Part shown: positions 1 to 64,000 of the stretch, one piece after another
Layout of the letters: every line of letters begins with the position of its first letter
How positions within the stretch are numbered: position 1 is the stretch's first letter
IMG/VR virus record: IMGVR_UViG_3300023184_000025
Span: 281,155 to 345,154 of that record
Direction: 5' to 3' (one strand)
DNA length: 64,000 bases
Made by a program: the position numbers and the translations under genes
The notes under the pieces: generated by a model
The model's database searches: none
Seen by the model: only the letters and a program-made list of their open reading frames with translations
What the model was told of the DNA's origin: nothing

Positions 1-738
1 TCCTTCACCGACAGAACCTGCAATTAAGTCTGTAAGTGTGGTGTCGTCTGTGTCCTCGTCTGCCAACAGTTCGCTAACAAAGGTCCACGAACGTGGTGTA
101 GCAAAGGCACGGCTGGAGCTCTTGGCATCAAAGTCGTACAAGTCTTGTTTGGCAAATGTAATGTAGCCAACAACGTCTTTGTGAATCTGATTGCGAACAG
201 CCCAGTCTTGCCAGCTTGAAAAGTCCACACGCATCTCCACGTGAACAAAACGGTTCGCTAATGGAGTAGGCATACGATATGTAACACCTTTGTCGCTTTC
301 ACGATTACCTGCGGCAATCATTACAACATTGTCGGGCAATTTATATTTGCCAATGCGACGATTCAAAACAAGTTGGTAAGCCGCGGCCTGTACAGCAGGA
401 GCCGCTGAATTCATTTCATCCATGAACAAAACTACAACTGGATACTTACTGGCCAACTCTTCATCAGGCAAGTCGATGGGAGGTGCCCAATCCATCTTAC
501 CAAGTTCTTTGTTATAGAACGGAATACCTCGAATATCTGTAGGATCCATTTGACCCAAACGAAGGTCGATCATAAAGCCGCCGAGATCTTGGGTAATCTC
601 TGCAACAACGTCGGACTTGCCAATGCCGGGGGGACCCCACAAGAACAAGGGACGTTTTTTAGCAAAACATTTTTTAATTGCACGACGAGCACCTTCTGAG
701 GTAACTGTACGGTGATCTGATGCTGATACTTTTGGCAT
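1..738 (-). CDS. MoxR-like AAA+ ATPase (3' end runs off the window)
   Basis: Manual translation from ATG 738: MPKVSASDHR...LFLWGPPGIGKS (Walker A), VVLFMDE (Walker B), AAGNR, PLANRF; absent from the ORF track because it is truncated. Confidence 0.85.
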   Translation of the reverse strand, partial: MPKVSASDHRTVTSEGARRAIKKCFAKKRPLFLWGPPGIGKSDVVAEITQDLGGFMIDLRLGQMDPTDIRGIPFYNKELGKMDWAPPIDLPDEELASKYPVVVLFMDEMNSAAPAVQAAAYQLVLNRRIGKYKLPDNVVMIAAGNRESDKGVTYRMPTPLANRFVHVEMRVDFSSWQDWAVRNQIHKDVVGYITFAKQDLYDFDAKSSSRAFATPRSWTFVSELLADEDTDDTTLTDLIAGSVGEG

Positions 739-774
739 AGGGCTATTTCTTTCTTAAGTTGTTACAATACTAAT

Positions 775-803
775 ATTATACAAAAATCTGTTTTACTGGT
801 CAA
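775..803 (-). promoter_or_regulatory. sigma70-type early promoter
   Basis: TTGACC-17bp-TATAAT. Confidence 0.8.
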
Positions 804-1231
804 CTGTTTTCTGCAAGTTCTTCTTCTTCATTGTCCCAGTCTGAGTCACTAGAGGTTTCAATTTCTATATGACCAAACTTGAGCAACCCGGCCTCTGCAG
901 AAACTTCAAACGGGTATTCAAATTCAACGAATGCACCAAGTTCCTGCAAAAATTCTTCAGAGTATTCTTTGTCACGGATGTCTTCAACACGTATGCAACC
1001 AATACTGCCCGAATCCACCGAGTGGCTAGTTCTCATGTTGGAGCCGTAAGTACCGTCACCGTATGCAGTACCAAAGCTGGCAAAGCGCCGACCATCTTTG
1101 AGTGTAAACTCACCTTCTACACCGCGACCAAGTGCGCCAGGCGGAAAGAACAAACCAACACATTCTCCCCAGGCATCGTGCATGACATAGCACAGATCAC
1201 CAACATAGTATTTTCCTGCGGGCATTGTCAT
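800..1231 (-). CDS. hypothetical early protein (143 aa)
   Basis: ORF with acidic C-terminus, in the early gene run. Confidence 0.75.
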   Translation of the reverse strand: MTMPAGKYYVGDLCYVMHDAWGECVGLFFPPGALGRGVEGEFTLKDGRRFASFGTAYGDGTYGSNMRTSHSVDSGSIGCIRVEDIRDKEYSEEFLQELGAFVEFEYPFEVSAEAGLLKFGHIEIETSSDSDWDNEEEELAENS

Positions 1232-1240
1232 ACTAATTCC

Positions 1241-1408
1241 TTAAGAGTTAACAGTTTGATACGGGCTAAGATCTTCGTCACTGTCTGTGTCAGAAGCTTC
1301 ATAAACCCAAGTAATCGGCACTTCCAAAATCCTTGCCACAGTCACAGGCAAATAGCCTTCTTCGAGCAAGTCGTTGATCTCAATTGATAAGTCTGCCATT
1401 CTGCTCAT
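1241..1408 (-). CDS. small hypothetical protein (55 aa, MSRMADLSIEINDLLEEG...)
   Basis: Manual translation; fills the gap between neighbouring minus-strand genes. Confidence 0.65.
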   Translation of the reverse strand: MSRMADLSIEINDLLEEGYLPVTVARILEVPITWVYEASDTDSDEDLSPYQTVNS

Positions 1409-1411
1409 AGT

Positions 1412-1642
1412 TTAACCCCAGTCCTTTTTGTCACCATATTGTTCGTTCCAGTCGTAACCGGCATTGTATTCTGCAATTTCTTCATCTGACATAGCAGTGA
1501 CCTTGTCACCGTTGTATGTTCCTTCGGGGAACCAGTGAGGATTACGGTCACGATGATAGTAAGAATCGGCACTACCACGATCGTACAAGGATCCGTGACG
1601 TTGACGATCAAACTGTGGTAGCATCTCAAGTGTAACTGTCAT
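1412..1642 (-). CDS. hypothetical early protein (76 aa)
   Basis: AGGAG RBS; directly downstream of a sigma70 promoter. Confidence 0.75.
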   Translation of the reverse strand: MTVTLEMLPQFDRQRHGSLYDRGSADSYYHRDRNPHWFPEGTYNGDKVTAMSDEEIAEYNAGYDWNEQYGDKKDWG

Positions 1643-1666
1643 TTTTTACTCCTTTACTATACCTAT

Positions 1667-1695
1667 ATTATAGTAGAATTGGAATTATTGGTCAA
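1667..1695 (-). promoter_or_regulatory. sigma70-type early promoter
   Basis: TTGACC-17bp-TATAAT. Confidence 0.8.
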
Positions 1696-1864
1696 GTGGT
1701 ACAAACAACTTGGTGCCTTCGCCCATGACAACCTTGTATGCTTCTATAGTGGACTGAGGCTGTGCCAAGGGATTTTTTTGGATAAATTGCAGGGTTTCCA
1801 AAAAGCCCATGCCCAAAAACTCTGACTCTTTTTTTATAACTTTGATTGCTGTACGTATTTGCAT
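1685..1864 (-). CDS. small hypothetical protein (59 aa, MQIRTAIKVIKKESEF...)
   Basis: Manual translation; AGGAG RBS and own promoter. Confidence 0.65.
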   Translation of the reverse strand: MQIRTAIKVIKKESEFLGMGFLETLQFIQKNPLAQPQSTIEAYKVVMGEGTKLFVPLDQ

Positions 1865-1893
1865 ACTGGCTCCTTTTTGTTAAACTATGCTAT

Positions 1894-1922
1894 ATTATAG
1901 CAAATTGGGAAATACCGGTCAA
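1894..1922 (-). promoter_or_regulatory. sigma70-type early promoter (extended -10)
   Basis: TTGACC-17bp-TATAAT preceded by TGC. Confidence 0.8.
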
Positions 1923-1928
1923 CCAAAA

Positions 1929-2312
1929 TTAAACCCAGCTGTCCACCATCAAGACGGGCTTCTTAAGCACTCGTTTTACAAAGTCCTCGGGCTCGTCATC
2001 TGCACGTACCAGCACAAAGCCCATGCTCTCTACCAAGTCCACCTCGCATACTTGCAGGTCCACTGCGGCGGCCTCAAAGGCAATGTTCATCTTGGTCAGG
2101 GCATACTTGACGCCTGCTTGGAATGCCTCGTACTCGTTTGCACCCGTTTCATCAAAGTCAAACTCTGTTTCCATAATGTGCGCAAACTCTTGTCCATCTG
2201 CCACAATGAACTTGTTTATCTTCTTCCAGTTGCTCTGCTTCTCACTGTCAAAGTGGTCACAGCATTCGTTAATGTCAAAACTAGCAAAGTTGTCATAGTT
2301 TACTGTAGTCAT
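1929..2312 (-). CDS. hypothetical acidic early protein (127 aa)
   Basis: GGGAG RBS and own promoter. Confidence 0.75.
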   Translation of the reverse strand: MTTVNYDNFASFDINECCDHFDSEKQSNWKKINKFIVADGQEFAHIMETEFDFDETGANEYEAFQAGVKYALTKMNIAFEAAAVDLQVCEVDLVESMGFVLVRADDEPEDFVKRVLKKPVLMVDSWV

Positions 2313-2343
2313 TTCTCGCTCCCTTTTGTGTTAACATGTGTAT

Positions 2344-2372
2344 ATTATAGCAAATAGGCAAATTCTGGTCAA
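2344..2372 (-). promoter_or_regulatory. sigma70-type early promoter (extended -10)
   Basis: TTGACC-17bp-TATAAT preceded by TGC. Confidence 0.85.
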
Positions 2373-2400
2373 CCACAAGAATTGTGGTATTTTTGCAACA

Positions 2401-2427
2401 AAAAACCCTACAAAATGTAGGGTTTTT
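2401..2427. terminator. bidirectional intrinsic terminator
   Basis: AAAAACCCTAC-AAAAT-GTAGGGTTTTT. Confidence 0.8.
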
Positions 2428-2459
2428 ATGTGTTGTTTTAACGCAACAGTTGGTCAGAT

Positions 2460-3629
2460 CTATGCCATTAAATGATCATTTTTTTGTAGATAAAAATGAC
2501 CGTTTAGCATGCCCACAAATCCATCAAACTTGTTGTCAAAAGTATATTTTAAATATTTTTTATCAATATTTTTTTCAATATGTTCTATACCTTTGAACCA
2601 ACATTGATATTCTTTGGTATTTTTGAACCCTTGGAAAAACCAGTCGTCCCACTCGCACCAAATTGGGCTGGATGATTTTTGAACTTGAAATGTGTCTAAT
2701 TTCCAATTTGGATAGATTATACCGCGAGAAATCACTTCATAAGCTTGCCGACTTGCAAAACCAGGAGTGGGCCAGGTCAATATAGATTTTAACATTGGAT
2801 TTTGCTCAAACCATGACATGATCATGTGCGATTGTTTAATTATAATTTCAGGCAGGTCTGGACTCCAGTAAAATAATACCAACTCTGCATTATCATAGTC
2901 TTGATTATTGAGTCCACCTTGGCAATTGTTAACCAGAGTATCTAGAAAATAAACAGCATATTTGTTGTCCTTGATACACACCCGAGGTTTATCGATACCC
3001 ACAACAATTGCAGTTTTTAATCCTCGGTCCAGGTTTACCAGTTGCCCTTTTTCGCGAGTGTTTGAATAACGAGTTACAAAGTGAGGATTAAGATGTTCTC
3101 TAGTTGTTTTTAACCACTCTTCTCCGTCGTAGTTTTGAAAACTATCAACAGTTGCCTGCGACACATCGTAATAGGTTATTTTTGTATTGGGACTGCGAGA
3201 TCGTATTTGGTCTAGTCCCATACGAGTTGTTAACTCAAATTCTGCTTCGATGTTTCTTGCATCAGTCACACCACGATTGGCAATAACAGTAGGAGTGTGT
3301 GACCGATTCCAGATGGTTACAATTTCATCAATATGACATCCAGCATCAAAAAAAGCATCAACTAGAGTTTGGCTGTCACTTCCACCGCTATAATTTACTA
3401 TAACATAGTCGTATTTTTCTCGTATCTGACGGGCTCGAATCTTATACAGGTCCAGTATACTAATCTCTGGTTCGTGTGTCCAATTAGCGGTATTCCAGAC
3501 ATTATCACAAAACTGCCACTGTGGGTAGTTTTTTGTTTTGGTCCCAGCAATACATGCATCTATTTTGCTTCTGTATTGCTGGGCACCAACTGTATAAAAC
3601 CCAAGTTTGGGATTGATACCATTGATCAT
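2460..3629 (-). CDS. PP-loop (adenine nucleotide alpha-hydrolase-like) protein
   Basis: VIVNYSGGSDS matches the SGGxDS PP-loop motif; substrate unknown. Confidence 0.6.
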   Translation of the reverse strand: MINGINPKLGFYTVGAQQYRSKIDACIAGTKTKNYPQWQFCDNVWNTANWTHEPEISILDLYKIRARQIREKYDYVIVNYSGGSDSQTLVDAFFDAGCHIDEIVTIWNRSHTPTVIANRGVTDARNIEAEFELTTRMGLDQIRSRSPNTKITYYDVSQATVDSFQNYDGEEWLKTTREHLNPHFVTRYSNTREKGQLVNLDRGLKTAIVVGIDKPRVCIKDNKYAVYFLDTLVNNCQGGLNNQDYDNAELVLFYWSPDLPEIIIKQSHMIMSWFEQNPMLKSILTWPTPGFASRQAYEVISRGIIYPNWKLDTFQVQKSSSPIWCEWDDWFFQGFKNTKEYQCWFKGIEHIEKNIDKKYLKYTFDNKFDGFVGMLNGHFYLQKNDHLMA

Positions 3630-4561
3630 TGGACTGTTAAATTAAGCTGTTTAGAAATAATTAAGAATTTTCTTTTCTCTTCTTTTAAGAACTCAGCTGG
3701 GGAAAAGTCTTTTGCAGGTGCCATGTATAAAGATTTCAATTCACGTTGAACTTCTGCAGAACTGGCCACGGTCCTGATATATTGTAAAATTTCAGGATCA
3801 GCTCCTCGATTGGCTATCAACACTGACCATCTGTAGTATTGATGATCGTTAATTTTGAGTTCTTGAAGAGTGGGAACATTTTTAAAAGCGTCTACTCTGG
3901 TAGGACTACCCACAGCCACAGGCACTAGTTTGCCAGAACTGATGTACTGGTCAAGCAACATTGCGGATTCGTTAAGATAAGTCAATTGGCCTCCCAACAA
4001 ATCTGCTATAGCAGGACCTTTGTAAGGCACATGAACAAAATTGCTTTTGTCGCCGGCAACCAGGGCTGATATAGTATGTCCAGCACCGCCAACGCCTGAG
4101 CTTCCGTAGTTTACCTCTCTAGTTTTGGTATAGGTCACAAAGTCCTGCCAATTCTTTATTCCAGTTTGAGAATTAACCACCACCACTGAGGGCTCTGTTC
4201 CTAGATGAGCTACAGTAACAAAATCTGTGCTTGGATCATAAGCGTTGGTGCTTGGATTTAAAATAGGCAAACTAACCAAAGAAGGTCCAGCAACCAACAG
4301 TACAGTTTCCCCAGGAGTTTTTAGTGCAGCCATATGGGCGTGAGCAATTCCGCCACCTGCTCCCAGTTTGTATTCAACTTGAACTCGATATCGATTTTTG
4401 TCAATAGCTGACTCGATCACACGAGCAACACGGTCAGCACTTCCGCCAGCGGAGTACTGCACCATAATTTTGATTTCTTTGGGTGGCTGGTTAGCCATGC
4501 TGGACATCGAAAGTGTACCTAGCAATAAACCAAAACAAAATGATAATGATTTTTTAAACAC
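3626..4561 (-). CDS. Bug/TctC tripartite tricarboxylate transporter substrate-binding protein
   Basis: AGGSADRVAR, VEYKLGAGGGI, YGSSGVG, HVPYKG, DLLGGQ, VPTLQE motifs; probable GTG start at 4561 with RBS and signal peptide. Confidence 0.85.
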   Translation of the reverse strand: MFKKSLSFCFGLLLGTLSMSSMANQPPKEIKIMVQYSAGGSADRVARVIESAIDKNRYRVQVEYKLGAGGGIAHAHMAALKTPGETVLLVAGPSLVSLPILNPSTNAYDPSTDFVTVAHLGTEPSVVVVNSQTGIKNWQDFVTYTKTREVNYGSSGVGGAGHTISALVAGDKSNFVHVPYKGPAIADLLGGQLTYLNESAMLLDQYISSGKLVPVAVGSPTRVDAFKNVPTLQELKINDHQYYRWSVLIANRGADPEILQYIRTVASSAEVQRELKSLYMAPAKDFSPAEFLKEEKRKFLIISKQLNLTVQ

Positions 4562-4632
4562 GTAATATTTCCTTAAAAAGTTGAATTGTAATGCTTGTGG
4601 AAGAATTCCACTTACAGTAGGCGTTCTGTTAT

Positions 4633-4662
4633 AGTATAACAGTAAAGACATCACTATGTCAA
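4633..4662 (-). promoter_or_regulatory. sigma70-type promoter
   Basis: TTGACA-18bp-TATACT. Confidence 0.6.
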
Positions 4663-4732
4663 GTGTCAATTTGATCTGACGTCGGCCCTTGCCGGCGTTG
4701 CAAAATTATTTATAAATTGAAATAACTTGGTC

Positions 4733-4762
4733 AAAAAAAAGCCCACCATTGGTGGGCTTTTT
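4733..4762. terminator. bidirectional intrinsic terminator
   Basis: A8-GCCCACC-ATT-GGTGGGC-T5. Confidence 0.85.
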
Positions 4763-4770
4763 AATATATG

Positions 4771-5670
4771 TTAAGCTACAAACGGAGTGTATTCAATACC
4801 TGTTGTGGCCAAGCCAACTAGGCCAATAGTGGTTTCAAATGCTGGCAACTCACTAGCAATAACTAGCACATCTGCTTGACTTAACTTGTTGTTGGTCATC
4901 CAAGTTGTGTATTCTGTTACTTGTGCCAATGTAGCTGTGCTACCAAATACGTTTTTATAAACTTGTTTAATAAATGTTTCATCACTAACACCGCCGGCGT
5001 CTGCTTTGTAAACATCAGTGGCCAACAATGCTGTGGCCAATTGTTTGTTTGTCCAGCCTGCGTCAGCAAGATAGATGCCAATGCCTTCATATGCTTTAGT
5101 AACATCTGCAACACCAAGTGCGGCTGCCAGCAATGCATATACATCGCCTGCGCGACCTGCGGCATCATAGGCAATGGCTTTGTTGGTGAACACCACACGC
5201 TCATGATCAGCAAGATTGAATTCCATGTTGCTAACTAATGCGCTTGCCAAAGTTACTTTGCTGGCAGTTTTAGTAATGGTATACTCTGTGCTAGCGCCAC
5301 CCATTGTGTAAGTGTCAACGCCAGCGGTACCCGTAACATCAACAACAATGTCAACAGTACCATCGCCAACACGACCCGTGCCCACCACACCAAATGTAGC
5401 GACTTTACCAGCAGTACCAACTGTGGCAACTGTGACAATCAAGTTGTTTGTACTTGTACCGCCCAACGCTGTGCCCGCAAGGGTGATTGTATCACCTGCC
5501 GCATAACCCGAGCCTGCACTGGCTACCAAGCTGTCAAGAACAACGGAGTATACCCCGTCAGTTTTGGTAACATCAAAAGCGGCGCCAGTGCCTGTACCTC
5601 CTGTTAACCCTGTAACATTTTGGTATGTGGCATTAACTGCTTTGTCTTTGATTGTGATTGTTGTTGTCAT
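4771..5670 (-). CDS. Thr/Gly/Ala-rich surface-type protein with C-terminal DUF4214-like (S-layer/RTX-associated) region
   Basis: HERVVFTNKAIAYD..GRAGDVY and SDETFIKQVYKNVFG resemble DUF4214-type C-termini; N-terminal GGTGTGA..GSGYAAGDTITL repeat. Confidence 0.55.
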   Translation of the reverse strand: MTTTITIKDKAVNATYQNVTGLTGGTGTGAAFDVTKTDGVYSVVLDSLVASAGSGYAAGDTITLAGTALGGTSTNNLIVTVATVGTAGKVATFGVVGTGRVGDGTVDIVVDVTGTAGVDTYTMGGASTEYTITKTASKVTLASALVSNMEFNLADHERVVFTNKAIAYDAAGRAGDVYALLAAALGVADVTKAYEGIGIYLADAGWTNKQLATALLATDVYKADAGGVSDETFIKQVYKNVFGSTATLAQVTEYTTWMTNNKLSQADVLVIASELPAFETTIGLVGLATTGIEYTPFVA

Positions 5671-5796
5671 TATTTTTCCTTATAAAATGAATATCAACTA
5701 GTATATAGCGTTTTTACTAAGAAGTCTAGAAAAGACCAACTGAACTTGTGCGTATGCGCACATGTTTGTCACGGAAAAATGATTTTTTGGCAAAAG

Positions 5797-6036
5797 TTAT
5801 CCGTAAAAATGCTTGTATAACATACCGGCTGTGTAAATGGTCAGCAATACAGCATTGGATGTGATCATTGATTTGTGTTTCATTCGTATGCTAACAGCCA
5901 ACCACAGTCCAGTTTCCAAAAAACACATGATTGCACCCAGCGGATAAAAGTCCAAAGAAACGCAGACAGCACCAACAATTGAAATTGTGGTAGCAGTCCA
6001 TTCAACTATTGCTTCTCTGTTCAGCTTCATACCCAA
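5797..6036 (-). CDS. small membrane protein (about 3 TM)
   Basis: Hydrophobic segments; promoter TTGACT-18bp-TATACT at 6039-6068. Confidence 0.65.
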   Translation of the reverse strand: MGMKLNREAIVEWTATTISIVGAVCVSLDFYPLGAIMCFLETGLWLAVSIRMKHKSMITSNAVLLTIYTAGMLYKHFYG

Positions 6037-6069
6037 CTAGTATAACACAGACAAGAATGCACAGTCAAG

Positions 6070-6099
6070 AAAAAGCCCACCAATTAGTGGGCTTGTTTT
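6070..6099. terminator. intrinsic terminator
   Basis: AAAAAGCCCAC-CAATTA-GTGGGCTTGTTTT. Confidence 0.75.
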
Positions 6100-6116
6100 A
6101 TCTAATCTACTAGAAA

Positions 6117-6671
6117 TTAGAAACTACGTGTGTAGAATACATTGTAACCATCTTGACGTGAATCACCGGTGATTCGGTCGAAACGGAAACCAACTGCATC
6201 CTTCTTGTTGATTGCATAAGTTACGCCAACACGAACTGTATCGGTGGTGTCTTTGTTTACATTGGCATTGTCTGCCGCTGTACGATAACGGTAAGCAACC
6301 TTAGCTGTCAAGCCAGAGCTCAATGGTACAGTAACACCTGGCTCAATTGAGTAGTATGTAAACTGACCGCTGGTGCTGTACTTTTGGCCCAATGCCACTT
6401 TAGCGTAGCCTTTAACTGGTCCAAACAATGTAGTAGTTGCAGTACCGCCAACTTCTAAACGTGTGCTAACTGAATTTGTGTTGTCAGTTTGCGTTGATGA
6501 AAGTTGTGTGTGTACACCAAATGTATCATTGATACTTTCACTTAGAGCGAAGTTGGTACTCATTTGGTCATTGCCACCGATGGTGTTTAATTTTGTGCCT
6601 TCTACAGTAACTGATCCGGCAAACGCTGTGCTACTAATTGCAATAGCAATAAATGCTAAGATTTTCTTCAT
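6117..6671 (-). CDS. outer-membrane beta-barrel (small porin, KdgM-like) protein
   Basis: Signal peptide MKKILAFIAIAISSTAFA, alternating amphipathic strands, C-terminal YTRSF. Confidence 0.75.
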   Translation of the reverse strand: MKKILAFIAIAISSTAFAGSVTVEGTKLNTIGGNDQMSTNFALSESINDTFGVHTQLSSTQTDNTNSVSTRLEVGGTATTTLFGPVKGYAKVALGQKYSTSGQFTYYSIEPGVTVPLSSGLTAKVAYRYRTAADNANVNKDTTDTVRVGVTYAINKKDAVGFRFDRITGDSRQDGYNVFYTRSF

Positions 6672-6768
6672 TTTTATTTTCCTTAAAAAAAGAATGAGTT
6701 TTAAATCATTCACTATTATGTATCAGTGTTTGCAACAATGTTAATTAAAATTGGGGGTATTTTGGTCC

Positions 6769-6792
6769 AAAAAAAACCCGCCGAAGCGGGTT
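6769..6792 (-). terminator. intrinsic terminator ending the tmRNA transcript
   Basis: AACCCGC-TTCG-GCGGGTT followed by a T run. Confidence 0.85.
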
Positions 6793-7064
6793 CTGAGTTT
6801 CTGTTACGAGGTATGTCTTACCCTAGACGGCTTTTATCAAGCTGCCAATGCGAACTGTTCGTCGTTTGCGTTTACGTTTTTTGCTTGATTTACGGTCATC
6901 GCCTACCGTGCTGTCCACTCTGTTACTCTTTGCCCTGTCAAAACCATGCTCACCCCCGACAAGAATATACTAACCTAGTATACTCTTGGTGGAAGTGCCG
7001 GGGCTCGAACCCGGGTCCAAGACAACTTTCTCTTCGCCTCTTCCCTTTCGGGGTTTACAGCAAT
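6793..7064 (-). ncRNA. ssrA: circularly permuted (two-piece) tmRNA; tag ANDEQFALAA
   Basis: T-arm and CACTTCCACCA (3' end 6987) come first, then a 29-nt hairpin spacer, then 5' GGGGGTG (6957) with G3:U70, then tag GCA AAC GAC GAA CAG TTC GCA TTG GCA GCT TGA TAA (6869-6837). Confidence 0.9.
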
Positions 7065-7068
7065 ATTC

Positions 7069-7701
7069 TTATTTAATCAATCTACGCTTTTGTAAATTCA
7101 ATTCTGCTATTTTAGCATCGTCTGGCTTTAGATAGTAATTCTTCTCACCATCGTTATACCAGTGTCTACCAAACGCATTGTTGTTTTTATTCTTGCGTAG
7201 TTGAGTCCATTCAATTGTTGTTATCCAACCTTCTGGAATTTGTTCTTTATTATACTTTTTGCGTGATGACAAGTCAACCGCATCTTTACCCACACACCAA
7301 ACTTTTCCAAACTGCGAATTGTTTTCTTTCTGTTGGTGTTGCTTTTCAGCAAAGGTCTTCTTACGCTTTTCCATTGCTGAGTCAGTGTTTGCCAAATCAC
7401 ACACCTTCTTTTGATGTTCTTTGTTTACAGAAAAATTGTGTTCAGTGCGAATACCTGTAAATGGATTTGGGTGTAGTTGATGACGCAACTTTCCCGCTTC
7501 TCGTTGTCTTATTCTTACTAATTCTTCTTTTGGGCTTAACTTTGCTAAACCCTGCCACGCAACATAATCTTGCCAACGACCATATTCTTCATATAACTTG
7601 CGATGTGCTTCTGCGTGGTCATCAACAGATAATTCTACAAGATTGCTTGGATCGTCTGTTCCGCCTGCGTGTTTAGGAATAATATGATGTTTGTGGCTCA
7701 T
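7069..7701 (-). CDS. free-standing HNH homing endonuclease with NUMOD-like C-terminal repeats
   Basis: HKHHIIPKHAGGTDDPSNLVELSVDDHAEAH HNH core; FGKVWC / IPEGW / FGRHWYNDG repeats; TATAAATA promoter 5 nt before ATG. Confidence 0.8.
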   Translation of the reverse strand: MSHKHHIIPKHAGGTDDPSNLVELSVDDHAEAHRKLYEEYGRWQDYVAWQGLAKLSPKEELVRIRQREAGKLRHQLHPNPFTGIRTEHNFSVNKEHQKKVCDLANTDSAMEKRKKTFAEKQHQQKENNSQFGKVWCVGKDAVDLSSRKKYNKEQIPEGWITTIEWTQLRKNKNNNAFGRHWYNDGEKNYYLKPDDAKIAELNLQKRRLIK

Positions 7702-7740
7702 ACAAGTATTTATACCTGTCGAACCAAAGTCCAGGATTAG

Positions 7741-8052
7741 TTAAATATTTCCTAATCCTACACGACTATAACCCAACTTGGATTTAATCTCTTTACGGTC
7801 TCGATTCTTCTCTGGTTTCCACGCCCGTGGGTCGACGGTTTCACCAGTTAGTTCATAACGAAAGTCTGGATCGTAAACCATATATCCCAGTTTGTTCCAT
7901 TTGATTACCCCATCGTCAAATAGAAAAATACAACCACGACACATACAGAAACTGGCACCGTTTTCACTCATTACATTACCATTCACCGTGCCAACATATT
8001 TGACCACATTACCCTGGTGCATTTCTTTAAGTGCTTCGTAGTAGTCAATCAT
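7741..8052 (-). CDS. hypothetical protein (103 aa)
   Basis: ORF overlapping the upstream gene by ATGA. Confidence 0.7.
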   Translation of the reverse strand: MIDYYEALKEMHQGNVVKYVGTVNGNVMSENGASFCMCRGCIFLFDDGVIKWNKLGYMVYDPDFRYELTGETVDPRAWKPEKNRDRKEIKSKLGYSRVGLGNI

Positions 8053-8279
8053 TCATCAACTCCAAAAACAAACTTGATACGATTGGCAACCACCTTGCCA
8101 TCATATCGGGTGTCGTTAGCAACATCTAAACATTCATTGATGATTAGTTCTGCGAATTTTTCTAAACGGATCTTATCCCATTCTTGAATTTTGAATCCAT
8201 CTTTGGGATCAAATTGGTATATCTTATCAGCAGATAAGTTAGCCTGTTCAGTAAGTTGTTTTATCTTCTGTTCGTTCAT
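8049..8279 (-). CDS. hypothetical protein (76 aa)
   Basis: ORF in operon context. Confidence 0.7.
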   Translation of the reverse strand: MNEQKIKQLTEQANLSADKIYQFDPKDGFKIQEWDKIRLEKFAELIINECLDVANDTRYDGKVVANRIKFVFGVDE

Positions 8280-8348
8280 AGTGGTCTTTGCGGTGTCCTA
8301 CCCTTGCGTCCAGAACACTTTTCTCTTTGCTTCATACAGCAATAACTC

Positions 8349-8993
8349 TTACTTATTGATTATACTGTCAACAAAGTCTAATAGCAATGCATAATGGCTA
8401 CCTTGATGATATTTGCCCTTCATCCAACTGTAACTATCATACCAATGCCGTTCACTTTCAGGATGACACCCTATTAATCCAATTTGGTTTTGAATTATGG
8501 CCATTGGATCACCATTGGCATAACGAGCAACAGTTTCGAACTTAGACTCGTCTCCAACTAAAGCGCACCCGTCATACCAAAACATGTTTGTGGGAGTGCC
8601 GTTCCAGGTTATACTGATATTTTTTGCATGCGGCCTGCGAGTATCAGTGTCAGGGCGTGTTATATACTGTACTGCATCAACGCCGTCTAGCAAATTAAAA
8701 TACTCACTGCCAGCCCAGTATGCACCCATACAGATACCAAGGTATGCTCCACCACGATTAACAAATTCCTGTATCCTAAGTCCGTTTTCTCTAGTTAAAA
8801 AATTAAAATTACTGGCATCTCCCAGACCACCGGGAAAACATATCATGTCAACATCGTCAAAAAAATCCGCCTCTAATTCCTGGCGGGTGAATATTTTAAA
8901 TGTGTAGTTTGACGAAAGGGCTTTAATGATACCGTTGCCACTTTGCACGGAGCAATATGGTTGGTGCAAAAATAATGCAATGCGACCGTTCAT
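8349..8993 (-). CDS. class I glutamine amidotransferase-like (BPL_N-type) protein
   Basis: FPGG, GGAYLGICMGAY nucleophile elbow, GCHPE. Confidence 0.75.
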   Translation of the reverse strand: MNGRIALFLHQPYCSVQSGNGIIKALSSNYTFKIFTRQELEADFFDDVDMICFPGGLGDASNFNFLTRENGLRIQEFVNRGGAYLGICMGAYWAGSEYFNLLDGVDAVQYITRPDTDTRRPHAKNISITWNGTPTNMFWYDGCALVGDESKFETVARYANGDPMAIIQNQIGLIGCHPESERHWYDSYSWMKGKYHQGSHYALLLDFVDSIINK

Positions 8994-8995
8994 GA

Positions 8996-9127
8996 TTATT
9001 TGTGTGGTTTTAAAAAGTCATCGTCTTTTGAATCTTCATCAAATTTGGACCAATCGTAGGTAGCAACTGAATATATCCAATATCCATACAGTCCAAAAAT
9101 TAAAATTAATAAAATTAGATTAGACAT
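8996..9127 (-). CDS. small single-pass membrane protein (43 aa)
   Basis: Manual translation MSNLILLILIFGLYGYWIYSVATYDW... Confidence 0.6.
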   Translation of the reverse strand: MSNLILLILIFGLYGYWIYSVATYDWSKFDEDSKDDDFLKPHK

Positions 9128-9141
9128 ACTACTCGAGATAT

Positions 9142-9654
9142 TTAGTCAACAGTTTTATTGACTGTTACCCCGGACTTTTCTAAAAATTTTACCCCTGAAT
9201 CATCTCGGTATGCTTCTCCGTAAAATACTCTGCGTATTCCGGATTGATAAATCAGTTTAGCGCATTCAATGCAGGGAGCATGAGTAACAAACAAATCAGC
9301 ACCGTCGCCACTTTCTGTGCTCTTGGCCAATTTTGCAATGGCGTTAGTTTCAGCATGAAGTACCTCTGGTTTAGTTTTTAATCCGTATCTATACTCTTCT
9401 TCAGCATCTTCGTTATATTCTGTATACGGATACATCGATTCAAACTCATCGGGACTAATCCATCCTCCTGCTCCAGAGTCATATACTTTATCTTCGCAAT
9501 TATTATCCCAACCAGCCGGCATACCATTGTAGCCAATTGAGATGATTCTATCATCCTTGACCACAATAGCACCCACATGCAATCTACGAGCATGACTAAG
9601 TTTGGCAAATGTTTTAGCAACATCCATATAGGCCTGAATAAATTTCTGTTTCAT
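9142..9654 (-). CDS. dCMP deaminase
   Basis: GYNG, HAETNAI and PCIECAK zinc motifs. Confidence 0.9.
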   Translation of the reverse strand: MKQKFIQAYMDVAKTFAKLSHARRLHVGAIVVKDDRIISIGYNGMPAGWDNNCEDKVYDSGAGGWISPDEFESMYPYTEYNEDAEEEYRYGLKTKPEVLHAETNAIAKLAKSTESGDGADLFVTHAPCIECAKLIYQSGIRRVFYGEAYRDDSGVKFLEKSGVTVNKTVD

Positions 9655-9655
9655 A

Positions 9656-10261
9656 TTAGTCTACACTTGGCCCATTGCCGTTTTTAAAGCCCACCTTTCC
9701 ACCTTCAGATTCAATGCGTTTGATCACATCTTCGAATAAAATGGGTGTGTAATCGGTTTGCTCCACGCACACACAGTGATATCGCGGATCAATGTAGTTG
9801 CTGTAGATAACTTCTCCAGTATCAGCGTGTGCGCCACGAGGCTTCATCACACGGTTAGCGTGAGTGTGTCCGTGAATGTTCACACCAAAGCGACCCAAAC
9901 TTGCTTCATGCACAGGGATGTGGCTCAAGATCATTCCGTTCATCACATGATATGCTCGCAACTCACGAAAGTATTTGCGATATTCCTCATCACGAAAGAT
10001 ATCGTGATTACCACGGATCAGGACCTTGTCACCATTCAAGCGGGCCATTGTTGGTAATGCTTTACGATTGATGACCACATCACCCAAATGATAGACCTTG
10101 TCGTTGGGCCGCACACGGTCATTCCAACGACAAATCATTTCTTCATCCATTTCCTCAGCCGAGTCCCAGGGACGAAGTTTTGTAACACCATCGTTACGTG
10201 TGAAGCGACATACACCAGTATGTCCAAAATGTGTGTCGCTGACTAAAAATACACTAGGCAT
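9656..10261 (-). CDS. calcineurin-like metallophosphoesterase
   Basis: SDTHFGH, HLGD, RGNHD, HGHTH motifs. Confidence 0.85.
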   Translation of the reverse strand: MPSVFLVSDTHFGHTGVCRFTRNDGVTKLRPWDSAEEMDEEMICRWNDRVRPNDKVYHLGDVVINRKALPTMARLNGDKVLIRGNHDIFRDEEYRKYFRELRAYHVMNGMILSHIPVHEASLGRFGVNIHGHTHANRVMKPRGAHADTGEVIYSNYIDPRYHCVCVEQTDYTPILFEDVIKRIESEGGKVGFKNGNGPSVD

Positions 10262-10285
10262 ATATTGCTCCTTTCTTTAACTTAG

Positions 10286-10314
10286 ATTATACAATTGTTT
10301 GAGTTACCAGTCAA
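10286..10314 (-). promoter_or_regulatory. sigma70-type promoter
   Basis: TTGACT-17bp-TATAAT. Confidence 0.8.
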
Positions 10315-10332
10315 CTGTTTTTGTAATAAAAA

Positions 10333-10532
10333 ATAGTTAAAGGCACTACCCTGTGTTTAAAGCATTAGGTTTTATCAACGGTATCAGCGTTGCCGTAACA
10401 CTCCCATCAGCATGTTCAACCAAGTGCCACTTGGCTCGGCCAGTATATCGGCTACAGTAGGCTATGGGTGATCACTTCCCTGGTAGTTAGGATCTGCTGG
10501 CTAAGCTTTCTTTCGCTCACGCCTTTAACTAT
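10333..10532 (-). ncRNA. candidate structured RNA (about 200 nt) downstream of rpoZ
   Basis: Terminal ATAGTTAAAGGC/GCCTTTAACTAT helix, several internal helices, trailing U tract. Confidence 0.5.
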
Positions 10533-10536
10533 TACA

Positions 10537-10785
10537 TTAAAAAACTTTGTCAGAACGTCTAGGTCGACGGTCTGGATTTTTCACTTCTGTAGGTTTTAAC
10601 AAATACTCTCTACCCACATGTCCTGCTTCAATTTCCTTAAGAGCAGTGACTACTGCTCCGTTGGTGGAAGCAATGTGTGAGCGATAACCATTGCGAAGTT
10701 CTCTAACTCTGCGAGTTGCAATTAGCACAAGATCAAATCGGTTACCAACTTGTTCTACTGCGTCTTCTGATGTAATTCTTGCCAT
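10537..10785 (-). CDS. rpoZ: RNA polymerase omega subunit
   Basis: MARITSEDAVEQVGNRFDLVLIATRRVREL...VTALKEIEAG matches the omega consensus. Confidence 0.85.
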   Translation of the reverse strand: MARITSEDAVEQVGNRFDLVLIATRRVRELRNGYRSHIASTNGAVVTALKEIEAGHVGREYLLKPTEVKNPDRRPRRSDKVF

Positions 10786-10793
10786 GTTAATCC

Positions 10794-11969
10794 TTAAAGG
10801 TATTTTTGATGTAGGCGTTGTGAGTCATCGCCTAAGTCTTTTATTAATTTAGCATTGTAATAAAAGTGTTCTGTGTGATTGTTGTAATAGTTTTTTAAAT
10901 CATTAATGCTGTGATCTGCAATTAATTTTTTAATTGATTGTATAGCCATTGATACCCTGTCATGAAAATCACGCACTCCTTGATACCTGTAATCAATTAA
11001 GTCATGCGGAAACCAAAATCCTTGTGCTTCTAAATTGCTTACTGCGTTATAACAAAGAGGTATAGCTACCAAATGATGCCAGAAAGCTCTCATGGTTTTC
11101 TCTGTGAATGCTTGATGTAAATCATTATTTTTTGTTTCTCTAATTACCGAAGCAAAGCAACAGCGGTTGTTATTCCATGTAAAACTATCAACAAAACAAA
11201 ATTGTTGAACTCTTTTTTTAATTGCAGTATTGTTGTTGATATTTTTTATTTTAACCTCACCATCGCTGTTGACTTTTGTGTCATACAATGATGATATCAA
11301 ATCAATAGTGTCCTGACTTTTAAAATAAGTGATCTGTTCTGCATAGTCTAATAACACTTGTTTTGGTGGCAATTTATACAGGCTATCAAATAAACAATGA
11401 TCTAAAAACTCTAATACTCGCATTGCAATATATGATCTATCATTGTAGTGTTTTGTACCACCAGCCCAATAACTAAAATGATATTGCATCATTTTATTTT
11501 TTTCAGTGACTATGTCTGGGTGACTAACAAATTCACCAGGACTAAAACAAGTACGATAAGCACTTTCGCAATAGGCCCAGGACAACTCAACAATTGAAAA
11601 CGATTTTTCGTGATAAATGTTGCACCATTCTTTCCACCAATTTTTCATTCCTAAACTCTGACTTAACACCACAGTGATGTTTTCTATATCAGCACATTTT
11701 GTTCGTAACCACTGATGTAGATAAACCATTAACTCTTCGCTGATGTATTCTTGGTACAATATAGCCACAGGCTGTGCAAAACTTGTACCAAAATCAAAAT
11801 GTTGTGTTAATGCATCAAGTTTAGAAAAAACAAACTGTTTTAATTCAGTAGAATTTAACGTATCAGTGTTGGATATAAGATCGTCGCCAATTCTACAGGC
11901 TATTTTGTAGTTTGCTGGTTGTTGATGTGTTCTGATGTACCTAACAACATCTTCGTTGGCAACGTTCAT
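10794..11969 (-). CDS. hypothetical protein with GT10-like C-terminal region (ET..TEKT family)
   Basis: IRETK..FTEKT..GFWFP..IDYRY..D..DR; paralogous to 21834..22922. Confidence 0.45.
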   Translation of the reverse strand: MNVANEDVVRYIRTHQQPANYKIACRIGDDLISNTDTLNSTELKQFVFSKLDALTQHFDFGTSFAQPVAILYQEYISEELMVYLHQWLRTKCADIENITVVLSQSLGMKNWWKEWCNIYHEKSFSIVELSWAYCESAYRTCFSPGEFVSHPDIVTEKNKMMQYHFSYWAGGTKHYNDRSYIAMRVLEFLDHCLFDSLYKLPPKQVLLDYAEQITYFKSQDTIDLISSLYDTKVNSDGEVKIKNINNNTAIKKRVQQFCFVDSFTWNNNRCCFASVIRETKNNDLHQAFTEKTMRAFWHHLVAIPLCYNAVSNLEAQGFWFPHDLIDYRYQGVRDFHDRVSMAIQSIKKLIADHSINDLKNYYNNHTEHFYYNAKLIKDLGDDSQRLHQKYL

Positions 11970-12400
11970 GAGTATTCGTAATTGACAGTTGAATCGTTGA
12001 CTCTAAAGGTATTTGCGCCGTTTTTGATGTGAAATTTTCTAGCCATTTCAGTGGGTGGACTAAGAGTAACAAATCTTTTAATATTGGGTTTATTTTCTCT
12101 TATGTGTCGAACTGCATCAAAGATGAGTTCGCGGCCTGCACCAGGAGCATAACTCCAGATAGTGTAGAATACTACAATACTAGGATCGTTTACTGGTTCA
12201 AATAATTCGCTTTCATCAAGCGGAACAATGTTTTGGTAGCTAGCACAAGTGATGGCTTTGGCTTTACCACTTTCGTCACGGAGTACAAATATATCTCTAT
12301 TTGTGCCTATGCGACTACTGGTTGGGATGTGAGGACGAACTGGATCTTCTTTGAGCAGTTCAATGATGTTGTCTGAAAATGATTGTACAAAGTGTAGCAT
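11966..12400 (-). CDS. GNAT-fold protein resembling the malonyl-CoA decarboxylase catalytic domain
   Basis: VVFYTIWS..GAGRELI..IKRFVTLSP; start moved to MLHF because the longer ORF overlaps tRNAs. Confidence 0.5.
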   Translation of the reverse strand: MLHFVQSFSDNIIELLKEDPVRPHIPTSSRIGTNRDIFVLRDESGKAKAITCASYQNIVPLDESELFEPVNDPSIVVFYTIWSYAPGAGRELIFDAVRHIRENKPNIKRFVTLSPPTEMARKFHIKNGANTFRVNDSTVNYEYS

Positions 12401-12453
12401 GTTAACCTTATATATGACGTTATGTGTGTATTTAATATTAAAGACTAATATAA

Positions 12454-12528
12454 TGGCCGGTCCTGAGAGGATCGAACTCCCACCCTCTGTTTCGAAGACA
12501 GAGATGATATCCATTTCACCAAGGACCG
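12454..12528 (-). tRNA. tRNA-Arg(UCG)
   Basis: Cloverleaf, anticodon loop CTTCGAA, CCA encoded. Confidence 0.85.
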
Positions 12529-12531
12529 ATG

Positions 12532-12605
12532 TGGTGCTCTCAACAAGAATTGAACTTGTGTTTCGCCCTTACCAAGGGCGTGTAATGCCATTATACTATG
12601 AGAGC
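12532..12605 (-). tRNA. tRNA-Thr(GGU)
   Basis: Cloverleaf, loop TTGGTAA, CCA. Confidence 0.9.
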
Positions 12606-12646
12606 AGAATTTGTAATATTGATAAAGTTTTAATGTAAATAAAAAC

Positions 12647-13372
12647 ATGCCTAATTATGATTCCTTTTATAAAAATCTTGCTAACAAAACTGTAGACTGG
12701 TTGCCCATGGACACTGAAGAATTATACAAGAAAAATCTTGACAAACGCCACGGTGATCTAGTACTACAGGGCTGGATAGATAATCACTTTACATATGAAT
12801 TTAACTCACATGGGTTTAGGTGTAAAGAGTTTACCGACAAACCTAGTATCATGTTTCTTGGATGTAGTTTTACAATGGGTATGGGATTACCTGTAGACTT
12901 AATTTGGCCTGAGTTAGTATCAAAGAATCTAAATTTACAATGTGTTAATCTTGGCATTGCCGGCTCCTCTGCTGATACAGCATTTAGGTTATGCCATGGA
13001 TGGCTAGATAAAATTAATCCAAACACAGTTATTTTTATGCAACCCCCGGGCATAAGATGTGAACTGGTAACCGACGATAGTATTAAAAATGTAGATATTG
13101 AAGATCCATCAACAAAAGAGTTTATCAAACTTTGGACAGTAGACGAAAATAATAATTATTTCAACACTGAAAAAAATACATTAGGTATACAAATGCTGTG
13201 TACTGCCAAAGGAATCAAGTTTGTTACAGTTAATGCTAACACACTCACATCAAGCTACTCTAATTCATTTGGTAGAGACCTTTGCCATCCGGGCATTGAC
13301 AGGCATCGAGTTTTTGCTGAACGATTGTCAATGAAGCTTGGAGCGGGTAGAGAGAATCGAACTCTCAACTAA
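12647..13372 (+). CDS. SGNH/GDSL-like hydrolase/acyltransferase-type protein
   Basis: FLGCSFTMG, NLGIAGSS, DLCHPG; TAAATA 5 nt upstream; 3' end overlaps tRNA-Gly antisense. Confidence 0.65.
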   Translation: MPNYDSFYKNLANKTVDWLPMDTEELYKKNLDKRHGDLVLQGWIDNHFTYEFNSHGFRCKEFTDKPSIMFLGCSFTMGMGLPVDLIWPELVSKNLNLQCVNLGIAGSSADTAFRLCHGWLDKINPNTVIFMQPPGIRCELVTDDSIKNVDIEDPSTKEFIKLWTVDENNNYFNTEKNTLGIQMLCTAKGIKFVTVNANTLTSSYSNSFGRDLCHPGIDRHRVFAERLSMKLGAGRENRTLN

Positions 13373-13412
13373 ACCTTGGCAAGGTCTCGGGTTACCATTA
13401 CACCATACCCGC
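13339..13412 (-). tRNA. tRNA-Gly(GCC)
   Basis: Cloverleaf, loop TTGCCAA, CCA. Confidence 0.9.
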
Positions 13413-13422
13413 ATTAAATAAC

Positions 13423-13893
13423 TCAAGCTACTTTTAAAGTTTTGAAACGATCAGCGGCATAGCTTGCGGCAAATGCGTTGGGTTTAACAAACGGTACAAC
13501 ATTACATGTTCCTTTAATATAGCCAATAGCCTGGCTAATAACACAGCTAGATCCATACTGATCATCAGGGTTAATGTCCAAGTGGACTTGAACCTGTCTA
13601 CCTTCAAATACATCTGCTAGCTTTAGGTACAACTCGCTAACTTTATACACTTCGGACATGAGGCGCATTGCTGGCCTATTGACTTTGTGATCGTAATCAC
13701 GTTCACGTTGTACCTCACCAAATAACTTACAACCGTTATTTCCGTTAATGTGTACAACAATAGCCAAGACGTAGTCAGCATACCACTGACCGTCAACACG
13801 CATACGTTCAGAATCACAGCCTAGATAAATTTTAGTATCTGGCCCTTGCGCTTCAATAAAGCTCTTGATTTCTTCTAGATTAATTTTTTTCAT
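13423..13893 (-). CDS. RNase H-like YkuK/DUF458 family protein
   Basis: IYLGCDS, VHLDIN, VKPNAFAASYAAD. Confidence 0.75.
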   Translation of the reverse strand: MKKINLEEIKSFIEAQGPDTKIYLGCDSERMRVDGQWYADYVLAIVVHINGNNGCKLFGEVQRERDYDHKVNRPAMRLMSEVYKVSELYLKLADVFEGRQVQVHLDINPDDQYGSSCVISQAIGYIKGTCNVVPFVKPNAFAASYAADRFKTLKVA

Positions 13894-13904
13894 GATTACC
13901 TCAG

Positions 13905-14684
13905 TTACGAGCTGGCATCAAGTACATGACTATACATGATGTCCTTTACTGTAGCAGTCCTTTCATTTTTGTTTTTGCTTCCCAATACCACAATCACGTA
14001 GTCTTTGTCTTTTTGTGTCACAAACAAACTCATACACCAACCTGCGGCATTGGTAAGACCAGTTTTGCTAATCACAATGTTGTTAAATTCAAACAACAAT
14101 GGTTGATTGGTATTGGTTAAGTTTACAATTTGAGATTTTTTCTTGACCTGTGTTTCAATTGAAACAGTTTTCTTAACTGATGCTTCTTTAATAAACCAAT
14201 AGCCGGATGCTGTTTGCACCATGTTGGCCACGTCATATACTGTGCTTACATTAAACACACTTAGGCCAGTTGGGTCAATAAATGCAGTATTATTCATTCC
14301 CCACACTTTGGCATGTAGGTTCATTTGTTTAACAAATTCGCTTCTTCCACCAGGATAATCTTCAGCAATAGTTTCGGCCGCGGCGTTGTCACTGCGAACT
14401 AGCATTGCATTTAACAGTTCGTATCTGGTGTAATATTGTCGTGGAATACTACTTGGAACACGACCACTAAGTAAAAGTTTTCTACCTAGGTCTTTGTTGT
14501 AGTCAAGTGTGACCATTGCGGTCATTAATTTAGTAATACTAGCAATAGGACGAATTTCTTCACCGTTGTGTACATATTGTGGTTTGTTGGAGACCACATC
14601 CAAGACTAATATACTTGAATCACTAGGAAATGCATAAGTGGGTATGCTAACCAGCATTGCAAGCATTATAAAAAGTCTCTTCAT
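13905..14684 (-). CDS. D-alanyl-D-alanine carboxy/endopeptidase (peptidase S11, PBP7-like)
   Basis: Signal peptide; SITK, SDN and KTG penicillin-binding motifs. Confidence 0.9.
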   Translation of the reverse strand: MKRLFIMLAMLVSIPTYAFPSDSSILVLDVVSNKPQYVHNGEEIRPIASITKLMTAMVTLDYNKDLGRKLLLSGRVPSSIPRQYYTRYELLNAMLVRSDNAAAETIAEDYPGGRSEFVKQMNLHAKVWGMNNTAFIDPTGLSVFNVSTVYDVANMVQTASGYWFIKEASVKKTVSIETQVKKKSQIVNLTNTNQPLLFEFNNIVISKTGLTNAAGWCMSLFVTQKDKDYVIVVLGSKNKNERTATVKDIMYSHVLDASS

Positions 14685-14717
14685 GATGCTTCCTTTGTTC
14701 TATTATATATGCTAAAT

Positions 14718-14794
14718 TGGTGCCCCAGAGGAGACTCGAACTCCTAAAATTTGGCTTCTAAGACCAACACGTATACCAATTCCGTCACCGGGGC
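14718..14794 (-). tRNA. tRNA-Leu(UAG) with short variable loop
   Basis: TTGGT-CTTAGAA-GCCAA then only ATTTT before the T-stem; CCA. Confidence 0.85.
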
Positions 14795-14957
14795 TTTAAA
14801 TACAGTATGATTAATTGTAACACATCTACTGATATATTGTATGAGAAATTGGCAAAACAGTCTTATATTTCTCCAACTTACCATAGCACACATCGTGTGT
14901 TTGTTCCTGATCCACTGCTGAATACACCCAAACCTAAGTTTATTCCTGATCCATTAT

Positions 14958-15033
14958 TGGTACCAAGAGACGGGATCGAACCGTCCACACCCGGATTTTC
15001 AGTCCGGTGCTCTACCAACTGAGCTATCTTGGC
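14958..15033 (-). tRNA. tRNA-Phe(GAA)
   Basis: Canonical cloverleaf, CCA. Confidence 0.95.
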
Positions 15034-15035
15034 AT

Positions 15036-15111
15036 TGGGGTAACTAATGGGAATCGAACCCATATTAACGGAATCACAATCCGTGGTGTTAACCTTTACA
15101 CTATAGTCACC
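15036..15111 (-). tRNA. tRNA-His(GUG)
   Basis: G-1 present, loop TTGTGAT, CCA. Confidence 0.92.
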
Positions 15112-15116
15112 ATAGA

Positions 15117-15401
15117 TTAATCTTGGTCAGGCGGTAATCCATTACTGCGTCGATCACGAAGAGTATCAGTGTTCTGAAACATTCGTTTCTCTTGCTGTGT
15201 CAACTCTTTAAACGTTTTCCTGGGATTACCGCACATTACACAATTTGGGTTGCCACAGTTCATAGCATGATGCTTGGCAAACTTATGTGGTTCTTCAACT
15301 GGTATCCCAAATTCTTTGGCAATCTTTACCTGCTTGTTAATAGCATTATCATCTTTAAGCAATCGCTTGCTATGTTTGAATTTATCGTTTTCGTCTGACA
15401 T
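15117..15401 (-). CDS. hypothetical basic protein with HH..C..C..C motif
   Basis: KHHAMNCGNPNCVMCGNPRK; GGAG RBS. Confidence 0.7.
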   Translation of the reverse strand: MSDENDKFKHSKRLLKDDNAINKQVKIAKEFGIPVEEPHKFAKHHAMNCGNPNCVMCGNPRKTFKELTQQEKRMFQNTDTLRDRRSNGLPPDQD

Positions 15402-15415
15402 TGAATACTCCTATA

Positions 15416-15505
15416 TGGTGGAAGCGGTGAGATTCGAACTCACGGACCCTTGCGAGCCGACAGTTTTCAAGACTGTTGCCATAAACCTGACTCGACCACA
15501 CTTCC
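15416..15505 (-). tRNA. tRNA-Ser(UGA)
   Basis: Long variable arm, loop CTTGAAA, CCA. Confidence 0.92.
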
Positions 15506-15508
15506 TGA

Positions 15509-15946
15509 TTATTCTACTTCAGGGGCAGGTTTAACTTTCCCCCATTCAATAAAATTAAATACTCTCTCTACAATAAAGAAAAAAGTCATATTTGTCAATG
15601 CCTGTGCTATTGCAAATAGCACAGCGTCGGACCCACTGCTTTTAATAATGAATATGGCTATGAGATATCCAACAAACATAGTTATTGCACGATAGATAAT
15701 GGTTTTAATTACACTACGTTTGATATTGTCAACTCCTGAATTGTTTCTTGCCCAACCAGTAAGCAACCACAACCTGTCATGCACATAATAAATTGCTGTG
15801 CCTACTACAATTATAATTAAGCCAACCATACCAGCTGACGACATGCTGGCGCCAACCAGCAGTGATAACAACATGGCAGCTACCACAGAGAAAAATCTGT
15901 ATATAACTGCTTTTACTATTGTTCTTGTTTGTGTTTCTTTTATCAT
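15509..15946 (-). CDS. DUF2061-type membrane protein (tandem duplicated unit)
   Basis: Two R(T/S)(I/V)(V/I)K..IYR repeats with TM helices and HDRLW / ERVF ends. Confidence 0.65.
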   Translation of the reverse strand: MIKETQTRTIVKAVIYRFFSVVAAMLLSLLVGASMSSAGMVGLIIIVVGTAIYYVHDRLWLLTGWARNNSGVDNIKRSVIKTIIYRAITMFVGYLIAIFIIKSSGSDAVLFAIAQALTNMTFFFIVERVFNFIEWGKVKPAPEVE

Positions 15947-15968
15947 ATTACTTCCTTATATTTAATAC

Positions 15969-16042
15969 TGGCGTACCCACTAGGACTCGAACCTAGACTG
16001 ACGGTTTTGGAGACCGCGATGCTGCCATTACACTATGGATAC
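15969..16042 (-). tRNA. tRNA-Trp(CCA)
   Basis: Loop CTCCAAA, CCA. Confidence 0.9.
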
Positions 16043-16046
16043 AAAT

Positions 16047-16124
16047 TGGAACAACGGGTGAGATTTGAACTCACGACTTTACGGATTTGCAATCCGTTGC
16101 TTTTGACCACTCAGCCACCGTTGC
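16047..16124 (-). tRNA. tRNA-Cys(GCA)
   Basis: Loop TTGCAAA, U73, CCA. Confidence 0.9.
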
Positions 16125-16129
16125 ATAAT

Positions 16130-16206
16130 TGGTCGGAATAGTAGGATTCGAACCTACGACCTCCTGGTCCCAAACCAGGCGCACTACCAGGCTGTGCTAC
16201 ACTCCG
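16130..16206 (-). tRNA. tRNA-Pro(UGG)
   Basis: Loop TTTGGGA, CCA. Confidence 0.93.
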
Positions 16207-16212
16207 AATAAC

Positions 16213-16287
16213 TGGTGGGTGATGAGAGGATCGAACTCCCGACAAACTGCGTGTAAGGCAGCGACTCTACCGCTGAGCTAATCACCC
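16213..16287 (-). tRNA. tRNA-Val(UAC)
   Basis: Loop CTTACAC, CCA. Confidence 0.92.
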
Positions 16288-16293
16288 TAAACA

Positions 16294-16367
16294 TGGAGCG
16301 GGGTAAGAGAATCGAACTCTCAGCATTAGCTTGGAAGGCTAAGGTATTACCACTATACGAACCCCGC
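16294..16367 (-). tRNA. tRNA-Gly(UCC)
   Basis: Loop CTTCCAA, CCA. Confidence 0.92.
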
Positions 16368-16385
16368 ATTGTAATTTACTTATAT

Positions 16386-16460
16386 TGGTAGCCATGGACA
16401 GTTTCGAAATGTCGACCCCGACCTTATCAAGATCGTGCTCTTCCTCTGAGCTACACGGCT
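16386..16460 (-). tRNA. tRNA-Ile(GAU)
   Basis: Loop TTGATAA; T-stem has one mismatch; CCA. Confidence 0.85.
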
Positions 16461-16466
16461 AAAATC

Positions 16467-16543
16467 TGGCAGGAGATATAGGATTCGAACCTATGCGTGT
16501 CGGAATCAAAATCCGATGCCTTAACCAACTTGGCGAATCTCCA
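16467..16543 (-). tRNA. tRNA-Gln(UUG)
   Basis: Loop TTTTGAT, U1:U72 mismatch, CCA. Confidence 0.9.
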
Positions 16544-16551
16544 ACAAAGCC

Positions 16552-16627
16552 TGGTGGTAATGGCTGGACTCGAACCAGCGATAGACTGCGTATGAAGCAG
16601 TTGCATTGGCCACTATGCTACATTACC
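16552..16627 (-). tRNA. tRNA with CAU anticodon (elongator Met, or Ile2)
   Basis: Loop TTCATAC, CCA. Confidence 0.85.
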
Positions 16628-16742
16628 ATATAGAGGCACTCTCAACAGCAGGCCTAGGAGGCAATCTGGTTGCTGAAACTTTTGCATCTGCAGATACTCA
16701 GTTTCTTCTCCTGCTTTGACTTACGCCAAGAATGCTTTTATA

Positions 16743-16818
16743 TGGTAGGACGTATTGGATTCGAACCAATGACCAATAGATTAAAAGTCTACTGCTCTAC
16801 CAACTGAGCTAACGTCCC
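16743..16818 (-). tRNA. tRNA-Lys(UUU)
   Basis: Loop CTTTTAA, CCA. Confidence 0.95.
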
Positions 16819-16869
16819 ACTAATCTTCTCACTCTTATCACTGTCCATGTGGACTCTCCTTAAAAACTA

Positions 16870-16945
16870 TGGTGGAGGATACAGGGATCGAACCTGCGAC
16901 CTACTGGTTGCAAACCAGTCGCTCTCCCAACTGAGCTAATCCCCC
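16870..16945 (-). tRNA. tRNA-Ala(UGC)
   Basis: G3:U70, loop TTTGCAA, CCA. Confidence 0.95.
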
Positions 16946-16951
16946 AAATAC

Positions 16952-17028
16952 TGGTACCACCTGAGCGAGTTGAACGCCCTACCCCCAAGTTCGTAGCCTG
17001 GTGCTCTATCCAAATGAGCTAAGGTGGT
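16952..17028 (-). tRNA. tRNA-Arg(ACG)
   Basis: Loop CTACGAA, CCA. Confidence 0.9.
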
Positions 17029-17034
17029 ATAAAA

Positions 17035-17110
<76 letters not shown>

Positions 17111-17115
17111 TTGTT

Positions 17116-17191
17116 TGGCTCCTCGACCTGGGCTCGAACCAGGGACAACTTGATTAACAGTCAAGTGCTCTACCAACTGAGCTATCAAGGA
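17116..17191 (-). tRNA. tRNA-Asn(GUU)
   Basis: Loop CTGTTAA, CCA. Confidence 0.95.
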
Positions 17192-17380
17192 ATAAAATAG
17201 TTAACACACTCCGAGGAATGTGTGTATTAAAGCACTCTAAAATACTTAGGCTGCCTGTTCTTAAAGAATGCTTTAATACGCTGTAATTTTTCCCTACACA
17301 AGAGTAGTTCCATCCTACAGGCCGCCCATTTGCCCATGTTTAGAGTGCAGGCTAGGATCTCGTTTCCTATAACACTTTGG

Positions 17381-17554
17381 CTAATTTACACTAAACGTTG
17401 ACAATTTGGTCAACGCTTCGTGATGTTTTCTAGCACGTTCAAACTTATCTTGAATAAGTTTTTGAAGCTGTTCTTTGGACATCTCTCCGAGAGCAGTTTC
17501 ATAAGCTTGTTCTACGATTCGTTCGTTTAATTTTTTGTAATCTATCTGTTTCAT
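17381..17554 (-). CDS. small helical hypothetical protein (57 aa, MKQIDYKKLNERIVEQ...)
   Basis: Manual translation; AAGGAAAA RBS; first gene after the attenuator terminator. Confidence 0.65.
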   Translation of the reverse strand: MKQIDYKKLNERIVEQAYETALGEMSKEQLQKLIQDKFERARKHHEALTKLSTFSVN

Positions 17555-17570
17555 TTTTTCCTTTGTAAAA

Positions 17571-17604
17571 ACAAAAAACCCCAGGGTGTTTAGTCCTAGG
17601 GTCC
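17571..17604 (-). terminator. attenuator terminator B
   Basis: GGACCCTAGG-ACTAAACAC-CCTGGGG-TTTTTTGTTTT. Confidence 0.75.
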
Positions 17605-17627
17605 TTTTAGAATTTGATGTATTTTTA

Positions 17628-17759
17628 TTACATCTTGTCTCCTACGGACCCTTGATTTTCTGGAATTGTAATTGCACAGTTAAAATTAAAACCGCGTGAC
17701 CAGGCAGATGCTGTCTGGAGCATAACGGGTTTTAACGATAACATGTAATGTTTGTTCAT
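17628..17759 (-). CDS. putative leader peptide B (43 aa, contains all 20 amino acids)
   Basis: MNKHYMLSLKPVMLQTASAWSRGFNFNCAITIPENQGSVGDKM; carries AGGGTCC complementary to the terminator arm. Confidence 0.6.
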   Translation of the reverse strand: MNKHYMLSLKPVMLQTASAWSRGFNFNCAITIPENQGSVGDKM

Positions 17760-17769
17760 CTTAGTTTCT

Positions 17770-17798
17770 ATTGTACTTTATTTATATCTTAAAGTCAA
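17770..17798 (-). promoter_or_regulatory. composite promoter: sigma70 with an embedded T4-late-type TATAAATA
   Basis: TTGACT-ttaagaTATAAATAaag-TACAAT (17 bp spacer). Confidence 0.75.
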
Positions 17799-17845
17799 CC
17801 TTTAAGGTAAAAATGTTGTGTTGTATAGATACAACACTCCTGAGT

Positions 17846-17920
17846 TGGTTGCGGGGGAAGGATTCGAACCTCCGTCTTCCGGGTTATGAGCCCGATAGTC
17901 TACCACTGACGTACCCCGCG
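17846..17920 (-). tRNA. initiator tRNA-fMet(CAU)
   Basis: C1:A72 mismatch, GGG/CCC in the anticodon stem, CCA. Confidence 0.92.
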
Positions 17921-17942
17921 GTAAAAGTTAGAGTTTTTATAT

Positions 17943-18018
17943 TGGCGGTCTTAGGGGGTAACGATCCCCACTCTTACGGCGTGACAAGCCGTCGTGCGTC
18001 CATGAACACTTTAAGACC
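17943..18018 (-). tRNA. tRNA-Asp(GUC), atypical T-loop
   Basis: Loop TTGTCAC; T-loop ATCGTTA; CCA. Confidence 0.85.
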
Positions 18019-18025
18019 AAATTTT

Positions 18026-18170
18026 TATAGTCAAGCACCGAGTATGCCAATTTAGGAGTCCGGTGCTTCCGTTCCAAAGCCGATGCAGTTATATCAGGAT
18101 CCGCCTCCGGCCGATGGGACCCGAATAGTGTATGCGTCCATACACGATACCTTATCGATGCTTGACTATA
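18026..18170 (-). ncRNA. candidate stem-closed RNA cassette
   Basis: 16-bp closing helix TATAGTCAAGCATCGA/TCGGTGCTTGACTATA; inner GTGTATG-GACG-CATACAC hairpin. Confidence 0.55.
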
Positions 18171-18261
18171 AAAACATATTGAAACACACTAACTACCTTG
18201 GTATGTACTAAAGTTCATAGAACCGCTACGACCCTATCTTTAATGTGCTTCAATATGCTCT

Positions 18262-18454
18262 GCATCCCCCGGCGGTAATTATAGAGTATCAAGATACGAC
18301 GCTATCGTACCCATCACACACTCCTTCCACCCGCTTCCCGACAGGGACCGTTCTCGCATTGCTAGCGGCCTTTTGGTTCGAAGACTACCACCCGTACATG
18401 TCACTGTACTTCTCATCGTGTGGGTCACACTATCCGGAGACACCCGGAACGTTC
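18262..18454 (-). ncRNA. candidate GC-rich multi-helix RNA directly 3' of tRNA-Tyr
   Basis: At least five helices (TCCGG/CCGGA, GTACA/TGTAC, CCGCT/AGCGG, TACGA/TCGTA, GGTGGTAGT/ATTACCGCC). Confidence 0.55.
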
Positions 18455-18541
18455 TGGTGGATGAGGTTGGACTTGAACCAACAATGCCATTACGACGGAA
18501 GATTTACAGTCTCCTGGGGTTACCAATTTTCCTACACATCC
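18455..18541 (-). tRNA. tRNA-Tyr(GUA)
   Basis: Long variable arm, loop CTGTAAA, CCA. Confidence 0.92.
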
Positions 18542-18734
18542 AAAATTAGGATAAGCTACTTGTTTTCCAAACAAGCCCTTAATTGAGCGGTTACTCTGTC
18601 CATCTCTTTTATTCTAATGTCTGTGTGCAGAGAGATACTGCCTATCAGATTCTGGATTGCTCCGCTAACGGTCTTCTGCCACCGGACCTCTATCGCTAGT
18701 CAAGCGCCATTTTAACGAAAATAGTAACGGGATT

Positions 18735-18809
18735 TGGTACTGGGTACGGGAATCGAACCCGTCTTACAAACGTGAAAGGCTTGTGTCCTAACCGATAGAC
18801 GAACCCAGC
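18735..18809 (-). tRNA. tRNA-Glu(UUC)
   Basis: Loop CTTTCAC, CCA. Confidence 0.92.
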
Positions 18810-18934
18810 ATAAAGAAAAACCCTATAGCAGTCCAGTTAAGCAACCGAACAGGGCCGTGTTAAAGAGAGAAGCCACGGTTGCAGGACCTAGTGCTCTTGC
18901 GAGGAAGTATCCAGGCGATGTGGCTTCAAAAACT

Positions 18935-19024
18935 TGGCGGAGCGACTGGGAGTCGAACCCAGTCAACGCTTTAACACGTTGTACGGATTAGCAATCCGCT
19001 GCCTTACCGTTCGGCCACCGCTCC
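18935..19024 (-). tRNA. tRNA-Ser(GCU)
   Basis: Long variable arm, loop TTGCTAA, CCA. Confidence 0.93.
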
Positions 19025-19034
19025 AAAAAAAATG

Positions 19035-19270
19035 CTATATTAAAATACACTAAAGGAACCATTGTGCATCTATGTCTACACTATACGAACGTCTCGTATA
19101 GGCCTGCACGGTCATTACTGCCTACATACTCCGCCGCTTCTCTGGGATTAGTTCCGTATCATCTAAACGGACCCCGGTTTCATAGACTGTAAGATTGCGT
19201 AGGGCGGCCCCTGTGCTCGCGTCTTACAGTCCCTAACGGTGTAGGTAACCTTTAATACATTTTAATATAG
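19035..19270 (-). ncRNA. candidate 236-nt highly structured RNA heading the tRNA array
   Basis: 22-bp closing helix with 3 G-U pairs; inner GACTGTAAGA/TCTTACAGTC and CTATACGA/TCGTATAG helices; preceded by a GCAA tetraloop hairpin. Confidence 0.65.
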
Positions 19271-19344
19271 TAACCCTTGCGGGTTACTACATAAAAACTC
19301 TAAAATTTTTAAAGAACATTGTTGATTTCTCAACGTATGCATCA

Positions 19345-19373
19345 ATTATATGACACTTTGCGATTTTTGTCAA
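19345..19373 (-). promoter_or_regulatory. consensus sigma70 promoter for the tRNA array
   Basis: TTGACA-17bp-TATAAT. Confidence 0.85.
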
Positions 19374-19437
19374 CTACTTGTTTGTTGTATTTTTACAACA
19401 CTCTGTTGTTGTCCGGAATTGCTTCCTTCATGTTTCT

Positions 19438-19466
19438 ATTGTACTAGATCTGCCAATTTTGGTCTA
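19438..19466 (-). promoter_or_regulatory. second sigma70-type promoter
   Basis: TAGACC-17bp-TACAAT. Confidence 0.55.
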
Positions 19467-19471
19467 CCTAT

Positions 19472-19503
19472 AAAAAGAAAACCCGCCTAGTTGGCGGGTC
19501 TTT
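19472..19503 (-). terminator. attenuator terminator A
   Basis: AAAGACCCGCC-AACTA-GGCGGGT-TTTCTTTTT. Confidence 0.8.
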
Positions 19504-19521
19504 GTTGATAGTACTTTCTAG

Positions 19522-19626
19522 TTATCTAGATTTCTCAAGACCCGCATCAGACATGTGTTCATAGTCATAACTCACAAAATCTCGTGTGTTACTATTAGTG
19601 TGCATAGACAATGGTTGATAGTTCAT
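19522..19626 (-). CDS. putative leader peptide A (34 aa)
   Basis: MNYQPLSMHTNSNTRDFVSYDYEHMSDAGLEKSR; TATAAT 6 nt before ATG (leaderless); carries GCGGGTCTT complementary to the terminator arm. Confidence 0.6.
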   Translation of the reverse strand: MNYQPLSMHTNSNTRDFVSYDYEHMSDAGLEKSR

Positions 19627-19729
19627 AGTACTATTATATATCCATAATCTTTAAAAATTAATTTTTTCCTAGTTTTTTTACCAAAGCAACTACCCGGGTC
19701 CAAATAAATAAATTTTTAAAAAGTATCAA

Positions 19730-20434
19730 ATGATCAATACTAATACAGATAAAATAATAATTATATGTTATTCTAGTTTTAGCGGCGGAAAATTTTTAGT
19801 TAACAGTCTAGGGTTAAGCAATAAAATTGTATTACAAGATATCAACTTGGCAACACAGCAAGCAAATGGAAATTTCTCAAAACAGGAAAAGTTTGAATAT
19901 TTTGTTACAAAATTAAACGAAAATGGACCCACTAAAGAATGGAACGATCTTGGACTAGGGTGTTTTCAGTTTTTTGGTGTTCTTGACAAGGAATACTTGC
20001 AAAACAAAGTCACTGTAGAAAGATTTGACAACAAAATTTCAAATATCATTGACAATGATCTAACATTTTTTCTAGTTGCACATAATTACATTTTTTTGCC
20101 AAAATATTTAGAGGTATGGAAGAATGCAAAAATTATAGTGTTTGAAAACTCTGATTTGTTTATTAAATGGAGAACAAACGGAAAACAGACTGACAATGGT
20201 GCGTTTTCAAGAGAGAAATTTTTAGATAAAAATGTAATACACTATTTTGACAATAATAATTATTTTTCAAAAATCAAGACCCTAGACGAGATTGAAAAAA
20301 TGCATCAGGTATTAGACTTACCTGACTTTGATAAAGAGTTAGTATCAAACTACTATGATTTATGGATGAGCAAGTTACTAGAAAATAAAATATACTGGGA
20401 AAAAAGTAATAAATCTGGCAGAATCAATTTTTAA
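19730..20434 (+). CDS. hypothetical protein, possible sulfotransferase-like P-loop fold
   Basis: ICYSSFSGGKFL N-terminal motif, shared with 56857..57432. Confidence 0.4.
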   Translation: MINTNTDKIIIICYSSFSGGKFLVNSLGLSNKIVLQDINLATQQANGNFSKQEKFEYFVTKLNENGPTKEWNDLGLGCFQFFGVLDKEYLQNKVTVERFDNKISNIIDNDLTFFLVAHNYIFLPKYLEVWKNAKIIVFENSDLFIKWRTNGKQTDNGAFSREKFLDKNVIHYFDNNNYFSKIKTLDEIEKMHQVLDLPDFDKELVSNYYDLWMSKLLENKIYWEKSNKSGRINF

Positions 20435-20515
20435 GTATGTTTATTTCCTTTTTGTATCATTGGTTTAAATATTATATAAATCAAAGCCGTAGCTGGCATC
20501 ATAAAGGAGTAATCA

Positions 20516-21250
20516 ATGGTTACCAAGAAAGCACCAGTCAGAAAGGCACCTGTCAAGAAAGTAGTTGCTAAAAAAACACCTGTTAAAAAGGCACCCGTTA
20601 AAAAGACAACCACAGCACCAATTGTGATTGATGTCAGTAGCACTACTAAATCAGCATCATCCATGTTGGACAAGGCCATAGACCTAATCAAGTGGGTGGA
20701 CACACCGTTCAAACTGTTTGAAGTTATCTTGTTGGCCAGCGTGTTCTTTTTTGGCTATTTCGCCTGGGACAGCAGAACTGTTATTTTAAATGCAATAACA
20801 CAAAGCAGTCATATAACAAATCTCAAAGAAGTAAATCATCTTATACCAGTTGCTGTTGGTCTACAAAAAGACTTGGATGCGGTATCTGTAGTAGTACACA
20901 AAGCCAGTTTAGTTACCAACACCCGAACAACCATGTTAGCTTTTGGTCCTAAGGGCAGAGATAATGCATTAGACGGGTTGGTTTCCAGTTTGTTCAACAA
21001 AGATCCCATACGCAATGCCGCTATCATTGGCATGCTCAACGGTGAAGTTGTTTGCGATAAGTTAGAAGTAACAGGCAAGACTTCAGAATGGGAAGTCAAG
21101 CAAGGCGCCACATTTATCTGTCGTGGTGGTATTCCTCCAGAAGTGGGAGATTTTGATGGATACGTGTCAGTTGGATTCAAAACAGAACCAACAGAACTAA
21201 CTGTGGTTAAAACTAGAATTAATCTAGCCACATCTGAGATGTCGCAATGA
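20516..21250 (+). CDS. bitopic membrane protein with Lys/Pro-rich tail; T4 T-like holin candidate
   Basis: KKAPV repeats, one TM helix, about 150-aa C-terminal domain with two Cys; architecture only. Confidence 0.35.
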   Translation: MVTKKAPVRKAPVKKVVAKKTPVKKAPVKKTTTAPIVIDVSSTTKSASSMLDKAIDLIKWVDTPFKLFEVILLASVFFFGYFAWDSRTVILNAITQSSHITNLKEVNHLIPVAVGLQKDLDAVSVVVHKASLVTNTRTTMLAFGPKGRDNALDGLVSSLFNKDPIRNAAIIGMLNGEVVCDKLEVTGKTSEWEVKQGATFICRGGIPPEVGDFDGYVSVGFKTEPTELTVVKTRINLATSEMSQ

Positions 21251-21591
21251 AATGGCTAATAGTATTTTTATTACTGCTAATTTCATGTATACCAAGTTCA
21301 AGTCAGCCGTGTGATGATTGTATAGGTGGAGTTGTTGCTACAGATACTAACACTTGTTTGGTATCTAATTTTTATAAAATTGCTTATTCAATTCATGACC
21401 CTGGTTTACGACACCAACAGTTATCATCGTGGTTAACAACCAACGGAAACAAATGTGACAGCAAACAACTTGTTATAATTTGGAATCGTCTTGCTGAATG
21501 GGGTGGCGCCGCCGACTCAGCAGAATTGCGAGGCAAACTACTTTATTATTTTTCTAGAGCCGAAGAGAGGGAACGCAAGGAAAAATCATAA
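21247..21591 (+). CDS. secreted Cys-containing small protein (antiholin RI-like candidate)
   Basis: N-terminal signal, several Cys, ATGA overlap with the upstream gene. Confidence 0.3.
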   Translation: MKWLIVFLLLLISCIPSSSQPCDDCIGGVVATDTNTCLVSNFYKIAYSIHDPGLRHQQLSSWLTTNGNKCDSKQLVIIWNRLAEWGGAADSAELRGKLLYYFSRAEERERKEKS

Positions 21592-21824
21592 TGGATGCAA
21601 TCAGATGGTTCCCAATAGTGCAACCAAGTTACGCAAATGTAGATGGTATTTTAGCCGATGTTCACGCAAGAAAAAATGAAGAACGCTGGGCTGAATACAA
21701 CAAAGAGTTAGTTGAAAAAATACATTTCAGGGACTATTTGTATGATTTGTATTTGAAAAGAGCACACGAAAATCACATACGCATGGAAATATTCAACGTG
21801 AGTACCATAGATTATTATGTTTAA
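21591..21824 (+). CDS. hypothetical protein (77 aa)
   Basis: TAATG coupling with the upstream gene. Confidence 0.65.
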   Translation: MDAIRWFPIVQPSYANVDGILADVHARKNEERWAEYNKELVEKIHFRDYLYDLYLKRAHENHIRMEIFNVSTIDYYV

Positions 21825-21833
21825 TTAAAATTG

Positions 21834-22922
21834 TTATATAACTTTATCAGCGGTATTAACTAGGTCGTCAAACTGTTTAATTTGCCATTGATGCTTTTTG
21901 GCAAGATTGAGAATATTATCAACATTATTGCAAGCTAATTTTATTAAATTTTGATGATTGTGTTTGATATCGTTAATTAAATCATTCTCCAAGGCACCGA
22001 TGTTATTAACTAAAAATTCCACGTTTTCAACAATTGCATTTAATCGTTGTTCGTGGTCAAGTATGTTGTCATATTTGATAGGCAAATATTCTTCAAAGGT
22101 TTTGAATCCCATAATTGATAGTTGTTTGAGTACTCCGGGAATTCCAGCAATTATAAAAGCATGATTATTTAATATTGGAATCCAGGTTTTTTCTGTGAAA
22201 AAAACAGCATCAACCGAATTTGTATTATTAAAAATAGTTTCGGGCACAATTGAAAAACCTGTGTTATCATAAAGTTTAACGTCGTAAGGTACCGGAAGAA
22301 AAAAATAAGAGTAACCAAACGGTTTAAATTTAACACTATCTGGTTGACGTTGATATTTGTTTGTAAAATCAATGTATTCGTCAACTGTTATTTCAGGCAC
22401 AGTTGAATGTTCTTGATTAATTTTATCTTTAATTGGATAAAACGACCATATGCTGTTTTCTAACAAATTCTTTTGTTGTAACTTATATAGCAATCGAGTT
22501 CTGTTGAGTTTAGATGGTTTGCCGGTCAAGAATAAAAATGTATTTTTTACATTGGGTATTTTTTTAAAATCGCATAGTTTTTTAACTACAACTTCGTTGT
22601 AGATTCTTACTAAAAAATAATCTATTAGTAGAACATCATCAACAGCTGGATCCAACAGGTCTTGGTAATAAGGTTGATACCAGGAATCAAGTATAACAAA
22701 AATTCTTCCTTTCAATTTTCTCTTTGCTGTTTGCACTAGCGTTTTATACCCTTGTCTCCAGTTAGTAGACATTTTATAATAAGGTACTTCCCATACACTA
22801 GCTAAAATAGTATCACAGTCTGTGTTGTACTCTTTAAGAAAATTTTCAGCCTGCTCAACGGAAAAAGTATCTCCTTGGAAGATATATTCTTCACATCTGA
22901 TAACTTGAAACTTATTGTTCAT
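21834..22922 (-). CDS. GT10-like (GT-B) hypothetical protein
   Basis: FSIVPET..FFTEKTWIPI..GFKTF..YD..R; TAAATA 4 nt before ATG. Confidence 0.5.
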   Translation of the reverse strand: MNNKFQVIRCEEYIFQGDTFSVEQAENFLKEYNTDCDTILASVWEVPYYKMSTNWRQGYKTLVQTAKRKLKGRIFVILDSWYQPYYQDLLDPAVDDVLLIDYFLVRIYNEVVVKKLCDFKKIPNVKNTFLFLTGKPSKLNRTRLLYKLQQKNLLENSIWSFYPIKDKINQEHSTVPEITVDEYIDFTNKYQRQPDSVKFKPFGYSYFFLPVPYDVKLYDNTGFSIVPETIFNNTNSVDAVFFTEKTWIPILNNHAFIIAGIPGVLKQLSIMGFKTFEEYLPIKYDNILDHEQRLNAIVENVEFLVNNIGALENDLINDIKHNHQNLIKLACNNVDNILNLAKKHQWQIKQFDDLVNTADKVI

Positions 22923-22940
22923 ACTCTATTTAAACTTGTT

Positions 22941-22965
22941 AAAAAGCCCGGTTGCCCGGGCTTTT
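22941..22965. terminator. intrinsic terminator after groEL
   Basis: AAAAAGCCCGG-TTG-CCCGGGCTTTT. Confidence 0.8.
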
Positions 22966-22968
22966 AGA

Positions 22969-24887
<1,919 letters not shown>

Positions 24888-24997
24888 ATTTTTCTCCTTT
24901 AAAGTAAGCAAGATTTTATTCATGACCCGCGAACGGCATCACGAATCAATATTTATAATTCGTTATTTTATACTATACAAAAAATATTTGCAACCAA

Positions 24998-25354
24998 TTA
25001 GGTAAAAGATAACTCAGCTGTGATTTTGTGCAAGCGATCAAATCTGAAACTACGCCATTCTTCTTTTTCCAAGTCATATACACGCACAACATCCTCTGTG
25101 GGTTCTTTGCGTTCTTTCTTGGGAAGTGCCGATTCTGTTACAGCTTCCCATTTGATTAAGTCATTATTAAGAGTACATTTCATTTGTCGAATTGTACCAT
25201 CAGCTTTGACAAACTCAATGCTGACAGAGCCTGCTTGTAGTAAGCCACGTACCCAATCTCGTATGACAATTTTCTGCGTGTCATCTGCTTCTTGATATTG
25301 TGTGCCTGGCGCACTTTTAAGAAGACGAACCATTTCTTGTTTAGACCAATCCAT
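24998..25354 (-). CDS. WYL_2/DUF2693-like SH3 beta-barrel protein
   Basis: FVKADGTIRQMKCTL..VYDLEKEEWRSFRFD. Confidence 0.7.
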   Translation of the reverse strand: MDWSKQEMVRLLKSAPGTQYQEADDTQKIVIRDWVRGLLQAGSVSIEFVKADGTIRQMKCTLNNDLIKWEAVTESALPKKERKEPTEDVVRVYDLEKEEWRSFRFDRLHKITAELSFT

Positions 25355-25361
25355 AATTACC

Positions 25362-25586
25362 TCACTTGTGTTTTAATGCAAACCAACTGGCAGTTGCATT
25401 GTTATAAAAGAAAAAAATTGTATATTTAGGGTTCATTTGATGTCCATTTATTGCATCAAACTTGGGAGGATAATATTGAAAGTCAAAGTCTGAACCTTGC
25501 CGAAGACCGCTGTCTCTCAACTCTTGTACTATTTCCATAACACGAGTTGGGTTGTGTCCTTCGAGCGTTACTTCAATCATGCCCAC
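25362..25586 (-). CDS. hypothetical protein (74 aa)
   Basis: ORF in operon context. Confidence 0.65.
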   Translation of the reverse strand: MGMIEVTLEGHNPTRVMEIVQELRDSGLRQGSDFDFQYYPPKFDAINGHQMNPKYTIFFFYNNATASWFALKHK

Positions 25587-25795
25587 CTCAGTAAGAACAA
25601 TGTTAACATTTTTTCATCTCTAAACTCAAATACACCTTCTCCAATGAATCTCCAACCATCTATTGCAGTATTTCCAAATTGTTCTTTGCACCATTCTATA
25701 CATGGCGTCCAGCCCACATACACATGTTTAGAAACACTACCGTTTACAGGAGGCATAATACTGGCCACATACCACCCTGATAAACTGTTAATCAT
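25577..25795 (-). CDS. hypothetical protein (about 72 aa)
   Basis: WCKEQFG..WRF..FEFRDEKMLTLFLLRW; start shortened to avoid a long overlap. Confidence 0.6.
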   Translation of the reverse strand: MINSLSGWYVASIMPPVNGSVSKHVYVGWTPCIEWCKEQFGNTAIDGWRFIGEGVFEFRDEKMLTLFLLRWA

Positions 25796-26339
25796 CTTCC
25801 CATTCAACAGGTGCCCATCCAAGTTTACGTAGATCTTCCCGGATCTCTTGGGTGACCACACCTTCGGGCACATAGTCACGTCCGTCTGGATCAGTAGTGG
25901 GCTCATAATGATCTAAACCAAAACCGGATTCTTTGTTACCAATGCCAGAACAGTACCAATCAATGTAATCGCCTTTTTCCTGCATGTCAGCAACAATGCC
26001 TCCGCTGTGCCGCCAACTGCAACTCCAACGTTGGTTTTTTAAGATAGGCCAGGTTTCCAATTTTTGAAACTGCATGTTGCACATGGCCGCATACAAGTTC
26101 TGTGCATAATTGTCGCTGGCTTTTACTTTGTCACAGATCCATTCAGTGCCACGGAGATCGTATTCCATATTGTCTTTTTGCCATTCTGGATCTGCAACAT
26201 TAGCTTCATCCTGCTCACGCCAAGTTTTATACATTTCTATATAGTCAGGATTGGGCAACTTGCCTTGTTCCTCACAGCGTTTAACATATCCTTCCTTTTG
26301 AAAGGTATGTCGTTCTGGACTGCTGTTTATCTTGGTCAT
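25788..26339 (-). CDS. hypothetical phage protein (183 aa)
   Basis: ORF with YAQNLYAAMCN and DYIDWYCSG. Confidence 0.7.
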   Translation of the reverse strand: MTKINSSPERHTFQKEGYVKRCEEQGKLPNPDYIEMYKTWREQDEANVADPEWQKDNMEYDLRGTEWICDKVKASDNYAQNLYAAMCNMQFQKLETWPILKNQRWSCSWRHSGGIVADMQEKGDYIDWYCSGIGNKESGFGLDHYEPTTDPDGRDYVPEGVVTQEIREDLRKLGWAPVEWEDD

Positions 26340-26581
26340 TGTAGTTTTCTTGTGGATTCTTCGTCAAAACTGTTTAACAGTTTTTCTGCCAACGCAGGAT
26401 CTTCTTCCATGAGTTCTTCAAAGTCAACAGGACGACTTTGTTCTGCTAATTCTTCTGGTGTTAGATTAGAAAACATCTCAATAAGCTCTTTCTGCAGAGC
26501 ATCAAGTTCTTCTTGTGTTCCATCAAAATCATCAAATGCACCAGGTGCAAACTCTACTTTTGATTTCTGCGAATTAGTCAT
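26336..26581 (-). CDS. acidic hypothetical protein (81 aa)
   Basis: ORF downstream of the tRNA triplet. Confidence 0.65.
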   Translation of the reverse strand: MTNSQKSKVEFAPGAFDDFDGTQEELDALQKELIEMFSNLTPEELAEQSRPVDFEELMEEDPALAEKLLNSFDEESTRKLQ

Positions 26582-26596
26582 TGTGAATCCTTGTTA

Positions 26597-26671
26597 TGGT
26601 CCGGCCTACAGGAATCGAACCTGTATTGATAGCTTAGAAGGCTACTGTTCTATCCATTGAACTAAGGCCAG
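26597..26671 (-). tRNA. tRNA-Arg(UCU)
   Basis: Loop CTTCTAA, CCA. Confidence 0.92.
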
Positions 26672-26676
26672 GTTGT

Positions 26677-26762
26677 TGGTGCGACTGGCCGGAATCGAAC
26701 CGGCACGCCATTACAGCGAGAGATTTTAAGTCTCTTGTGTCTACCTATTTCACCACAGTCGC
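26677..26762 (-). tRNA. tRNA-Leu(UAA)
   Basis: Long variable arm, loop CTTAAAA, CCA. Confidence 0.93.
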
Positions 26763-26763
26763 T

Positions 26764-26838
26764 TGGTGGGCCCACTTGGAATTGAACCAAGACTCGACCG
26801 ATTATGAGTCGGTTGCTTTACCATTAAGCTATAAGCCC
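26764..26838 (-). tRNA. tRNA with CAU anticodon, probably Ile2 (lysidine type)
   Basis: GACTCATAATC anticodon arm resembles bacterial Ile2 tRNAs; CCA. Confidence 0.85.
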
Positions 26839-26854
26839 AGTACGAGTAATTATA

Positions 26855-27391
26855 CTAAAATTTGTTTTCAACTTCGTTCAACTTGTGTTGCGCAATGGCT
26901 TCTGTGAGTGCTTGCACAACAAACTGATTGAATGTTACATCTTGCTCATGTGCAAGTTTCATGTATTTTAACAGCTCTTCATCACTAAAGTCAAGTGGCA
27001 CTTGCACACGAGTATCATACACCTCGCCTGCCTTGATAGCCAAACACTTCTGAATAAAGTCGTCATCCACTTCTAGATCCACATAGTCAACATTGTCCCA
27101 GGCTTGGTTCAGCATTTCGCCGCGAGTCTTGGCTTCTTTGTTGTACTTTTTAACATAGTCAGAATTGATCATGCGATATGCACGATTGTTTGTGTAGTCG
27201 CAGACTGCCACTTCATAGACCTTTTGACTCTTAGTGCTGAATACAACATTGAAACTCCAACCGCCTTCATCGTGAACACCGTTCCAGCTACTCAACTGAT
27301 AACTATTTGATCCGTAACAGTTCCAACCAAAATCACCACCTTCGGTGATTTTATAGTCAACTAATTCCATCCATTCTTTCATTGTGATCAT
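26855..27391 (-). CDS. hypothetical phage protein (178 aa)
   Basis: Own promoter TTGACT-17bp-TATAAT at 27417-27445. Confidence 0.7.
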   Translation of the reverse strand: MITMKEWMELVDYKITEGGDFGWNCYGSNSYQLSSWNGVHDEGGWSFNVVFSTKSQKVYEVAVCDYTNNRAYRMINSDYVKKYNKEAKTRGEMLNQAWDNVDYVDLEVDDDFIQKCLAIKAGEVYDTRVQVPLDFSDEELLKYMKLAHEQDVTFNQFVVQALTEAIAQHKLNEVENKF

Positions 27392-27425
27392 ATGATATAC
27401 TCCTGATTAGATACTAATTATACAC

Positions 27426-27578
27426 TTATACAATTTTAAAGTCAACGGCACAACAACATGTTTGATGTTTTTCACGTCGTTGGTATGCCGTTTTCAATTC
27501 TTCTTTGCGCATGCGATATTTTGGTGTGCGCAAATCTTTGGCAACAAGGTTTTTGGGTTTGAGTTGTTTAATTTTCAT
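27426..27578 (-). CDS. small basic protein (50 aa, KNLVAKDLRTPKYR)
   Basis: Manual translation. Confidence 0.6.
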   Translation of the reverse strand: MKIKQLKPKNLVAKDLRTPKYRMRKEELKTAYQRREKHQTCCCAVDFKIV

Positions 27579-27587
27579 ACTGCACCA

Positions 27588-27929
27588 TTAAAAGTTAACT
27601 CCACGAACATCAGTATTTAAGTTGGGCTTCATGCTACGGATCAAATCACGTTCAAAATTGTGAGCTTCTGTCTTGCCACGTACCACAGCCATCACACGAA
27701 CAGTGAATGTGTCAGTACCACGCTCACGCATGGTCTCGTACAACATCCAGGATTTGTCTTCTGAACGCATACGATAAACGTGTTTGTTGCAACGAACCAA
27801 CACACTTTTCTTAACAGTACTCATTGTTTTAGCTGTGACACCAATGTAGAAGTCTGTACCGCTTTCAATCATATAAATGATGTGAGTGCGGTCTGTACGC
27901 TTTTTACGGGTTACTGTTTTTGTGTTCAT
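27588..27929 (-). CDS. GIY-YIG-like nuclease
   Basis: HIIYMI..DFYIGVT..R..H..AHNFERDLI..LN. Confidence 0.7.
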   Translation of the reverse strand: MNTKTVTRKKRTDRTHIIYMIESGTDFYIGVTAKTMSTVKKSVLVRCNKHVYRMRSEDKSWMLYETMRERGTDTFTVRVMAVVRGKTEAHNFERDLIRSMKPNLNTDVRGVNF

Positions 27930-27935
27930 GTATAT

Positions 27936-27964
27936 ATTATAGCAAAATGGGCATTTCCAGTCAA
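27936..27964 (-). promoter_or_regulatory. sigma70-type promoter
   Basis: TTGACT-17bp-TATAAT with extended -10. Confidence 0.8.
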
Positions 27965-28085
27965 CCAAAACCAGTGTTGTTTTTATACAACATGCTGGAA
28001 TATACACTGGATTAAGCTGGATTAATATTAGATAATCCAATAATATTATCGGGGATTATTGATAATATTAACTCTATATTCACTT

Positions 28086-28114
28086 ATTATAGCAAAATGG
28101 TAATTATTGGTCAA
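28086..28114 (-). promoter_or_regulatory. sigma70-type promoter
   Basis: TTGACC-17bp-TATAAT with extended -10. Confidence 0.75.
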
Positions 28115-28470
28115 CCTGAATAATTATCGAGAAACTTTTGTAAATCCCCGTACAAAGTTGCCAGCATTGCTTCTTTACTGGAAAACATAACTATTTGTTT
28201 ATTTTTTAAATCAATATAATAAGGAAAAGTCAACTTACGATCTAACGCCAGTAATCCTTTCTTATTGAGATTTTTTTTAATCTCAATTGCAACAGTCCAA
28301 CTTTCAATTTCTAAAAATTGAAAAGCCTTATATCCGTTGTCAGTGAGCCTTAACCCACCACTGGATCGGATATTGCAGTACCAAGTTTTAAGTGCTTTTT
28401 CTGTGGTTACAGACAATGAATTGGGTAACAATTCAACTAACGTTTGCGTTAGTTCATTTTTGTTTACCAT
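28111..28470 (-). CDS. hypothetical phage protein (119 aa)
   Basis: ORF in operon context. Confidence 0.7.
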   Translation of the reverse strand: MVNKNELTQTLVELLPNSLSVTTEKALKTWYCNIRSSGGLRLTDNGYKAFQFLEIESWTVAIEIKKNLNKKGLLALDRKLTFPYYIDLKNKQIVMFSSKEAMLATLYGDLQKFLDNYSG

Positions 28471-28756
28471 CTGGAAAAATCTGGGGGCCTTGCTTTAACA
28501 ACACCACTGAGAATTTGTCAGTCTTAAATTGTGTGTTAAGTTTTTTTGCTAGATTAATTGCATGACCGCTATTGGAAAAACTAACCTTCTTGTACTTTGG
28601 ACCGGGGTATTGAACTAGCATGTTTGATGTTTTAAGATTGATAGGTAGCCCGTCAAAGAACACAGCCCAGATCCCTTCAGCCGCAAGTACCTGCTCAGTC
28701 TTGTAATTGACTTTGTTGGTTAGTTCTACTAGAACTTTAGGTTTTGGTCTGCTCAT
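28454..28756 (-). CDS. hypothetical phage protein (100 aa, MSRPKPKVL...)
   Basis: AGGAG RBS; TAAATA upstream. Confidence 0.7.
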   Translation of the reverse strand: MSRPKPKVLVELTNKVNYKTEQVLAAEGIWAVFFDGLPINLKTSNMLVQYPGPKYKKVSFSNSGHAINLAKKLNTQFKTDKFSVVLLKQGPQIFPDGKQK

Positions 28757-28809
28757 TGTTAAACTCCTACTTTTATTTATCCCGTTATGTAGGTAGTTTT
28801 TAGGTAGTT

Positions 28810-29016
28810 TTAGAATGAGCCGCCGGCGACCTCAATGCTGGTTATAGGTTCTACAGGGGTTGCAGTAGACTGTTCACGTAGTACTTGAAGACTTAACAAT
28901 AATTTTGTAATATCCCCATGCAAGTCTCTGGCTTCGTTGACAGTCATGATCAAGTCACGTTGACTTCTGCTTTCTGCTGCCTTGACTCGATCAATGAATT
29001 TGTTGATGTGTAACAT
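28810..29016 (-). CDS. hypothetical protein (68 aa)
   Basis: TAATG coupling. Confidence 0.65.
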   Translation of the reverse strand: MLHINKFIDRVKAAESRSQRDLIMTVNEARDLHGDITKLLLSLQVLREQSTATPVEPITSIEVAGGSF

Positions 29017-29381
29017 TATGTTCTTTTTAGATAAGGTGCTAGATTAGGAGGAGTCCACCCCACTGGCTTTAACACCTTACCATCTTCACGTTTGCGCACC
29101 TTGCCAGTTAACCGGTCAATTTTAGCAAAGTTTGTTGACATAACTTGTTTCCAAGCGCCTTCACCGTCGAACCCAGCAGATTGAATAGCACCAATGGTAA
29201 CAACTAAAATATCAATTAATGCATCCAGTGCTTCAGCATCATCAGCAATGCCTGCTTTGAGCTCGTTGTATTCTTCGTCGATTAGATCTAAATACATTGT
29301 GTATTGATCGTTATTGCGTACACCCACTGTTTGGTCGCAGGCTCGCATGAATTTTTCTTGATCTCTAAACGGATTTGTCAC
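29016..29381 (-). CDS. MazG-like/PRA-PH nucleotide pyrophosphohydrolase
   Basis: LIDEEYNEL..LDALIDILVV..SNFAK..REDGKVLKP; probable GTG start at 29381. Confidence 0.8.
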   Translation of the reverse strand: MTNPFRDQEKFMRACDQTVGVRNNDQYTMYLDLIDEEYNELKAGIADDAEALDALIDILVVTIGAIQSAGFDGEGAWKQVMSTNFAKIDRLTGKVRKREDGKVLKPVGWTPPNLAPYLKRT

Positions 29382-29811
29382 AGGCTTCTTCCTCGGTATA
29401 AAATGGTCCAGTGTATGAATAACGCTGAAGTGTAATAAGTTTTGGACATTGCACAACATCCCAGACTCGTCCTGTCTTTAGCCGATACCATCCTGCGGCA
29501 AACCACGACTTGGATTTTTCTTCCTGTGTCCAAATGGGTAGTTGGCGCTTGACATCAAAAATTGGATTATATGGATGGTCTGTGGTTGGATATCCATGTA
29601 CTTGGTTAGGTTCAGGTACAGATCTTTGTTTAATAGGTTCAAAGTCAATGCCAATACGTTGTTGCACCATACTCAGTGTTTTAAAACACGTGGTTAGATC
29701 TTTTATTTTAACAGAAAATCCGTCAGGTCCAGATTCAATGTTACCAATCTTACGATCGTTTTCTTTCAAGATCCAATATTGATTTGGAATAACTGCTTTA
29801 GCTATGATCAT
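29365..29811 (-). CDS. hypothetical phage protein (148 aa)
   Basis: ORF in operon context. Confidence 0.7.
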   Translation of the reverse strand: MIIAKAVIPNQYWILKENDRKIGNIESGPDGFSVKIKDLTTCFKTLSMVQQRIGIDFEPIKQRSVPEPNQVHGYPTTDHPYNPIFDVKRQLPIWTQEEKSKSWFAAGWYRLKTGRVWDVVQCPKLITLQRYSYTGPFYTEEEACDKSV

Positions 29812-30805
29812 TTAATACTCCTTGATATGTTGCGTTTAGCCAGCGAGCAAACTGTTCGGGGTTTTCGCTGATACGACTGAGCTCGTACTTGCCACAAAAC
29901 TTCATAAATCTGACACCAACTTGTCCAATGTCTCGATGGCTGATCTGTTCATGTATTGCTTGATCAACTTGTTGTTTAATTTCTTCTGGCTGTTCGCCAA
30001 GATCAATCAAATGTCGATTGCGTTCGTAGTCATCTAACACACGATGTTCTAGACCGTTGTGGTCTGTCCAACGCTGAAGCATCATATTATTCCAAGCATA
30101 TCCTTTTTTATTCATATCTTCGAATGCTTCTTGTAGGCCAATTTTATTTTTAGTTCCTTTAAGGCGTACCCCAGGATAGGCACTAAAAACATTATCGGAT
30201 GTATCACCACGCATACATTTTTCAAATAGAAGCCATTTTGGATTTGGAATAGTTTTAGGTTGTTTTGTTTTTTTATCAATTACAGGTTTACCTTTGGCAT
30301 CAAATATGCCATTGATTGTAAGTAGCTCATCAGTTATGCCATTGTACTGTTGCACATTGTTGGCCAGTAACTGCACAAAATCTGTGTCACTCGAAATAAT
30401 AATATGATTGTCTTGTGGGTGCAGAGCAGTCCAACGTGCAATTACATCATCTGCTTCTGCATTGGGTTGTCGGATTACTGAACAGTTTGTTTGCTCTAGC
30501 AAATATTTAGTCAGATTATCATAGGTTTCCCAGAACAATTTGTCTTCTTCTTGCTCTTTTTCTGACATGGCCGCACGTGATTCTGCACGGTTTGCTTTGT
30601 AGGGCTTGTAAAAATCCTTACGCCAGCTACGACCTTCGAGTGCAAATACCACATGGTCTGCATTAAATTGTCGTGCTACTTTGTTAATTGACGCCAGCGT
30701 AATGTGCAATGCATATCCAATTTTTTCCCAAGCATCCTCTGCCCTGTAGGCCACATGCCTAGCACGAAAAAACATGTTAGAAGTATCGATTAAAAGATAT
30801 TGCAT
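29798..30805 (-). CDS. rnh: T4 RNase H-like 5'-3' exonuclease (FEN family)
   Basis: LLIDTSN, YKANR, EADDVI, SSDTDFVQL, GDTSDNV. Confidence 0.9.
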   Translation of the reverse strand: MQYLLIDTSNMFFRARHVAYRAEDAWEKIGYALHITLASINKVARQFNADHVVFALEGRSWRKDFYKPYKANRAESRAAMSEKEQEEDKLFWETYDNLTKYLLEQTNCSVIRQPNAEADDVIARWTALHPQDNHIIISSDTDFVQLLANNVQQYNGITDELLTINGIFDAKGKPVIDKKTKQPKTIPNPKWLLFEKCMRGDTSDNVFSAYPGVRLKGTKNKIGLQEAFEDMNKKGYAWNNMMLQRWTDHNGLEHRVLDDYERNRHLIDLGEQPEEIKQQVDQAIHEQISHRDIGQVGVRFMKFCGKYELSRISENPEQFARWLNATYQGVLNDHS

Positions 30806-30811
30806 GTTGAC

Positions 30812-31516
30812 TCAAATCAAATGGTTACTAATAACATATTGTAGCACATAATTGCTCCAAAAGCTATGAGCAGGTTTACCAAAATGATAAGAATTGGGTG
30901 CTACTGTATCAAAACCACGTTGTTTAATTATATCCGAAAATGTAGATTTTGGTTTATAAGGATCCATATAACTTACTCCCCAACTGCGTTGATCAGAAAT
31001 TTTGGAAAAATCTGAGTTGCCATTAAAAAATACATGTTTAACATTTAGATCATCAAGCCGGCAATGTAGTTGCCAAACATCATTGTGCGCTTCTTCAGTC
31101 TTTTTGCGCCAATCAACTGTGGCAACAAACTCTTTGTATCGTTGTTGCAGTTCAGGTGGAACATCATCAATTCCGCTGGCGTTCACTTGATAGTAAACAC
31201 CGTTGTATAACCATTCTTCTCTTTCCCATGTACTCCACTGAATAATCATCAATGTTTCATATAGGTTACTAGCATGCTCTGTTAGATATTTTTCCGTAGT
31301 TCTAATAATACGTGCGTTTGAACTAGCTGACTCAGCATCATACCAAAAACCTGCTTTGATTGCGTCGGCTAATGTTTTCCCCCAAGAGGCAATGATATTT
31401 TCAGGATGCGGTCTACGGCCCATGTATGTGTACTTTTGATCATCCTCGGCAAATGCATAAGGAGTTACAATTTCTGCACCGGCTGTGTGACTATCACCGT
31501 TTACATATAGAATCAC
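30812..31516 (-). CDS. SGNH-like protein
   Basis: YVNGDSHTAG, SNARI, HFGKPAH. Confidence 0.6.
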   Translation of the reverse strand: MILYVNGDSHTAGAEIVTPYAFAEDDQKYTYMGRRPHPENIIASWGKTLADAIKAGFWYDAESASSNARIIRTTEKYLTEHASNLYETLMIIQWSTWEREEWLYNGVYYQVNASGIDDVPPELQQRYKEFVATVDWRKKTEEAHNDVWQLHCRLDDLNVKHVFFNGNSDFSKISDQRSWGVSYMDPYKPKSTFSDIIKQRGFDTVAPNSYHFGKPAHSFWSNYVLQYVISNHLI

Positions 31517-31983
31517 ACCAGTTCCTTTTGTTTTTCTGCGGCAACTACTCGTTTGCGCAGACTTGAACTTGAAAAACTGTGATCGCGACTGTTGAACACA
31601 TGTTCAATCTGAAGGCCTATACCTTCGTTACGTCCGGTGAAGTTGGTGTCTTCATATTCTTTCCCAAGGATGCGCACATCAATGGGCAAGGTCAATATCA
31701 AGTCAATTAGGTCTTGCTCGGTAGTGTAAATCACAATTTCATCTACAAAACGACAAGCACTCAATTGTATCTGACGCTCTACAATACTTTGCACAGGGGG
31801 ATTTTTTGAATCTGGTCGATCAACGCTGGCATCTGTTTGTAATCCTGCAATTAAATAATCGCAATGATTCTTTGCTTCGGCTAACATTGCTATGTGTCCA
31901 GCATGAAGCATGTCAAATTGACTGAATGTGATGCCAATTTTTTTACCTTGTACTTTGAGTTCTTTAATGCGATTAAAAATCAT
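31513..31983 (-). CDS. cytidylyltransferase (TagD-like)
   Basis: FDMLHAGH (HxGH), SSSSLRKR. Confidence 0.85.
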   Translation of the reverse strand: MIFNRIKELKVQGKKIGITFSQFDMLHAGHIAMLAEAKNHCDYLIAGLQTDASVDRPDSKNPPVQSIVERQIQLSACRFVDEIVIYTTEQDLIDLILTLPIDVRILGKEYEDTNFTGRNEGIGLQIEHVFNSRDHSFSSSSLRKRVVAAEKQKELV

Positions 31984-32168
31984 GCATACTCCTTGAACAT
32001 TTCTTTCCTACCCGGCTCGCCAAGTTCTAGATCAAATATTTCTCGTGTTCGTTGTAACATAACACAGGCCATCATTAGCAACTCTTCTCTGCTGTCACAC
32101 ATTAAAATTTGTTGCTCAATTGGCATTGCTAATTCTGTCATGCGATCATTGATACTTTGTTTATTCAT
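31980..32168 (-). CDS. hypothetical protein (62 aa)
   Basis: Coupled ORF. Confidence 0.6.
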   Translation of the reverse strand: MNKQSINDRMTELAMPIEQQILMCDSREELLMMACVMLQRTREIFDLELGEPGRKEMFKEYA

Positions 32169-32545
32169 GAAACCTCCCGACGGCCATTACCAAGGTCTTT
32201 ACTTTTGGTATATCGTTGTATTGGGGGATTCATTGCTTGTTCCTGTTCCCATGTTTCCATCACAACATGTCTGCAGACATTTTGGAACCATTGGTCAACT
32301 ATGTCAGCATCGGTTTTTCCTGCATATCCTGCACGTAGCAGATTGGCTACAAATTTTTCATTCCAGTCAAGATCAAATGCACCCTGGTGCATATTATCAG
32401 CATCAATCTCTAAACCCAAGATTGCCACATACGGCTCTCCACGTTCTGTGGCCAACTCTTTTTCTGTTTTCTTGGGTGCCTTTGCTTCTTTTGGTTGCTC
32501 GGGCTGTTTTGTTTTTTTCTTAAAGAACTTGTCAAACAGTTTCAT
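32165..32545 (-). CDS. hypothetical phage protein (126 aa)
   Basis: Coupled ORF. Confidence 0.7.
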   Translation of the reverse strand: MKLFDKFFKKKTKQPEQPKEAKAPKKTEKELATERGEPYVAILGLEIDADNMHQGAFDLDWNEKFVANLLRAGYAGKTDADIVDQWFQNVCRHVVMETWEQEQAMNPPIQRYTKSKDLGNGRREVS

Positions 32546-32836
32546 TTATATCCATCCTCCTGCTCTAACAATACCAATTACACCAACTAGGATCCAAAAA
32601 GCATTTAACAGCGTATATGCTGGATCTTTCTTTAGTTTGGCACAATATGTTAACAGTACAGCATCGATAGTGTTAAAGACCCAAACAAACATAAACGGAC
32701 TTGAAGGTCCTAACCATGACACCAAACTAAAACTGATAATACGCATGATAACCCCAACCATTTCCATTTGTGGAACATGCGATTTAATATAATTCAAAAC
32801 AAAATTCATTTTTATTTCCCCCACCCATTTCCCCAT
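32546..32836 (-). CDS. small membrane protein
   Basis: Three hydrophobic segments. Confidence 0.6.
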   Translation of the reverse strand: MGKWVGEIKMNFVLNYIKSHVPQMEMVGVIMRIISFSLVSWLGPSSPFMFVWVFNTIDAVLLTYCAKLKKDPAYTLLNAFWILVGVIGIVRAGGWI

Positions 32837-33696
32837 AAGTCAACGTGTAGCCTAGGGCTGTAGTAATAACCTCGACTGCATGCCCAATCTGCTACACGAA
32901 CACGATTCTGCGCATAAGGAGTAACCACACCACCCTGTGGCATAACGTAAACTACACCGGTAAATCCACCTGCTCTAAACTCTTTGACTGCACGTTCTAC
33001 TTCAACAAAGTGAGCGTCTGTTTCAACCACAAACTTGAGATATACTGTGCCCAGTGCTTGATAGCTGGCAACAATGTCTGGACAAATTGCTTCTTCCCAA
33101 CTCTCACCACTGGCACTGAGTTTGGCACTGACGCTAAACGTAACAAACCGATCTTGCTTGGTACCAAGTGCAGGTTGTTGCCAAGCTTGTAAAAAATCTC
33201 TGAATCCTGTTTGTAATTTCTGAGTGCCGTTGGTTTCAAATGTAATGTTACACAGGTCATTCATGCTTGGATTACTAATCAATTCCTCATACGCACGTTG
33301 CCAACCCAACAACGGCTCACCACCTGTGATAACCAAATGTACATCATTGCCATTATCTTGTACCCATTTATTGTTAGGCGTAAGTTTTAACATATCTGCA
33401 ATTAATTGTGCAGTTTCAAATGTTGGACTCAGATGTTTAAAATCTGGATGCCAACTAGCATAGCTGTCACACCCTGTATTAACCAGCGGAAGACTAAGGA
33501 AGTCTTTGTACAAATGTACTTGTTTGGCAACTTCATCTGCTTCTGTGCTTTTTACTCCTGGCGCACATCCAAAACCTGAGCAGGTAAAGTTACAGCCGAA
33601 TGTACGCAGGAATACACTGGGTACTCCGACAAAGCGACCTTCGCCTTGTGCTGAATAAAATAGTTCGCTTACTTTTATTTTCATATTATGTTCCAC
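32812..33696 (-). CDS. queE: 7-carboxy-7-deazaguanine synthase (radical SAM)
   Basis: ELFYSAQGEG..VFLRTFGC, CDS, VITGGEPL, ETNGT, SAKL, RLHVDLWG. Confidence 0.88.
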   Translation of the reverse strand: MEHNMKIKVSELFYSAQGEGRFVGVPSVFLRTFGCNFTCSGFGCAPGVKSTEADEVAKQVHLYKDFLSLPLVNTGCDSYASWHPDFKHLSPTFETAQLIADMLKLTPNNKWVQDNGNDVHLVITGGEPLLGWQRAYEELISNPSMNDLCNITFETNGTQKLQTGFRDFLQAWQQPALGTKQDRFVTFSVSAKLSASGESWEEAICPDIVASYQALGTVYLKFVVETDAHFVEVERAVKEFRAGGFTGVVYVMPQGGVVTPYAQNRVRVADWACSRGYYYSPRLHVDLWGNGWGK

Positions 33697-34534
33697 ATGA
33701 TATCAAACACTGATTGTGTGTTAGATCCAGTTTATTATACAGTAATTTGTCAATGCTGTCAAATTTTTCTACAGGAGCAAAAAAACAACAGGTACTTAAT
33801 TTTCCCGATGCGGCTAGATACACCGAGGGCGGAGATAAATGTATACAATTTTTTGGATCAACCACAGTTGACGTTTTTGGCATACGTATCAGATGTTGAA
33901 ATTCTACCGGCGGTAAAAGATCAAATTCCTCACCAGTTCTATAATGTTTGGCCAATTGACGATTGCGATATAATTTAACCAATTTAAAATGTTTAAATCC
34001 TAATTTCTGACTAGTACGTATACAATCTTTAACCTGGTGTTCGTTGTGTGCATATGGTATGAATTGCCAGGTTGCTGTTCCACCAGCTGATATAAATGCC
34101 TTGGCATTTTCAATTACTTTGTTATAGTCCGTACCTTGCCGATATATTTCGTGTACGCCTTCTAGTCCATCTATACCAAACCAAATATCATGATTAATAT
34201 CAGTTAATAAATTTGCTAAATCTTTCCACCATGCAGTAGTTCTTAAGCTACCGTTGGTATGTATTTGTATTTTTTGAGTGTGCGGTTTAGCAAGTTTAAT
34301 CAATTCAATAAAATTGTGAGCTATCACTGGATCACCGTAGTTTCCGCAAAATTGTATGCCTTCCAACATTGGCAGTCGATTTAAAATATCAGCCAACTGA
34401 TCAGTTTCAAGATCTTGTTCAACCAGTCCTGGCTTCAATCCATATCCATTGTTGTTTCTAGGACAAGCTGGGCACCAAGCATTACATTTTGAACTAGCTT
34501 CAACGTGAAGCCATTTAATGTCACTGGCTTTCAT
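33686..34534 (-). CDS. radical SAM protein with C-terminal twitch/SPASM-like Cys
   Basis: CNAWCPAC, GNYGDP, HTNGS. Confidence 0.8.
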   Translation of the reverse strand: MKASDIKWLHVEASSKCNAWCPACPRNNNGYGLKPGLVEQDLETDQLADILNRLPMLEGIQFCGNYGDPVIAHNFIELIKLAKPHTQKIQIHTNGSLRTTAWWKDLANLLTDINHDIWFGIDGLEGVHEIYRQGTDYNKVIENAKAFISAGGTATWQFIPYAHNEHQVKDCIRTSQKLGFKHFKLVKLYRNRQLAKHYRTGEEFDLLPPVEFQHLIRMPKTSTVVDPKNCIHLSPPSVYLAASGKLSTCCFFAPVEKFDSIDKLLYNKLDLTHNQCLISCGT

Positions 34535-34799
34535 ATATGGTTGACCACTGCTGTAGTTTTTTTCTTTTATTTTGAACAGCGGCTTGTATACTAGCATCAT
34601 CGAGAATTTTAAGTTCTCTAAGCAATTCAACCATGCATAGCACATCGCCTACTTCTTCGCACAACAATTCTCTATTAGACATGCCACGTTTTAAATGAGT
34701 TTCATCTATGCCAAATCTACGTATCTTGCTTACAATTTGTATAACCTCAGCACATTCTTCCTGGAGGATATCCATCACTTCGTTTATTTTCGAGTTCAT
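34521..34799 (-). CDS. MazG-like NTP pyrophosphohydrolase domain protein
   Basis: LQEECAEVIQ..EEVGDVL. Confidence 0.75.
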   Translation of the reverse strand: MNSKINEVMDILQEECAEVIQIVSKIRRFGIDETHLKRGMSNRELLCEEVGDVLCMVELLRELKILDDASIQAAVQNKRKKLQQWSTIYESQ

Positions 34800-34820
34800 A
34801 AGTTTGATATTTCTTTTAAA

Positions 34821-35018
34821 TTATCGTTGACCCTGTGCAATCAGTCTATTAACCACATTGAGATCAAACTCTAAACTAACAATTTTATTTTTAAGTGCTT
34901 GATATTCTTCACTGTGTACATCTTTATCATGCGTTACAATGTCAAAGTACATGTCCGCGACTTCTGCGTGTAGTTTTCTAATATCATATTCTAACAACTC
35001 TCGTCTATCTGCTAACAT
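34821..35018 (-). CDS. hypothetical coiled-coil protein (65 aa)
   Basis: ORF. Confidence 0.6.
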   Translation of the reverse strand: MLADRRELLEYDIRKLHAEVADMYFDIVTHDKDVHSEEYQALKNKIVSLEFDLNVVNRLIAQGQR

Positions 35019-35027
35019 ATACTTTCC

Positions 35028-35798
35028 TTATAACTTCTTTGCTTTTATTAAAAGATGCCAGCCTAGATATTCTTTAACTGCTTCTCTCATTACTTCGGGC
35101 ATTGCTTCAAACCATGGTTCAAGTTCAAAAATTCCCTGCTTATATTTTTCTACATTGTACATAAAGCAATGACTCTGTCGTAAGCGTAACAAATCAAAAT
35201 CTTCTCTAAGCAATTCGTGTATCTCTTCAGCAGTATATGCTTCTGCATATGGACAATTTGCTTGTGCTTCAAACTGATCCAGCCCTTTACGAATCATGGC
35301 ATACTTCCAGGAGTTTTTGGCGTAGACCATAAACCTAAACTCGCCATCGTGTTTTAACAAACTGGCAACAGTTTTAATATGATCTTGCATGCCAGGATAA
35401 TGATGCAGTACCCCGTAGCTGTAGACTAAATCAAATTGTCCCAAGTCCAGTACTTTAGGGTCAGTAATATCAATATTGTGAAAACCACCTTCGAGATCAT
35501 AAACATTAAATCTTTGTTTGCACAGATCTAAACTAGCATCTGACAGATCAATACCTACATACTCGGCACCGTGACGAGCAAACTGTTCTGCATCTGTGCC
35601 AATACCACATCCAATTTCTAATACACGTTTACCTCTCCATTGATGGAATCCAGCAAAGTCAAGGATGTGTGGTTCAGAACGATATCTTTTGCTTGTTACT
35701 TCGTCAAAGTACTGGTCAGAGCCAATGGGCGCACTACTATGCCCAACATTACACGGTTGTGTATTCCAGTAGTCAAGAATTCTTTTTTGTAAATCCAT
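35028..35798 (-). CDS. class I SAM-dependent methyltransferase
   Basis: VLEIGCGIG, GIDLS, FDLVYSYGVLHH. Confidence 0.88.
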   Translation of the reverse strand: MDLQKRILDYWNTQPCNVGHSSAPIGSDQYFDEVTSKRYRSEPHILDFAGFHQWRGKRVLEIGCGIGTDAEQFARHGAEYVGIDLSDASLDLCKQRFNVYDLEGGFHNIDITDPKVLDLGQFDLVYSYGVLHHYPGMQDHIKTVASLLKHDGEFRFMVYAKNSWKYAMIRKGLDQFEAQANCPYAEAYTAEEIHELLREDFDLLRLRQSHCFMYNVEKYKQGIFELEPWFEAMPEVMREAVKEYLGWHLLIKAKKL

Positions 35799-35800
35799 AA

Positions 35801-36643
35801 TTAATTAAATTTTGCCATTTGTTTATTTGGGTCAAACTCGCCAAGCATTCTAATCCAAGGGTCTTGTTTGCCTGCTAACACATTCATAAACCAACTAACA
35901 TCTTCACCTCGAGCATGCATAAACCAAGCAATTTGTCTAGCATCTAAAAAGCGTTGTCGACGATATTCAAAGTGATTAAAGTCTCTAGGGTCTTCTGGTC
36001 GTCCTTCGTACATGATTCTCTTCTGGAAAGTTTCGTCGTTGTTATTACCAGTTAGGTCGTGACGATCATGCAAGACATCAACCGAAATAGTTTCCATAAT
36101 ATTTAAGATATAGGCAATTTGACTAATCCATGCGTCCGAAAGTTGGTGTGCGCTTAGATAATTAAACAACATTAACCATTCTTTTGGAACAATCGGAAAT
36201 ACAGCATAAGGATGCTCGTTGTGAGTGGGCATTCTTAGCACACGAAACTTACCGTTGTGCTCTTTTATTCGACTGTCCCAGCCCTGTGTTTTCATAAGTG
36301 CATCGTCATTCCAGAACATTAGCCAACGTGCATTACTTTTTTTAGCCAGTTCTGTAACATATTCATTTAAACGAGTGTAACCAACTGGTTTAAATTCTAA
36401 TATTGACGTCGAAATACCCCGACTATCAAATTCTTTAAAAACGTTTGCCGCCGCCCACTCAATGGAGTCTTTGTCGTCTTCATCCATGCCTAGTAAAATT
36501 TGTATTGATTTTACATCATCGGCCAGGTCAATCAAGCTGTTAAGACTATCAAGCAATGCAGTTGTGCGTCCACGGGTGGGCAACAACACAGCCACATCAT
36601 ATTTTGGTTCCAAAATTAAAGCTGGTATTTCAATCAATTTCAT
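35801..36643 (-). CDS. GT-A (family 2-like) glycosyltransferase
   Basis: VLLPTRGR, MFWNDD, DAWI. Confidence 0.7.
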   Translation of the reverse strand: MKLIEIPALILEPKYDVAVLLPTRGRTTALLDSLNSLIDLADDVKSIQILLGMDEDDKDSIEWAAANVFKEFDSRGISTSILEFKPVGYTRLNEYVTELAKKSNARWLMFWNDDALMKTQGWDSRIKEHNGKFRVLRMPTHNEHPYAVFPIVPKEWLMLFNYLSAHQLSDAWISQIAYILNIMETISVDVLHDRHDLTGNNNDETFQKRIMYEGRPEDPRDFNHFEYRRQRFLDARQIAWFMHARGEDVSWFMNVLAGKQDPWIRMLGEFDPNKQMAKFN

Positions 36644-37173
36644 TCAAATAAATCCTCATTCCATTCTCTATGGCCTTCTCTAAAAGCCATGTTTGCTTGT
36701 GTTTCACGCACTTCCACTCGGTAGCACCATAAACGACTTGCTTCGTACTCTCCCCAAAAGTCAGGAATGTAAACACCGTTAACATACTTGTACAGCATGT
36801 CTGCAAGTGATTCACATCCAACTCTGGGCAAGATTGTGAGCTTGGCCAGTTTCCGACGTTCCATTTCCTTGTAGAACTCCAGTTCAGGATCATCGGCACT
36901 GACCAAGGTAGTGTGATCAAATTGATCTTCTAATATCTTTTTAAGTTCTTTGAGACCACCATAGTCGGCTGCCCAGTTACGAACATCAAGATTGTTTGTA
37001 CCAAAGTAAAATTTCATACTAAACGAATAACCATGATTCAAATTACAATGACTATCGGCCCTCCACTGTCTGTAAGCGCACGGAAATGCGTCAATGTACT
37101 CTTTGGTACTGGTAAACTTGTAGGTTACCGGTTGATACTCTTGCTTGACTACTGCGTTAAAATTGTCTGACAT
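36640..37173 (-). CDS. queD: 6-carboxytetrahydropterin synthase (QueD/PTPS family)
   Basis: HCNLNHGY, DYGGLK, FDHTTL, CESLA, VEVRET. Confidence 0.8.
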   Translation of the reverse strand: MSDNFNAVVKQEYQPVTYKFTSTKEYIDAFPCAYRQWRADSHCNLNHGYSFSMKFYFGTNNLDVRNWAADYGGLKELKKILEDQFDHTTLVSADDPELEFYKEMERRKLAKLTILPRVGCESLADMLYKYVNGVYIPDFWGEYEASRLWCYRVEVRETQANMAFREGHREWNEDLFE

Positions 37174-37191
37174 GCTGTTTCTCCTATGTTA

Positions 37192-37221
37192 ATTATAGCA
37201 TAGGCTTGCAGAATTTGTAAA
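37192..37221 (-). promoter_or_regulatory. sigma70 promoter inside an RBS-occluding hairpin upstream of queD
   Basis: TTTACA-18bp-(TGC)TATAAT; CCTATG-N10-CATAGG overlaps the TAGGAG RBS. Confidence 0.6.
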
Positions 37222-37256
37222 GCGGGATGAATGCCAAAAAGACCGCTGAAGCTTGA

Positions 37257-37958
37257 CTACTTGGCTTCTACCACAATACGAACATTTCCGTCCATTTGTT
37301 CATTGTGATATGAATTTTTGCCAATGTCAACGTCCACAATTAAATAATTACAATCTATATTTGATAATGCATCACGGATGAACTGATCGTACAATACACC
37401 TCGAGGCGTTGCTGTGTTAAAAAGTTTAATTAAATCGGTTTCACTTGTAAAGTCGATGAATCTTTGAAAATTTAATGCCAAATATCCTCGTCCACCAGGT
37501 TTAATCATTGAAACAAATTGTTGTAATCGATTCTCGAATTTAGTTAATGAACAAAAATGTAGGGCACAAATCGAAAATACTGATTCAAAACATTGTTGAT
37601 GATTTTTGACATATTCATCATCAATTTGATCATCAATGTCTCGATAGTCATCCAGGGGATCTACGCCAACAATATTAGGTATGTATTTTTTGAAAATATT
37701 CCAGCCACATCCTAAATCATATATTGTGTCTGGTGATTTTTCCAACAATGGTTTTAGATAATAAAACGGTGTTACAGAAAAATAACTTTTTAATAAACGA
37801 TCTCCCCATATTTGTCTAGGAGTGCATGAAGATTTTTGATACGGCCAGTGCTTGGCCCAGACTAAATGATCAAAGTCTTTTTCAAGAGTTCGATATAAAT
37901 CTGTATTCTGAAACTCTTCTTTAAATCTGAGTAGATTGTATTCGTTTAAGTTATCCAT
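37257..37958 (-). CDS. methyltransferase-like protein
   Basis: YDLGCG, GVDP, FESVFS, IKPGG. Confidence 0.65.
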   Translation of the reverse strand: MDNLNEYNLLRFKEEFQNTDLYRTLEKDFDHLVWAKHWPYQKSSCTPRQIWGDRLLKSYFSVTPFYYLKPLLEKSPDTIYDLGCGWNIFKKYIPNIVGVDPLDDYRDIDDQIDDEYVKNHQQCFESVFSICALHFCSLTKFENRLQQFVSMIKPGGRGYLALNFQRFIDFTSETDLIKLFNTATPRGVLYDQFIRDALSNIDCNYLIVDVDIGKNSYHNEQMDGNVRIVVEAK

Positions 37959-37961
37959 ATA

Positions 37962-38645
37962 TTAATTCCTTTTACACGCATTAACAATATTCATAAACTC
38001 ATTGCGTACTGCTGGATCACTCTTGAATACTCCGCCAAGTTTGCTAGTGACTGTTGACGATCCTGTGTCTTCTACACCACGACTTTTTACACAGTAGTGT
38101 TGAGCATCAATGACCACTGCAATGTCGTCAGTTTCAAGAATATACTGTAATGCATGATACACTTGTTCTGTCAACCGCTCCTGAATTTGTGGGCGTTTGC
38201 TAAAGTATTCAACCACACGATTGATCTTTGACAAGCCCAACACCTTTTGTTTGGGAATGTAACCCACAGTTGCTAAACCATCAATCACAACAAAGTGATG
38301 TTCGCAGTTGCTTTGTACGTTGACATTACGCTCGATAACCATTTCATCGTACTTCATCTTGTTGTCAACTGTGGTACACTTTGGAAATGCTTCGTAATCT
38401 AGACCCCAAAAAATTTCATTCACATACATCTTGGCCACACGTTTTGGTGTGTCCATTAGACTATCATCACTGAGGTCTAATCCCAGCACCTCCATGATAT
38501 GCTTAAAGTCTTTTTCAATCAATTCAATTTTATCTTTACGATCAACTGCATGTTGAAAAGTAGGAGTTTCTACACCGCACTTGACCAAGTGGTTGTGTAC
38601 TAATAGACCCAATTCAGGGTCGCATTTTGTTTTGTTATATGACAT
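37962..38645 (-). CDS. folE: GTP cyclohydrolase I
   Basis: DTPKRVAK, SNCEHH, LGLSKINR, RPQIQERLT, HYCVKSRG. Confidence 0.95.
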   Translation of the reverse strand: MSYNKTKCDPELGLLVHNHLVKCGVETPTFQHAVDRKDKIELIEKDFKHIMEVLGLDLSDDSLMDTPKRVAKMYVNEIFWGLDYEAFPKCTTVDNKMKYDEMVIERNVNVQSNCEHHFVVIDGLATVGYIPKQKVLGLSKINRVVEYFSKRPQIQERLTEQVYHALQYILETDDIAVVIDAQHYCVKSRGVEDTGSSTVTSKLGGVFKSDPAVRNEFMNIVNACKRN

Positions 38646-38741
38646 ATTGATATCCTTCCTTACGCGGATTTTAAATTTTGATATTTGCTACCTTTGTGTA
38701 GCAAGAATATTTATTAAGTTTAACAGATTTATCTAAAAAAG

Positions 38742-39281
38742 TCAAACCCTAAAGCCAGAAATTTGGAGAGTATATTTGTCTTCCATACCTGCATTACAGC
38801 TCAGATGTTGGATATCACTGTCCCACACCCAGCCTTCGCCTTGTTTCCAACCAACACTGGTTTCAAAAGTATTGTCCGGAGAAATATATTGGATCATTTG
38901 CCCAAATTTGTAATCTTCTAAATAGACATTGGCTCTAACTTTTAGTTCAGTACGTTCAGGAAACCGTTTTTTAATTTGGTAGAATGTATCTTTGTGCAAG
39001 GTGGTTATACAGCCAGGTTGTTGTCTAATACTTGACATAGTGACAATTTCCATACCTAACTGCTGACCAATTTCTGTAAAGTCCACCTGATCCGGAGTCC
39101 ACCAAAGTTGATTAATTTTAGTATTTTCATAACAGTAACTTTTTGGCAACCCGCCATATGATGCATAAATGTCGGCCATTTCGGTAACCTGATGCTTGAT
39201 ACATGTATCTTCGTGAGTGGTATAGTTGGCATTTAGAAAAATACCAAAATCATAGTCTAGTTTAATTTTTTGTACAAACAT
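38742..39281 (-). CDS. 2OG-Fe(II) oxygenase-like protein
   Basis: LHKDT (HxD) and distal HLSCNAG. Confidence 0.55.
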   Translation of the reverse strand: MFVQKIKLDYDFGIFLNANYTTHEDTCIKHQVTEMADIYASYGGLPKSYCYENTKINQLWWTPDQVDFTEIGQQLGMEIVTMSSIRQQPGCITTLHKDTFYQIKKRFPERTELKVRANVYLEDYKFGQMIQYISPDNTFETSVGWKQGEGWVWDSDIQHLSCNAGMEDKYTLQISGFRV

Positions 39282-39284
39282 TTT

Positions 39285-39881
39285 TTAATCCTCAATGGTT
39301 ATTTGTCTACAGTCTGGATATTCAACATACACGGGTTGCGGCCAATTAACCTTAATTATGTTGAGTAGATCCATACCAATTTCTGCTTCTTCTATGGTGG
39401 GCTTGTAATGATAACCCACTTTGAAAACCTGCTGTGATTCCCATGGCTTGATAGCTAAGTCTCTGCCATCGTAGCGTTGAGCCAACATGATATCGTAGGC
39501 TTCAACATCATCCAGCAAAATAGCACCACCACGACCAATGTGAAGTGGCTTGCCATGCCCAAAGCTCAGGCAGGTCAATGTGTCTGGGCGATACATATCT
39601 TTTTCAAGTCTGCGAGCACTATCCCAGATGCGTGTGCCAAGGAATGAATACTCTCCTACCCAACGTTGCCAAGCATGATCAAGATACTCATATTTGATAC
39701 CTAACTTGTGCATGGTCATTGGAATACTCAAGTAAGTGTAAGGAGTAAACTTGCACTCCTTGACTTGATCATATCGCAAACAAAGTTCAATGGCATGTGT
39801 ACAGCAATCAGTCATGATTGCATATGGTGCACCGGTAAACTCTGCTAGAGCTTGTTCAAATTTTAATATTTTGTCAAACAT
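39285..39881 (-). CDS. truncated DegT/DnrJ/EryC1-like PLP aminotransferase
   Basis: CCTHAIEL, WDSAR, SFGHGKP..GRGG; start at MFDKIL. Confidence 0.7.
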   Translation of the reverse strand: MFDKILKFEQALAEFTGAPYAIMTDCCTHAIELCLRYDQVKECKFTPYTYLSIPMTMHKLGIKYEYLDHAWQRWVGEYSFLGTRIWDSARRLEKDMYRPDTLTCLSFGHGKPLHIGRGGAILLDDVEAYDIMLAQRYDGRDLAIKPWESQQVFKVGYHYKPTIEEAEIGMDLLNIIKVNWPQPVYVEYPDCRQITIED

Positions 39882-41754
39882 TGTCAACTTTGTTAATTCT
39901 GTTTTTTGATACCGATGCTCGTCGACCAAAATATAATTGTTCAAAGAAGTCCTGTTTGTTTTTATGCTTAAATGGATACGAAATTTCAAGTGTGTTTGAA
40001 ACGTTTAATTCGTCAGAGTTGTTAAACACATAATCGTAAATGTTGTATTGATAGTCAACAGTATACGGGTAACTACCTTCATAATGATGTAGATAATCTG
40101 ATTGTAAAGATACCACTTCTTTATAAATTTCAGGATCCAACTCGCAAAATTCTTTGTTAATAATTTGATAAACTTCGTCAAGTGTTGAATCGACATTATC
40201 AAACAATATGTGAATACTAGTCCAAAGCGCACTATGTCCATCTCTATTTGGAATAATACTTTCGCCACTTTCTAAAAAAGAAACAATAAAATTCTTCATT
40301 CTATAGTATTCTTGAGTTAGTAAACTAGTACTGGGACCGTTGACAATTTTATTTTCAATTTGCGAATAGAAATCGTAGTAACTAATATTTTTATGCTTTC
40401 TTAAAAATCTACTTAGAATATGTGTGATACCACTATAATGATAAGTCATTATAATGTAACTGAACAAATAACTCTTAACAAAATCTTCAAGGGGCATGTA
40501 CTTTGTAGATTTGACTACTACTTCTTTTTCCATAATATCATCACCCTCGTTGACTAATGCACCAGTTACAAACTTTGGAACAGCAATACTTTCAATTTGG
40601 TGTAGAGTTCGTTGCTCATAGCTGTTAAGTTCAGAGTTTTCTAATAACTGCGCAAGCCAAACATCCAGGCTGTTGTGTTGCCCAGCCTCAAGTATCAGTC
40701 CATGATTTTGTTTCCAGGTTTCATAGGTCTCGTAAGGTAGTCCAAGGATCATTTCAGTGTATGCTGGAATGCCATTTTTAAAACATTCTTCTAGCATCTC
40801 TTTAAGATCGCTGATCTCCATATTTTTTCTTTTGATAGCATCAAGAACTTGATCGTTCATGCTTTGCACACTAACAGTAAATCCTCTATTTTTATCATTG
40901 CTAAAAAATATTTTTGCAATTTCTATAATTTTTTGTTTTGCATTTTTAGCCCATTGAGCAATGACAACATGCGGGAATCCCTTTGTGTTTTGTAATTGGT
41001 GTATATGTTGTGCAAACTTTTTATCTCTTTCATAGAGCATGCCAAAATTTGCATCAGCAATAAACAAATATGCAACACGATTGTTGGCCATCCAGGTAAG
41101 CTCGTCTAACACCCGGTCTTCTGCAAATTTAAGAACCTTGCTGTATGTTAAGCTACCCCAATCACAAAAAGTACATGAGTACGGGCATCCGCGGTTGGTT
41201 TCTAATACTCCTTGCCAGTAGTACTCAGGATTGTCGTTGACTATTTTATCAAATACACCTGATGTATACGGGCTTGGATACTCTAAGTTGGCCATTCTAG
41301 CAAATGTACTGACTTTTTTAATTGGTGTTTCATTGTGTAAAGATAGTAGTATATCTAAAAATGCTGGCTCGCCCTCACCGTTGACAATTGTATCAACGTA
41401 TGGATGTTTCTTAAAGAAAGATTTTTCGTAAGGTAGTTTGGTAACTTGCGGCCCGCCAAATACAATAAGACACTTGGGCCATTTTTCTTTAATAGACTTG
41501 GCTAGTTTTTTACAATATTCGTAGTTCCAAACATAACAACTAAATGCTGCCACAGCTGGATTATCAAAGTTTTTGATTGTTTCATCAATTGACATTCTCT
41601 TGAAGACTAACTCTTTAAGGATAAAGTTATCCTTGATCACAGGATTTTGCACAGCAAAACTCCATAAGCACCCTACAGAATATGGCAACCAATAGCCCTC
41701 GGTTCCGCCAAACACATTTCCATGTGCGGGCTGTAGTAAGTAAACATTATGCAT
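39874..41754 (-). CDS. cobalamin-binding (class B) radical SAM protein
   Basis: FSCYVWN..VFGGP B12 domain; ETNRGCPYSCTFCDW. Confidence 0.88.
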   Translation of the reverse strand: MHNVYLLQPAHGNVFGGTEGYWLPYSVGCLWSFAVQNPVIKDNFILKELVFKRMSIDETIKNFDNPAVAAFSCYVWNYEYCKKLAKSIKEKWPKCLIVFGGPQVTKLPYEKSFFKKHPYVDTIVNGEGEPAFLDILLSLHNETPIKKVSTFARMANLEYPSPYTSGVFDKIVNDNPEYYWQGVLETNRGCPYSCTFCDWGSLTYSKVLKFAEDRVLDELTWMANNRVAYLFIADANFGMLYERDKKFAQHIHQLQNTKGFPHVVIAQWAKNAKQKIIEIAKIFFSNDKNRGFTVSVQSMNDQVLDAIKRKNMEISDLKEMLEECFKNGIPAYTEMILGLPYETYETWKQNHGLILEAGQHNSLDVWLAQLLENSELNSYEQRTLHQIESIAVPKFVTGALVNEGDDIMEKEVVVKSTKYMPLEDFVKSYLFSYIIMTYHYSGITHILSRFLRKHKNISYYDFYSQIENKIVNGPSTSLLTQEYYRMKNFIVSFLESGESIIPNRDGHSALWTSIHILFDNVDSTLDEVYQIINKEFCELDPEIYKEVVSLQSDYLHHYEGSYPYTVDYQYNIYDYVFNNSDELNVSNTLEISYPFKHKNKQDFFEQLYFGRRASVSKNRINKVDNV

Positions 41755-42445
41755 TTTTTGATTTTTTTATATAATTGTAAATATGCTCTGACCATATTTG
41801 GTGACCGTAATCATTAAGATGACAATCATTTTTACTTATCGCAACATTGTTGTCAACAATGAAATCCAACATGTATCCAGCACCAGCAAGTTTTAAATCT
41901 TGTGTACTTTCTTTGCTGAAATAAAAAGGAATATAAGTTCCTGGACACCGCAATTTTACACTATCAGTATAACTTAAAAAATTGCAAGTTTGTTCATATA
42001 ACGAATAATAATTGTCAAACCAATTATCATAAAAATTAATCCCAGTTGATGTAGGAGTTAGTGTCGACCATTTTTTTTGTGTATTAAGAAAATTGTTGTC
42101 ACTGCGAAATAACTGTTTTGTTTTGGTGGTATACACTAAACTTTTTTTGATAGCTTCTGTGTGTACTGGGTTATCATTGTCAATGATAAACGATTTGCGT
42201 GAAGGGTGACTCCATCCAATTATTACCAAATCGTTGTCTGTGATTCTGTTGAGATTTTCTAAAAACGTATGATAAATGAAAAAATTATCTGCTCCTGCTT
42301 GAGCATAATTTTCGTACTCTATATTTAGCTTTTTACTAAGAAGATTGGGCCATCCTGATTCGGGTGACCCAATATTGTAAGGCAAGGACATACTTTGTCC
42401 AAATACCCAAAGTTTACTGTTTTCTGTTGTACCAAAGCCAGGCAT
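41747..42445 (-). CDS. SGNH-like protein
   Basis: VFGQSMS, GADN, DCHLN..GH. Confidence 0.55.
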   Translation of the reverse strand: MPGFGTTENSKLWVFGQSMSLPYNIGSPESGWPNLLSKKLNIEYENYAQAGADNFFIYHTFLENLNRITDNDLVIIGWSHPSRKSFIIDNDNPVHTEAIKKSLVYTTKTKQLFRSDNNFLNTQKKWSTLTPTSTGINFYDNWFDNYYSLYEQTCNFLSYTDSVKLRCPGTYIPFYFSKESTQDLKLAGAGYMLDFIVDNNVAISKNDCHLNDYGHQIWSEHIYNYIKKSKNA

Positions 42446-43391
42446 GTTTAATTATATCATCTAGTGAAAATTGTTGTTTCCAATTGGTTAAAGAACTAAA
42501 TTTATCTGCACTGGCAGTTAAGATTGCAGGATCACCATCTCTTTGTGGTCCTATTTTTACCTGTAGTTTTAACCCTGTAATTCTTTCTGCTGAATTGATA
42601 ATTTCCTGATTACTCGATCCTGTGCTGGTTCCAAGGTTATAAGTCCCACTAGGAAGTTCAGCGTCAATTGCCAGTATGTGTGCGTGTGCAATATCCTCAA
42701 CATGGATATAATCTCTAATACAGGTCTTGTCGTCAGTGGGATAATTGTTACCATTGAGAGTGAATTCTTGACCGTCTCGCAGACTCTCCAACACACGAGC
42801 AATAATATGTGTTGCGTTGCGAGCTTGTCCGTGCTGTATTTTACTATCTGCGCCGCAGGCATTGAAATATCTAAATGCAATATATTCTAATCCATAGGCT
42901 ACTTTATAATCTTCCAGTATCCATTCCATGGCTCTCTTTGTTTCACCATACGGGCTAATTGGTTCACAAGGATCAACTTCATGACACGGAGTCATAATTG
43001 GATTGCCATAAACACTGGCGCTACTGCTAAAGATAATTCTGGGCCGATACTCTGCTGGTATACTAGAAATTCTATCTAGGAATTGTATATTCTTTTCAAT
43101 GTTGTTATTCCAGTATTCTTTTGGATTCTTAACACTGGGTCCAACTAGACTAGTTCCTGCACAATGAATGACCGCGGATGGCTTTGAGGCTTCGATAATA
43201 TTGATGATTTCCTCAGATGCAAAATCTCCTCTATGGAATTGATTTGGAACCAACATTAAATGTTTAGGCAACGGATTTTGATCAATACCAAGCACCATAT
43301 ACCCAAGCCTCTTTAACGAAATCATGGTCTGACCACCGATATATCCGGCAGCACCGGTGACTACTACTAATTTATTAGAGTCAACTTTCAT
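42414..43391 (-). CDS. galE: UDP-glucose 4-epimerase
   Basis: VTGAAGYIG, FSSSA, YGETK, RYFNACGA, IRDYIHV. Confidence 0.92.
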   Translation of the reverse strand: MKVDSNKLVVVTGAAGYIGGQTMISLKRLGYMVLGIDQNPLPKHLMLVPNQFHRGDFASEEIINIIEASKPSAVIHCAGTSLVGPSVKNPKEYWNNNIEKNIQFLDRISSIPAEYRPRIIFSSSASVYGNPIMTPCHEVDPCEPISPYGETKRAMEWILEDYKVAYGLEYIAFRYFNACGADSKIQHGQARNATHIIARVLESLRDGQEFTLNGNNYPTDDKTCIRDYIHVEDIAHAHILAIDAELPSGTYNLGTSTGSSNQEIINSAERITGLKLQVKIGPQRDGDPAILTASADKFSSLTNWKQQFSLDDIIKHAWLWYNRKQ

Positions 43392-44584
43392 TCAACTTTC
43401 CTAACTTTGTATTTTGCCCCTGCAACATGATCACGATATCGATTACCTGCACGATTCCACTGCTCTCCTTTGCCTTCCATGATATCACAGATTCTATCAA
43501 TGGTTCCATTGTTCCAGTCGCTGATAAGACCAATATTATGATGAGATTTTTCTAATAGATTATTAAGTTTCCTAACTACATCATCCTCACTCCAGGGAAT
43601 GTACAGACGGTCTAGGTCGTTGGCAAATGTTTCTGGAAAACTACGATAAGCAGGGTAAAGCACATTAGCGCCAAGTGTGTCAGCTTCTGAAACTGTGTTT
43701 GATACCCAGTCTTGAAGAGCACAATTGAAAAGAACACGAGTGTCATTAAGAAGAGAGTAATACTCATTTTTAGTTAAGTTTTCATGAATCTCAAGTAATC
43801 CACTAGCCTGTAATTTGCGAGCACGTTTTACATAATTATTATTGTTTGATCGCAACGGACCTCCAGAGAAGATAGCAAAGCTAATCTGAGGCTGTTCTTC
43901 TTGAACACGTTCAGCCAGGTCCATAAAGAAACCTGGTTGCTTCTCCTGGTCAAATCTTGCGGCAAACCCTACCCGCATTTTACGATCGGCAAATGGTCGG
44001 ATATTTGCTGTGCCACCTATGCGTTCTAACACTTCTTCTTTGCCAAATGCCAAGCCGCTAATATTGTAGATAGGTGCAGTCCAATTGGCAATACGCATGT
44101 GGGCTACCATTTCTTCGTTGGTAGCCAGTACACCTGTAACAAATTCATTGACCATTTGTTCATACAAACTCATCCACTTGCCCATGCCCCATACATGTAC
44201 AAAGTCGTCAGGATCAATAGCCTGTGCCAGACAACGAACATACACACGAGGTCTTTGTTCTGTTGGAATTTGATTCATGATATAAGGCAAGCTTTCAATG
44301 CCTGGCTGGAACATGTCTTCAAAGTACACAACATCTTTTCCTGAGCATTCACCATTGCGCATCAGCTGTACAAGATTCATCATCTGACTCATGCCAAAGT
44401 AACTGCGCCCGTGTGCGTCCAGGACCTGACCTACACTAATACTTTTAGTGTTGTCAATGGTAGATCCAGGAACATACACTACATCAATACCTCGACGTTC
44501 AAATACACGTCGATTCCATTCAGTAAGTTGTAGTGTGTAGCGGGCTTCGTATGACTCCAGACCCATGTAAAATAGTTTCCTCAT
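43388..44584 (-). CDS. GT-B glycosyltransferase (possible DNA/base glycosyltransferase)
   Basis: GFAARFDQEKQP, NTVSEADTLG..PAY..FPE GT-B signature. Confidence 0.7.
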   Translation of the reverse strand: MRKLFYMGLESYEARYTLQLTEWNRRVFERRGIDVVYVPGSTIDNTKSISVGQVLDAHGRSYFGMSQMMNLVQLMRNGECSGKDVVYFEDMFQPGIESLPYIMNQIPTEQRPRVYVRCLAQAIDPDDFVHVWGMGKWMSLYEQMVNEFVTGVLATNEEMVAHMRIANWTAPIYNISGLAFGKEEVLERIGGTANIRPFADRKMRVGFAARFDQEKQPGFFMDLAERVQEEQPQISFAIFSGGPLRSNNNNYVKRARKLQASGLLEIHENLTKNEYYSLLNDTRVLFNCALQDWVSNTVSEADTLGANVLYPAYRSFPETFANDLDRLYIPWSEDDVVRKLNNLLEKSHHNIGLISDWNNGTIDRICDIMEGKGEQWNRAGNRYRDHVAGAKYKVRKVE

Positions 44585-44593
44585 GGTAACCCC

Positions 44594-44800
44594 TTAAGGT
44601 CTAGTGTCAGCAGTCCACATGTCCTTGGCGTTTTTGCCCTGGGCATGTTTGCTGTGTTGTTGCCAGGCATAACTTTTCCAGTTATACAAATCGGACTCGT
44701 TGTAACGATACCCAAACCTAATACAAAAATCTAGAAATTTTTCTAGCTCTTCAAAAATTTGATTAAGACGAGGGTTGGGTTTAAATGTAGGCTTGGCCAT
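44594..44800 (-). CDS. hypothetical protein (68 aa)
   Basis: ORF with GGAA RBS. Confidence 0.65.
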   Translation of the reverse strand: MAKPTFKPNPRLNQIFEELEKFLDFCIRFGYRYNESDLYNWKSYAWQQHSKHAQGKNAKDMWTADTRP

Positions 44801-44811
44801 ACTGTTTCCTA

Positions 44812-45255
44812 TTAAATTTTAATTGACAAACTAGGGCGAGAAATTTCATATTTGATCAAAGCGCCGTTCTCACCATCTTCGGCCACTTCAATCCAGACCG
44901 CACGGTCAGGATACCTTTCGGCAATCTGTGTGTACAAGTCATCACTGATCATTTCACAACTTTTAAAGTTGAGTTCTAGCGTTCCGCCAGCATACAGTTT
45001 CTCCAACCAGCGTTTGAACTGGATGAATTCAATATCGCGATCATTATGAAAAACATCGATCCAAACTCGGAAATGGAATATGTGTCGATGAGGTACCCCA
45101 AGAAAAGACACATCATATTCATCACCGGTCGCCAGTGTTGGATCACTAGCGGCAGCAGGGTACTTGTGGATTCCTTCTTTGCGAAATGTGATCCAGATTT
45201 TTCGTTCTGCATGTTGTTTGATTCTTTCCACTTGTTCTCTTTGCTCTTGGTTCAT
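44812..45255 (-). CDS. second QueD/T-fold paralogue, DpdL-like
   Basis: LGVPHRHIF (LxxxHRHxF), DRDIEFI, SCEM, EDGENG. Confidence 0.65.
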   Translation of the reverse strand: MNQEQREQVERIKQHAERKIWITFRKEGIHKYPAAASDPTLATGDEYDVSFLGVPHRHIFHFRVWIDVFHNDRDIEFIQFKRWLEKLYAGGTLELNFKSCEMISDDLYTQIAERYPDRAVWIEVAEDGENGALIKYEISRPSLSIKI

Positions 45256-45536
45256 AGTTTAAGACTTTCAGTAGTTATAATTTTACCTAGTGATTCAGAA
45301 AAATTCTCATCACTGTTGATAATATAAGTTGTGTGGGTTGTTCTATCAGTTCTTTGATCATAATGCCTAAAAATTACAATTTTGCCGCCAATAGCAGATT
45401 TAACTTGAATATTTAGGCCGCCATCTGGGTAATCATCAGACACAATTAGTTGACTGTGTTTGCTACTAGTTACTGCCTCGTTGTATTGATTGGCACTATC
45501 AAGTTTGTTAAAAAGATATTTCCAAAACCATTTCAT
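45252..45536 (-). CDS. hypothetical protein (94 aa)
   Basis: Coupled ORF. Confidence 0.65.
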   Translation of the reverse strand: MKWFWKYLFNKLDSANQYNEAVTSSKHSQLIVSDDYPDGGLNIQVKSAIGGKIVIFRHYDQRTDRTTHTTYIINSDENFSESLGKIITTESLKL

Positions 45537-45706
45537 ATACTGTCCTTACTATTGTATAGATTTTTATCAATGATGTCAACTAGAACTGGGCCTAAATTAT
45601 TAATTTTATCAAGATTCTCTGGAAACCAACTGTCTGCTAGATCAGGATCAAAAAAATACTCAATTAACTCTCCGTTGAGAGATTGGATATGATATATTTG
45701 ATTCAT
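45533..45706 (-). CDS. hypothetical protein (about 57 aa)
   Basis: Coupled ORF; start at MNQIY. Confidence 0.5.
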   Translation of the reverse strand: MNQIYHIQSLNGELIEYFFDPDLADSWFPENLDKINNLGPVLVDIIDKNLYNSKDSI

Positions 45707-45707
45707 T

Positions 45708-46193
45708 TCAAGTTGGAAACGGCCAAGCATTGCTGGGCTCAGGTTTTGGTTTTAATTTAACATTTTCTTCAATGACCTTTCCAGTTAGTTCGTCGCATAA
45801 ACTAACTTGGTATGGTGCAATAACATGTACCGCGGCATCTTCTTCTTGCCAATCATGTTCACCGTCATACAACCAGGCTGAGCCACCTTTGTGATATGCT
45901 TCATGGATAGCTTCACGTTCTTCCTGATCTAGGTCGTCGCTAAATTCAAATTCAATGCTAATGCTGTCATCAAACTCACAACCCCAACCTGCGTCAGATT
46001 TACAATAGGCAACAGGCATACCTTCATAGGGCAAGTTAACATCCATACCTGCTTCAATAAAACCTTGTCCCCAGCGATAGGTTTCATCTATGTTAAACCA
46101 ACTGATGGAACCATCCGCATTTTCTCGGAACATTTCTACATGGTAGACAATGCTTTTCTTTTCCAGTGGCTTGATCAAGTAGACTCTAGACAT
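45708..46193 (-). CDS. acidic hypothetical protein (161 aa)
   Basis: ORF ending NAWPFPT. Confidence 0.7.
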   Translation of the reverse strand: MSRVYLIKPLEKKSIVYHVEMFRENADGSISWFNIDETYRWGQGFIEAGMDVNLPYEGMPVAYCKSDAGWGCEFDDSISIEFEFSDDLDQEEREAIHEAYHKGGSAWLYDGEHDWQEEDAAVHVIAPYQVSLCDELTGKVIEENVKLKPKPEPSNAWPFPT

Positions 46194-46195
46194 AA

Positions 46196-46888
46196 TTATT
46201 TCCTATCGCCAAACAGTTGTAACAAGTTTAAGAACAAGTTGATAAAGTCCATGTACAATGTTAGCGCACCGCCGACTTCGGCTGCCGGGCTAGTGTCTAC
46301 ACTGAGCTCTTCGCGAATCTTTTGTGTGTCATAGGCAGTTAGTCCCAGGAAGATAATGATAGCCAGTGCGGAGATCACCATCTGCATCACGGTGCTGCCA
46401 ATAAAGATATTAACGATACTGGCAATGCAGATGGCGATCAACCCCACAATCATAAACTTACCCATGCTATCTAAACTACGTTTGGTAAAATAGCCATAGC
46501 CACTCATGACACTAAACAATATAGCCGCGCCCATAAAGGCACTAACAATACTGCCCATGGTAAACACAGCGAAGATTGTAGCAAAACTCAATCCCATGAG
46601 TGCCGCAAAGCCATGTAAGCATAACTGTGCTACACTCTTGCTAGGGTTATTAGCTAATACCATACTAACGCCAAAGATTGCCGCCAATGGTGCAAAAATA
46701 ACAATCCACTTTAGCATGCCGGTAAAAAAGAATGCCAGCAACTCTGGACTAGTGCCTACAAAGTAACTAACAATCATTGATACAATGACTGCAAGGCTCA
46801 TGTGTCCATACACACGACCCATAGCAGAGTTAATTTCATCTGCTGAACGGTAAGGCAAGTTGTTGCCTGTATAAGTTGTTCCAAACAT
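46196..46888 (-). CDS. Bax inhibitor-1/YccA family membrane protein
   Basis: Seven TM helices, YDTQKI, LYMDFINLFLNLLQLFG. Confidence 0.92.
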   Translation of the reverse strand: MFGTTYTGNNLPYRSADEINSAMGRVYGHMSLAVIVSMIVSYFVGTSPELLAFFFTGMLKWIVIFAPLAAIFGVSMVLANNPSKSVAQLCLHGFAALMGLSFATIFAVFTMGSIVSAFMGAAILFSVMSGYGYFTKRSLDSMGKFMIVGLIAICIASIVNIFIGSTVMQMVISALAIIIFLGLTAYDTQKIREELSVDTSPAAEVGGALTLYMDFINLFLNLLQLFGDRK

Positions 46889-46889
46889 T

Positions 46890-47306
46890 TTATGCTACCT
46901 CATCTTTCTTATCACTGGGAAACTTTGCACTAGTATATCGAATAACCAATACACTGACGGCAATAACAAATGTAGAACCAGCCACGGACAACATCTCAAT
47001 AATGTCAATGGGCTGGTGACTCATGATGTCTACCATGTGCCTGGTCAATGCAGTTATTGCTATGTAAAGTAAAAATCTAACAGGCATATGATTGGTTCTA
47101 AAATAAATCCCAACCATAGCACCTATTTCCAAATAGATAAACATCAGCAATAGGTCACCGACTGTGGCATGGTGCTTTTGAAACATTTCAAAAAACGTCC
47201 AACCGGCGGCCCATACCGTGGCGGCACCGATACCAAACAGAGCCAATCGGTGAAATATGTCCACCAACGTGTTTCCTATCCGATCTACTATTTCTGTTTT
47301 TAACAT
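46890..47306 (-). CDS. psiE: phosphate-starvation-inducible PsiE-like protein
   Basis: LLMFIYLEI..YF..H.PVRFLLYIAITALTR. Confidence 0.85.
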   Translation of the reverse strand: MLKTEIVDRIGNTLVDIFHRLALFGIGAATVWAAGWTFFEMFQKHHATVGDLLLMFIYLEIGAMVGIYFRTNHMPVRFLLYIAITALTRHMVDIMSHQPIDIIEMLSVAGSTFVIAVSVLVIRYTSAKFPSDKKDEVA

Positions 47307-47328
47307 TTTGCCACCGAGTAGTTTTTCC

Positions 47329-47850
47329 TTACAGGTGCTTCATTACATTTTCAGGACTAGAAACACCATAAGGATCTGGATCACTTGCACTTGATTCTGG
47401 CTCTATAAACATGTGTTCTACTAGGCCGTTGTTAACAACTGCGGCATAGCGACGACTGCGTTTGCCAAAGCCAATAGCACTCATATCAACTGTCATGCCC
47501 ATGCCTTCTGTAAACGCACCTGCTCCGTCTGGAATAACCTGAACGTTCTTGATGTTTAGCGCACGAGCCCATTCGTTCATAACAAAGCCATCATTAACAC
47601 TGACGCAATAGATTGCATCGATGCCCTTGGCTTTGAAGTCATTATACTGTTCTTCGAAGCCGGGTAGTTGATATGTTGAGCAAGTGGGTGTAAATGCACC
47701 CGGTAAGCTAAACACTACTACTCGCTTGTTGGCAAATAAATCATTGCTTGTTTTAAAAACAAAGTCCCCACCAATTGGGCAGCCGCCTCCCTCTGGTGCT
47801 TCATCTCCTTCGCGAAATGCGAATGTTACGTTAGGTATATTGTGTGTCAT
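47329..47850 (-). CDS. peroxiredoxin (Prx5/PGdx type)
   Basis: LPGAFTPTCS, SVNDGFVM, RSRRYA. Confidence 0.92.
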   Translation of the reverse strand: MTHNIPNVTFAFREGDEAPEGGGCPIGGDFVFKTSNDLFANKRVVVFSLPGAFTPTCSTYQLPGFEEQYNDFKAKGIDAIYCVSVNDGFVMNEWARALNIKNVQVIPDGAGAFTEGMGMTVDMSAIGFGKRSRRYAAVVNNGLVEHMFIEPESSASDPDPYGVSSPENVMKHL

Positions 47851-47861
47851 AATAATTTTCC

Positions 47862-48053
47862 TTAGTTATCTAACTCCATTGAAATCCACTCTTTGATTAC
47901 TGCAATCATTTCTTCTTCTGTTGCACACATAATCTTAGAATTCTTCCAATCTTCTTTTTTGTCACGACCGCCTACTTCGACCATAAAGCCGTTGTCGTAA
48001 CGGTTAAGGGTAATGCTTTCATTTACTTTTGCAAGTTTAGTTAGTTTTGCCAT
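47862..48053 (-). CDS. hypothetical protein (63 aa)
   Basis: ORF with AAGGA RBS. Confidence 0.65.
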   Translation of the reverse strand: MAKLTKLAKVNESITLNRYDNGFMVEVGGRDKKEDWKNSKIMCATEEEMIAVIKEWISMELDN

Positions 48054-48063
48054 TTTTAATTCC

Positions 48064-48606
48064 TTATTTAAAAGTTAAATCATTTTTGTACTGAGTCCAA
48101 TCAGTAAATGTTTCACGCCTTGTTAACTCGTGCAGACTATGACACCAGACTCCTGGATTAGTGGCGGCAAAGTCTTTGTCATCTAATTTAATTGTAGCAT
48201 TGTATCCCAGTTGTTGGATATAAGGTAATTTAACACTGATCATTGGAATAAACAAATTGTGTTCAACTAACCCACCTTCTAAAAGTCCTTCAACATTTTG
48301 TTGTGTAATGTCAAGCGTACACCAGTATCCTAGGTCTAAAAAGTATTGAACTAGTTTTTCCCAAGGATTCCAGAAAATAGCATCATTGGTTCCGATATGA
48401 ATCGGAAAACTCATATTGGCACCAAAATAAATGTGCTTTATATGTTTGTCTAAATCCGGTTGGCTGTTTTGCACGTCTAGGATTTCCTTGATAGCACCAG
48501 GAGACTGTAATCCTACTACAAAAAGAGTATTTGTTCCGTAAGCAGGAGTGTGCTCGACTTCTTTGCCAAAGAAGAACTTGGTATTATTGTGGCCTTCTCT
48601 ATTCAT
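48064..48606 (-). CDS. hypothetical protein in the dpdA operon (180 aa)
   Basis: Coupled ORF; EVEHTPAYG, HIYFGAN. Confidence 0.7.
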   Translation of the reverse strand: MNREGHNNTKFFFGKEVEHTPAYGTNTLFVVGLQSPGAIKEILDVQNSQPDLDKHIKHIYFGANMSFPIHIGTNDAIFWNPWEKLVQYFLDLGYWCTLDITQQNVEGLLEGGLVEHNLFIPMISVKLPYIQQLGYNATIKLDDKDFAATNPGVWCHSLHELTRRETFTDWTQYKNDLTFK

Positions 48607-48809
48607 TGTTCGTCATCCCAGGGGATCTCTTGCTCGTATTCGTATTGTTGTTTGCGTAATGCTGACAGTTGATCTAAAACTGTTAGTTTTTGCTTTTTAA
48701 GATTTTGCATCAACTCGTCAGTATATACACCTGACTTTTCTAGTGTGTCGATCTTATCATGGAGTACACGGTGTGACTCCTCAAGCATGCGAATTTTTCC
48801 CTTGTACAT
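48603..48809 (-). CDS. DUF465/YdcH-like small helical protein
   Basis: LEESHRVLHDKI..LKKQKL..LDQL. Confidence 0.6.
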   Translation of the reverse strand: MYKGKIRMLEESHRVLHDKIDTLEKSGVYTDELMQNLKKQKLTVLDQLSALRKQQYEYEQEIPWDDEQ

Positions 48810-50346
48810 TTAAATTCTCCAATTGATCTAAAAGTGATTCATCAAACTCTTCTGATGATGGTGTGCTTTCAACTTCAAATAAGTTATTAAATTGAGTATG
48901 TGCGTTAGTTGTTTTCTTACCAGTAAACCCTCTAGTACCAATGATCTGATCCCAAAACTTTGAATTTTGATTAATTAAATCAATGCTCTTTTGTCTATCT
49001 TTGAGGCTGAAGATTTTATCTACTAAGTCTCTAAATTTTACACGATCAAAGGTTTCTCGGACAAGCATTCCGGGCAATAAGCCTGTATCATATTGCCTAT
49101 TTGCTTCCTGTACTGCTCGAATATGGTGCCAGACATTGTGCCCCATCATTAGAGCATAGCTAAAACTATCCCATGACGTACGACCTTCTTTACCAATCTT
49201 ATTTAGGTCGCCTGGCTTATAGATACAAACATCTTTGATAGCCATTCTTGAACTAATTGGACTGTCTTCAAACAAGCTATGTACTTTGTCCTGTATTACT
49301 GCATCTCTAAAACTTCTTGTATCCGTAGCATACTTTTTATCATCAGCAGTTGGTTCCATTTGATAAGACCACTTGCCTCTATCTTCCACACGTAGATTGG
49401 TGTAGATTTGTCCATTGGCTGTGGCAAGGAAAGGACTGGCACAATCAAAGCTGATGGTAAACTTGGGATTGTGATAACGCCTAACTGCACGTTGAACATC
49501 TGTAAGCAAACAAGCCCACTCAAGCTTACTTGTGCCTAAAAAGTGCATCCAATCATGCAAGCCTTCTTCTAATAAGCCATCATGAATTAGTGTAATTAAT
49601 CTTTTTAGAACCAAGTGAACATCGCACATATTTTGACCACCCATACCCCAGCCATTGAATGGTCGTTCGTATTTGGAAGGATTGCAGTAGTCTTTCATCA
49701 AACCGTACCAGTGGTCGGCTTCTCCATGATTACCACCTTGCAGTACATTTAGAATCTTAACATCACCGTGTCTGTTTTTAATCCAGTATTCATTGTTGTA
49801 TTTTGTAGCATTAACTGCATCGTCATAGCTGAAGATACCACAGGCAGCCGCGGCTTTTGGATCACGGAATGTCCAAGTTGGAATATCCATGGTCATTCCG
49901 TATGTGCCTATGCCACATTGCCATTCTAATACTGCTCTGCGTTTTTTCTCTGCGGCTTTGTCTGTGGGATCAGCCCACTTGCCCGGCCACACACCCTTGG
50001 CAATTTGAAACCCGCCTGAGTCCAGAACCATAATACTGTTTGGATCTCTGTTACGAACCATGTCTTCTTTTGGATCTATCTTGGTCAGGTCTAAGTTAGC
50101 ATGACCCGCTGAGTAAAGACTGTACTTGTATGGAAATAAACCTTTTTGGGGATTAAGCCAATTAAGAGATTCCATATCAGGAATTGCTTTAGGCATACGT
50201 GCTGGTTCAATATATTGTTCAGTGCGTTGCCTGCCCACATACGAAGCATAGAAACTACTAATAGCAGGCAAAAATACAGCATAGTCACTTTGCTGTGCTG
50301 TTAGATTGTCCTGCGTGACTGAGCTATTATTTTCTTTAAGATCCAT
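48781..50346 (-). CDS. dpdA: guanine transglycosylase (TGT fold), DpdA-like DNA 7-deazaguanine insertase
   Basis: LDSGGFQ, MTMDIP, NVLQG, GWGMGG, HFLGTS, SFDCASP, distal HN; longer than bacterial tRNA TGT and no CxCxxC. Confidence 0.7.
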   Translation of the reverse strand: MDLKENNSSVTQDNLTAQQSDYAVFLPAISSFYASYVGRQRTEQYIEPARMPKAIPDMESLNWLNPQKGLFPYKYSLYSAGHANLDLTKIDPKEDMVRNRDPNSIMVLDSGGFQIAKGVWPGKWADPTDKAAEKKRRAVLEWQCGIGTYGMTMDIPTWTFRDPKAAAACGIFSYDDAVNATKYNNEYWIKNRHGDVKILNVLQGGNHGEADHWYGLMKDYCNPSKYERPFNGWGMGGQNMCDVHLVLKRLITLIHDGLLEEGLHDWMHFLGTSKLEWACLLTDVQRAVRRYHNPKFTISFDCASPFLATANGQIYTNLRVEDRGKWSYQMEPTADDKKYATDTRSFRDAVIQDKVHSLFEDSPISSRMAIKDVCIYKPGDLNKIGKEGRTSWDSFSYALMMGHNVWHHIRAVQEANRQYDTGLLPGMLVRETFDRVKFRDLVDKIFSLKDRQKSIDLINQNSKFWDQIIGTRGFTGKKTTNAHTQFNNLFEVESTPSSEEFDESLLDQLENLNVQGKNSHA

Positions 50347-50361
50347 CAGAATAACAATCTT

Positions 50362-51093
50362 TTATTTGCTATGTGCTGGAAGAATATAATTGTATTCTGC
50401 AATGCCACTATTCACAGTAATCTGTGCGGCACCGTCATCACTGATTTTAAATGTCTTGTCGCCAATTAAATCTAGAATGCTAATTACCTGTGCCTTGGGC
50501 CAGGACCATGCACGTTTCAATTGACCATTAATTCCTGGATGAAACACAAACTCGCCTGCGTGTGTGCTATGGTCACCAAAATACAATTTTAGATCAGTAC
50601 CTTCAGTACGTGCCTGAAACGAAGGCTCTTCTGCGTTGGCCTGACTTTGCATCTTTAAACGTTGAATTCCTGCATTGGTTGGTTCAAATTCAATGTGCCA
50701 GTTCACTCCCTTGAATTTGACAGTTTTAAGTTTTTCGGCAATAATTTCACTGGTCATGAAACGATAATCGTTTTTAAAATCATCTATTTTATTTTTAAAG
50801 TGCAGGCCCACTGGCACAGACTCGCCATTGCGGTCTTGTCGCTTGACAGTAATCTCTGCATTTTCTTTATACTCTTGTAAGTTTAATAGAATTTTAAGTT
50901 TGCTTAGATTAGGCATGCCAAATGTGCCAATAAAGTCAGGAACAGGATTTAAAAATTTTGCCTGGACTACAACTGAACGATCTTCGGCCATGCCGTCAAT
51001 AACAGTTTCAGTTTCTGTACCTGTAATTTTAATTAGATCGATACAGCCAAGATCGAATGTGTGTTGTACTAAGTCTAGTAAGTGGTCTTTCAT
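50362..51093 (-). CDS. probable DNA polymerase sliding clamp (gp45-like)
   Basis: 243 aa, FGMPNL..L motif and terminal YILPA, next to the polymerase; promoter TTGCAA-17bp-TATAAT at 51117-51145. Confidence 0.55.
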   Translation of the reverse strand: MKDHLLDLVQHTFDLGCIDLIKITGTETETVIDGMAEDRSVVVQAKFLNPVPDFIGTFGMPNLSKLKILLNLQEYKENAEITVKRQDRNGESVPVGLHFKNKIDDFKNDYRFMTSEIIAEKLKTVKFKGVNWHIEFEPTNAGIQRLKMQSQANAEEPSFQARTEGTDLKLYFGDHSTHAGEFVFHPGINGQLKRAWSWPKAQVISILDLIGDKTFKISDDGAAQITVNSGIAEYNYILPAHSK

Positions 51094-51128
51094 AGTTTCT
51101 CCAAAGTGTTAAAAGTATTATACAAGGG

Positions 51129-52073
51129 TTATTGAGATTTTGCAACGATTTCGGCCAAACTTTGTCCACCTCTGATACTGGACAACGTACCCGGCTTACG
51201 CAATTCTACCCAACAGCTAGCGGCATCTGCGTGAAATGTTTGTTTCACTTCATACCCAATTGAACGTGCAAGATTTAATACCATTGTGCCAGGTGTGTAG
51301 CACATAAAGCTACGTTCGGCTAATTCGACTCCTGCGGCACGGTCGCAATCGTTAAATGTTATAGCAAATGTTCCACCGTTTTTGAGTTTTTTGTACACCT
51401 CGATAAGGTAACATTTGATTACTTCAAATGGCTTAAAATTAAAAAAGTTATAGGCAAGGCAAAACCCAAATTGATTGTCTGGGATGTTATCTAGCATAGT
51501 GTGTTCTGATGATTCCTGAATCACATACGATCGTAAACGTCGCTGATATTGCCTACTAAATTTTAATATAGCAGGATCTAATAATTCATTAGAAACATCA
51601 ACAAGATACAACGGATCACATCCGACCAATTGCCTTACCCAATCTTCACGACCAGGTCGTATAATCAGACCTGCATGATGCCAGTCACCGTACAAGCCAA
51701 TTCTTGCTTTGATAAAATCAAATGCTGATTGTTCTAGATCAGGACGACGATTTAAAATATATTCAGCTGAGTCATGCACCATTTCCTGGTCATAGAGTCT
51801 ATAACTTTCTTGAAAATACGCCGATTCTTGATTAGAAATTATTGATACAAGCTCATCTTTGATCTTTTCGATTGTGTCGTCAAATTTGGTAAAAGCTGAA
51901 TTAATGTGTTCGTAGTCATCCTTTAATTCTTGAATTAGATCGTTAAACTGAATTCCATGGGTAGCCACTGTATGTAATACTGGCCCAAGCTTTTCGTGCG
52001 TCAATGGAATAGCATCAATTGGCGTTAAATCGTCTAGCAAATTTTTGTATGCCACAAGAGAACTTAGTTTCAT
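51129..52073 (-). CDS. methyltransferase-like protein with N-terminal coiled coil
   Basis: LYLVD, FGFCLAYNFF, LKNGG class I elements. Confidence 0.5.
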   Translation of the reverse strand: MKLSSLVAYKNLLDDLTPIDAIPLTHEKLGPVLHTVATHGIQFNDLIQELKDDYEHINSAFTKFDDTIEKIKDELVSIISNQESAYFQESYRLYDQEMVHDSAEYILNRRPDLEQSAFDFIKARIGLYGDWHHAGLIIRPGREDWVRQLVGCDPLYLVDVSNELLDPAILKFSRQYQRRLRSYVIQESSEHTMLDNIPDNQFGFCLAYNFFNFKPFEVIKCYLIEVYKKLKNGGTFAITFNDCDRAAGVELAERSFMCYTPGTMVLNLARSIGYEVKQTFHADAASCWVELRKPGTLSSIRGGQSLAEIVAKSQ

Positions 52074-54730
52074 GAGAAGTCAAATAATGTTTGGAATGTG
52101 TTTTCAGTATTGGTTGCACTAGCAAGTTCCCATTCTAGTACACCCAACAAGTTATCAATTTTTTGATCTACAACAGTAGTTTCCATCTCACCGTCATTGA
52201 ACGGCAAATCCTTAAACCATTGCGGCAAATGCAGTTCGTCTGTGGGATAACCAATTGATGTCCAGCCTAAAGGATTTGATTTTAGTTTGCACACAATGGT
52301 TTTCATACCGTCAACCACTTGCATGGAATAGTTGTCCCCGTTCATTCTACGCAAGTTGTTCCAGTTCATGGCTGCTCGCACATGCCCGGGCATGTTGGCT
52401 TTGCCCAGTCGCGCTTCTTCTGCCTGATACTTGGTCAAGTTGTTCACACGTTTGGGTGAACCTTTTTCCCAGCCCGGGCGATCAGCAAAAATGTACTTGA
52501 AGTCTCGAATTTTTTCAATAATAGCTTCACGCTTGGTACCTATTAGTACTTCATTAAGAATATCACTAAGAAATTCCTGAATGACCTTGGGTGTATCACT
52601 GCGTTTCAAATCCAGGCCCATGGCTTTGACCTTACCAGGCTTGCCTGCCACATCCAGTCGCTTGCCTTCTTTGTCAATGATCATCACAGCATAACGCTTC
52701 TTGGTGATAAACAAACCTTTGCTGGCAACAATTTCTCGACCGCCCTTGATGATTGATCCCATTTCTCTTGGCACATGAAATGCCTGTTCCATAAACCCTG
52801 GGAAACTTTGATTTACTTGTTCAGCAATAGAGTCATACAAAGCAATAGCAATTTCTTTTGACCATTCCATTCGACCTGCTTCTACTTCGGCTTTGACGGC
52901 ACTCCATGCACTGAAGTAACAGGAGTCGGTGTCACCATAAATGATACTTTCGCCTGTGTGGTCGTATTTGCCGTGTATGCACTCATTCACATGAGCATCC
53001 ATGTGCCGGGCAATGCTACGCCCAGTCAAAGTGGTGGATTGGCCAATTCGCTTGTCAAAAAATCTACAGCCAGGATTAAGAATAGCACCATACAGACTAT
53101 TAAGGTTAATCTTTTTAACCAATTGCCTTTTGTCCCAGTATTCCTCATCTTCTTTAGTTTTACATTCTTTTAGTTTGGCCTGCATTTCCTTACGTTCAGC
53201 ATACCAACGCTTGAGCAAGCCGGGTATGATACCTTCTGTGGCATAGGTAAAGATAGTGCCATTGGCGCTCAAGATCCAAGGTTGATTTGAATCAAAGATC
53301 ATCTTCCACACTTCGGCAGCACCATGCACAGTCTCTTCACCTGACTGCCAATCAATGGTAATCTCTGTACCACGTTGCTGTTCCATCACTGCTGTGTATT
53401 CTAAGGTGGCAAACAAACCCTCCCAGGCAGCGGCAAAACTGGCACCTTTACTGGTCTTTTCTTGAATCAAATGATCTGTCATTATCGGTCGGAGTTGACC
53501 AACAATGGTTTCGGGCCCCATGTTAAGAGCACGGATTGCTGACGGGTAAAGCGAGTTGATGTCGATACTACCAATGTATTCGTGAACTCCTTTTTTGGGA
53601 TAAGCAACATAGGCACCTGCGGCTTGCGTGTCTTCATCTGTGAGTCTTTCTTTACGGTTAGGAACTACCATTCCACGTTCGTGGGCTTCATTAATAATCG
53701 CTTGTTCTGTCACTGCCACAGCACCCATAGTGGTTGGCAGTAACACAGTATTCTCATGTGCCAGTGTGTTGGCTAGATCCAAGAAACGTAGTTTCTTGTC
53801 AATATCTCTCAACAGTTTTGTATCTTGTCTGTTGTACTCAATAAATATCTTGAAGTTTTGATTGTACAACTGATCCAGGGTGCCTTCAAATGCTGTCTTT
53901 GATCCCAGTTCTTCATACTCACCAATTGCGTCTAAACTGTATGAATGGCGCTCTTCGTATGTGTATTTGCGATACAACTGCATGTAGTCTAGATGTATAC
54001 GACCAATCAAGTCAAAGGTTTCATTCTCACTGCCAAAACGTTCAAACATACGCTTCTTAGGCAGTTGTCCCCACAAACAGAATCTTCTGGTGTCGTCTTT
54101 GCTGAGTACACGAGTTGTTCTGTTCACGGTGTAAGGTATGTCGTAGCCTTCTGAGTTCCAACCACTCAGCACGTCTGCGTCTTCAATGAGGTTTAAAAAG
54201 GTATCCAACAAGTCTGCTTCTTTTTCAAACACAAAACAGTTAGAGAATTCTTTGGCAATTTCATTTGCAGTCTCTGCACTCATATGCCTAGGTGGAACAA
54301 CTAATGTGACCATTTGATCCAGCCAGTCCATGTAAACACTAATGGCAGTGATGGGATTGAATGGATCATCGGGTCTGCTGAAGCCACGTTCAGGATCAAA
54401 GTCTACTTCAATGTCAAAGAACGCCACATTTAGTCGAGGTCCATCCTGCCCCTTATAGTTTTCTTCTAGACATCTAAACACAGGCTTGATATCTGCTTCA
54501 TACAAGTTCTTGTGACCTTGTGCCCGTAGTTCCTTACGAAACTCTTTGTTGTTGCGTGTGGAGAATCTACTGACAGATGTACCATAGATGCTTTGAAACT
54601 TGCCTCTAGGGTCATCATAATAAAAGATGTAGTTGGCAGGATATTCTTCGTAGTATCTTTGTCCATTCTTACGACCCACAATGTGAATACGATCGTGGTC
54701 ACGATCAAATAGTGCGTCAATGTAACTCAT
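52070..54730 (-). CDS. family B DNA polymerase (T4 gp43-like)
   Basis: FFDIEV (ExoI), DINSLYPS, KINLNSLYG, YGDTDS, KKRY. Confidence 0.97.
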   Translation of the reverse strand: MSYIDALFDRDHDRIHIVGRKNGQRYYEEYPANYIFYYDDPRGKFQSIYGTSVSRFSTRNNKEFRKELRAQGHKNLYEADIKPVFRCLEENYKGQDGPRLNVAFFDIEVDFDPERGFSRPDDPFNPITAISVYMDWLDQMVTLVVPPRHMSAETANEIAKEFSNCFVFEKEADLLDTFLNLIEDADVLSGWNSEGYDIPYTVNRTTRVLSKDDTRRFCLWGQLPKKRMFERFGSENETFDLIGRIHLDYMQLYRKYTYEERHSYSLDAIGEYEELGSKTAFEGTLDQLYNQNFKIFIEYNRQDTKLLRDIDKKLRFLDLANTLAHENTVLLPTTMGAVAVTEQAIINEAHERGMVVPNRKERLTDEDTQAAGAYVAYPKKGVHEYIGSIDINSLYPSAIRALNMGPETIVGQLRPIMTDHLIQEKTSKGASFAAAWEGLFATLEYTAVMEQQRGTEITIDWQSGEETVHGAAEVWKMIFDSNQPWILSANGTIFTYATEGIIPGLLKRWYAERKEMQAKLKECKTKEDEEYWDKRQLVKKINLNSLYGAILNPGCRFFDKRIGQSTTLTGRSIARHMDAHVNECIHGKYDHTGESIIYGDTDSCYFSAWSAVKAEVEAGRMEWSKEIAIALYDSIAEQVNQSFPGFMEQAFHVPREMGSIIKGGREIVASKGLFITKKRYAVMIIDKEGKRLDVAGKPGKVKAMGLDLKRSDTPKVIQEFLSDILNEVLIGTKREAIIEKIRDFKYIFADRPGWEKGSPKRVNNLTKYQAEEARLGKANMPGHVRAAMNWNNLRRMNGDNYSMQVVDGMKTIVCKLKSNPLGWTSIGYPTDELHLPQWFKDLPFNDGEMETTVVDQKIDNLLGVLEWELASATNTENTFQTLFDFS

Positions 54731-54746
54731 TTATCTCCACTTAACA

Positions 54747-55340
54747 TTAAATATCACGTGTAGTTATCACTTTGTCAGCAAGACCGTAATTAACTGATTC
54801 CTCTGCTGACATAAACTTGTCACGATCCATATCTTCGGTCAGCTGTTCAAAAGTTTTACCTGTTGAATTATGCTTGACATAGATTTCAGTTAACCGTTTT
54901 TTCAAATAGGTGATTTCTTTGTAGCTAATCTCAATATCGCTTTGCATGCCACGAGCGCCACCGCTGGGTTGGTGTATCATGTGACGTGCATTAGGCAGGA
55001 TCATGCGCTTGCCTTTGGCACCTGACTGTGCCAACAAACTTCCCATGCTACATGCTTGTCCCATTACAATGGTGTTGATATCGGGTTTAATAAATTGCAT
55101 GGTATCATAGATAGCCATACCAGCAGTGACACTACCTCCAGGGCTATTGATGTACATACTAATGTCTTTGTCTGGATTCTCGCTCTCAAGAAACAATAAC
55201 TGAGCAACAATTAAATTTGCCATTTGATCGTGTACTTCACCTTCAAGTAAAATTACACGGTCACGCAACAAGCGGCTATAGATATCATAACTACGCTCAC
55301 CTTTGCTGGTTTGTTCCAGCACCATTGGTACTAACGCCAT
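54747..55340 (-). CDS. clpP: ATP-dependent Clp protease proteolytic subunit
   Basis: DIYSRLL, YINSPGG, ACSMG (Ser), MIHQP (His), DRD. Confidence 0.96.
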
Positions 55341-55349
55341 ATTTTACCT

Positions 55350-55610
55350 TTAAAGAGTTTTGCCAGCAGTTTCGAGAATAGTTTCCAAGAGCTCGTGGTC
55401 CTGACGTGTTTTCCCTAGTTCGGCTTTGTGTGCGATCCTGATTGCTTTTTTAAGAACAGCTGGTTTGATTTCAAGTTCTTCGGCAATGGCTTTAATGGTA
55501 TCATTTAGGCCGCCATTTAAAGTTTCAACTTCGTGCATGACCTGCATGCCTTCATTGATAATCTGAATAAGTTTAATCTTTTGATCGCCATTAAATGTTT
55601 TGTTGTCCAC
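55350..55610 (-). CDS. T4 DsbA/GapR-like dsDNA-binding protein
   Basis: LNDTIKAIAEELEIKPAVLKKAIRIAHK helical pattern; promoter TTGACC-17bp-TATACT at 55631-55659. Confidence 0.65.
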   Translation of the reverse strand: MDNKTFNGDQKIKLIQIINEGMQVMHEVETLNGGLNDTIKAIAEELEIKPAVLKKAIRIAHKAELGKTRQDHELLETILETAGKTL

Positions 55611-55683
55611 AAGAGTTCTCCTAAAGACTTAGTATAACAGGTTTATCTGCCTAGGTCAACAATATATGGCTATTTTGGTAGAA

Positions 55684-56754
55684 TTATAATCCGCCAAATA
55701 AAAATACTCGGTCAAGATTTTTTATTTGATCTAACGCTTCTTGTGCTTGTTGATATTGACTGTGCTCGGGATCAAATACGTCAATCAACTTAAATTCATT
55801 GTTGGAGAATGTGCCCCAATTTCCAATTCTTCCATACTCAATTAAATCTACGCCCAGGTGCTGGCCCATGTTGTAAAATTCTAGCATCTCTTCAAAATTA
55901 TCTTTTTGAACTATCATTCGAATTTTAAACAGCATGCCATTTTGTTTTTTCTTTTCAGAAATCCACAATAATGCATGTTGTAGGTCGTCCCAGCGTCCAC
56001 CACGACGCAATTTTTCATATGTAGCAGACCTTGCGGCATCGGTGGTAATGGTAATCGATTTTACTTTTTCTTGCATGCTGCCAAGTCGATGCCAACGGTC
56101 TGGTACCAGTAAACCATTTGATTGTATAGCCAATTGTACGTTTGGAAAATCCTCTGTTGATATTGTGTTAACAAACGACAACAACATTGGACTGGCAAAT
56201 AATTCTCCACTGGTACTCACATGTAGTACGATTGGTTGATTAGTAGGTGTACAAAACAAATTTGATTTTAGTGTTTGCCCTAGGTGTTCTAGATGTTCAT
56301 TCTGTGCATCATTGTTTTTTATAATTTCCGTTCGACAACTTGGGCAACTGAGATTACAGGTTCGATCGCCAGATACCCAAATTTCTTTGGGCATAATGTA
56401 ACGAGATGCATCAAGAAGCAAGGGTTTAATATCATTGCCTACATTTTCTTTATCATTAAGATGATTGTGCCTTAAGATTCCGCAGGTGTTCTCGTTGCAA
56501 TAATCGTAGGTACCATCAATAATGCTCTGTCGCACATTGGTACTGTCAGCATTGGACAATATTTCGTCAAGTGAATTAATTAATAAATTTCCAACACTAG
56601 ATGGCATCCAGTCTTGACAACCACAGAGAGTTACTCTACCATCAAGTCCAATGCACATGCCCACAAAAGGACTAAGACAAACAAGATTTTGTAAATTTTT
56701 TGCTGGGAATTGTACTAGTGGCTTCTGTATCCAATTTAGTTTGTATTTTGACAT
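55684..56754 (-). CDS. radical SAM protein with N-terminal SPASM-like cluster
   Basis: CLSPF..CGC..C..C, then CNLSCPSC, SGELF. Confidence 0.8.
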   Translation of the reverse strand: MSKYKLNWIQKPLVQFPAKNLQNLVCLSPFVGMCIGLDGRVTLCGCQDWMPSSVGNLLINSLDEILSNADSTNVRQSIIDGTYDYCNENTCGILRHNHLNDKENVGNDIKPLLLDASRYIMPKEIWVSGDRTCNLSCPSCRTEIIKNNDAQNEHLEHLGQTLKSNLFCTPTNQPIVLHVSTSGELFASPMLLSFVNTISTEDFPNVQLAIQSNGLLVPDRWHRLGSMQEKVKSITITTDAARSATYEKLRRGGRWDDLQHALLWISEKKKQNGMLFKIRMIVQKDNFEEMLEFYNMGQHLGVDLIEYGRIGNWGTFSNNEFKLIDVFDPEHSQYQQAQEALDQIKNLDRVFLFGGL

Positions 56755-56764
56755 ATAGTAATTA

Positions 56765-56837
56765 TGCTCACTTTGTAGTCTACGGTAGCGAATCGCTTTC
56801 TACACCCAGCAGCCGGGTCACACTACGGTAACTAGTA
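56765..56837 (-). ncRNA. candidate compact structured RNA
   Basis: GC-rich island with CGGTA/TACCG, ACCCGG/CTGGGT, AGCG/CGCT and GTAG/CTAC helices. Confidence 0.45.
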
Positions 56838-56856
56838 CCGGTCCTAAGGTGTGTTC

Positions 56857-57432
56857 TTAAAAAATTATTAATCTATCCATTGTAAATTCATTAACAGATA
56901 CCGATGGGTCAATATCATTAACAGCACTACACCATGCTTGCCAAATTTCACTATCAGCGTTGTTAAAGTATGTTTTTAAATCAGGGCAAGATTTTTTATA
57001 TGCACTAATACTTTCTTCTACAAAATCATAATTTTGTTGATACTGTAGTTTATTTTTATCTAAAATATCAAACAGAGAATTAGCAAACACCCTTGGAGAA
57101 TCAAGAAGTTGATAATCTAAATCTACGTTAGATACATCTAGTTGTAATTTACTTTTTGCCGCTGATTTAAAATAATTTTGATTTCCTAGTTGGTTGAATC
57201 CAGTCTTGACTAAAGCATTAATATAAAAGTTAAAAGTACACCGCCCGCTAAATTTTGTATATGTTATATTTTTGTTAGGCGGGTTGTGCGATGCTTGTAC
57301 GCTTGCTGATTCTATTTCACTGTGAAAATTTTTTAATCCTGATTTAATTATTAATTTGCCTGATTCTAATCTATAAATTAAATTTGATAACCATCTACCG
57401 CCTGCTCCGGGTGGATACTGTATGTGAATCAT
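56857..57432 (-). CDS. hypothetical protein, possible sulfotransferase-like fold
   Basis: IQYPPGAGGRWL N-terminus. Confidence 0.45.
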   Translation of the reverse strand: MIHIQYPPGAGGRWLSNLIYRLESGKLIIKSGLKNFHSEIESASVQASHNPPNKNITYTKFSGRCTFNFYINALVKTGFNQLGNQNYFKSAAKSKLQLDVSNVDLDYQLLDSPRVFANSLFDILDKNKLQYQQNYDFVEESISAYKKSCPDLKTYFNNADSEIWQAWCSAVNDIDPSVSVNEFTMDRLIIF

Positions 57433-57443
57433 AGATTGATAAT

Positions 57444-57524
57444 TTATACAGGACTATAGGGATTGAGAGGGCGATCCCACTCGCCCTGTTGTTCAGGATA
57501 CACTGGGTACTCGTTGTTTTGCAT
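57444..57524 (-). CDS. 26-aa micro-ORF MQNNEYPVYPEQQGEWDRPLNPYSPV
   Basis: Manual translation; fills the intergenic gap exactly. Confidence 0.5.
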   Translation of the reverse strand: MQNNEYPVYPEQQGEWDRPLNPYSPV

Positions 57525-57528
57525 TGAT

Positions 57529-59187
57529 TTACTTGCTGGATTTATAACTAGCGTAGCCTCGACCGTAGCCACTTTGTTGGCTTTCGTCTAGCCCTGGTAA
57601 TAGTCCGGCTTTTTTCATTGCGGCTTTGGTTGCTGGCCCAACATCCATGCCTGTGTCTACGATTTTTCCATCTTTTACTAAGAGAAAACGTGCTTGACTT
57701 CTAATAATAGCTGATCCGTTACTGCCACGATTTGGTGTAACACTTATATTACTTTCAGTGTCTAATACTGCTTTAACTGTGTGTCCAGCAACATCTATTG
57801 TGGTTAAAACAAAACCGTTGCCTAAATCTTGTTGTTGACTTGATTGTGCCATAGCACCGCCAGCGGCTCCAGCCAATGCGGCAGCGCCAAGTCCTCGCAA
57901 GAATCCTCTACGATTCATATCGGCTTCCGATACACCTTGAGGTTTATCGTTGGGGTTGGTGGTCAACACAAACTCTTTGCCCTTGTTGAACAGTTTGGCC
58001 TGCATTGTTAGTGCGGCGTTGTTCGCGGTAGCCTTGTCACGGAATGAGTAAGGGTTGCCTGCTTTGTCTCTAATGAGTTTTCCATTGAGCCGGATATACC
58101 AGGTACGAGTGTCAGGTGCTGGGGCCTGGCCTTCAGGATCTCTAGCACCACGCTTGAAGCCTGTGCGATTTGTATAATAGTCGTTGCGGGCTTCGTCTAA
58201 CTCTGCCTCCGCCACACCCTTCTTGGCAAAACGAGGATTGTGGAAAGCACCTTCGACGTACCATTCCATGTCATCATCATTTACTTTACAGTTCAATACT
58301 TGAACACTATAGCCTTGGTCATCTAACCAGGCCTGTGCTTGTTGTATCATTTCTTGTTTAGAAACGTCGCCACTGACGTCCAAATCGTTCCACCAACCAT
58401 CACCAACTAAGTCAGTCATTTGGTCATCCGTGTACCAACGTCCTGATTCGCCGCCGCCATTACCTGGAGCAAATTCTTTTAGGTTGCCTTGCTGGCCATA
58501 CATATCCATTAGTTGTCGAACATAGAAACTATAATGGCCACGACGGTCATTGTATTCTCTGTCTCCAAGCACAGTCTTTAATGCGGCCACAGCATCACTC
58601 ATTTCAGAACCATGCATTATTTTTAATGCGTCAGTAACCAGTGAATCAACTCGCTGTGAACTTTCTGCCATGTCTTGCTTTTTCTTTTTAGCAATAGCAA
58701 TTGCGGCTTGCTGTGCGGCATTGGCAGCTTCGTCCATGGCCTTCTTGAATCCTTTGCCAGGCTCCCATCCTGCGATAGGTTTGCACTTGCAACTATCACC
58801 AGGGCACTTGCAATTCTGCATGCCACATTGCATACAGCGTTCTTTGGACTCTTGTATGCTTTCATTTGGCACACAGTTTCTTACTGACTTGCCTGTTGTA
58901 GCACTTTTCTTTGTGCCTGCCGCATGATAGCCACTCCAGCAGTTGGTATAACCGTTGCTGTCTTTTTGGCCCTTCTTAATCTCATTGAGACTGCCATGTG
59001 TTTGACACATGCCACAGTCTTCACACACCATTTCCATCTCAACTGACTCGTTGTGTTTTTTCTTACCAGCACAATGAGCCTTTTGACTAAATCCTTTAGG
59101 GTGAGAGCAGTTGATACTGCTCTTGTATTTTTGACTCCACTGTTCCGCCACGCTCTGCGTGTTTTCAAATAAGGTATTGAGATTCAT
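57529..59187 (-). CDS. modular polyprotein-like protein, probable internal head/ejected protein
   Basis: Unrelated modules separated by SVAE, LNE, IQE, MDE, DMAE, LKE, GVAE, LDE, GVSE. Confidence 0.6.
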   Translation of the reverse strand: MNLNTLFENTQSVAEQWSQKYKSSINCSHPKGFSQKAHCAGKKKHNESVEMEMVCEDCGMCQTHGSLNEIKKGQKDSNGYTNCWSGYHAAGTKKSATTGKSVRNCVPNESIQESKERCMQCGMQNCKCPGDSCKCKPIAGWEPGKGFKKAMDEAANAAQQAAIAIAKKKKQDMAESSQRVDSLVTDALKIMHGSEMSDAVAALKTVLGDREYNDRRGHYSFYVRQLMDMYGQQGNLKEFAPGNGGGESGRWYTDDQMTDLVGDGWWNDLDVSGDVSKQEMIQQAQAWLDDQGYSVQVLNCKVNDDDMEWYVEGAFHNPRFAKKGVAEAELDEARNDYYTNRTGFKRGARDPEGQAPAPDTRTWYIRLNGKLIRDKAGNPYSFRDKATANNAALTMQAKLFNKGKEFVLTTNPNDKPQGVSEADMNRRGFLRGLGAAALAGAAGGAMAQSSQQQDLGNGFVLTTIDVAGHTVKAVLDTESNISVTPNRGSNGSAIIRSQARFLLVKDGKIVDTGMDVGPATKAAMKKAGLLPGLDESQQSGYGRGYASYKSSK

Positions 59188-59780
59188 TATGCTTCATCCA
59201 AGTAATCGGGTGTGGCCTGTATAACTTCTACTGTGTTTTCTCTACGATGAGCACAGTACATTTCACAGGCCATCTCGGCATGTTTGAGTGATTCAAACTT
59301 TGCACTATGTGGTTTGTTTTTAATTGTAATTCTGAAACCATCATCATCGTTGCCGTGGATTTTAATTTCATGTCCGTCGTCGGTGTTGATAGTTCTAACT
59401 GAAGGCCCAATATGATCAACATCCTGTGGTATTTTATCTTTGAGATCAGAGTCTGACTTAATTTCGTTTGAAAGGTCAGCCAGGTAGTCGCCTAGTTTTT
59501 TCTTAACTGTGCTGATTACATCTTCGGATGTGACCACTTCAGAGATAGTTTCTTGATCTTCGTCTTGTTCAACACTCTCTGCTCCAACAAAGTATCCCTT
59601 GGTAGGATGCTCAGGATCAGTTCTATTGGTTAATACATTGATACTTTTTGGTTTAAACAGCGCAGGAAGTTCAGGAACTCTCCTTTGTTGTTTATTAAGT
59701 CCAGATTTAACATCCACAGGGGTAATTTCTCCCTCGGCAATTTTATCCAGCTTTGCTAAAATATCTTTTAAATCGCTCAT
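59187..59780 (-). CDS. acidic hypothetical virion-type protein
   Basis: MSDLKDILAKLDKIAE N-terminus; start set at 59780. Confidence 0.6.
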   Translation of the reverse strand: MSDLKDILAKLDKIAEGEITPVDVKSGLNKQQRRVPELPALFKPKSINVLTNRTDPEHPTKGYFVGAESVEQDEDQETISEVVTSEDVISTVKKKLGDYLADLSNEIKSDSDLKDKIPQDVDHIGPSVRTINTDDGHEIKIHGNDDDGFRITIKNKPHSAKFESLKHAEMACEMYCAHRRENTVEVIQATPDYLDEA

Positions 59781-60217
59781 GCCCGCTCGCCTTTTAAGAA
59801 ACTTCTTAACATCCAACCATGCTTGGCCTGTGCGTCTAGGCGTTCAGCAATGAAGTTGGCAATGCCCTGGTTGTTTTCTTGTTCAGCACTGACAAATGTT
59901 TGATTCAATAAATCAATTAGGGCTCCGTTGTCAGAAAGCAACTCTTCAATCATCAATCGGGCACGTGGGATCTTGGTTTGTCCTTGTATGATAGACAGTT
60001 CTTGAAAACGTTCAAAACTGCCTGGACTGTATTCTTGTAAGGTGCGAATGTATTCAGCAATTCGATCAACTGCGCCGTACACCTCTTCATAGAAGTTGGC
60101 AAAGAAATCGTGGTATTGAGCAAAGTCAGGACCTTCCACATTCCAGTGAAAATTCTGTGCTTTGATACTCAAAGCATATTGTGTGGCCAGCAAAGTCTTT
60201 AAATCGTCCGATAACAT
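59777..60217 (-). CDS. dps: Dps ferritin-like DNA-protection protein
   Basis: NFHWNVEGPDF..YH..F..DRIAEYIRTL ferroxidase motifs. Confidence 0.92.
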   Translation of the reverse strand: MLSDDLKTLLATQYALSIKAQNFHWNVEGPDFAQYHDFFANFYEEVYGAVDRIAEYIRTLQEYSPGSFERFQELSIIQGQTKIPRARLMIEELLSDNGALIDLLNQTFVSAEQENNQGIANFIAERLDAQAKHGWMLRSFLKGERA

Positions 60218-60384
60218 TATTTCTTCCTAGGTTTTACAGGCATCATTTTTTGTGCGCTGTTGGCATATTTAGCTGGTTTAGTACTCTTAGTCCTAGTTAT
60301 CACTTCGCCCATTGGTTGAGCCACGGTAGCAATACCGCCTGAGCATGTGCCGCCCATACTTTCAGTTATTTCACGTAGTCGCAT
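60217..60384 (-). CDS. small basic protein (MRLREITES...)
   Basis: Shares the MR..E N-terminus with neighbouring genes. Confidence 0.55.
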   Translation of the reverse strand: MRLREITESMGGTCSGGIATVAQPMGEVITRTKSTKPAKYANSAQKMMPVKPRKK

Positions 60385-60670
60385 CGAATATAATCTCCAA
60401 GGTTTGTTGATCAACCCAGCGAGCCGATCCGTGTTCAATTCTGTGATTTTCTATCTGGAACGTGGCCAAGTTGGGCTTTAATGGCTCAAACTTAACTGTA
60501 TACATTCCTGCTGGTGCTTCTATTTGCAGTATTTCTTTTAGATACTCATTTACCCAATAGAATGTACGCTCAGCAAATAATTCATCGTTGACATAGATGC
60601 GATAAGAAGGTGGTAATCCTTGCCAGTCACAATGCAAATCAAATAAAGCTTTTACGAATTGTTTTTTCAC
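60371..60670 (-). CDS. hypothetical protein (99 aa)
   Basis: GTG start 4 nt after TAAATA. Confidence 0.6.
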   Translation of the reverse strand: MKKQFVKALFDLHCDWQGLPPSYRIYVNDELFAERTFYWVNEYLKEILQIEAPAGMYTVKFEPLKPNLATFQIENHRIEHGSARWVDQQTLEIIFDATT

Positions 60671-60697
60671 CCAGTATTTAGTTGGGCGTTAACTGAA

Positions 60698-60898
60698 CTA
60701 AACTTTGAGTTCTCTTGGCTGTCCAACAATAACATGCTTGTTATTGTATTGTTGTCTGAGTATTCTACGAGCCATTTCTGGTGTACGAGCCATTACTGTA
60801 GTATCAATGATGTTGATATAGCCCGTTTGTTGTAACTTAATCTTTACAACATAAGTTTTCATCTTGGTTTTAACAGGCTTAATTTCTTTGTAGCGCAT
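60698..60898 (-). CDS. small basic protein (MRYKEI...)
   Basis: ORF. Confidence 0.6.
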   Translation of the reverse strand: MRYKEIKPVKTKMKTYVVKIKLQQTGYINIIDTTVMARTPEMARRILRQQYNNKHVIVGQPRELKV

Positions 60899-60899
60899 A

Positions 60900-62270
60900 T
60901 TAGTGGAACATTAAAAACTGATTTTGTACATCGAGTCTTGTTGCACCCAAGTCGCCGTGGCCTGCTGGAAATACTACCACATTCCATTTAGGCTTGGGTC
61001 CTTCGGGGATACGATTCATTTGGTCGTATGTGATAATTGATCCTGGGTCAATATTGTATTTTGTAGATAACTTCTGTTTGAAGTTTTCCCATGCTTCTGG
61101 GCTTTTGACCTGTGTGCGGCCTTGTTCATCCTTGACATATTTGCCCTTGGCATCAGTCACAAACAAATCGCGGAACATGTCTTTGGGAATAGTCGGTGCG
61201 CCTTTTAGGTTCTTACCGGCATTTCTGTAGAGTTCAACTTTCTTGACTTCTCGACTCTTGGCACCACCATCACTGAAGTTGGGTAATGTATTAGACGGCG
61301 TGTTTGGATCAGTTACTGGATCTCCCATTTTGCTGTAGAAGTAAAAACGTACATCTGGGTTGTTGAGTTGCACTTTCTTACTAAGGTCCCAGTACTCTTT
61401 AGAGAAAAAGTCGCCAGCATCATGAATGCGCACCAGCAACTTGATGCCATTTTTGTCTGCCAGTGCTTTTGTTCGTTTGATTTCTGCGTCAAACATTGCC
61501 ATGTACTCATCAGGGTGATTAACCAAGAAGTTCAATGCTTGTGCGGCCGACATAGATGCGGCAGGGAACATAACGTAGCCGCCTTTTCTAGCATAACAGA
61601 ACAGTTGACATTCGCCTGCACCCGGGCATGTGGTAATTTCCACAAACTCTCCGGTGTCTTCATCCACAACAATACCACTTAGTGCTGGTAGTGTCAAGTC
61701 GTATGTGATGGCACCTTCTTTTTTACTCTTGCTCATCTTGGCATTTGATCCAAGGATTGCCCTGGGCGGTGTAGTAATTTGACGCTTTAGATCTTCCAAG
61801 TCCCATTCTTCTGTACCATCGTCTTTGGTAATGGCTTTGACATTGCTACCGTGAATAATAGGCTTAAAGCGATCTTGTTTGGTTTTTGTACCTGTTTTAA
61901 TTCGAGTTAGGTAATCCTGCATGTCTTGCTTAGACCATGACTTCTGTGGAGCATTTAACTTGATTGCTTCCGCCACACCGTTATCTGTGCCAATGTAGTG
62001 ATGATTGTGTACTTTGTAGCCTTGTTTACGATACCAATTGACAGCAGTATTAACAGCAGATTCACGATCTAATGCACGTACCTTGGCCTTGCGTTGTTTT
62101 AGTTCTTGACGTTGTGTCACAGCTGGACTGTGAGGATCACTGACAGTGACAGCAACTATGTGCTTGTCAAAGTTATGCTCAAGTTCTTCACTGACACCGG
62201 TGTTCTCAATATGCAAAGGTTTTACTTTGAATCCGCCCAGGGTAGTTTCTTGAAGTTCGTTAAATCTCAT
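60900..62270 (-). CDS. modular protein with C-terminal GP88-like (atypical radical SAM) domain
   Basis: MRFNELQE, GVSE and GVAE modules; TCPGAGECQLFCYARKG, RIHDAGDF, FYFYSK. Confidence 0.65.
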   Translation of the reverse strand: MRFNELQETTLGGFKVKPLHIENTGVSEELEHNFDKHIVAVTVSDPHSPAVTQRQELKQRKAKVRALDRESAVNTAVNWYRKQGYKVHNHHYIGTDNGVAEAIKLNAPQKSWSKQDMQDYLTRIKTGTKTKQDRFKPIIHGSNVKAITKDDGTEEWDLEDLKRQITTPPRAILGSNAKMSKSKKEGAITYDLTLPALSGIVVDEDTGEFVEITTCPGAGECQLFCYARKGGYVMFPAASMSAAQALNFLVNHPDEYMAMFDAEIKRTKALADKNGIKLLVRIHDAGDFFSKEYWDLSKKVQLNNPDVRFYFYSKMGDPVTDPNTPSNTLPNFSDGGAKSREVKKVELYRNAGKNLKGAPTIPKDMFRDLFVTDAKGKYVKDEQGRTQVKSPEAWENFKQKLSTKYNIDPGSIITYDQMNRIPEGPKPKWNVVVFPAGHGDLGATRLDVQNQFLMFH

Positions 62271-62323
62271 TTCTTTTTCCTATTTGCAAAGGCAATCTTT
62301 ATTAATTTACTTATGTTTTATTG

Positions 62324-62980
62324 TCAGATAAAGTTTGGATGATTGATAACTTGCTCTGCATATAGTTTATTGGTTTTTTCACCGGGGTGCATATTATCAT
62401 CTGCAAAATCTAACATTTGTGACATCCAGGAAGCATTGTCATCTGATAAAAATTGTGTTTTATCAAGCTGATTAAACAGCATTGGAAAACCTCGAGCTTG
62501 TTCCAAAAATCCCATGCCGTTTATTAATATCATTTTAGAATCATGTTGCTTGCAATAATTTTGCAACAAAATTAATTTCAACAGATCTTGTTCAATTTCT
62601 TTTCTGGTATTAAAAAAATTAATTCCAACTTCTATAATAGAGTTAGTTTCTAAATTGGTTTTTGTATTAGAGACCCGGCCACCGTTAAAAATACAAAAGT
62701 CAGTGGAGTTGTTCCTCCAAAACCAACGTCGTCGAGTTGATGTTGTTTGTATTATAACAACGTCATAATGTGTAGATAAAATTTCCTGTATTGCACGATA
62801 TAAGATTTCTTGGTTGCTAAGGCCGCCATAACTGATATTGGTAATAGAAACATTTGTTTTAGTGGATACTATGTTGTACCAACATCTAGGATCATCATGA
62901 TTTCCAACAATCTCTCCAAATCCGCAATAATCGCTAAACGAGCATCCTACTAACAAAATAGATTTTAAAGATGCTGACAT
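62324..62980 (-). CDS. SGNH-like protein
   Basis: LVGCSFSD, GLSNQEI, DNMHPG. Confidence 0.6.
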   Translation of the reverse strand: MSASLKSILLVGCSFSDYCGFGEIVGNHDDPRCWYNIVSTKTNVSITNISYGGLSNQEILYRAIQEILSTHYDVVIIQTTSTRRRWFWRNNSTDFCIFNGGRVSNTKTNLETNSIIEVGINFFNTRKEIEQDLLKLILLQNYCKQHDSKMILINGMGFLEQARGFPMLFNQLDKTQFLSDDNASWMSQMLDFADDNMHPGEKTNKLYAEQVINHPNFI

Positions 62981-63399
62981 TATTTTTTGCGACCAGCTTT
63001 CATGTTGGCACACCAGTGCGCCATGCGTTGTCTTTCGCCGGAACTGTTGGCAGCAATGCTACGCAACTTCGAAACTGATTGTTTGCAGTTGACACCCTTG
63101 CGTTTGGCCAGACCTTTGCGTCCGGGTTTTTTACCATCGGCAAAGTTTTCTTTCATAACCCAGGTGTCTGGAACTTCATGGTACCGGTCAACCCACATGT
63201 CATGTAACTTCTGACCACTGATGCTGTGAGTTTTTGCAATACGTGTCATAATTTTGTCAATACTATCGTACACTTGATCATCGCTGGCAGACTGCAATTT
63301 TTGTTTGCGAGCTATCAATGCTGCCTTGAGTTCCGCCACTGCTTGATGGTCTTTGCTGTGGTCCATGTTTTCTGATACAATAAATTCTTGTGCTCTCAT
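62980..63399 (-). CDS. modular virion-type protein (MRAQEFIVSE..., KENFADGKKPGRKG)
   Basis: Modules separated by E motifs. Confidence 0.55.
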   Translation of the reverse strand: MRAQEFIVSENMDHSKDHQAVAELKAALIARKQKLQSASDDQVYDSIDKIMTRIAKTHSISGQKLHDMWVDRYHEVPDTWVMKENFADGKKPGRKGLAKRKGVNCKQSVSKLRSIAANSSGERQRMAHWCANMKAGRKK

Positions 63400-64000
63400 G
63401 CTAGTCCAATCTTTCCTGGCGCCATTGGTCCAGTTGCAATTCTTTCACCACCATCAAAGTAACGTATTTCTACGGGCATGTCTGGCCAGTTTAATCTGTA
63501 GGCAGCCATGATGCGATGATTGCCTTCGTTGACCCAGGCTTCGCCATTGTAGGCCACCATGATATAGGGCAGGTATTCTTCGTTGGGGTTACTGCCCATG
63601 GGCGGCAATTTGCCAGTCTTGTCCATGTAGTCCATCAACCACTTTAGGTCATTTTTGCGCACATTCATTTGTTCGTTGCGCATACCAGGCAACGAAGCTA
63701 GTCGCATCACACGCACTCTAGGTGGAGTTCCAACCACACCAGCAGTGGTGCTACCCATGTAAGGAACACCGTAGCTGTTACGGCCTTTGCTCTTGGCATA
63801 GTCAATTTTATCTTGCAACCACTCTTCATTGGGTACGTCTACGCTTAGTTTGCCTTCCGCCACACCTTGCTTCTTCATATACTTCTTACGCAATTTTAAG
63901 TCTGCTGGCGTTGCTTTTCTGATTAAATTCAAATATTTGTTTACTGGAATTTCTTTTATCTCAATGGGTTTGATGCCTTCTACTCCAGGAATAGAATGAA
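63396..64000 (-). CDS. modular protein with C-terminal ParB-like domain (5' end outside the window)
   Basis: Frame open to the window edge; GVAE then PYIMV..NEGNHRIMAA ParB-type GxHR motif. Confidence 0.6.
   Translation of the reverse strand, partial: HSIPGVEGIKPIEIKEIPVNKYLNLIRKATPADLKLRKKYMKKQGVAEGKLSVDVPNEEWLQDKIDYAKSKGRNSYGVPYMGSTTAGVVGTPPRVRVMRLASLPGMRNEQMNVRKNDLKWLMDYMDKTGKLPPMGSNPNEEYLPYIMVAYNGEAWVNEGNHRIMAAYRLNWPDMPVEIRYFDGGERIATGPMAPGKIGLA

What the first reader, a model, noticed from the sequence alone, without database searches (positions are those of the whole stretch)
57529..57936. Hidden twin-arginine signal peptide exposed after the last GVSE site
Seen: directly after GVSE-AD comes MNRRGFLRGLGAAALAGAAGGAMA-Q (57918-57847), a textbook RRxFL Tat signal with an h-region and AxA cleavage site, located about 420 residues inside the ORF. 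Inference: proteolysis in the capsid could unmask the signal so that an injected folded fragment is exported to the periplasm by host Tat. Alternatively the module is a captured Tat-substrate gene translated from an internal ATG.
Basis: partly seen in the sequence, partly recalled or inferred. Interest (0 to 1): 0.68.

Follow-up and report, generated by a model that had tools for sequence, protein, structure and literature searches.

The report
Buried Tat signal in phage polyprotein
A 345-kb freshwater T4-type giant phage encodes a chain of small protein modules, and the last one starts with a textbook bacterial Tat export signal sitting just behind a motif typical of capsid-protease cut sites. 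This suggests, but does not prove, that the phage cuts the chain and sends that piece to the host periplasm.

Summary
Residues 424-447 of the 552-aa ORF (window 57847-57918, minus strand) form a twin-arginine signal that passes NCBIfam TIGR01409 (23.1 bits, cut-off 16.7). They lie directly behind G-V-S-E.

The signal is conserved. In 19 aligned relatives at 37-85% identity, RR, F, G, G and A are invariant. It is a mobile mini-cassette found inside long mosaic ORFs of ~350-kb freshwater phages that carry T4-type head genes.

- In 41 of 45 distinct contexts, a [LIVM]xE motif ends 2-5 residues before RR (background 9%).
- Only 17 of 45 contexts have a Met there. Relatives use CTC, TTA, ATC or GTT codons instead, so an internal start is not the general mechanism.
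- Every Pfam-named domain directly after such a signal acts on the cell envelope: TonB/TolA C-terminal, LysM+SLT, GH19, M48. Domains upstream are cytoplasmic types.
- Some ORFs carry two signals.
- The genome has an S77 (gp21-type) prohead protease. Neighbouring genes start MRAQEFI.E, which resembles the T4 capsid-targeting sequence MKTYQEFIAE.

Best reading: a cargo polyprotein is cut at [LIVM]xE, which exposes a Tat signal. Cleavage, packaging, injection and export are all inferred. The function of the exported 85-aa domain is unknown.

The parts
57529..59187 (-). 552-aa mosaic ORF (P0001), a chain of about 8 small modules. Its start overlaps the stop of the upstream ORF (59187-59816).
   Evidence: There is no Pfam family for the whole protein. 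Homology breakpoints against other carriers cluster at the [LIVM]xE sites E113, E175, 234-238, E327, E421 and E535.
59143..59187 (-). N-terminal leader MNLNTLFENTQSVAE (aa 1-15), containing L-F-E and V-A-E.
   Evidence: The same leader type starts other carrier ORFs (MNLNNLFEA, MLLNHLFEN, MILNEFFN). Its role as a capsid-targeting leader is inferred, not shown.
58849..59142 (-). aa 16-113: basic WSxKYK..PKGFSQKAHCAGKKK mini-module plus a Cys-rich CW.GYH..VPNCV module, ending S-I-Q-E113.
   Evidence: It is shared with T4-like cyanophage proteins. In P-TIM68 the homologue lies directly after the scaffold and major head genes. Contig depth spikes here in lake metagenomes, which marks it as a module shared by many co-occurring phages.
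58207..58218 (-). G324-V-A-E327 linker.
   Evidence: HSP ends cluster at 328 and HSP starts at 320.
57925..58206 (-). aa 328-421: module WYIRLNGK..FVLTTNPND, ending in the Q-G-V-S-E421 linker.
   Evidence: The same module precedes the cassette in P0002 and P0008. Other modules precede it in P0004, P0006 and P0007.
57925..57936 (-). G418-V-S-E421: a [LIVM]xE motif and the proposed cut site (after E421).
   Evidence: In 41 of 45 distinct contexts, a [LIVM]xE ends 2-5 residues before RR, against 9.2% background in the same proteins. It fits the Glu-C-terminal cleavage of T4-type proteases (PMC5694885). An LxE lies at the major-capsid-protein propeptide junction in this clade.
57847..57918 (-). 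Tat signal, aa 424-447: n-region MN, R426-R427, G-F-L, an Ala/Gly h-region and A-M-A447. The predicted signal-peptidase cut is before Q448.
   Evidence: TIGR01409 gives 23.1 bits against a cut-off of 16.7. RR, F, G, G and A are invariant in 19 relatives.
57583..57846 (-). aa 448-535: 'LGNGF' domain of about 85 aa (six beta strands and one helix), ending G-L-D-E535.
   Evidence: 48 cluster representatives were found in the exhaustive search. The model has pLDDT 80.5. No convincing fold match was found. In relatives a GVAEG, GIAEG or GIEEN linker follows it.
57532..57582 (-). aa 536-552: short Gly/Tyr/Ser-rich tail. The stop codon is at 57529-57531.
   Evidence: The model has low confidence here.
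62980..63399 (-). Neighbouring 139-aa ORF starting MRAQEFIVSE, a leader that resembles the T4 capsid-targeting sequence.
   Evidence: The T4 CTS is MKTYQEFIAE (PMC8442874).
63396..64000 (-). 3' part of an ORF that crosses the ends of the record. It continues in frame from genome position 706 down to 1, where it starts MRAQEFITEG and carries a GNAT domain. It has QGVAEG linkers.
   Evidence: plus my own frame arithmetic on the coordinates.
60900..62270 (-). 456-aa ORF starting MRFNELQETT, with G-V-S-E (25-28), G-V-A-E (98-101) and a GP88 domain.

Best explanation
The ORF is a modular cargo polyprotein of a ~345-kb freshwater phage with T4-type head genes. Its last module is a mobile cassette made of a genuine twin-arginine (Tat) signal and an 85-aa beta-rich domain. 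The modules are joined by [LIVM]xE linkers, typically Q-G-V-A-E-G. Most likely the chain is cut after the Glu of these linkers. The best candidate enzyme is the phage's S77 (gp21-type) prohead protease acting inside the prohead, as happens with T4 internal proteins. The cut after E421 would leave A-D-M-N-R-R-G-F-L at a free N-terminus. The fragment would then be taken by the host Tat system to the periplasm and trimmed at A-M-A|Q. If the cut is made in the capsid, the fragment reaches the cytoplasm of the next host by ejection with the DNA. Shown here: the signal, its conservation, the adjacent motif, the modular build, the envelope-type cargo in relatives, and the presence of the protease gene. 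Inferred: the cleavage itself, which enzyme does it, packaging, ejection, export, and what the domain does.
For: (1) The signal passes TIGR01409. RR, F, G, G and A are invariant over 19 sequences at 37-85% identity. (2) A [LIVM]xE ends 2-5 residues before RR in 41 of 45 distinct contexts, against 9.2% background. The flanks vary (GVAE-ADMS, SLEE-ID, NLNE-ID, ELEE-DLS, FIAE-DLS, PVDE-DIS). (3) There is no conserved start codon. Only 17 of 45 contexts have a Met, and the codons at that position include CTC, TTA, ATT, ATC, ATA and GTT. (4) Every Pfam-named domain directly after such a signal acts on the envelope: TonB_2/TolA_C (P0046, L033), LysM+SLT (L026, L028), GH19 (L066) and M48 (L030). In L028, a cytidine deaminase and ParB_N lie upstream of the signal and LysM+SLT lie downstream. 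(5) P0043 and the L008 ORF carry two signals. A module that sits upstream of the signal in P0001 lies between the two signals in P0043. This is coherent only if the modules are separated. (6) An S77 protease gene lies near the scaffold and major capsid genes in this genome. It is also present in the two most complete carrier records. An LxE lies at the capsid propeptide junction. (7) Five ORFs in this genome start MRA.[ED]FI. Some relatives start MRASEFIAE or MRAREFVNE directly followed by the Tat signal. The T4 CTS is MKTYQEFIAE, and gp21 removes it from ejected proteins (PMC8442874; PMC7411985). (8) Homology breakpoints fall at the [LIVM]xE sites.
Against: There is no protein-level evidence of any kind. 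P0001's own leader (MNLNTLFEN) is not the MRAQEFI.E type. The gene lies among replication and metabolism genes (DNA polymerase, ClpP, radical SAM, Dps), 140 kb from the head genes. From my own knowledge, T4 gp21 prefers Leu or Ile at P3, so Val is an extrapolation. The 45 contexts share ancestry, so the enrichment p-value overstates independence. The LGNGF domain occurs without any Tat signal in most relatives, so it is not an obligate periplasmic domain. Pfam's own TAT_signal model scores below its threshold for P0001. The linker is conserved at the nucleotide level. It could therefore be primarily a recombination joint rather than a cleavage site.
Confidence: 0.5

Rival explanations
1. The Tat signal works from its internal position without prior cleavage. 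The protein is made in the infected cell. The signal inserts as a loop, the upstream modules stay in the cytoplasm, and signal peptidase releases the C-terminal domain into the periplasm. Alternatively the h-region stays as a membrane anchor, as in TonB or TolA.
For: The signal is real and the cargo in relatives is envelope-type. TonB/TolA-like cargo would naturally be membrane-anchored. From my own knowledge, Tat signals tolerate N-terminal extensions (thylakoid loop mechanism; the internal Tat signal of actinobacterial Rieske proteins). The gene is not in the head module.
Against: It does not explain why a [LIVM]xE sits at a fixed 2-5 residue distance in 41 of 45 contexts. It does not explain two signals in one chain (P0043, L008). 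It does not explain why the same module lies upstream of the signal in P0001 but downstream of one in P0043. It does not explain the [LIVM]xE linker after the exported domain.
Confidence: 0.2
2. An internal translation start at ATG 57918 makes a separate 129-aa Tat precursor, that is, a captured gene nested within the ORF.
For: An ATG is present. The upstream 25 nt can pair with the anti-SD at -6.4 kcal/mol, which is in the top 5% of internal ATGs in this genome. Seventeen of 45 contexts keep a Met.
Against: The SD-like AAGGTG comes from the Q-G-V codons that every linker has, and it lies 14 nt upstream. Of the 45 contexts, 28 have Leu, Ile or Val with codons such as CTC (L005, 82% identical cassette) and TTA. 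No stop codon ever separates the cassette from the upstream modules.
Confidence: 0.1
3. The segment is not an export signal. It is an Ala/Gly-rich flexible or membrane-active spacer whose RR motif serves another role, for example contact with DNA or the scaffold inside the capsid, or insertion into the inner membrane during ejection.
For: P0001 is below the Pfam TAT_signal threshold. The LGNGF domain often lacks the segment. No function is known for the cargo.
Against: The full Tat pattern is conserved: RR, F, [LI], G.G, an uncharged h-region, AxA, and often a Lys in the c-region. TIGR01409 is passed in P0001, P0043, P0046, P0047, P0049 and P0050. It is exclusively associated with envelope-acting named domains.
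Confidence: 0.1
4. Assembly or sequencing artefact that fuses two genes.
For: The major capsid gene of the same record has an in-frame TAA, so the record is not error-free.
Against: An identical ORF lies on a second contig. Independent lake contigs cover the junction with no indels. The fusion is conserved in dozens of relatives.
Confidence: 0.02

Closest known systems
T4 internal (ejection) proteins IPI, IPII, IPIII and Alt, with the capsid targeting sequence MKTYQEFIAE
   Same: The phage has T4-type head genes and an S77 protease. Neighbouring genes and some relatives start MRA.EFI.E. The proposed cut is C-terminal to Glu in a [LIV]xE motif. The loci are non-essential-looking and hyperplastic, with a conserved leader.
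   Different: T4 IPs are single small proteins cut once. Here long chains of up to 1,649 aa would be cut many times. No T4 IP carries an export signal. P0001's own leader differs from the CTS.
Polyvalent proteins of phages and conjugative elements (Iyer et al. 2017, PMC5512222)
   Same: Many unrelated effector-type domains lie in one polypeptide. The relative L028 combines a deaminase, ParB_N, LysM and SLT. That paper postulates delivery with the invading DNA and processing into units with different subcellular targets.
   Different: That class is processed by an embedded MPTase-type peptidase, and no such domain was found here. The paper never mentions signal peptides or the periplasm. Here sorting would be done by Tat signals, and cutting by linkers that match the prohead protease.
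Ejection and inner-body proteins of phiKZ-like and SPN3US giant phages, processed by the prohead protease at A/S/G-x-E
   Same: Giant phages in which many head-internal proteins are cut after Glu at a short motif by a gp21-related protease (PMC5694885).
   Different: The lineage and motif differ. Those proteins lose long propeptides rather than being chains of shuffled modules. No export signals have been described in them.
Bacterial Tat signal peptides (TIGR01409 / PF10518)
   Same: Twin arginine, F-L, a weakly hydrophobic Ala/Gly h-region, and an AxA site. The TIGR01409 score is above its cut-off.
   Different: The signal is encoded 423 residues inside the ORF, not at the N-terminus. The n-region after the proposed cut would be only 2-5 residues.
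Exported or virion-borne phage muralytic enzymes (signal-peptide and SAR endolysins; the SLT domain of T7 gp16)
   Same: Relatives place LysM+SLT or GH19 directly behind the signal, so these are phage peptidoglycan hydrolases that must reach the periplasm.
   Different: From my own knowledge, the known cases use Sec-type signals or SAR anchors, or are ejected straight into the envelope. A Tat signal behind a CTS-like leader, or inside a polyprotein, has not been described in the papers I could search.

Membership tests
Tat (twin-arginine) signal peptide | Consensus [ST]-R-R-x-F-L-K-type motif | tested here: met
   N-R-R-G-F-L-R at aa 425-431. RR, F, G, G and A are invariant in alignment A1.
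Tat (twin-arginine) signal peptide | Score above the curated cut-off of a signal HMM | tested here: inconclusive
   TIGR01409 gives 23.1 bits against 16.7, which passes. Pfam PF10518 gives 14.8 against 22.7, which fails for P0001. Relatives reach 22.7-30.5.
Tat (twin-arginine) signal peptide | Uncharged, weakly hydrophobic h-region followed by an AxA signal-peptidase site | tested here: met
   G-L-G-A-A-A-L-A-G-A-A-G-G-A-M-A then Q. AxA-type ends are seen in relatives (A-Q-A, A-L-A, A-K-A).
Tat (twin-arginine) signal peptide | Located at the N-terminus of the translated protein | tested here: not met
   It starts at residue 424 of 552. In relatives it lies at positions 31-1211. It is N-proximal only in P0049, P0050, L026, L036, L055 and L066.
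Tat (twin-arginine) signal peptide | Tat-dependent export | not testable with these tools
   Needs a tat+/tatC- reporter assay.
T4-type CTS-bearing internal head (ejection) protein | N-terminal capsid targeting sequence resembling MKTYQEFIAE | tested here: inconclusive
   P0001 starts MNLNTLFENTQSVAE. Five other ORFs of the genome start MRA.[ED]FI..E. L026 starts MRASEFIAE.
T4-type CTS-bearing internal head (ejection) protein | Genome encodes a gp21-type (Peptidase_S77) prohead protease | tested here: met
   PF03420 scores 85.4 bits at genome 195719-196147, near the scaffold and Gp23 genes.
T4-type CTS-bearing internal head (ejection) protein | Cleaved by the prohead protease and present in virions | not testable with these tools
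   Needs virion proteomics. No cultured relative carrying this cassette is in the phage collection.
Polyvalent protein (Iyer et al. 2017) | Several unrelated effector domains in one polypeptide of a phage or plasmid | tested here: met
   About 8 modules with independent distributions. The relative L028 has a deaminase, ParB_N, LysM and SLT.
Polyvalent protein (Iyer et al. 2017) | Embedded processing peptidase (MPTase or similar) | tested here: not met
   No peptidase domain was found in P0001 or in eight long carriers scanned with Pfam. The M48 domain in L030 follows a Tat signal and looks like cargo.

The most novel reading that the evidence does not exclude
A clade of ~350-kb freshwater phages with T4-type heads packs chains of effector modules into the capsid. 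The prohead protease cuts them at [LIVM]xE linkers. Some of the freed pieces then carry N-terminal Tat signals. After ejection into the next host's cytoplasm, the host's own Tat system re-exports them to the periplasm. This would give the phage pre-made agents in the envelope (TonB/TolA-like decoys, muralytic enzymes, a protease, and the unknown LGNGF domain) before any phage gene is expressed.
Probability: 0.35. Interest if true: 0.85.

Novelty: new variant of a known kind. Interest (0 to 1): 0.72.

Why it matters
Ejected phage proteins are known to act in the cytoplasm (T4 IPI*, Alt) or to build envelope-spanning channels (T7, P22). A route in which injected cargo is sorted a second time by a host export system would be new. 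It would mean a cryptic signal becomes active only after a capsid protease cuts next to it. It would also give polyvalent cargo proteins a simple way to send domains to different compartments.

The family also shows an unusual evolutionary device. An 18-nt linker is conserved to the nucleotide across more than 120 viral contigs. It appears to serve both as a joint for shuffling modules and, possibly, as a protease site.

The hypothesis is directly testable with virion proteomics and a Tat reporter assay. The exported modules are candidates for superinfection exclusion or envelope remodelling.

Tried and rejected
- **Function of the LGNGF domain.** Pfam, NCBIfam and PHROGs gave nothing for it. 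The AlphaFold model (pLDDT 80.5) had no convincing match. Foldseek against the PDB gave best E 0.9. ESM Atlas gave TM at most 0.44. VIA-align wide gave best Z 4.3. The atlas feature search gave nothing. No function is assigned.
- **Cultured relatives with virion proteomes.** Megablast found none. tblastn matched only the N-terminal basic module, in T4-like cyanophages.
- **Timing of expression.** TATAAATA is depleted in the genome (12 found against about 44 expected), and 9 of the 12 lie within 60 nt upstream of ORF starts. None lies upstream of this operon, so this says nothing about its timing.
- **Internal start.** The SD-like signal upstream of ATG 57918 comes from the linker codons and lies too far away. 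The idea was rejected as a family-wide mechanism on codon evidence.
- **S77 protease in fragmentary carrier records.** It was absent from records that are 10-58% complete, which is uninformative.
- **ClpP (window 54747-55340) as the maturation protease.** Rejected. It is a full-length ClpP next to the DNA polymerase, while the S77 gene sits with the scaffold and capsid genes.
- **Literature.** I found no paper on Tat signals in ejected or giant-phage cargo, and none on the GVAEG linker.
- **Not run.** No complex prediction was run, because a protease-substrate contact is not a stable interface. No other genetic code was used.
Full report
**What is there.** Window 57529-59187 (minus strand) is one open 552-aa frame, P0001. 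The fragment passes NCBIfam TIGR01409 (23.1 bits, cut-off 16.7). It falls short of Pfam's shorter TAT_signal model (14.8 against 22.7). It is the only such motif among the 419 ORFs I called in the genome. The other 'site' is GVAE at 324-327, and the ORF has twelve [LIVM]xE motifs in all.

**Where it comes from.**
- The window is the last 64 kb of a 345,154-bp IMG/VR virus record, rated 99% complete, at 40% GC.
- The record encodes a T4-type major capsid protein (Gp23 family), a scaffold protein and a Peptidase_S77 (gp21-type) prohead protease.
- Its family-B DNA polymerase is closest to those of giant phages of Sinorhizobium, Agrobacterium and Xanthomonas, and to Rak2-like phages, at 42-51% identity.
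- The stretch is held by freshwater and lake metagenomes from several studies.
- Contigs from an independent study cover the junction without a single difference or indel.
- An identical ORF lies on a second viral contig.

The fusion is therefore real.

**The cassette is conserved and mobile.** An exhaustive HMMER search with residues 421-552 found 48 cluster representatives. In many of them the same signal-plus-domain cassette lies deep inside long ORFs, at positions 31 to 709, behind quite different upstream modules. In an alignment of 19 such segments at 37-85% identity, the columns for RR, F, G, G and A of R-R-x-F-x-x-G-x-G-A are invariant. The signal also occurs in front of other domains. 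The 85-aa 'LGNGF' domain often occurs without it. So the signal is a separate mini-module.

**The motif in front of it.** I collected 45 distinct contexts from the protein hits and from 35 viral loci.
- In 41 of them a [LIVM]xE ends 2-5 residues before the first Arg. The background rate is 9.2% for the same window in the same proteins. The nominal binomial p is 4e-38, which is overstated because the contexts share ancestry.
- The flanking residues differ widely (G-V-A-E|A-D-M-S, S-L-E-E|I-D, N-L-N-E|I-D, E-L-E-E|D-L-S, P-V-D-E|D-I-S, F-I-A-E|D-L-S). The pattern itself is what is kept.
- Often a general Q-G-V-A-E-G linker is followed by a second L-x-E right at the signal.
- One of the four exceptions, P0049, looks like an ordinary N-terminal signal.

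**Not an internal start.** Only 17 of the 45 contexts have a Met two residues before RR. In the loci, that codon is CTC (L005, whose cassette is 82% identical), TTA, ATT, ATC, ATA or GTT. In P0001 itself an ATG is present. The 25 nt upstream can pair with the anti-SD at -6.4 kcal/mol, which is in the top 5% of internal ATGs. However, that pairing comes from AAGGTG, the Q-G-V codons present in every linker, and it lies 14 nt away. An internal start cannot be excluded for this one ORF, but it is not how the family works.

**What follows the signal in relatives.** Every Pfam-named domain directly behind such a signal acts on the cell envelope:
- TonB_2/TolA C-terminal domain (P0046, E 9e-18; L033, E 3e-18);
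- LysM plus an SLT lytic transglycosylase (L026 and L028);
- glycoside hydrolase 19 (L066);
- peptidase M48 (L030).

In the 1,068-aa L028 ORF, a cytidine deaminase domain and a ParB_N domain lie upstream of the signal, and LysM+SLT lie downstream. Named domains not preceded by a signal are cytoplasmic types: GNAT, deaminase, ParB_N and GP88. This split is the strongest argument that the signals are real export signals.

**Why cleavage is the best reading.**
- P0043 and the L008 ORF each carry two signals in one chain.
- A module that lies upstream of the signal in P0001 (S-Q-R-V-D-S-L-V-T-D-A-L-K..) lies between the two signals in P0043.
- The exported domain is itself followed by another [LIVM]xE linker. 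This is G-L-D-E here and G-V-A-E-G, G-I-A-E-G or G-I-E-E-N in relatives.
- Homology breakpoints of P0001 against all other carriers pile up at E113, E175, 234-238, E327, E421 and E535.

These facts are coherent if each module is released separately. They are awkward if the chain stays whole.

**Why the prohead protease is the candidate.**
- T4 gp21 and its giant-phage relatives cut C-terminal to Glu in short motifs (PMC5694885).
- T4 internal proteins and Alt carry a short N-terminal capsid targeting sequence, MKTYQEFIAE. gp21 removes it, and the proteins are then ejected into the host (PMC8442874; PMC7411985; PMC9958956).
- In this genome five ORFs start M-R-A-x-[ED]-F-I, three of them at the record ends next to P0001.
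- Some relatives start M-R-A-S-E-F-I-A-E or M-R-A-R-E-F-V-N-E immediately followed by D-L-[ST]-R-R-G-F-L.
- The capsid protein of this clade has L-K-E or L-A-E where T4 gp23 is cut (the T4 position is from my own knowledge).
- S77 is present in the two most complete carrier records. The other carriers are fragments of genomes whose estimated size is about 350 kb.
- In the cyanophage P-TIM68, the homologue of P0001's first module lies directly after the scaffold and major head genes.

**What remains inferred.** Nothing here shows that the protein is cut, packed, ejected or exported.
- P0001's own leader (M-N-L-N-T-L-F-E-N) is of a second type.
- The gene sits among replication and metabolism genes.
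- Val at P3 is an extrapolation from the Leu/Ile preference of T4.
- The LGNGF domain has no recognisable fold or function, and it often lacks a signal.

I put 0.5 on 'real Tat signal unmasked by proteolysis at the adjacent motif' and about 0.35 on the full capsid-ejection-re-export route. The main rival, at 0.2, is an internal signal that works without prior cutting. One sub-variant I cannot exclude is that fragments leave the prohead and are exported in the producing cell. That seems unlikely for pieces of 13 kDa or more.

**The linker.** Q-G-V-A-E-G is conserved at the nucleotide level.
- Among 58 distinct sites in loci of 41% GC, Val is GTG in 50, Ala is GCG in 52 and Gly is GGT in 54.
- The exact 18-mer CAAGGTGTGGCGGAAGGC occurs in at least 120 IMG/VR stretches.
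- In 178 of 179 occurrences it is in frame as QGVAEG inside an ORF.
- In lake metagenomes, contig depth jumps up to ninefold over the small shared modules, and assemblies break there.

The linker therefore probably also serves as a recombination joint for shuffling modules. To my knowledge, the conserved CTS-coding leader of T-even IP genes has been proposed to work in the same way.

**Comparison and novelty.** The closest known systems are T4 internal proteins, the prohead-processed ejection proteins of phiKZ-like phages, and the 'polyvalent proteins' of Iyer et al. That paper never mentions signal peptides or the periplasm. It invokes an embedded peptidase, which is absent here. Literature searches found nothing on Tat signals in ejected or giant-phage cargo, or on the linker. 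I rate this a new variant of a known kind. If the re-export route is confirmed, it would be a new mechanism.

Noticed in passing
Loci L004-L159; in the window the variants lie at 57925-57942 and 58207-58221: The Q-G-V-A-E-G linker is conserved to the nucleotide (CAAGGTGTGGCGGAAGGC) despite 41% GC genomes. It occurs in at least 120 IMG/VR stretches and is in frame in 178 of 179 cases. It is probably a recombination joint for module shuffling as well as a candidate protease site.
   Followed up: partly
Genome 1-706, 707-1375, 154382-154771, 154768-155154; window 62980-63399: Five ORFs start M-R-A-x-[ED]-F-I, resembling the T4 capsid targeting sequence MKTYQEFIAE. One of them carries a GNAT acetyltransferase domain.
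   Followed up: partly
Window 63396-64000, joined to genome 1-706: A minus-strand ORF starting at genome position 706 runs off position 1 and continues in frame at the last base of the record. The 'linear' record therefore behaves as a closed or circularly permuted genome.
   Followed up: partly
L003 1714-1746 (genome about 193,530-193,562): The major capsid protein gene has a single in-frame TAA (..TTT TAA GCA..) that splits it into 301-aa and 93-aa ORFs. The genes in the related records G001 and G002 are intact. It is probably a sequencing error or a variant.
   Followed up: partly
Window 59000-59130, 58680-58743, 58232-58359: In lake metagenomes, contig depth rises up to ninefold over the small basic and Cys-rich modules, and contigs break there with unlike continuations. 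These mini-modules are shared at 90% or higher DNA identity by many co-occurring phages.
   Followed up: no
Window 54747-56754: A full-length ClpP (197 aa, E 5e-81) lies next to the DNA polymerase. A SPASM/radical-SAM protein (356 aa) is followed by small ORFs, and a Dps-like ferritin lies at 59777-60217. These are unusual auxiliary genes for a phage.
   Followed up: no
Whole genome: TATAAATA, the T4 late-promoter core, is depleted (12 found against about 44 expected), yet 9 of the 12 copies lie within 60 nt upstream of ORF starts. This suggests T4-like late promoters on a few genes.
   Followed up: partly
L039 2494-3615 (Prochlorococcus phage P-TIM68): The cyanophage homologue of the WSxKYK..PKGFSQKAHC mini-module sits right after the scaffold and major head genes. 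It starts M-M-K-S-F-I-D-F-S-E and ends in a long Gly/Asn repeat.
   Followed up: no
P0024, P0038: Some LGNGF-domain proteins carry a different hydrophobic segment upstream (W-K-S-x-L-A-x-A-x-L-x-x-A..H-A-G-G-V-S) instead of the Tat signal. It may be an alternative targeting or anchoring module.
   Followed up: no

What the first reader, a model, noticed from the sequence alone, without database searches (positions are those of the whole stretch)
57529..64000. Modular head-protein cluster stitched by a GVAE / GGTGTGGCGGA(A/G)G joint
Seen: the identical 13-mer GGTGTGGCGGA(A/G)G occurs at 58206-58218, 61967-61979 and 63854-63866 in three different genes. Variants are at 57924-57936 (GVSE), 59142-59154 (SVAE) and 62186-62198 (GVSE). 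Each sits in frame at a boundary between unrelated modules, and GC-rich GTG GCG codons are kept in an AT-rich genome. Many neighbouring genes start MR..E. Known: T4-type prohead proteases cut internal proteins after Glu. Inference: these are polyproteins matured in the capsid into many small ejected effectors, and the conserved DNA joint doubles as a microhomology for module shuffling.
Basis: partly seen in the sequence, partly recalled or inferred. Interest (0 to 1): 0.75.

Follow-up and report, generated by a model that had tools for sequence, protein, structure and literature searches.

The report
In-frame joints shuffle phage effector modules
An uncultured 345-kb lake phage strings unrelated protein domains into polyproteins using one six-codon joint (QGVAEG) that looks like a capsid-protease cut site, is kept nearly letter-for-letter as DNA, and marks where related phages have swapped domains.

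Summary
GGTGTGGCGGARG occurs 3 times in the window and a 4th time just across the contig junction, all in frame on the minus (coding) strand within about 6 kb of a 345-kb genome (about 0.005 expected). In about 2.3 Mb of related IMG/VR contigs, GVAE sits in more than 140 unrelated protein contexts. About 70% use exactly GGT GTG GCG GAR, where codon usage predicts 0.8%. The conserved element is 18-20 nt (CAA GGT GTG GCG GAA GGC, QGVAEG). Protein and DNA homology between relatives breaks at the joints (4-fold and 27-fold enrichment). One 494-nt cassette, 97.6% identical, is bounded exactly by two joints. The polyproteins start with leaders such as MRAQEFITE, close to T4's capsid-targeting sequence MKTYQEFIAE, and the genome encodes a T4 gp21-type (S77) prohead protease. 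In nine contexts a curated-model Tat signal begins 2-6 residues after an x-x-E site, several with no Met, which implies cleavage there. Shuffling at the joint is shown. Cleavage is strongly inferred. Packaging and ejection are inferred by analogy, with no proteomics. It is not a classical head-gene cluster. I found no published description.

The parts
63852..63869 (-). Canonical joint CAAGGTGTGGCGGAAGGC (QGVAEG) between module 2 (ART-like lead) and module 3 (ParB/Srx fold) of the 452-aa polyprotein
   Evidence: It shares 23 identical nt with the copy at genome 268 (L083:7938-7960 and 8400-8422). Homologue ranges break here.
61965..61982 (-). Canonical joint AACGGTGTGGCGGAAGCA (NGVAEA) in the 456-aa protein, between an N-terminal module and the GP88-like module
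   Evidence: Relatives' matches start at aa 98-99. An X11 contig regains similarity exactly at 61967.
58204..58221 (-). Canonical joint AAGGGTGTGGCGGAGGCA (KGVAEA) in the 552-aa polyprotein
   Evidence: The upstream module ...RFAKK-GVAE is followed by at least 6 different modules in relatives.
57922..57939 (-). Variant joint CAAGGTGTATCGGAAGCC (QGVSEA), directly followed by a Tat-signal module
57847..57915 (-). Twin-arginine (Tat) signal NRRGFLRGLGAAALAGAAGGAMA, starting 3 residues after the GVSE Glu, 421 residues inside the ORF
   Evidence: TIGR01409 scores 23.1 bits against a cut-off of 16.7. The same arrangement occurs in 8 relatives.
58663..58677 (-). Decayed joint QDMAE (CAA GAC ATG GCA GAA) before the SQRVDSLVTDALK module
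   Evidence: Relatives have Q-GVAE before the same module. An X11 contig replaces 58660-59163 with 468 other letters.
59143..59187 (-). N-terminal leader MNLNTLFE|NTQSVAE| of the 552-aa polyprotein, including the SVAE variant at 59142-59154
   Evidence: Relatives' matches start at aa 13-15.
57529..59187 (-). 552-aa polyprotein: leader, Cys-rich KYK/PKGFSQKAHCAG module (aa 16-109), further modules ending VPNE|, AMDE|, DMAE|, NLKE|, GVAE|, GVSE|, GLDE|
   Evidence: Cyanophage homologues of the first module lie in structural-gene neighbourhoods.
60900..62270 (-). 456-aa protein: leader MRFNELQE, small TTLGGF module, GVSE (62184-62201), GVAE joint, GP88-like domain (aa 175-342)
62247..62270 (-). 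Leader MRFNELQE
62980..63399 (-). 139-aa protein with leader MRAQEFIVSE (63370-63399), translationally coupled to the polyprotein upstream (ATGA overlap)
63396..64000 (-). C-terminal part of the 452-aa polyprotein (full gene is L083:7517-8875): MRAQEFITE leader, GNAT, joint, ART-like module, joint, ParB/Srx-like module. The ORF runs off the window end.
   Evidence: (GNAT 30.4 bits against a cut-off of 20.7)
60361..60384 (-). Possible leader MRLREITE of a small ORF (weak)
59187..59816 (-). 209-aa protein whose likely start is MSDLKDILAKLDKIAE|G (I-A-E site). Membership in the system is uncertain.
59777..60217 (-). Dps/ferritin-like gene with no leader, interspersed in the cluster; probably not part of the system
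   Evidence: PF00210, E 3.8e-23

Best explanation
This is a hyperplastic accessory locus of an uncultured, roughly 345-kb freshwater phage of the T4 superfamily. It encodes proteins and polyproteins built for delivery and rapid re-assortment. Each starts with an 8-10-residue leader (M-[KRN]-x-x-[EDQ]-[FLI]-[ILV]-x-E, e.g. MRAQEFITE) that closely resembles the T4 internal-protein capsid-targeting sequence MKTYQEFIAE. Behind the leader, autonomous domains are strung together by a six-codon joint, (E/K)-Q-G-V-A-E-G. The domains include GNAT, an ART-like module, a ParB/Srx fold, a Cys-rich KYK module, a GP88-like domain and Tat-signal cargo. Proposed mechanism: (1) [inferred] the leader takes the precursor into the prohead core; (2) [strongly inferred] the phage's gp21-type S77 protease cuts after the Glu of the leader and of every joint (V-A-E|G fits the L/I-x-E| rule), freeing the modules; (3) [inferred] the modules leave with the DNA into the next host, and those that now carry an N-terminal Tat signal are sent on to the periplasm; (4) [shown as a pattern; mechanism inferred] the joint is also an 18-20-nt near-invariant DNA string (CAA GGT GTG GCG GAA GGC). 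Any joint-to-joint exchange is automatically in frame, so recombination between joints within or between co-infecting genomes deletes, inserts or swaps whole modules. Continual creation of junctions by such exchange, or gene conversion, keeps the synonymous positions identical.
For: Motif statistics and strict in-frame placement: 89 of 89 exact and 56 of 57 one-mismatch copies in frame; 100 of 101 in an independent set. Codon fixation in non-homologous contexts: (GGT 92%, GTG 76%, GCG 81% versus 38%, 24%, 9%; the control motif KGFSQKAHCAG drifts), replicated on non-ascertained sites, 67 of 99. The two Gly codons of the element prefer different codons, GGT and GGC, so tRNA bias does not explain it. 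The conserved block is only -5..+14 nt. Shuffling: 165 module families in 89 polyproteins, with the top family having 17 and 18 partner families. Protein homology endpoints fall within 3 aa of a joint at 9.9% versus 2.3% expected. DNA breakpoints at 85% or more identity: 112 of 1079 within 10 nt versus 4.2 +/- 1.9 expected. L181 shares 97.6% identity over L083:7927-8420 only, between the joints at 7940 and 8402. Further blocks run 7938-8419, 8414-8868 and 8403-8892. Leaders: (152 leaders with peptide-only conservation), compared with the T4 IPII/IPIII N-termini read from NC_000866. CTS and gp21 rules come from PMC9026906. S77 protease and gp23 MCP are present, and the MCP propeptide has LLE|G and LKE|N sites. 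Cleavage: Tat signals begin 2-6 residues after x-x-E in 9 contexts. Eight score above the TIGR01409 cut-off, 4 have no Met, and one directly follows a leader. Domains are autonomous: GNAT, ParB/Srx. Joints lie in unstructured, low-pLDDT segments (weak). A second leader-gene set sits beside TerL, and cyanophage homologues sit among head and packaging genes.
Against: There is no virion proteome, no N-terminomics and no cultured relative. Packaging and ejection rest on analogy. V at P3 is not in the published T4 consensus (L/I). GVAE is absent from this phage's known protease substrates (MCP, scaffold). The locus is far from the head genes, and no T4-type late promoter was seen. A second candidate protease, an M78/ImmA-like HExxH domain, lies in the cluster and inside some polyproteins. 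One 356-kb relative has no canonical joint. The protease-peptide docking gave no answer. The test of four-fold sites in vertically inherited joints had no power, so lasting selection on the DNA string cannot be separated from constant re-creation by recombination.
Confidence: 0.6

Rival explanations
1. The polyproteins are cut at the joints, but in the cytoplasm of the producing cell by another protease. The best candidate is the ImmA/IrrE (M78)-like HExxH domain of the neighbouring 695-aa protein, which in relatives is fused into the polyproteins themselves (polyvalent-protein 'MPTase' autoprocessing). The products act, or are Tat-exported, during the same infection rather than being packaged.
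For: There is an HELTH motif in L001:1375-3462. Atlas structure look-alikes include Peptidase_M78 and ImmA/IrrE-ArdC clusters (a lead only). The same NTase+HExxH protein heads 1333-aa and 2085-aa joint-containing ORFs in L085 and L018. MPTase autoprocessing is proposed for polyvalent proteins (PMC5512222). Tat export in the producer cell would need no packaging.
Against: The invariant P1 Glu with an aliphatic P3 matches the known gp21-family rule, not any known M78 specificity. The leaders match the T4 CTS closely. Most polyproteins lack the HExxH domain. The M78 assignment is below the reliable range (scores 0.86-0.87, no Pfam hit).
Confidence: 0.15
2. The nucleotide identity of the joint reflects a direct RNA- or DNA-level function, such as a translational pause at domain boundaries, a site for an RNA-binding protein or RNase, or a recognition site for a nuclease or recombinase. 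On this view it is not a by-product or tool of general recombination.
For: Synonymous fixation is extreme and sharply bounded to about 18 nt. The string contains GGAGG- or GGAAG-like purine runs. All copies are co-oriented with transcription.
Against: The flanks are unconserved, so there is no conserved hairpin or partner. There is no Rfam match. About 30% of joints carry synonymous variants that persist in many near-identical contigs (e.g. GGTGTAGCCGAA, 10 copies), so the exact string is not essential. No HNH or GIY-YIG nuclease or recombinase gene was seen in the cluster. Breakpoints of DNA homology sit on the joints, which recombination explains directly.
Confidence: 0.12
3. QGVAEG is only a flexible inter-domain linker in uncleaved multidomain ('polyvalent') proteins. 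Its DNA conservation stems from recombination, and no proteolysis is involved.
For: Hydrophilic, Gly-rich context. Low pLDDT at joints. Some polyvalent proteins are delivered uncut (PMC5512222).
Against: Tat signals placed 130-610 residues inside ORFs, each starting right after an x-x-E site and several lacking a Met, make no sense without a new N-terminus. All non-synonymous joint variants keep Glu at the last position. Other module ends are also x-x-E: VPNE, KNE, LNE.
Confidence: 0.08
4. The repeated 13-mer is a chance, low-complexity or assembly artefact.
For: None beyond the short length of the motif.
Against: 0 in 100 shuffles. More than 120 IMG/VR stretches from roughly 100 datasets. The phage is present in lake metagenomes from at least 10 studies, 2017-2025. 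The reversed-pattern control gives 0 in five genomes.
Confidence: 0.01

Closest known systems
T4 internal proteins (IPI, IPII, IPIII, Alt) with their capsid-targeting sequence, processed by gp21
   Same: A roughly 10-residue N-terminal leader with the same core (T4 MKTYQEFIAE|A versus MRAQEFITE|G). Cleavage after Glu in an aliphatic-x-E motif. A gp21-family (S77) protease is encoded. The genes are non-essential-looking, diverse, scattered away from the head genes, and lie in a plastic locus. Cargo includes enzyme types known from injected proteins (an ART-like module, as in Alt).
   Different: T4 IPs are single small proteins. Here up to 7 joints link unrelated domains in ORFs of up to about 1570 aa. 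The internal site is a fixed hexapeptide with fixed codons. Some cargo carries Tat signals. Packaging is unproven here.
Polyvalent proteins of phages and conjugative elements (Iyer, Burroughs, Anand, de Souza, Aravind 2017; PMC5512222)
   Same: Many unrelated effector-type domains (ParB, ART, GNAT, metallopeptidase) in one polypeptide, predicted to be delivered with the DNA, with highly variable architectures.
   Different: No uniform joint, no conserved DNA string at domain boundaries and no CTS-type leader is described there. Processing is attributed to in-chain MPTase domains, not a prohead serine protease. The typical MuF or portal fusion was not seen here.
PeSL promoter-terminator cassettes of T4-type phages (Arbiol 2010, PMC2839356; Comeau 2014, PMC4122927)
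   Same: Short conserved direct repeats in hyperplastic regions of T4-type genomes that act as crossover points for insertion, deletion and replacement of gene modules, with excised mini-circles demonstrated.
   Different: PeSLs are intergenic regulatory elements (sigma70-like promoter plus stem-loop) that move whole ORFs. The joint here is 18 nt of coding sequence with no promoter or hairpin. It moves protein domains in frame and has a second role as a peptide site.
Conserved glycine-rich motifs (GRMs) of T-even gp38 adhesins as exchange points (Trojet 2011, PMC3157838; Tetart 1996/1998 as cited there)
   Same: Conserved motifs inside a coding sequence separate variable segments, and genetic exchanges occur in or near them.
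   Different: GRMs form the structural core of one folded domain, and their order is fixed. Here the joint separates independent domains, is a linker and cleavage site, and the order and content of modules are free.
Viral polyproteins and giant-phage head proteolysis (phiKZ, 201phi2-1, SPN3US: S/A/G-x-E sites)
   Same: One translation product is cut at short repeated motifs ending in Glu by a gp21-related prohead protease. Many ejection proteins are matured this way.
   Different: In those phages propeptides are removed from individual proteins. Serial release of unrelated domains from a shuffled polyprotein, and DNA-level conservation of the site, are not reported (searches found nothing).

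Membership tests
T4-type internal (CTS-bearing, capsid-packaged) proteins | N-terminal capsid-targeting sequence of about 10 residues ending in L/I-x-E | tested here: met
   Leaders MRAQEFITE, MRAQDFIVE, MRAQEFIVSE, MRAHEFIVE and MRAREFITE compared with T4 MKTYQEFIAE. There are 152 such leaders in relatives. This is sequence likeness only.
T4-type internal (CTS-bearing, capsid-packaged) proteins | Encoded by a phage with a gp21-family prohead protease and a gp22/gp23-type head | tested here: met
   PF03420 85.4 bits, PF07068 333 bits, scaffold-like ORF between them.
T4-type internal (CTS-bearing, capsid-packaged) proteins | Protein present in the mature virion with the leader removed, and ejected into the host | not testable with these tools
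   No cultured relative and no proteome.
Polyvalent proteins (Iyer et al. 2017) | 2-15 unrelated conflict-type domains in one polypeptide of a phage or mobile element | tested here: met
   GNAT + ART-like + ParB/Srx in the 452-aa protein. Up to 7 joints per ORF in relatives.
Polyvalent proteins (Iyer et al. 2017) | Linkage to virion packaging (MuF or portal fusion, or virion-gene neighbourhood) | tested here: inconclusive
   No MuF or portal fusion was seen. The main locus is beside replication genes. A second leader-gene set is next to TerL.
PeSL recombination cassettes | Intergenic sigma70-like early promoter plus stem-loop terminator | tested here: not met
   The joint is coding, in frame in 89 of 89 cases, with unconserved flanks and no hairpin. 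It works like a PeSL but is not one.
Twin-arginine signal peptides | Match to the curated TAT_signal_seq model (TIGR01409) above its cut-off | tested here: met
   Own module 23.1 bits against 16.7. 7 of 8 relatives are above the cut-off and one scores 16.3.
Twin-arginine signal peptides | Located at the N-terminus of the exported chain | tested here: not met
   In the primary translation product they lie up to about 610 residues inside the ORF. The feature is met only if cleavage after the preceding Glu occurs, which is the basis of the cleavage inference.
gp21 (S77) protease substrates | Cleavage C-terminal to Glu in an L/I-x-E motif | tested here: inconclusive
   Joint V-A-E and leaders I-T-E, I-V-E and V-S-E fit if Val is accepted at P3. 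All variants keep Glu. Docking gave no answer. No biochemical test was possible.

The most novel reading that the evidence does not exclude
The joint is a dual-use genetic device: a coding-sequence cassette system. One 18-nt string is maintained both as the cut site that releases each domain inside the capsid and as a portable, frame-preserving crossover site. Through it a whole clade of lake jumbo phages trades injected effector domains, including in-frame mini-circle intermediates like those of PeSLs. In addition, cleavage unmasks Tat signals, so some virion-delivered proteins are re-exported to the periplasm of the newly infected cell. That route has not been described for phage ejection proteins.
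Probability: 0.35. Interest if true: 0.9.

Novelty: new variant of a known kind. Interest (0 to 1): 0.8.

Why it matters
It would show how large phages diversify their injected arsenal: by exchanging ready-made domains at a universal in-frame connector, not by inventing genes. It extends two ideas from the T-even model to polyproteins in abundant uncultured lake phages: CTS-guided packaging, and motif-mediated modular shuffling. It also gives a simple sequence rule (leader plus QGVAEG joints) for mining hundreds of candidate host-takeover or anti-defence domains from metagenomes, with their boundaries already marked. The leader and joint could serve as a toolkit for loading several cargo proteins into T4-type capsids. 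The Tat signals that become N-terminal only after cleavage predict a testable delivery route to the periplasm.

Tried and rejected
(1) megablast of the cluster against cultured phages found no match. tblastn of the three polyproteins found only remote single-module homologues. (2) Pfam and PHROGs scans of whole proteins were mostly empty. Scanning module by module gave GNAT. (3) The T4 late promoter TATAAATA is not enriched and is absent from the cluster, so expression timing is unresolved. (4) Rfam gave no match at E<=0.1, so a known RNA element is rejected. (5) complex prediction of the S77 protease with a 27-residue joint peptide returned 'no answer'; it counts neither way. (6) AlphaFold2 of the 452-aa polyprotein with a 24-row alignment gave mean pLDDT 48; only module 3 is usable. 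Foldseek E-values are weak (0.04-0.1) but coherent. (7) Breakpoints of HSPs at 97% or more identity: 29 endpoints, 1 on a joint versus 0.1 expected, so little power. The 85% threshold was decisive. (8) Four-fold-site divergence in vertically inherited joints: only 3-4 qualifying pairs, no power. (9) read laying served Logan contigs only. They fragment in the cluster and cannot show rare joint-to-joint deletions. Two suggestive module-boundary replacements were noted. (10) The absence of S77 and gp23 in G001 looked like counter-evidence. It is explained by the whole MCP-scaffold-protease block missing from that linear contig, whose DNA polymerase is 80% identical. (11) A Chi-like or homing-endonuclease site was considered. 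No nuclease gene lies in the cluster, and the motif is confined to these ORFs rather than spread genome-wide. (12) Repoila et al. 1994 (IP-locus polymorphism) is not held and is cited only through PMC12373910.

Full report
OBSERVATION. The window is the last 64 kb of a single 345,154-bp IMG/VR virus contig with 40.3% GC, estimated 99% complete. GGTGTGGCGGARG occurs at 58206, 61967 and 63854 on the minus strand, which is the coding strand; 100 shuffles gave 0 matches. A fourth copy lies at genome position 268, just across the contig junction. These four are the only GG.GT.GC.GAR strings in the genome in any frame. All four use identical codons and lie within about 6.1 kb. The stated variants are present and in frame: QGVSEA at 57924, QSVAEQ at 59142, TGVSEE at 62186. 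An identical contig that is not split at the junction (L083) shows that window ORF 63396-63932 is only the tail of a 452-aa polyprotein, L083:7517-8875. G000's ends simply lack 48 nt. An unbiased repeat search ranks the leader (31 nt, 3 copies) and the joint (4 copies, two sharing 23 identical nt, exactly 462 nt or 154 codons apart) as the top direct-repeat families of the cluster.

WHAT KIND OF PHAGE. The genome encodes a T4 gp21-type prohead protease (Peptidase_S77, 85 bits), a gp23-type capsid protein and a scaffold-like gene between them. Its family-B DNA polymerase is 42-51% identical to those of Phosso, Atu_ph07, Vibrio phage 2.275.O and the CBB/Rak2-like jumbo phages. Near-identical sequence is present in lake and freshwater metagenomes from at least 10 studies, 2017-2025. 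No cultured phage matches at the DNA level.

THE JOINT IN RELATIVES. Two protein-seeded scans of IMG/VR returned about 100 loci. Matched query ranges repeatedly begin at residue 13-15 (SVAE) or 98-99 (GVAE). In these loci GVAE occurs in 145 distinct flanking contexts, and 101 of them use GGTGTGGCGGA(A/G). Local codon usage (GGT 0.38, GTG 0.24, GCG 0.09) predicts 0.8%. After de-replication at 85% nucleotide identity, the joint uses GGT 92%, GTG 76% and GCG 81%. A truly homologous conserved motif in the same proteins (KGFSQKAHCAG) drifts freely at its Gly and Ala codons. Information content is confined to positions -5 to +14, consensus CAA GGT GTG GCG GAA GGC encoding (E/K)QGVAEG, and the flanks are at background. 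The two Gly codons of the element prefer different codons (GGT, then GGC), so tRNA bias is not the cause. All 89 exact 12-mers and 56 of 57 one-mismatch copies are in frame on the coding strand. Non-synonymous variants (DVAE, SVAE, GMAE, GVTE, GLAE, GVSE) all keep the final Glu. In this independent set 100 of 101 hits are in frame, and 67 of 99 non-ascertained GVAE sites are canonical. Single ORFs carry up to 7 joints and reach 1570 aa. Whole relatives carry 2-5 copies each, all on one strand and clustered, with 0 for a reversed-pattern control. One 356-kb relative has none.

SHUFFLING IS REAL. I cut 89 polyproteins at their joints, which gave 323 modules (median 121 aa) in 165 families. The commonest family has 17 different downstream and 18 different upstream partner families. 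For example...SF.N.RFAKK-GVAE is followed by at least 6 unrelated modules, and GSLNEFA.G.GGGES... follows at least 6 unrelated modules. Internal endpoints of protein homology fall within 3 residues of a joint Glu in 9.9% of cases, against 2.3% expected (maximum 3.5% in 200 randomisations). Left ends peak at -5 and right ends at 0/+1, which means alignments run through the shared QGVAE(G) and stop. Other enriched endpoints are also x-x-E ends: CVPNE|, CVKNE|, KLNE|F. At the DNA level, breakpoints of HSPs with 85% or more identity lie within 10 nt of a joint 112 times out of 1079, against 4.2 +/- 1.9 expected. The clearest single case is L181. It shares 97.6% nucleotide identity with this phage over L083:7927-8420 only, a block bounded by the joints at 7940-7957 and 8402-8419. 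There, module 2 sits behind an unrelated module in a different polyprotein. Other relatives share blocks 7938-8419, 8414-8868 and 8403-8892. In run X11 a contig replaces window 58660-59163 with 468 other letters between near-identical flanks. The replaced stretch runs from just after MNLNTLFE| to within a codon of QDMAE|, which is a decayed joint because relatives have Q-GVAE before the same module. Another contig regains similarity exactly at 61967.

LEADERS. Five genes in the genome start MRA.EFI[VT]E (or IVSE): three here and two beside the large terminase. They are translationally coupled to the gene upstream (TAATG or ATGA). T4 IPII and IPIII, read from NC_000866, start MKTYQEFIAE|A. The CTS is the first 10 residues, and gp21 cuts after L/I-x-E (PMC9026906). 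Nearly all complete polyproteins in relatives start with such leaders: MKAREFITE, MRANEFIVE, MKINDVLVE, MKTYQFITE, MNLNTLFE. Across 152 leaders the peptide is conserved, but the Glu, Phe and Ile codons follow background usage. This is an internal contrast that makes the joint's nucleotide fixation stand out. Homologues of the Cys-rich KYK module occur in T4-like cyanophages: directly after gp21-gp22-gp23 in P-TIM68, and between gp16 and gp17 in S-SM2. These have CTS-like N-termini, and the module follows a Glu.

EVIDENCE FOR CLEAVAGE. The module after the GVSE joint (window 57532-57924) begins with a Tat signal above the curated cut-off: TIGR01409, 23.1 bits against 16.7. Eight more contexts in relatives show the same arrangement. 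Examples are ...KEQGVAE|DLSRRGFLKG (L205)...QGVAE|GSLEE|IDRRGFLKG (L161)...NE|DIDE|DLSRRGFLRG (L053) and MRATEFVTE|MDRRGFLRG (L124, directly after a leader). Seven of the eight are above the cut-off, and the signal model starts at residues 1-7 of the predicted new chain. A Tat signal works only at an N-terminus, and four of these have no Met, which excludes internal initiation. This is the strongest sequence-based argument that chains are cut after the Glu. Which protease does it is inferred. The S77 family's known rule fits, and the MCP propeptide of this phage has LLE|G and LKE|N sites. However, an ImmA/IrrE-like HExxH domain in the neighbouring 695-aa protein, fused into some polyproteins elsewhere, remains a rival.

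MODULE CONTENT. In the 452-aa polyprotein, module 1 (aa 10-146) is a GNAT domain (PF00583, 30.4 bits against 20.7). Module 2 (aa 147-300, YLWHGSR...) has only Arr/ART-like look-alikes and is a lead. Module 3 (aa 301-452, NEGNHR) matches ParB/sulfiredoxin/KorB/Noc folds, probability 0.97-1.0. The 456-aa protein carries a GP88-like domain. These domain types are typical of delivered 'polyvalent' proteins (PMC5512222) and of T4 Alt.

INTERPRETATION AND LIMITS. Four things are shown: the motif, its frame, its codon fixation, and its role as the boundary and breakpoint of exchanged modules. Cleavage after the joint Glu is strongly inferred. Leader-guided packaging, in-capsid maturation by the S77 protease, ejection, and Tat re-export in the next host are inferred by analogy. 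Why the DNA string is fixed has two possible answers. Recombination may continually recreate junctions from identical strings, consistent with about 30% of joints carrying stable synonymous variants. Alternatively there may be direct selection on the string. The test that could separate these had no power. The label 'head-protein cluster' is not justified: the locus lies beside DNA polymerase, ClpP and radical-SAM genes and contains leaderless genes.

COMPARISON AND NOVELTY. The system combines known themes: the T4 CTS and internal proteins, gp21-type maturation, polyvalent proteins, and PeSL- or GRM-type motif-mediated shuffling (PMC2839356, PMC4122927, PMC3157838). It differs in using one in-frame hexapeptide and 18-nt string as both the processing site and the exchange site of multi-domain polyproteins, and in the Tat signals that only become N-terminal after cleavage. 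Text searches for GVAE plus phage, and for polyprotein plus prohead protease plus jumbo phage, found nothing relevant. I rate it a new variant of a known kind, with high interest.

Noticed in passing
G000 about 193.3-194.4 kb (L003:1501-2649, minus strand): The major capsid gene has a single in-frame TAA at codon 302 (...TTEGTF*APTNTKF...), and the conserved gp23 C-terminal region continues in the same frame. Relatives G006 and G002 have an uninterrupted 398-405-aa frame. It is an assembly error or a defective variant in the population.
   Followed up: partly
window 54747-55340 (-) and L001:7311-9602 (-): The phage encodes its own ClpP proteolytic subunit and a 763-aa ClpA/ClpB-like AAA+ chaperone, one on each side of the polyprotein cluster. 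A radical-SAM protein (55684-56754) and a Dps/ferritin (59777-60217) lie alongside.
   Followed up: no
window 57847-57915 (-); L205, L161, L053, L124, L128, L031, L015, L021: Tat signal peptides lie deep inside polyproteins, or directly behind CTS-like leaders, always 2-6 residues after an x-x-E site. This predicts virion-delivered or processed proteins routed to the periplasm.
   Followed up: yes
L108:3549-9292 (G000 153.5-159.3 kb), beside TerL (L108:1938-3506): A second set of leader-bearing genes (MRAREFITE, MRAHEFIVE, MKTLKDYLTE, MKTFAQYLIE), a 728-aa Lys/Gly-rich protein and a Sec-signal nuclease lie next to the large terminase. The 353-aa protein contains modules that occur inside GVAE polyproteins of relatives.
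   Followed up: partly
L108:4383-5155 (-); window 57529-57582 (-): There are conserved C-terminal tails. Both 155-kb leader proteins end ...FKGYPR*. The 552-aa protein ends GLDE|SQQSGYGRGYASYKSSK*, and in L058 the same tail follows a GVAE joint. These may be C-terminal propeptides or targeting tags.
   Followed up: no
contig ends of G000 (window 64000 / genome 1) compared with L083:8150-8200: G000's two ends abut inside the 452-aa polyprotein gene and lack 48 nt (16 codons) that are present in the otherwise identical contig IMGVR_UViG_3300023174_000044. The assembly broke inside the repeat-rich cluster.
   Followed up: yes
L181 (ORF of 344 aa, minus strand, containing 7861-8349): A leader is followed immediately by a joint (MRATEFIIE-GVAE-G...), and the last joint has decayed to GVVEST-stop. 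This shows joints forming and decaying at chain ends.
   Followed up: partly
G001 (IMGVR_UViG_3300032268_000986, 342,865 bp): This close relative (DNA polymerase 80% identical) is rated 99% complete, yet the whole MCP-scaffold-protease block is missing from the linear contig. The completeness estimate hides a missing essential module.
   Followed up: partly
window 57500-63400 in runs X3, X5, X6, X11: Logan contigs of four independent lake metagenomes break every few hundred bases across this cluster. That is consistent with a branching assembly graph caused by co-existing module variants.
   Followed up: partly
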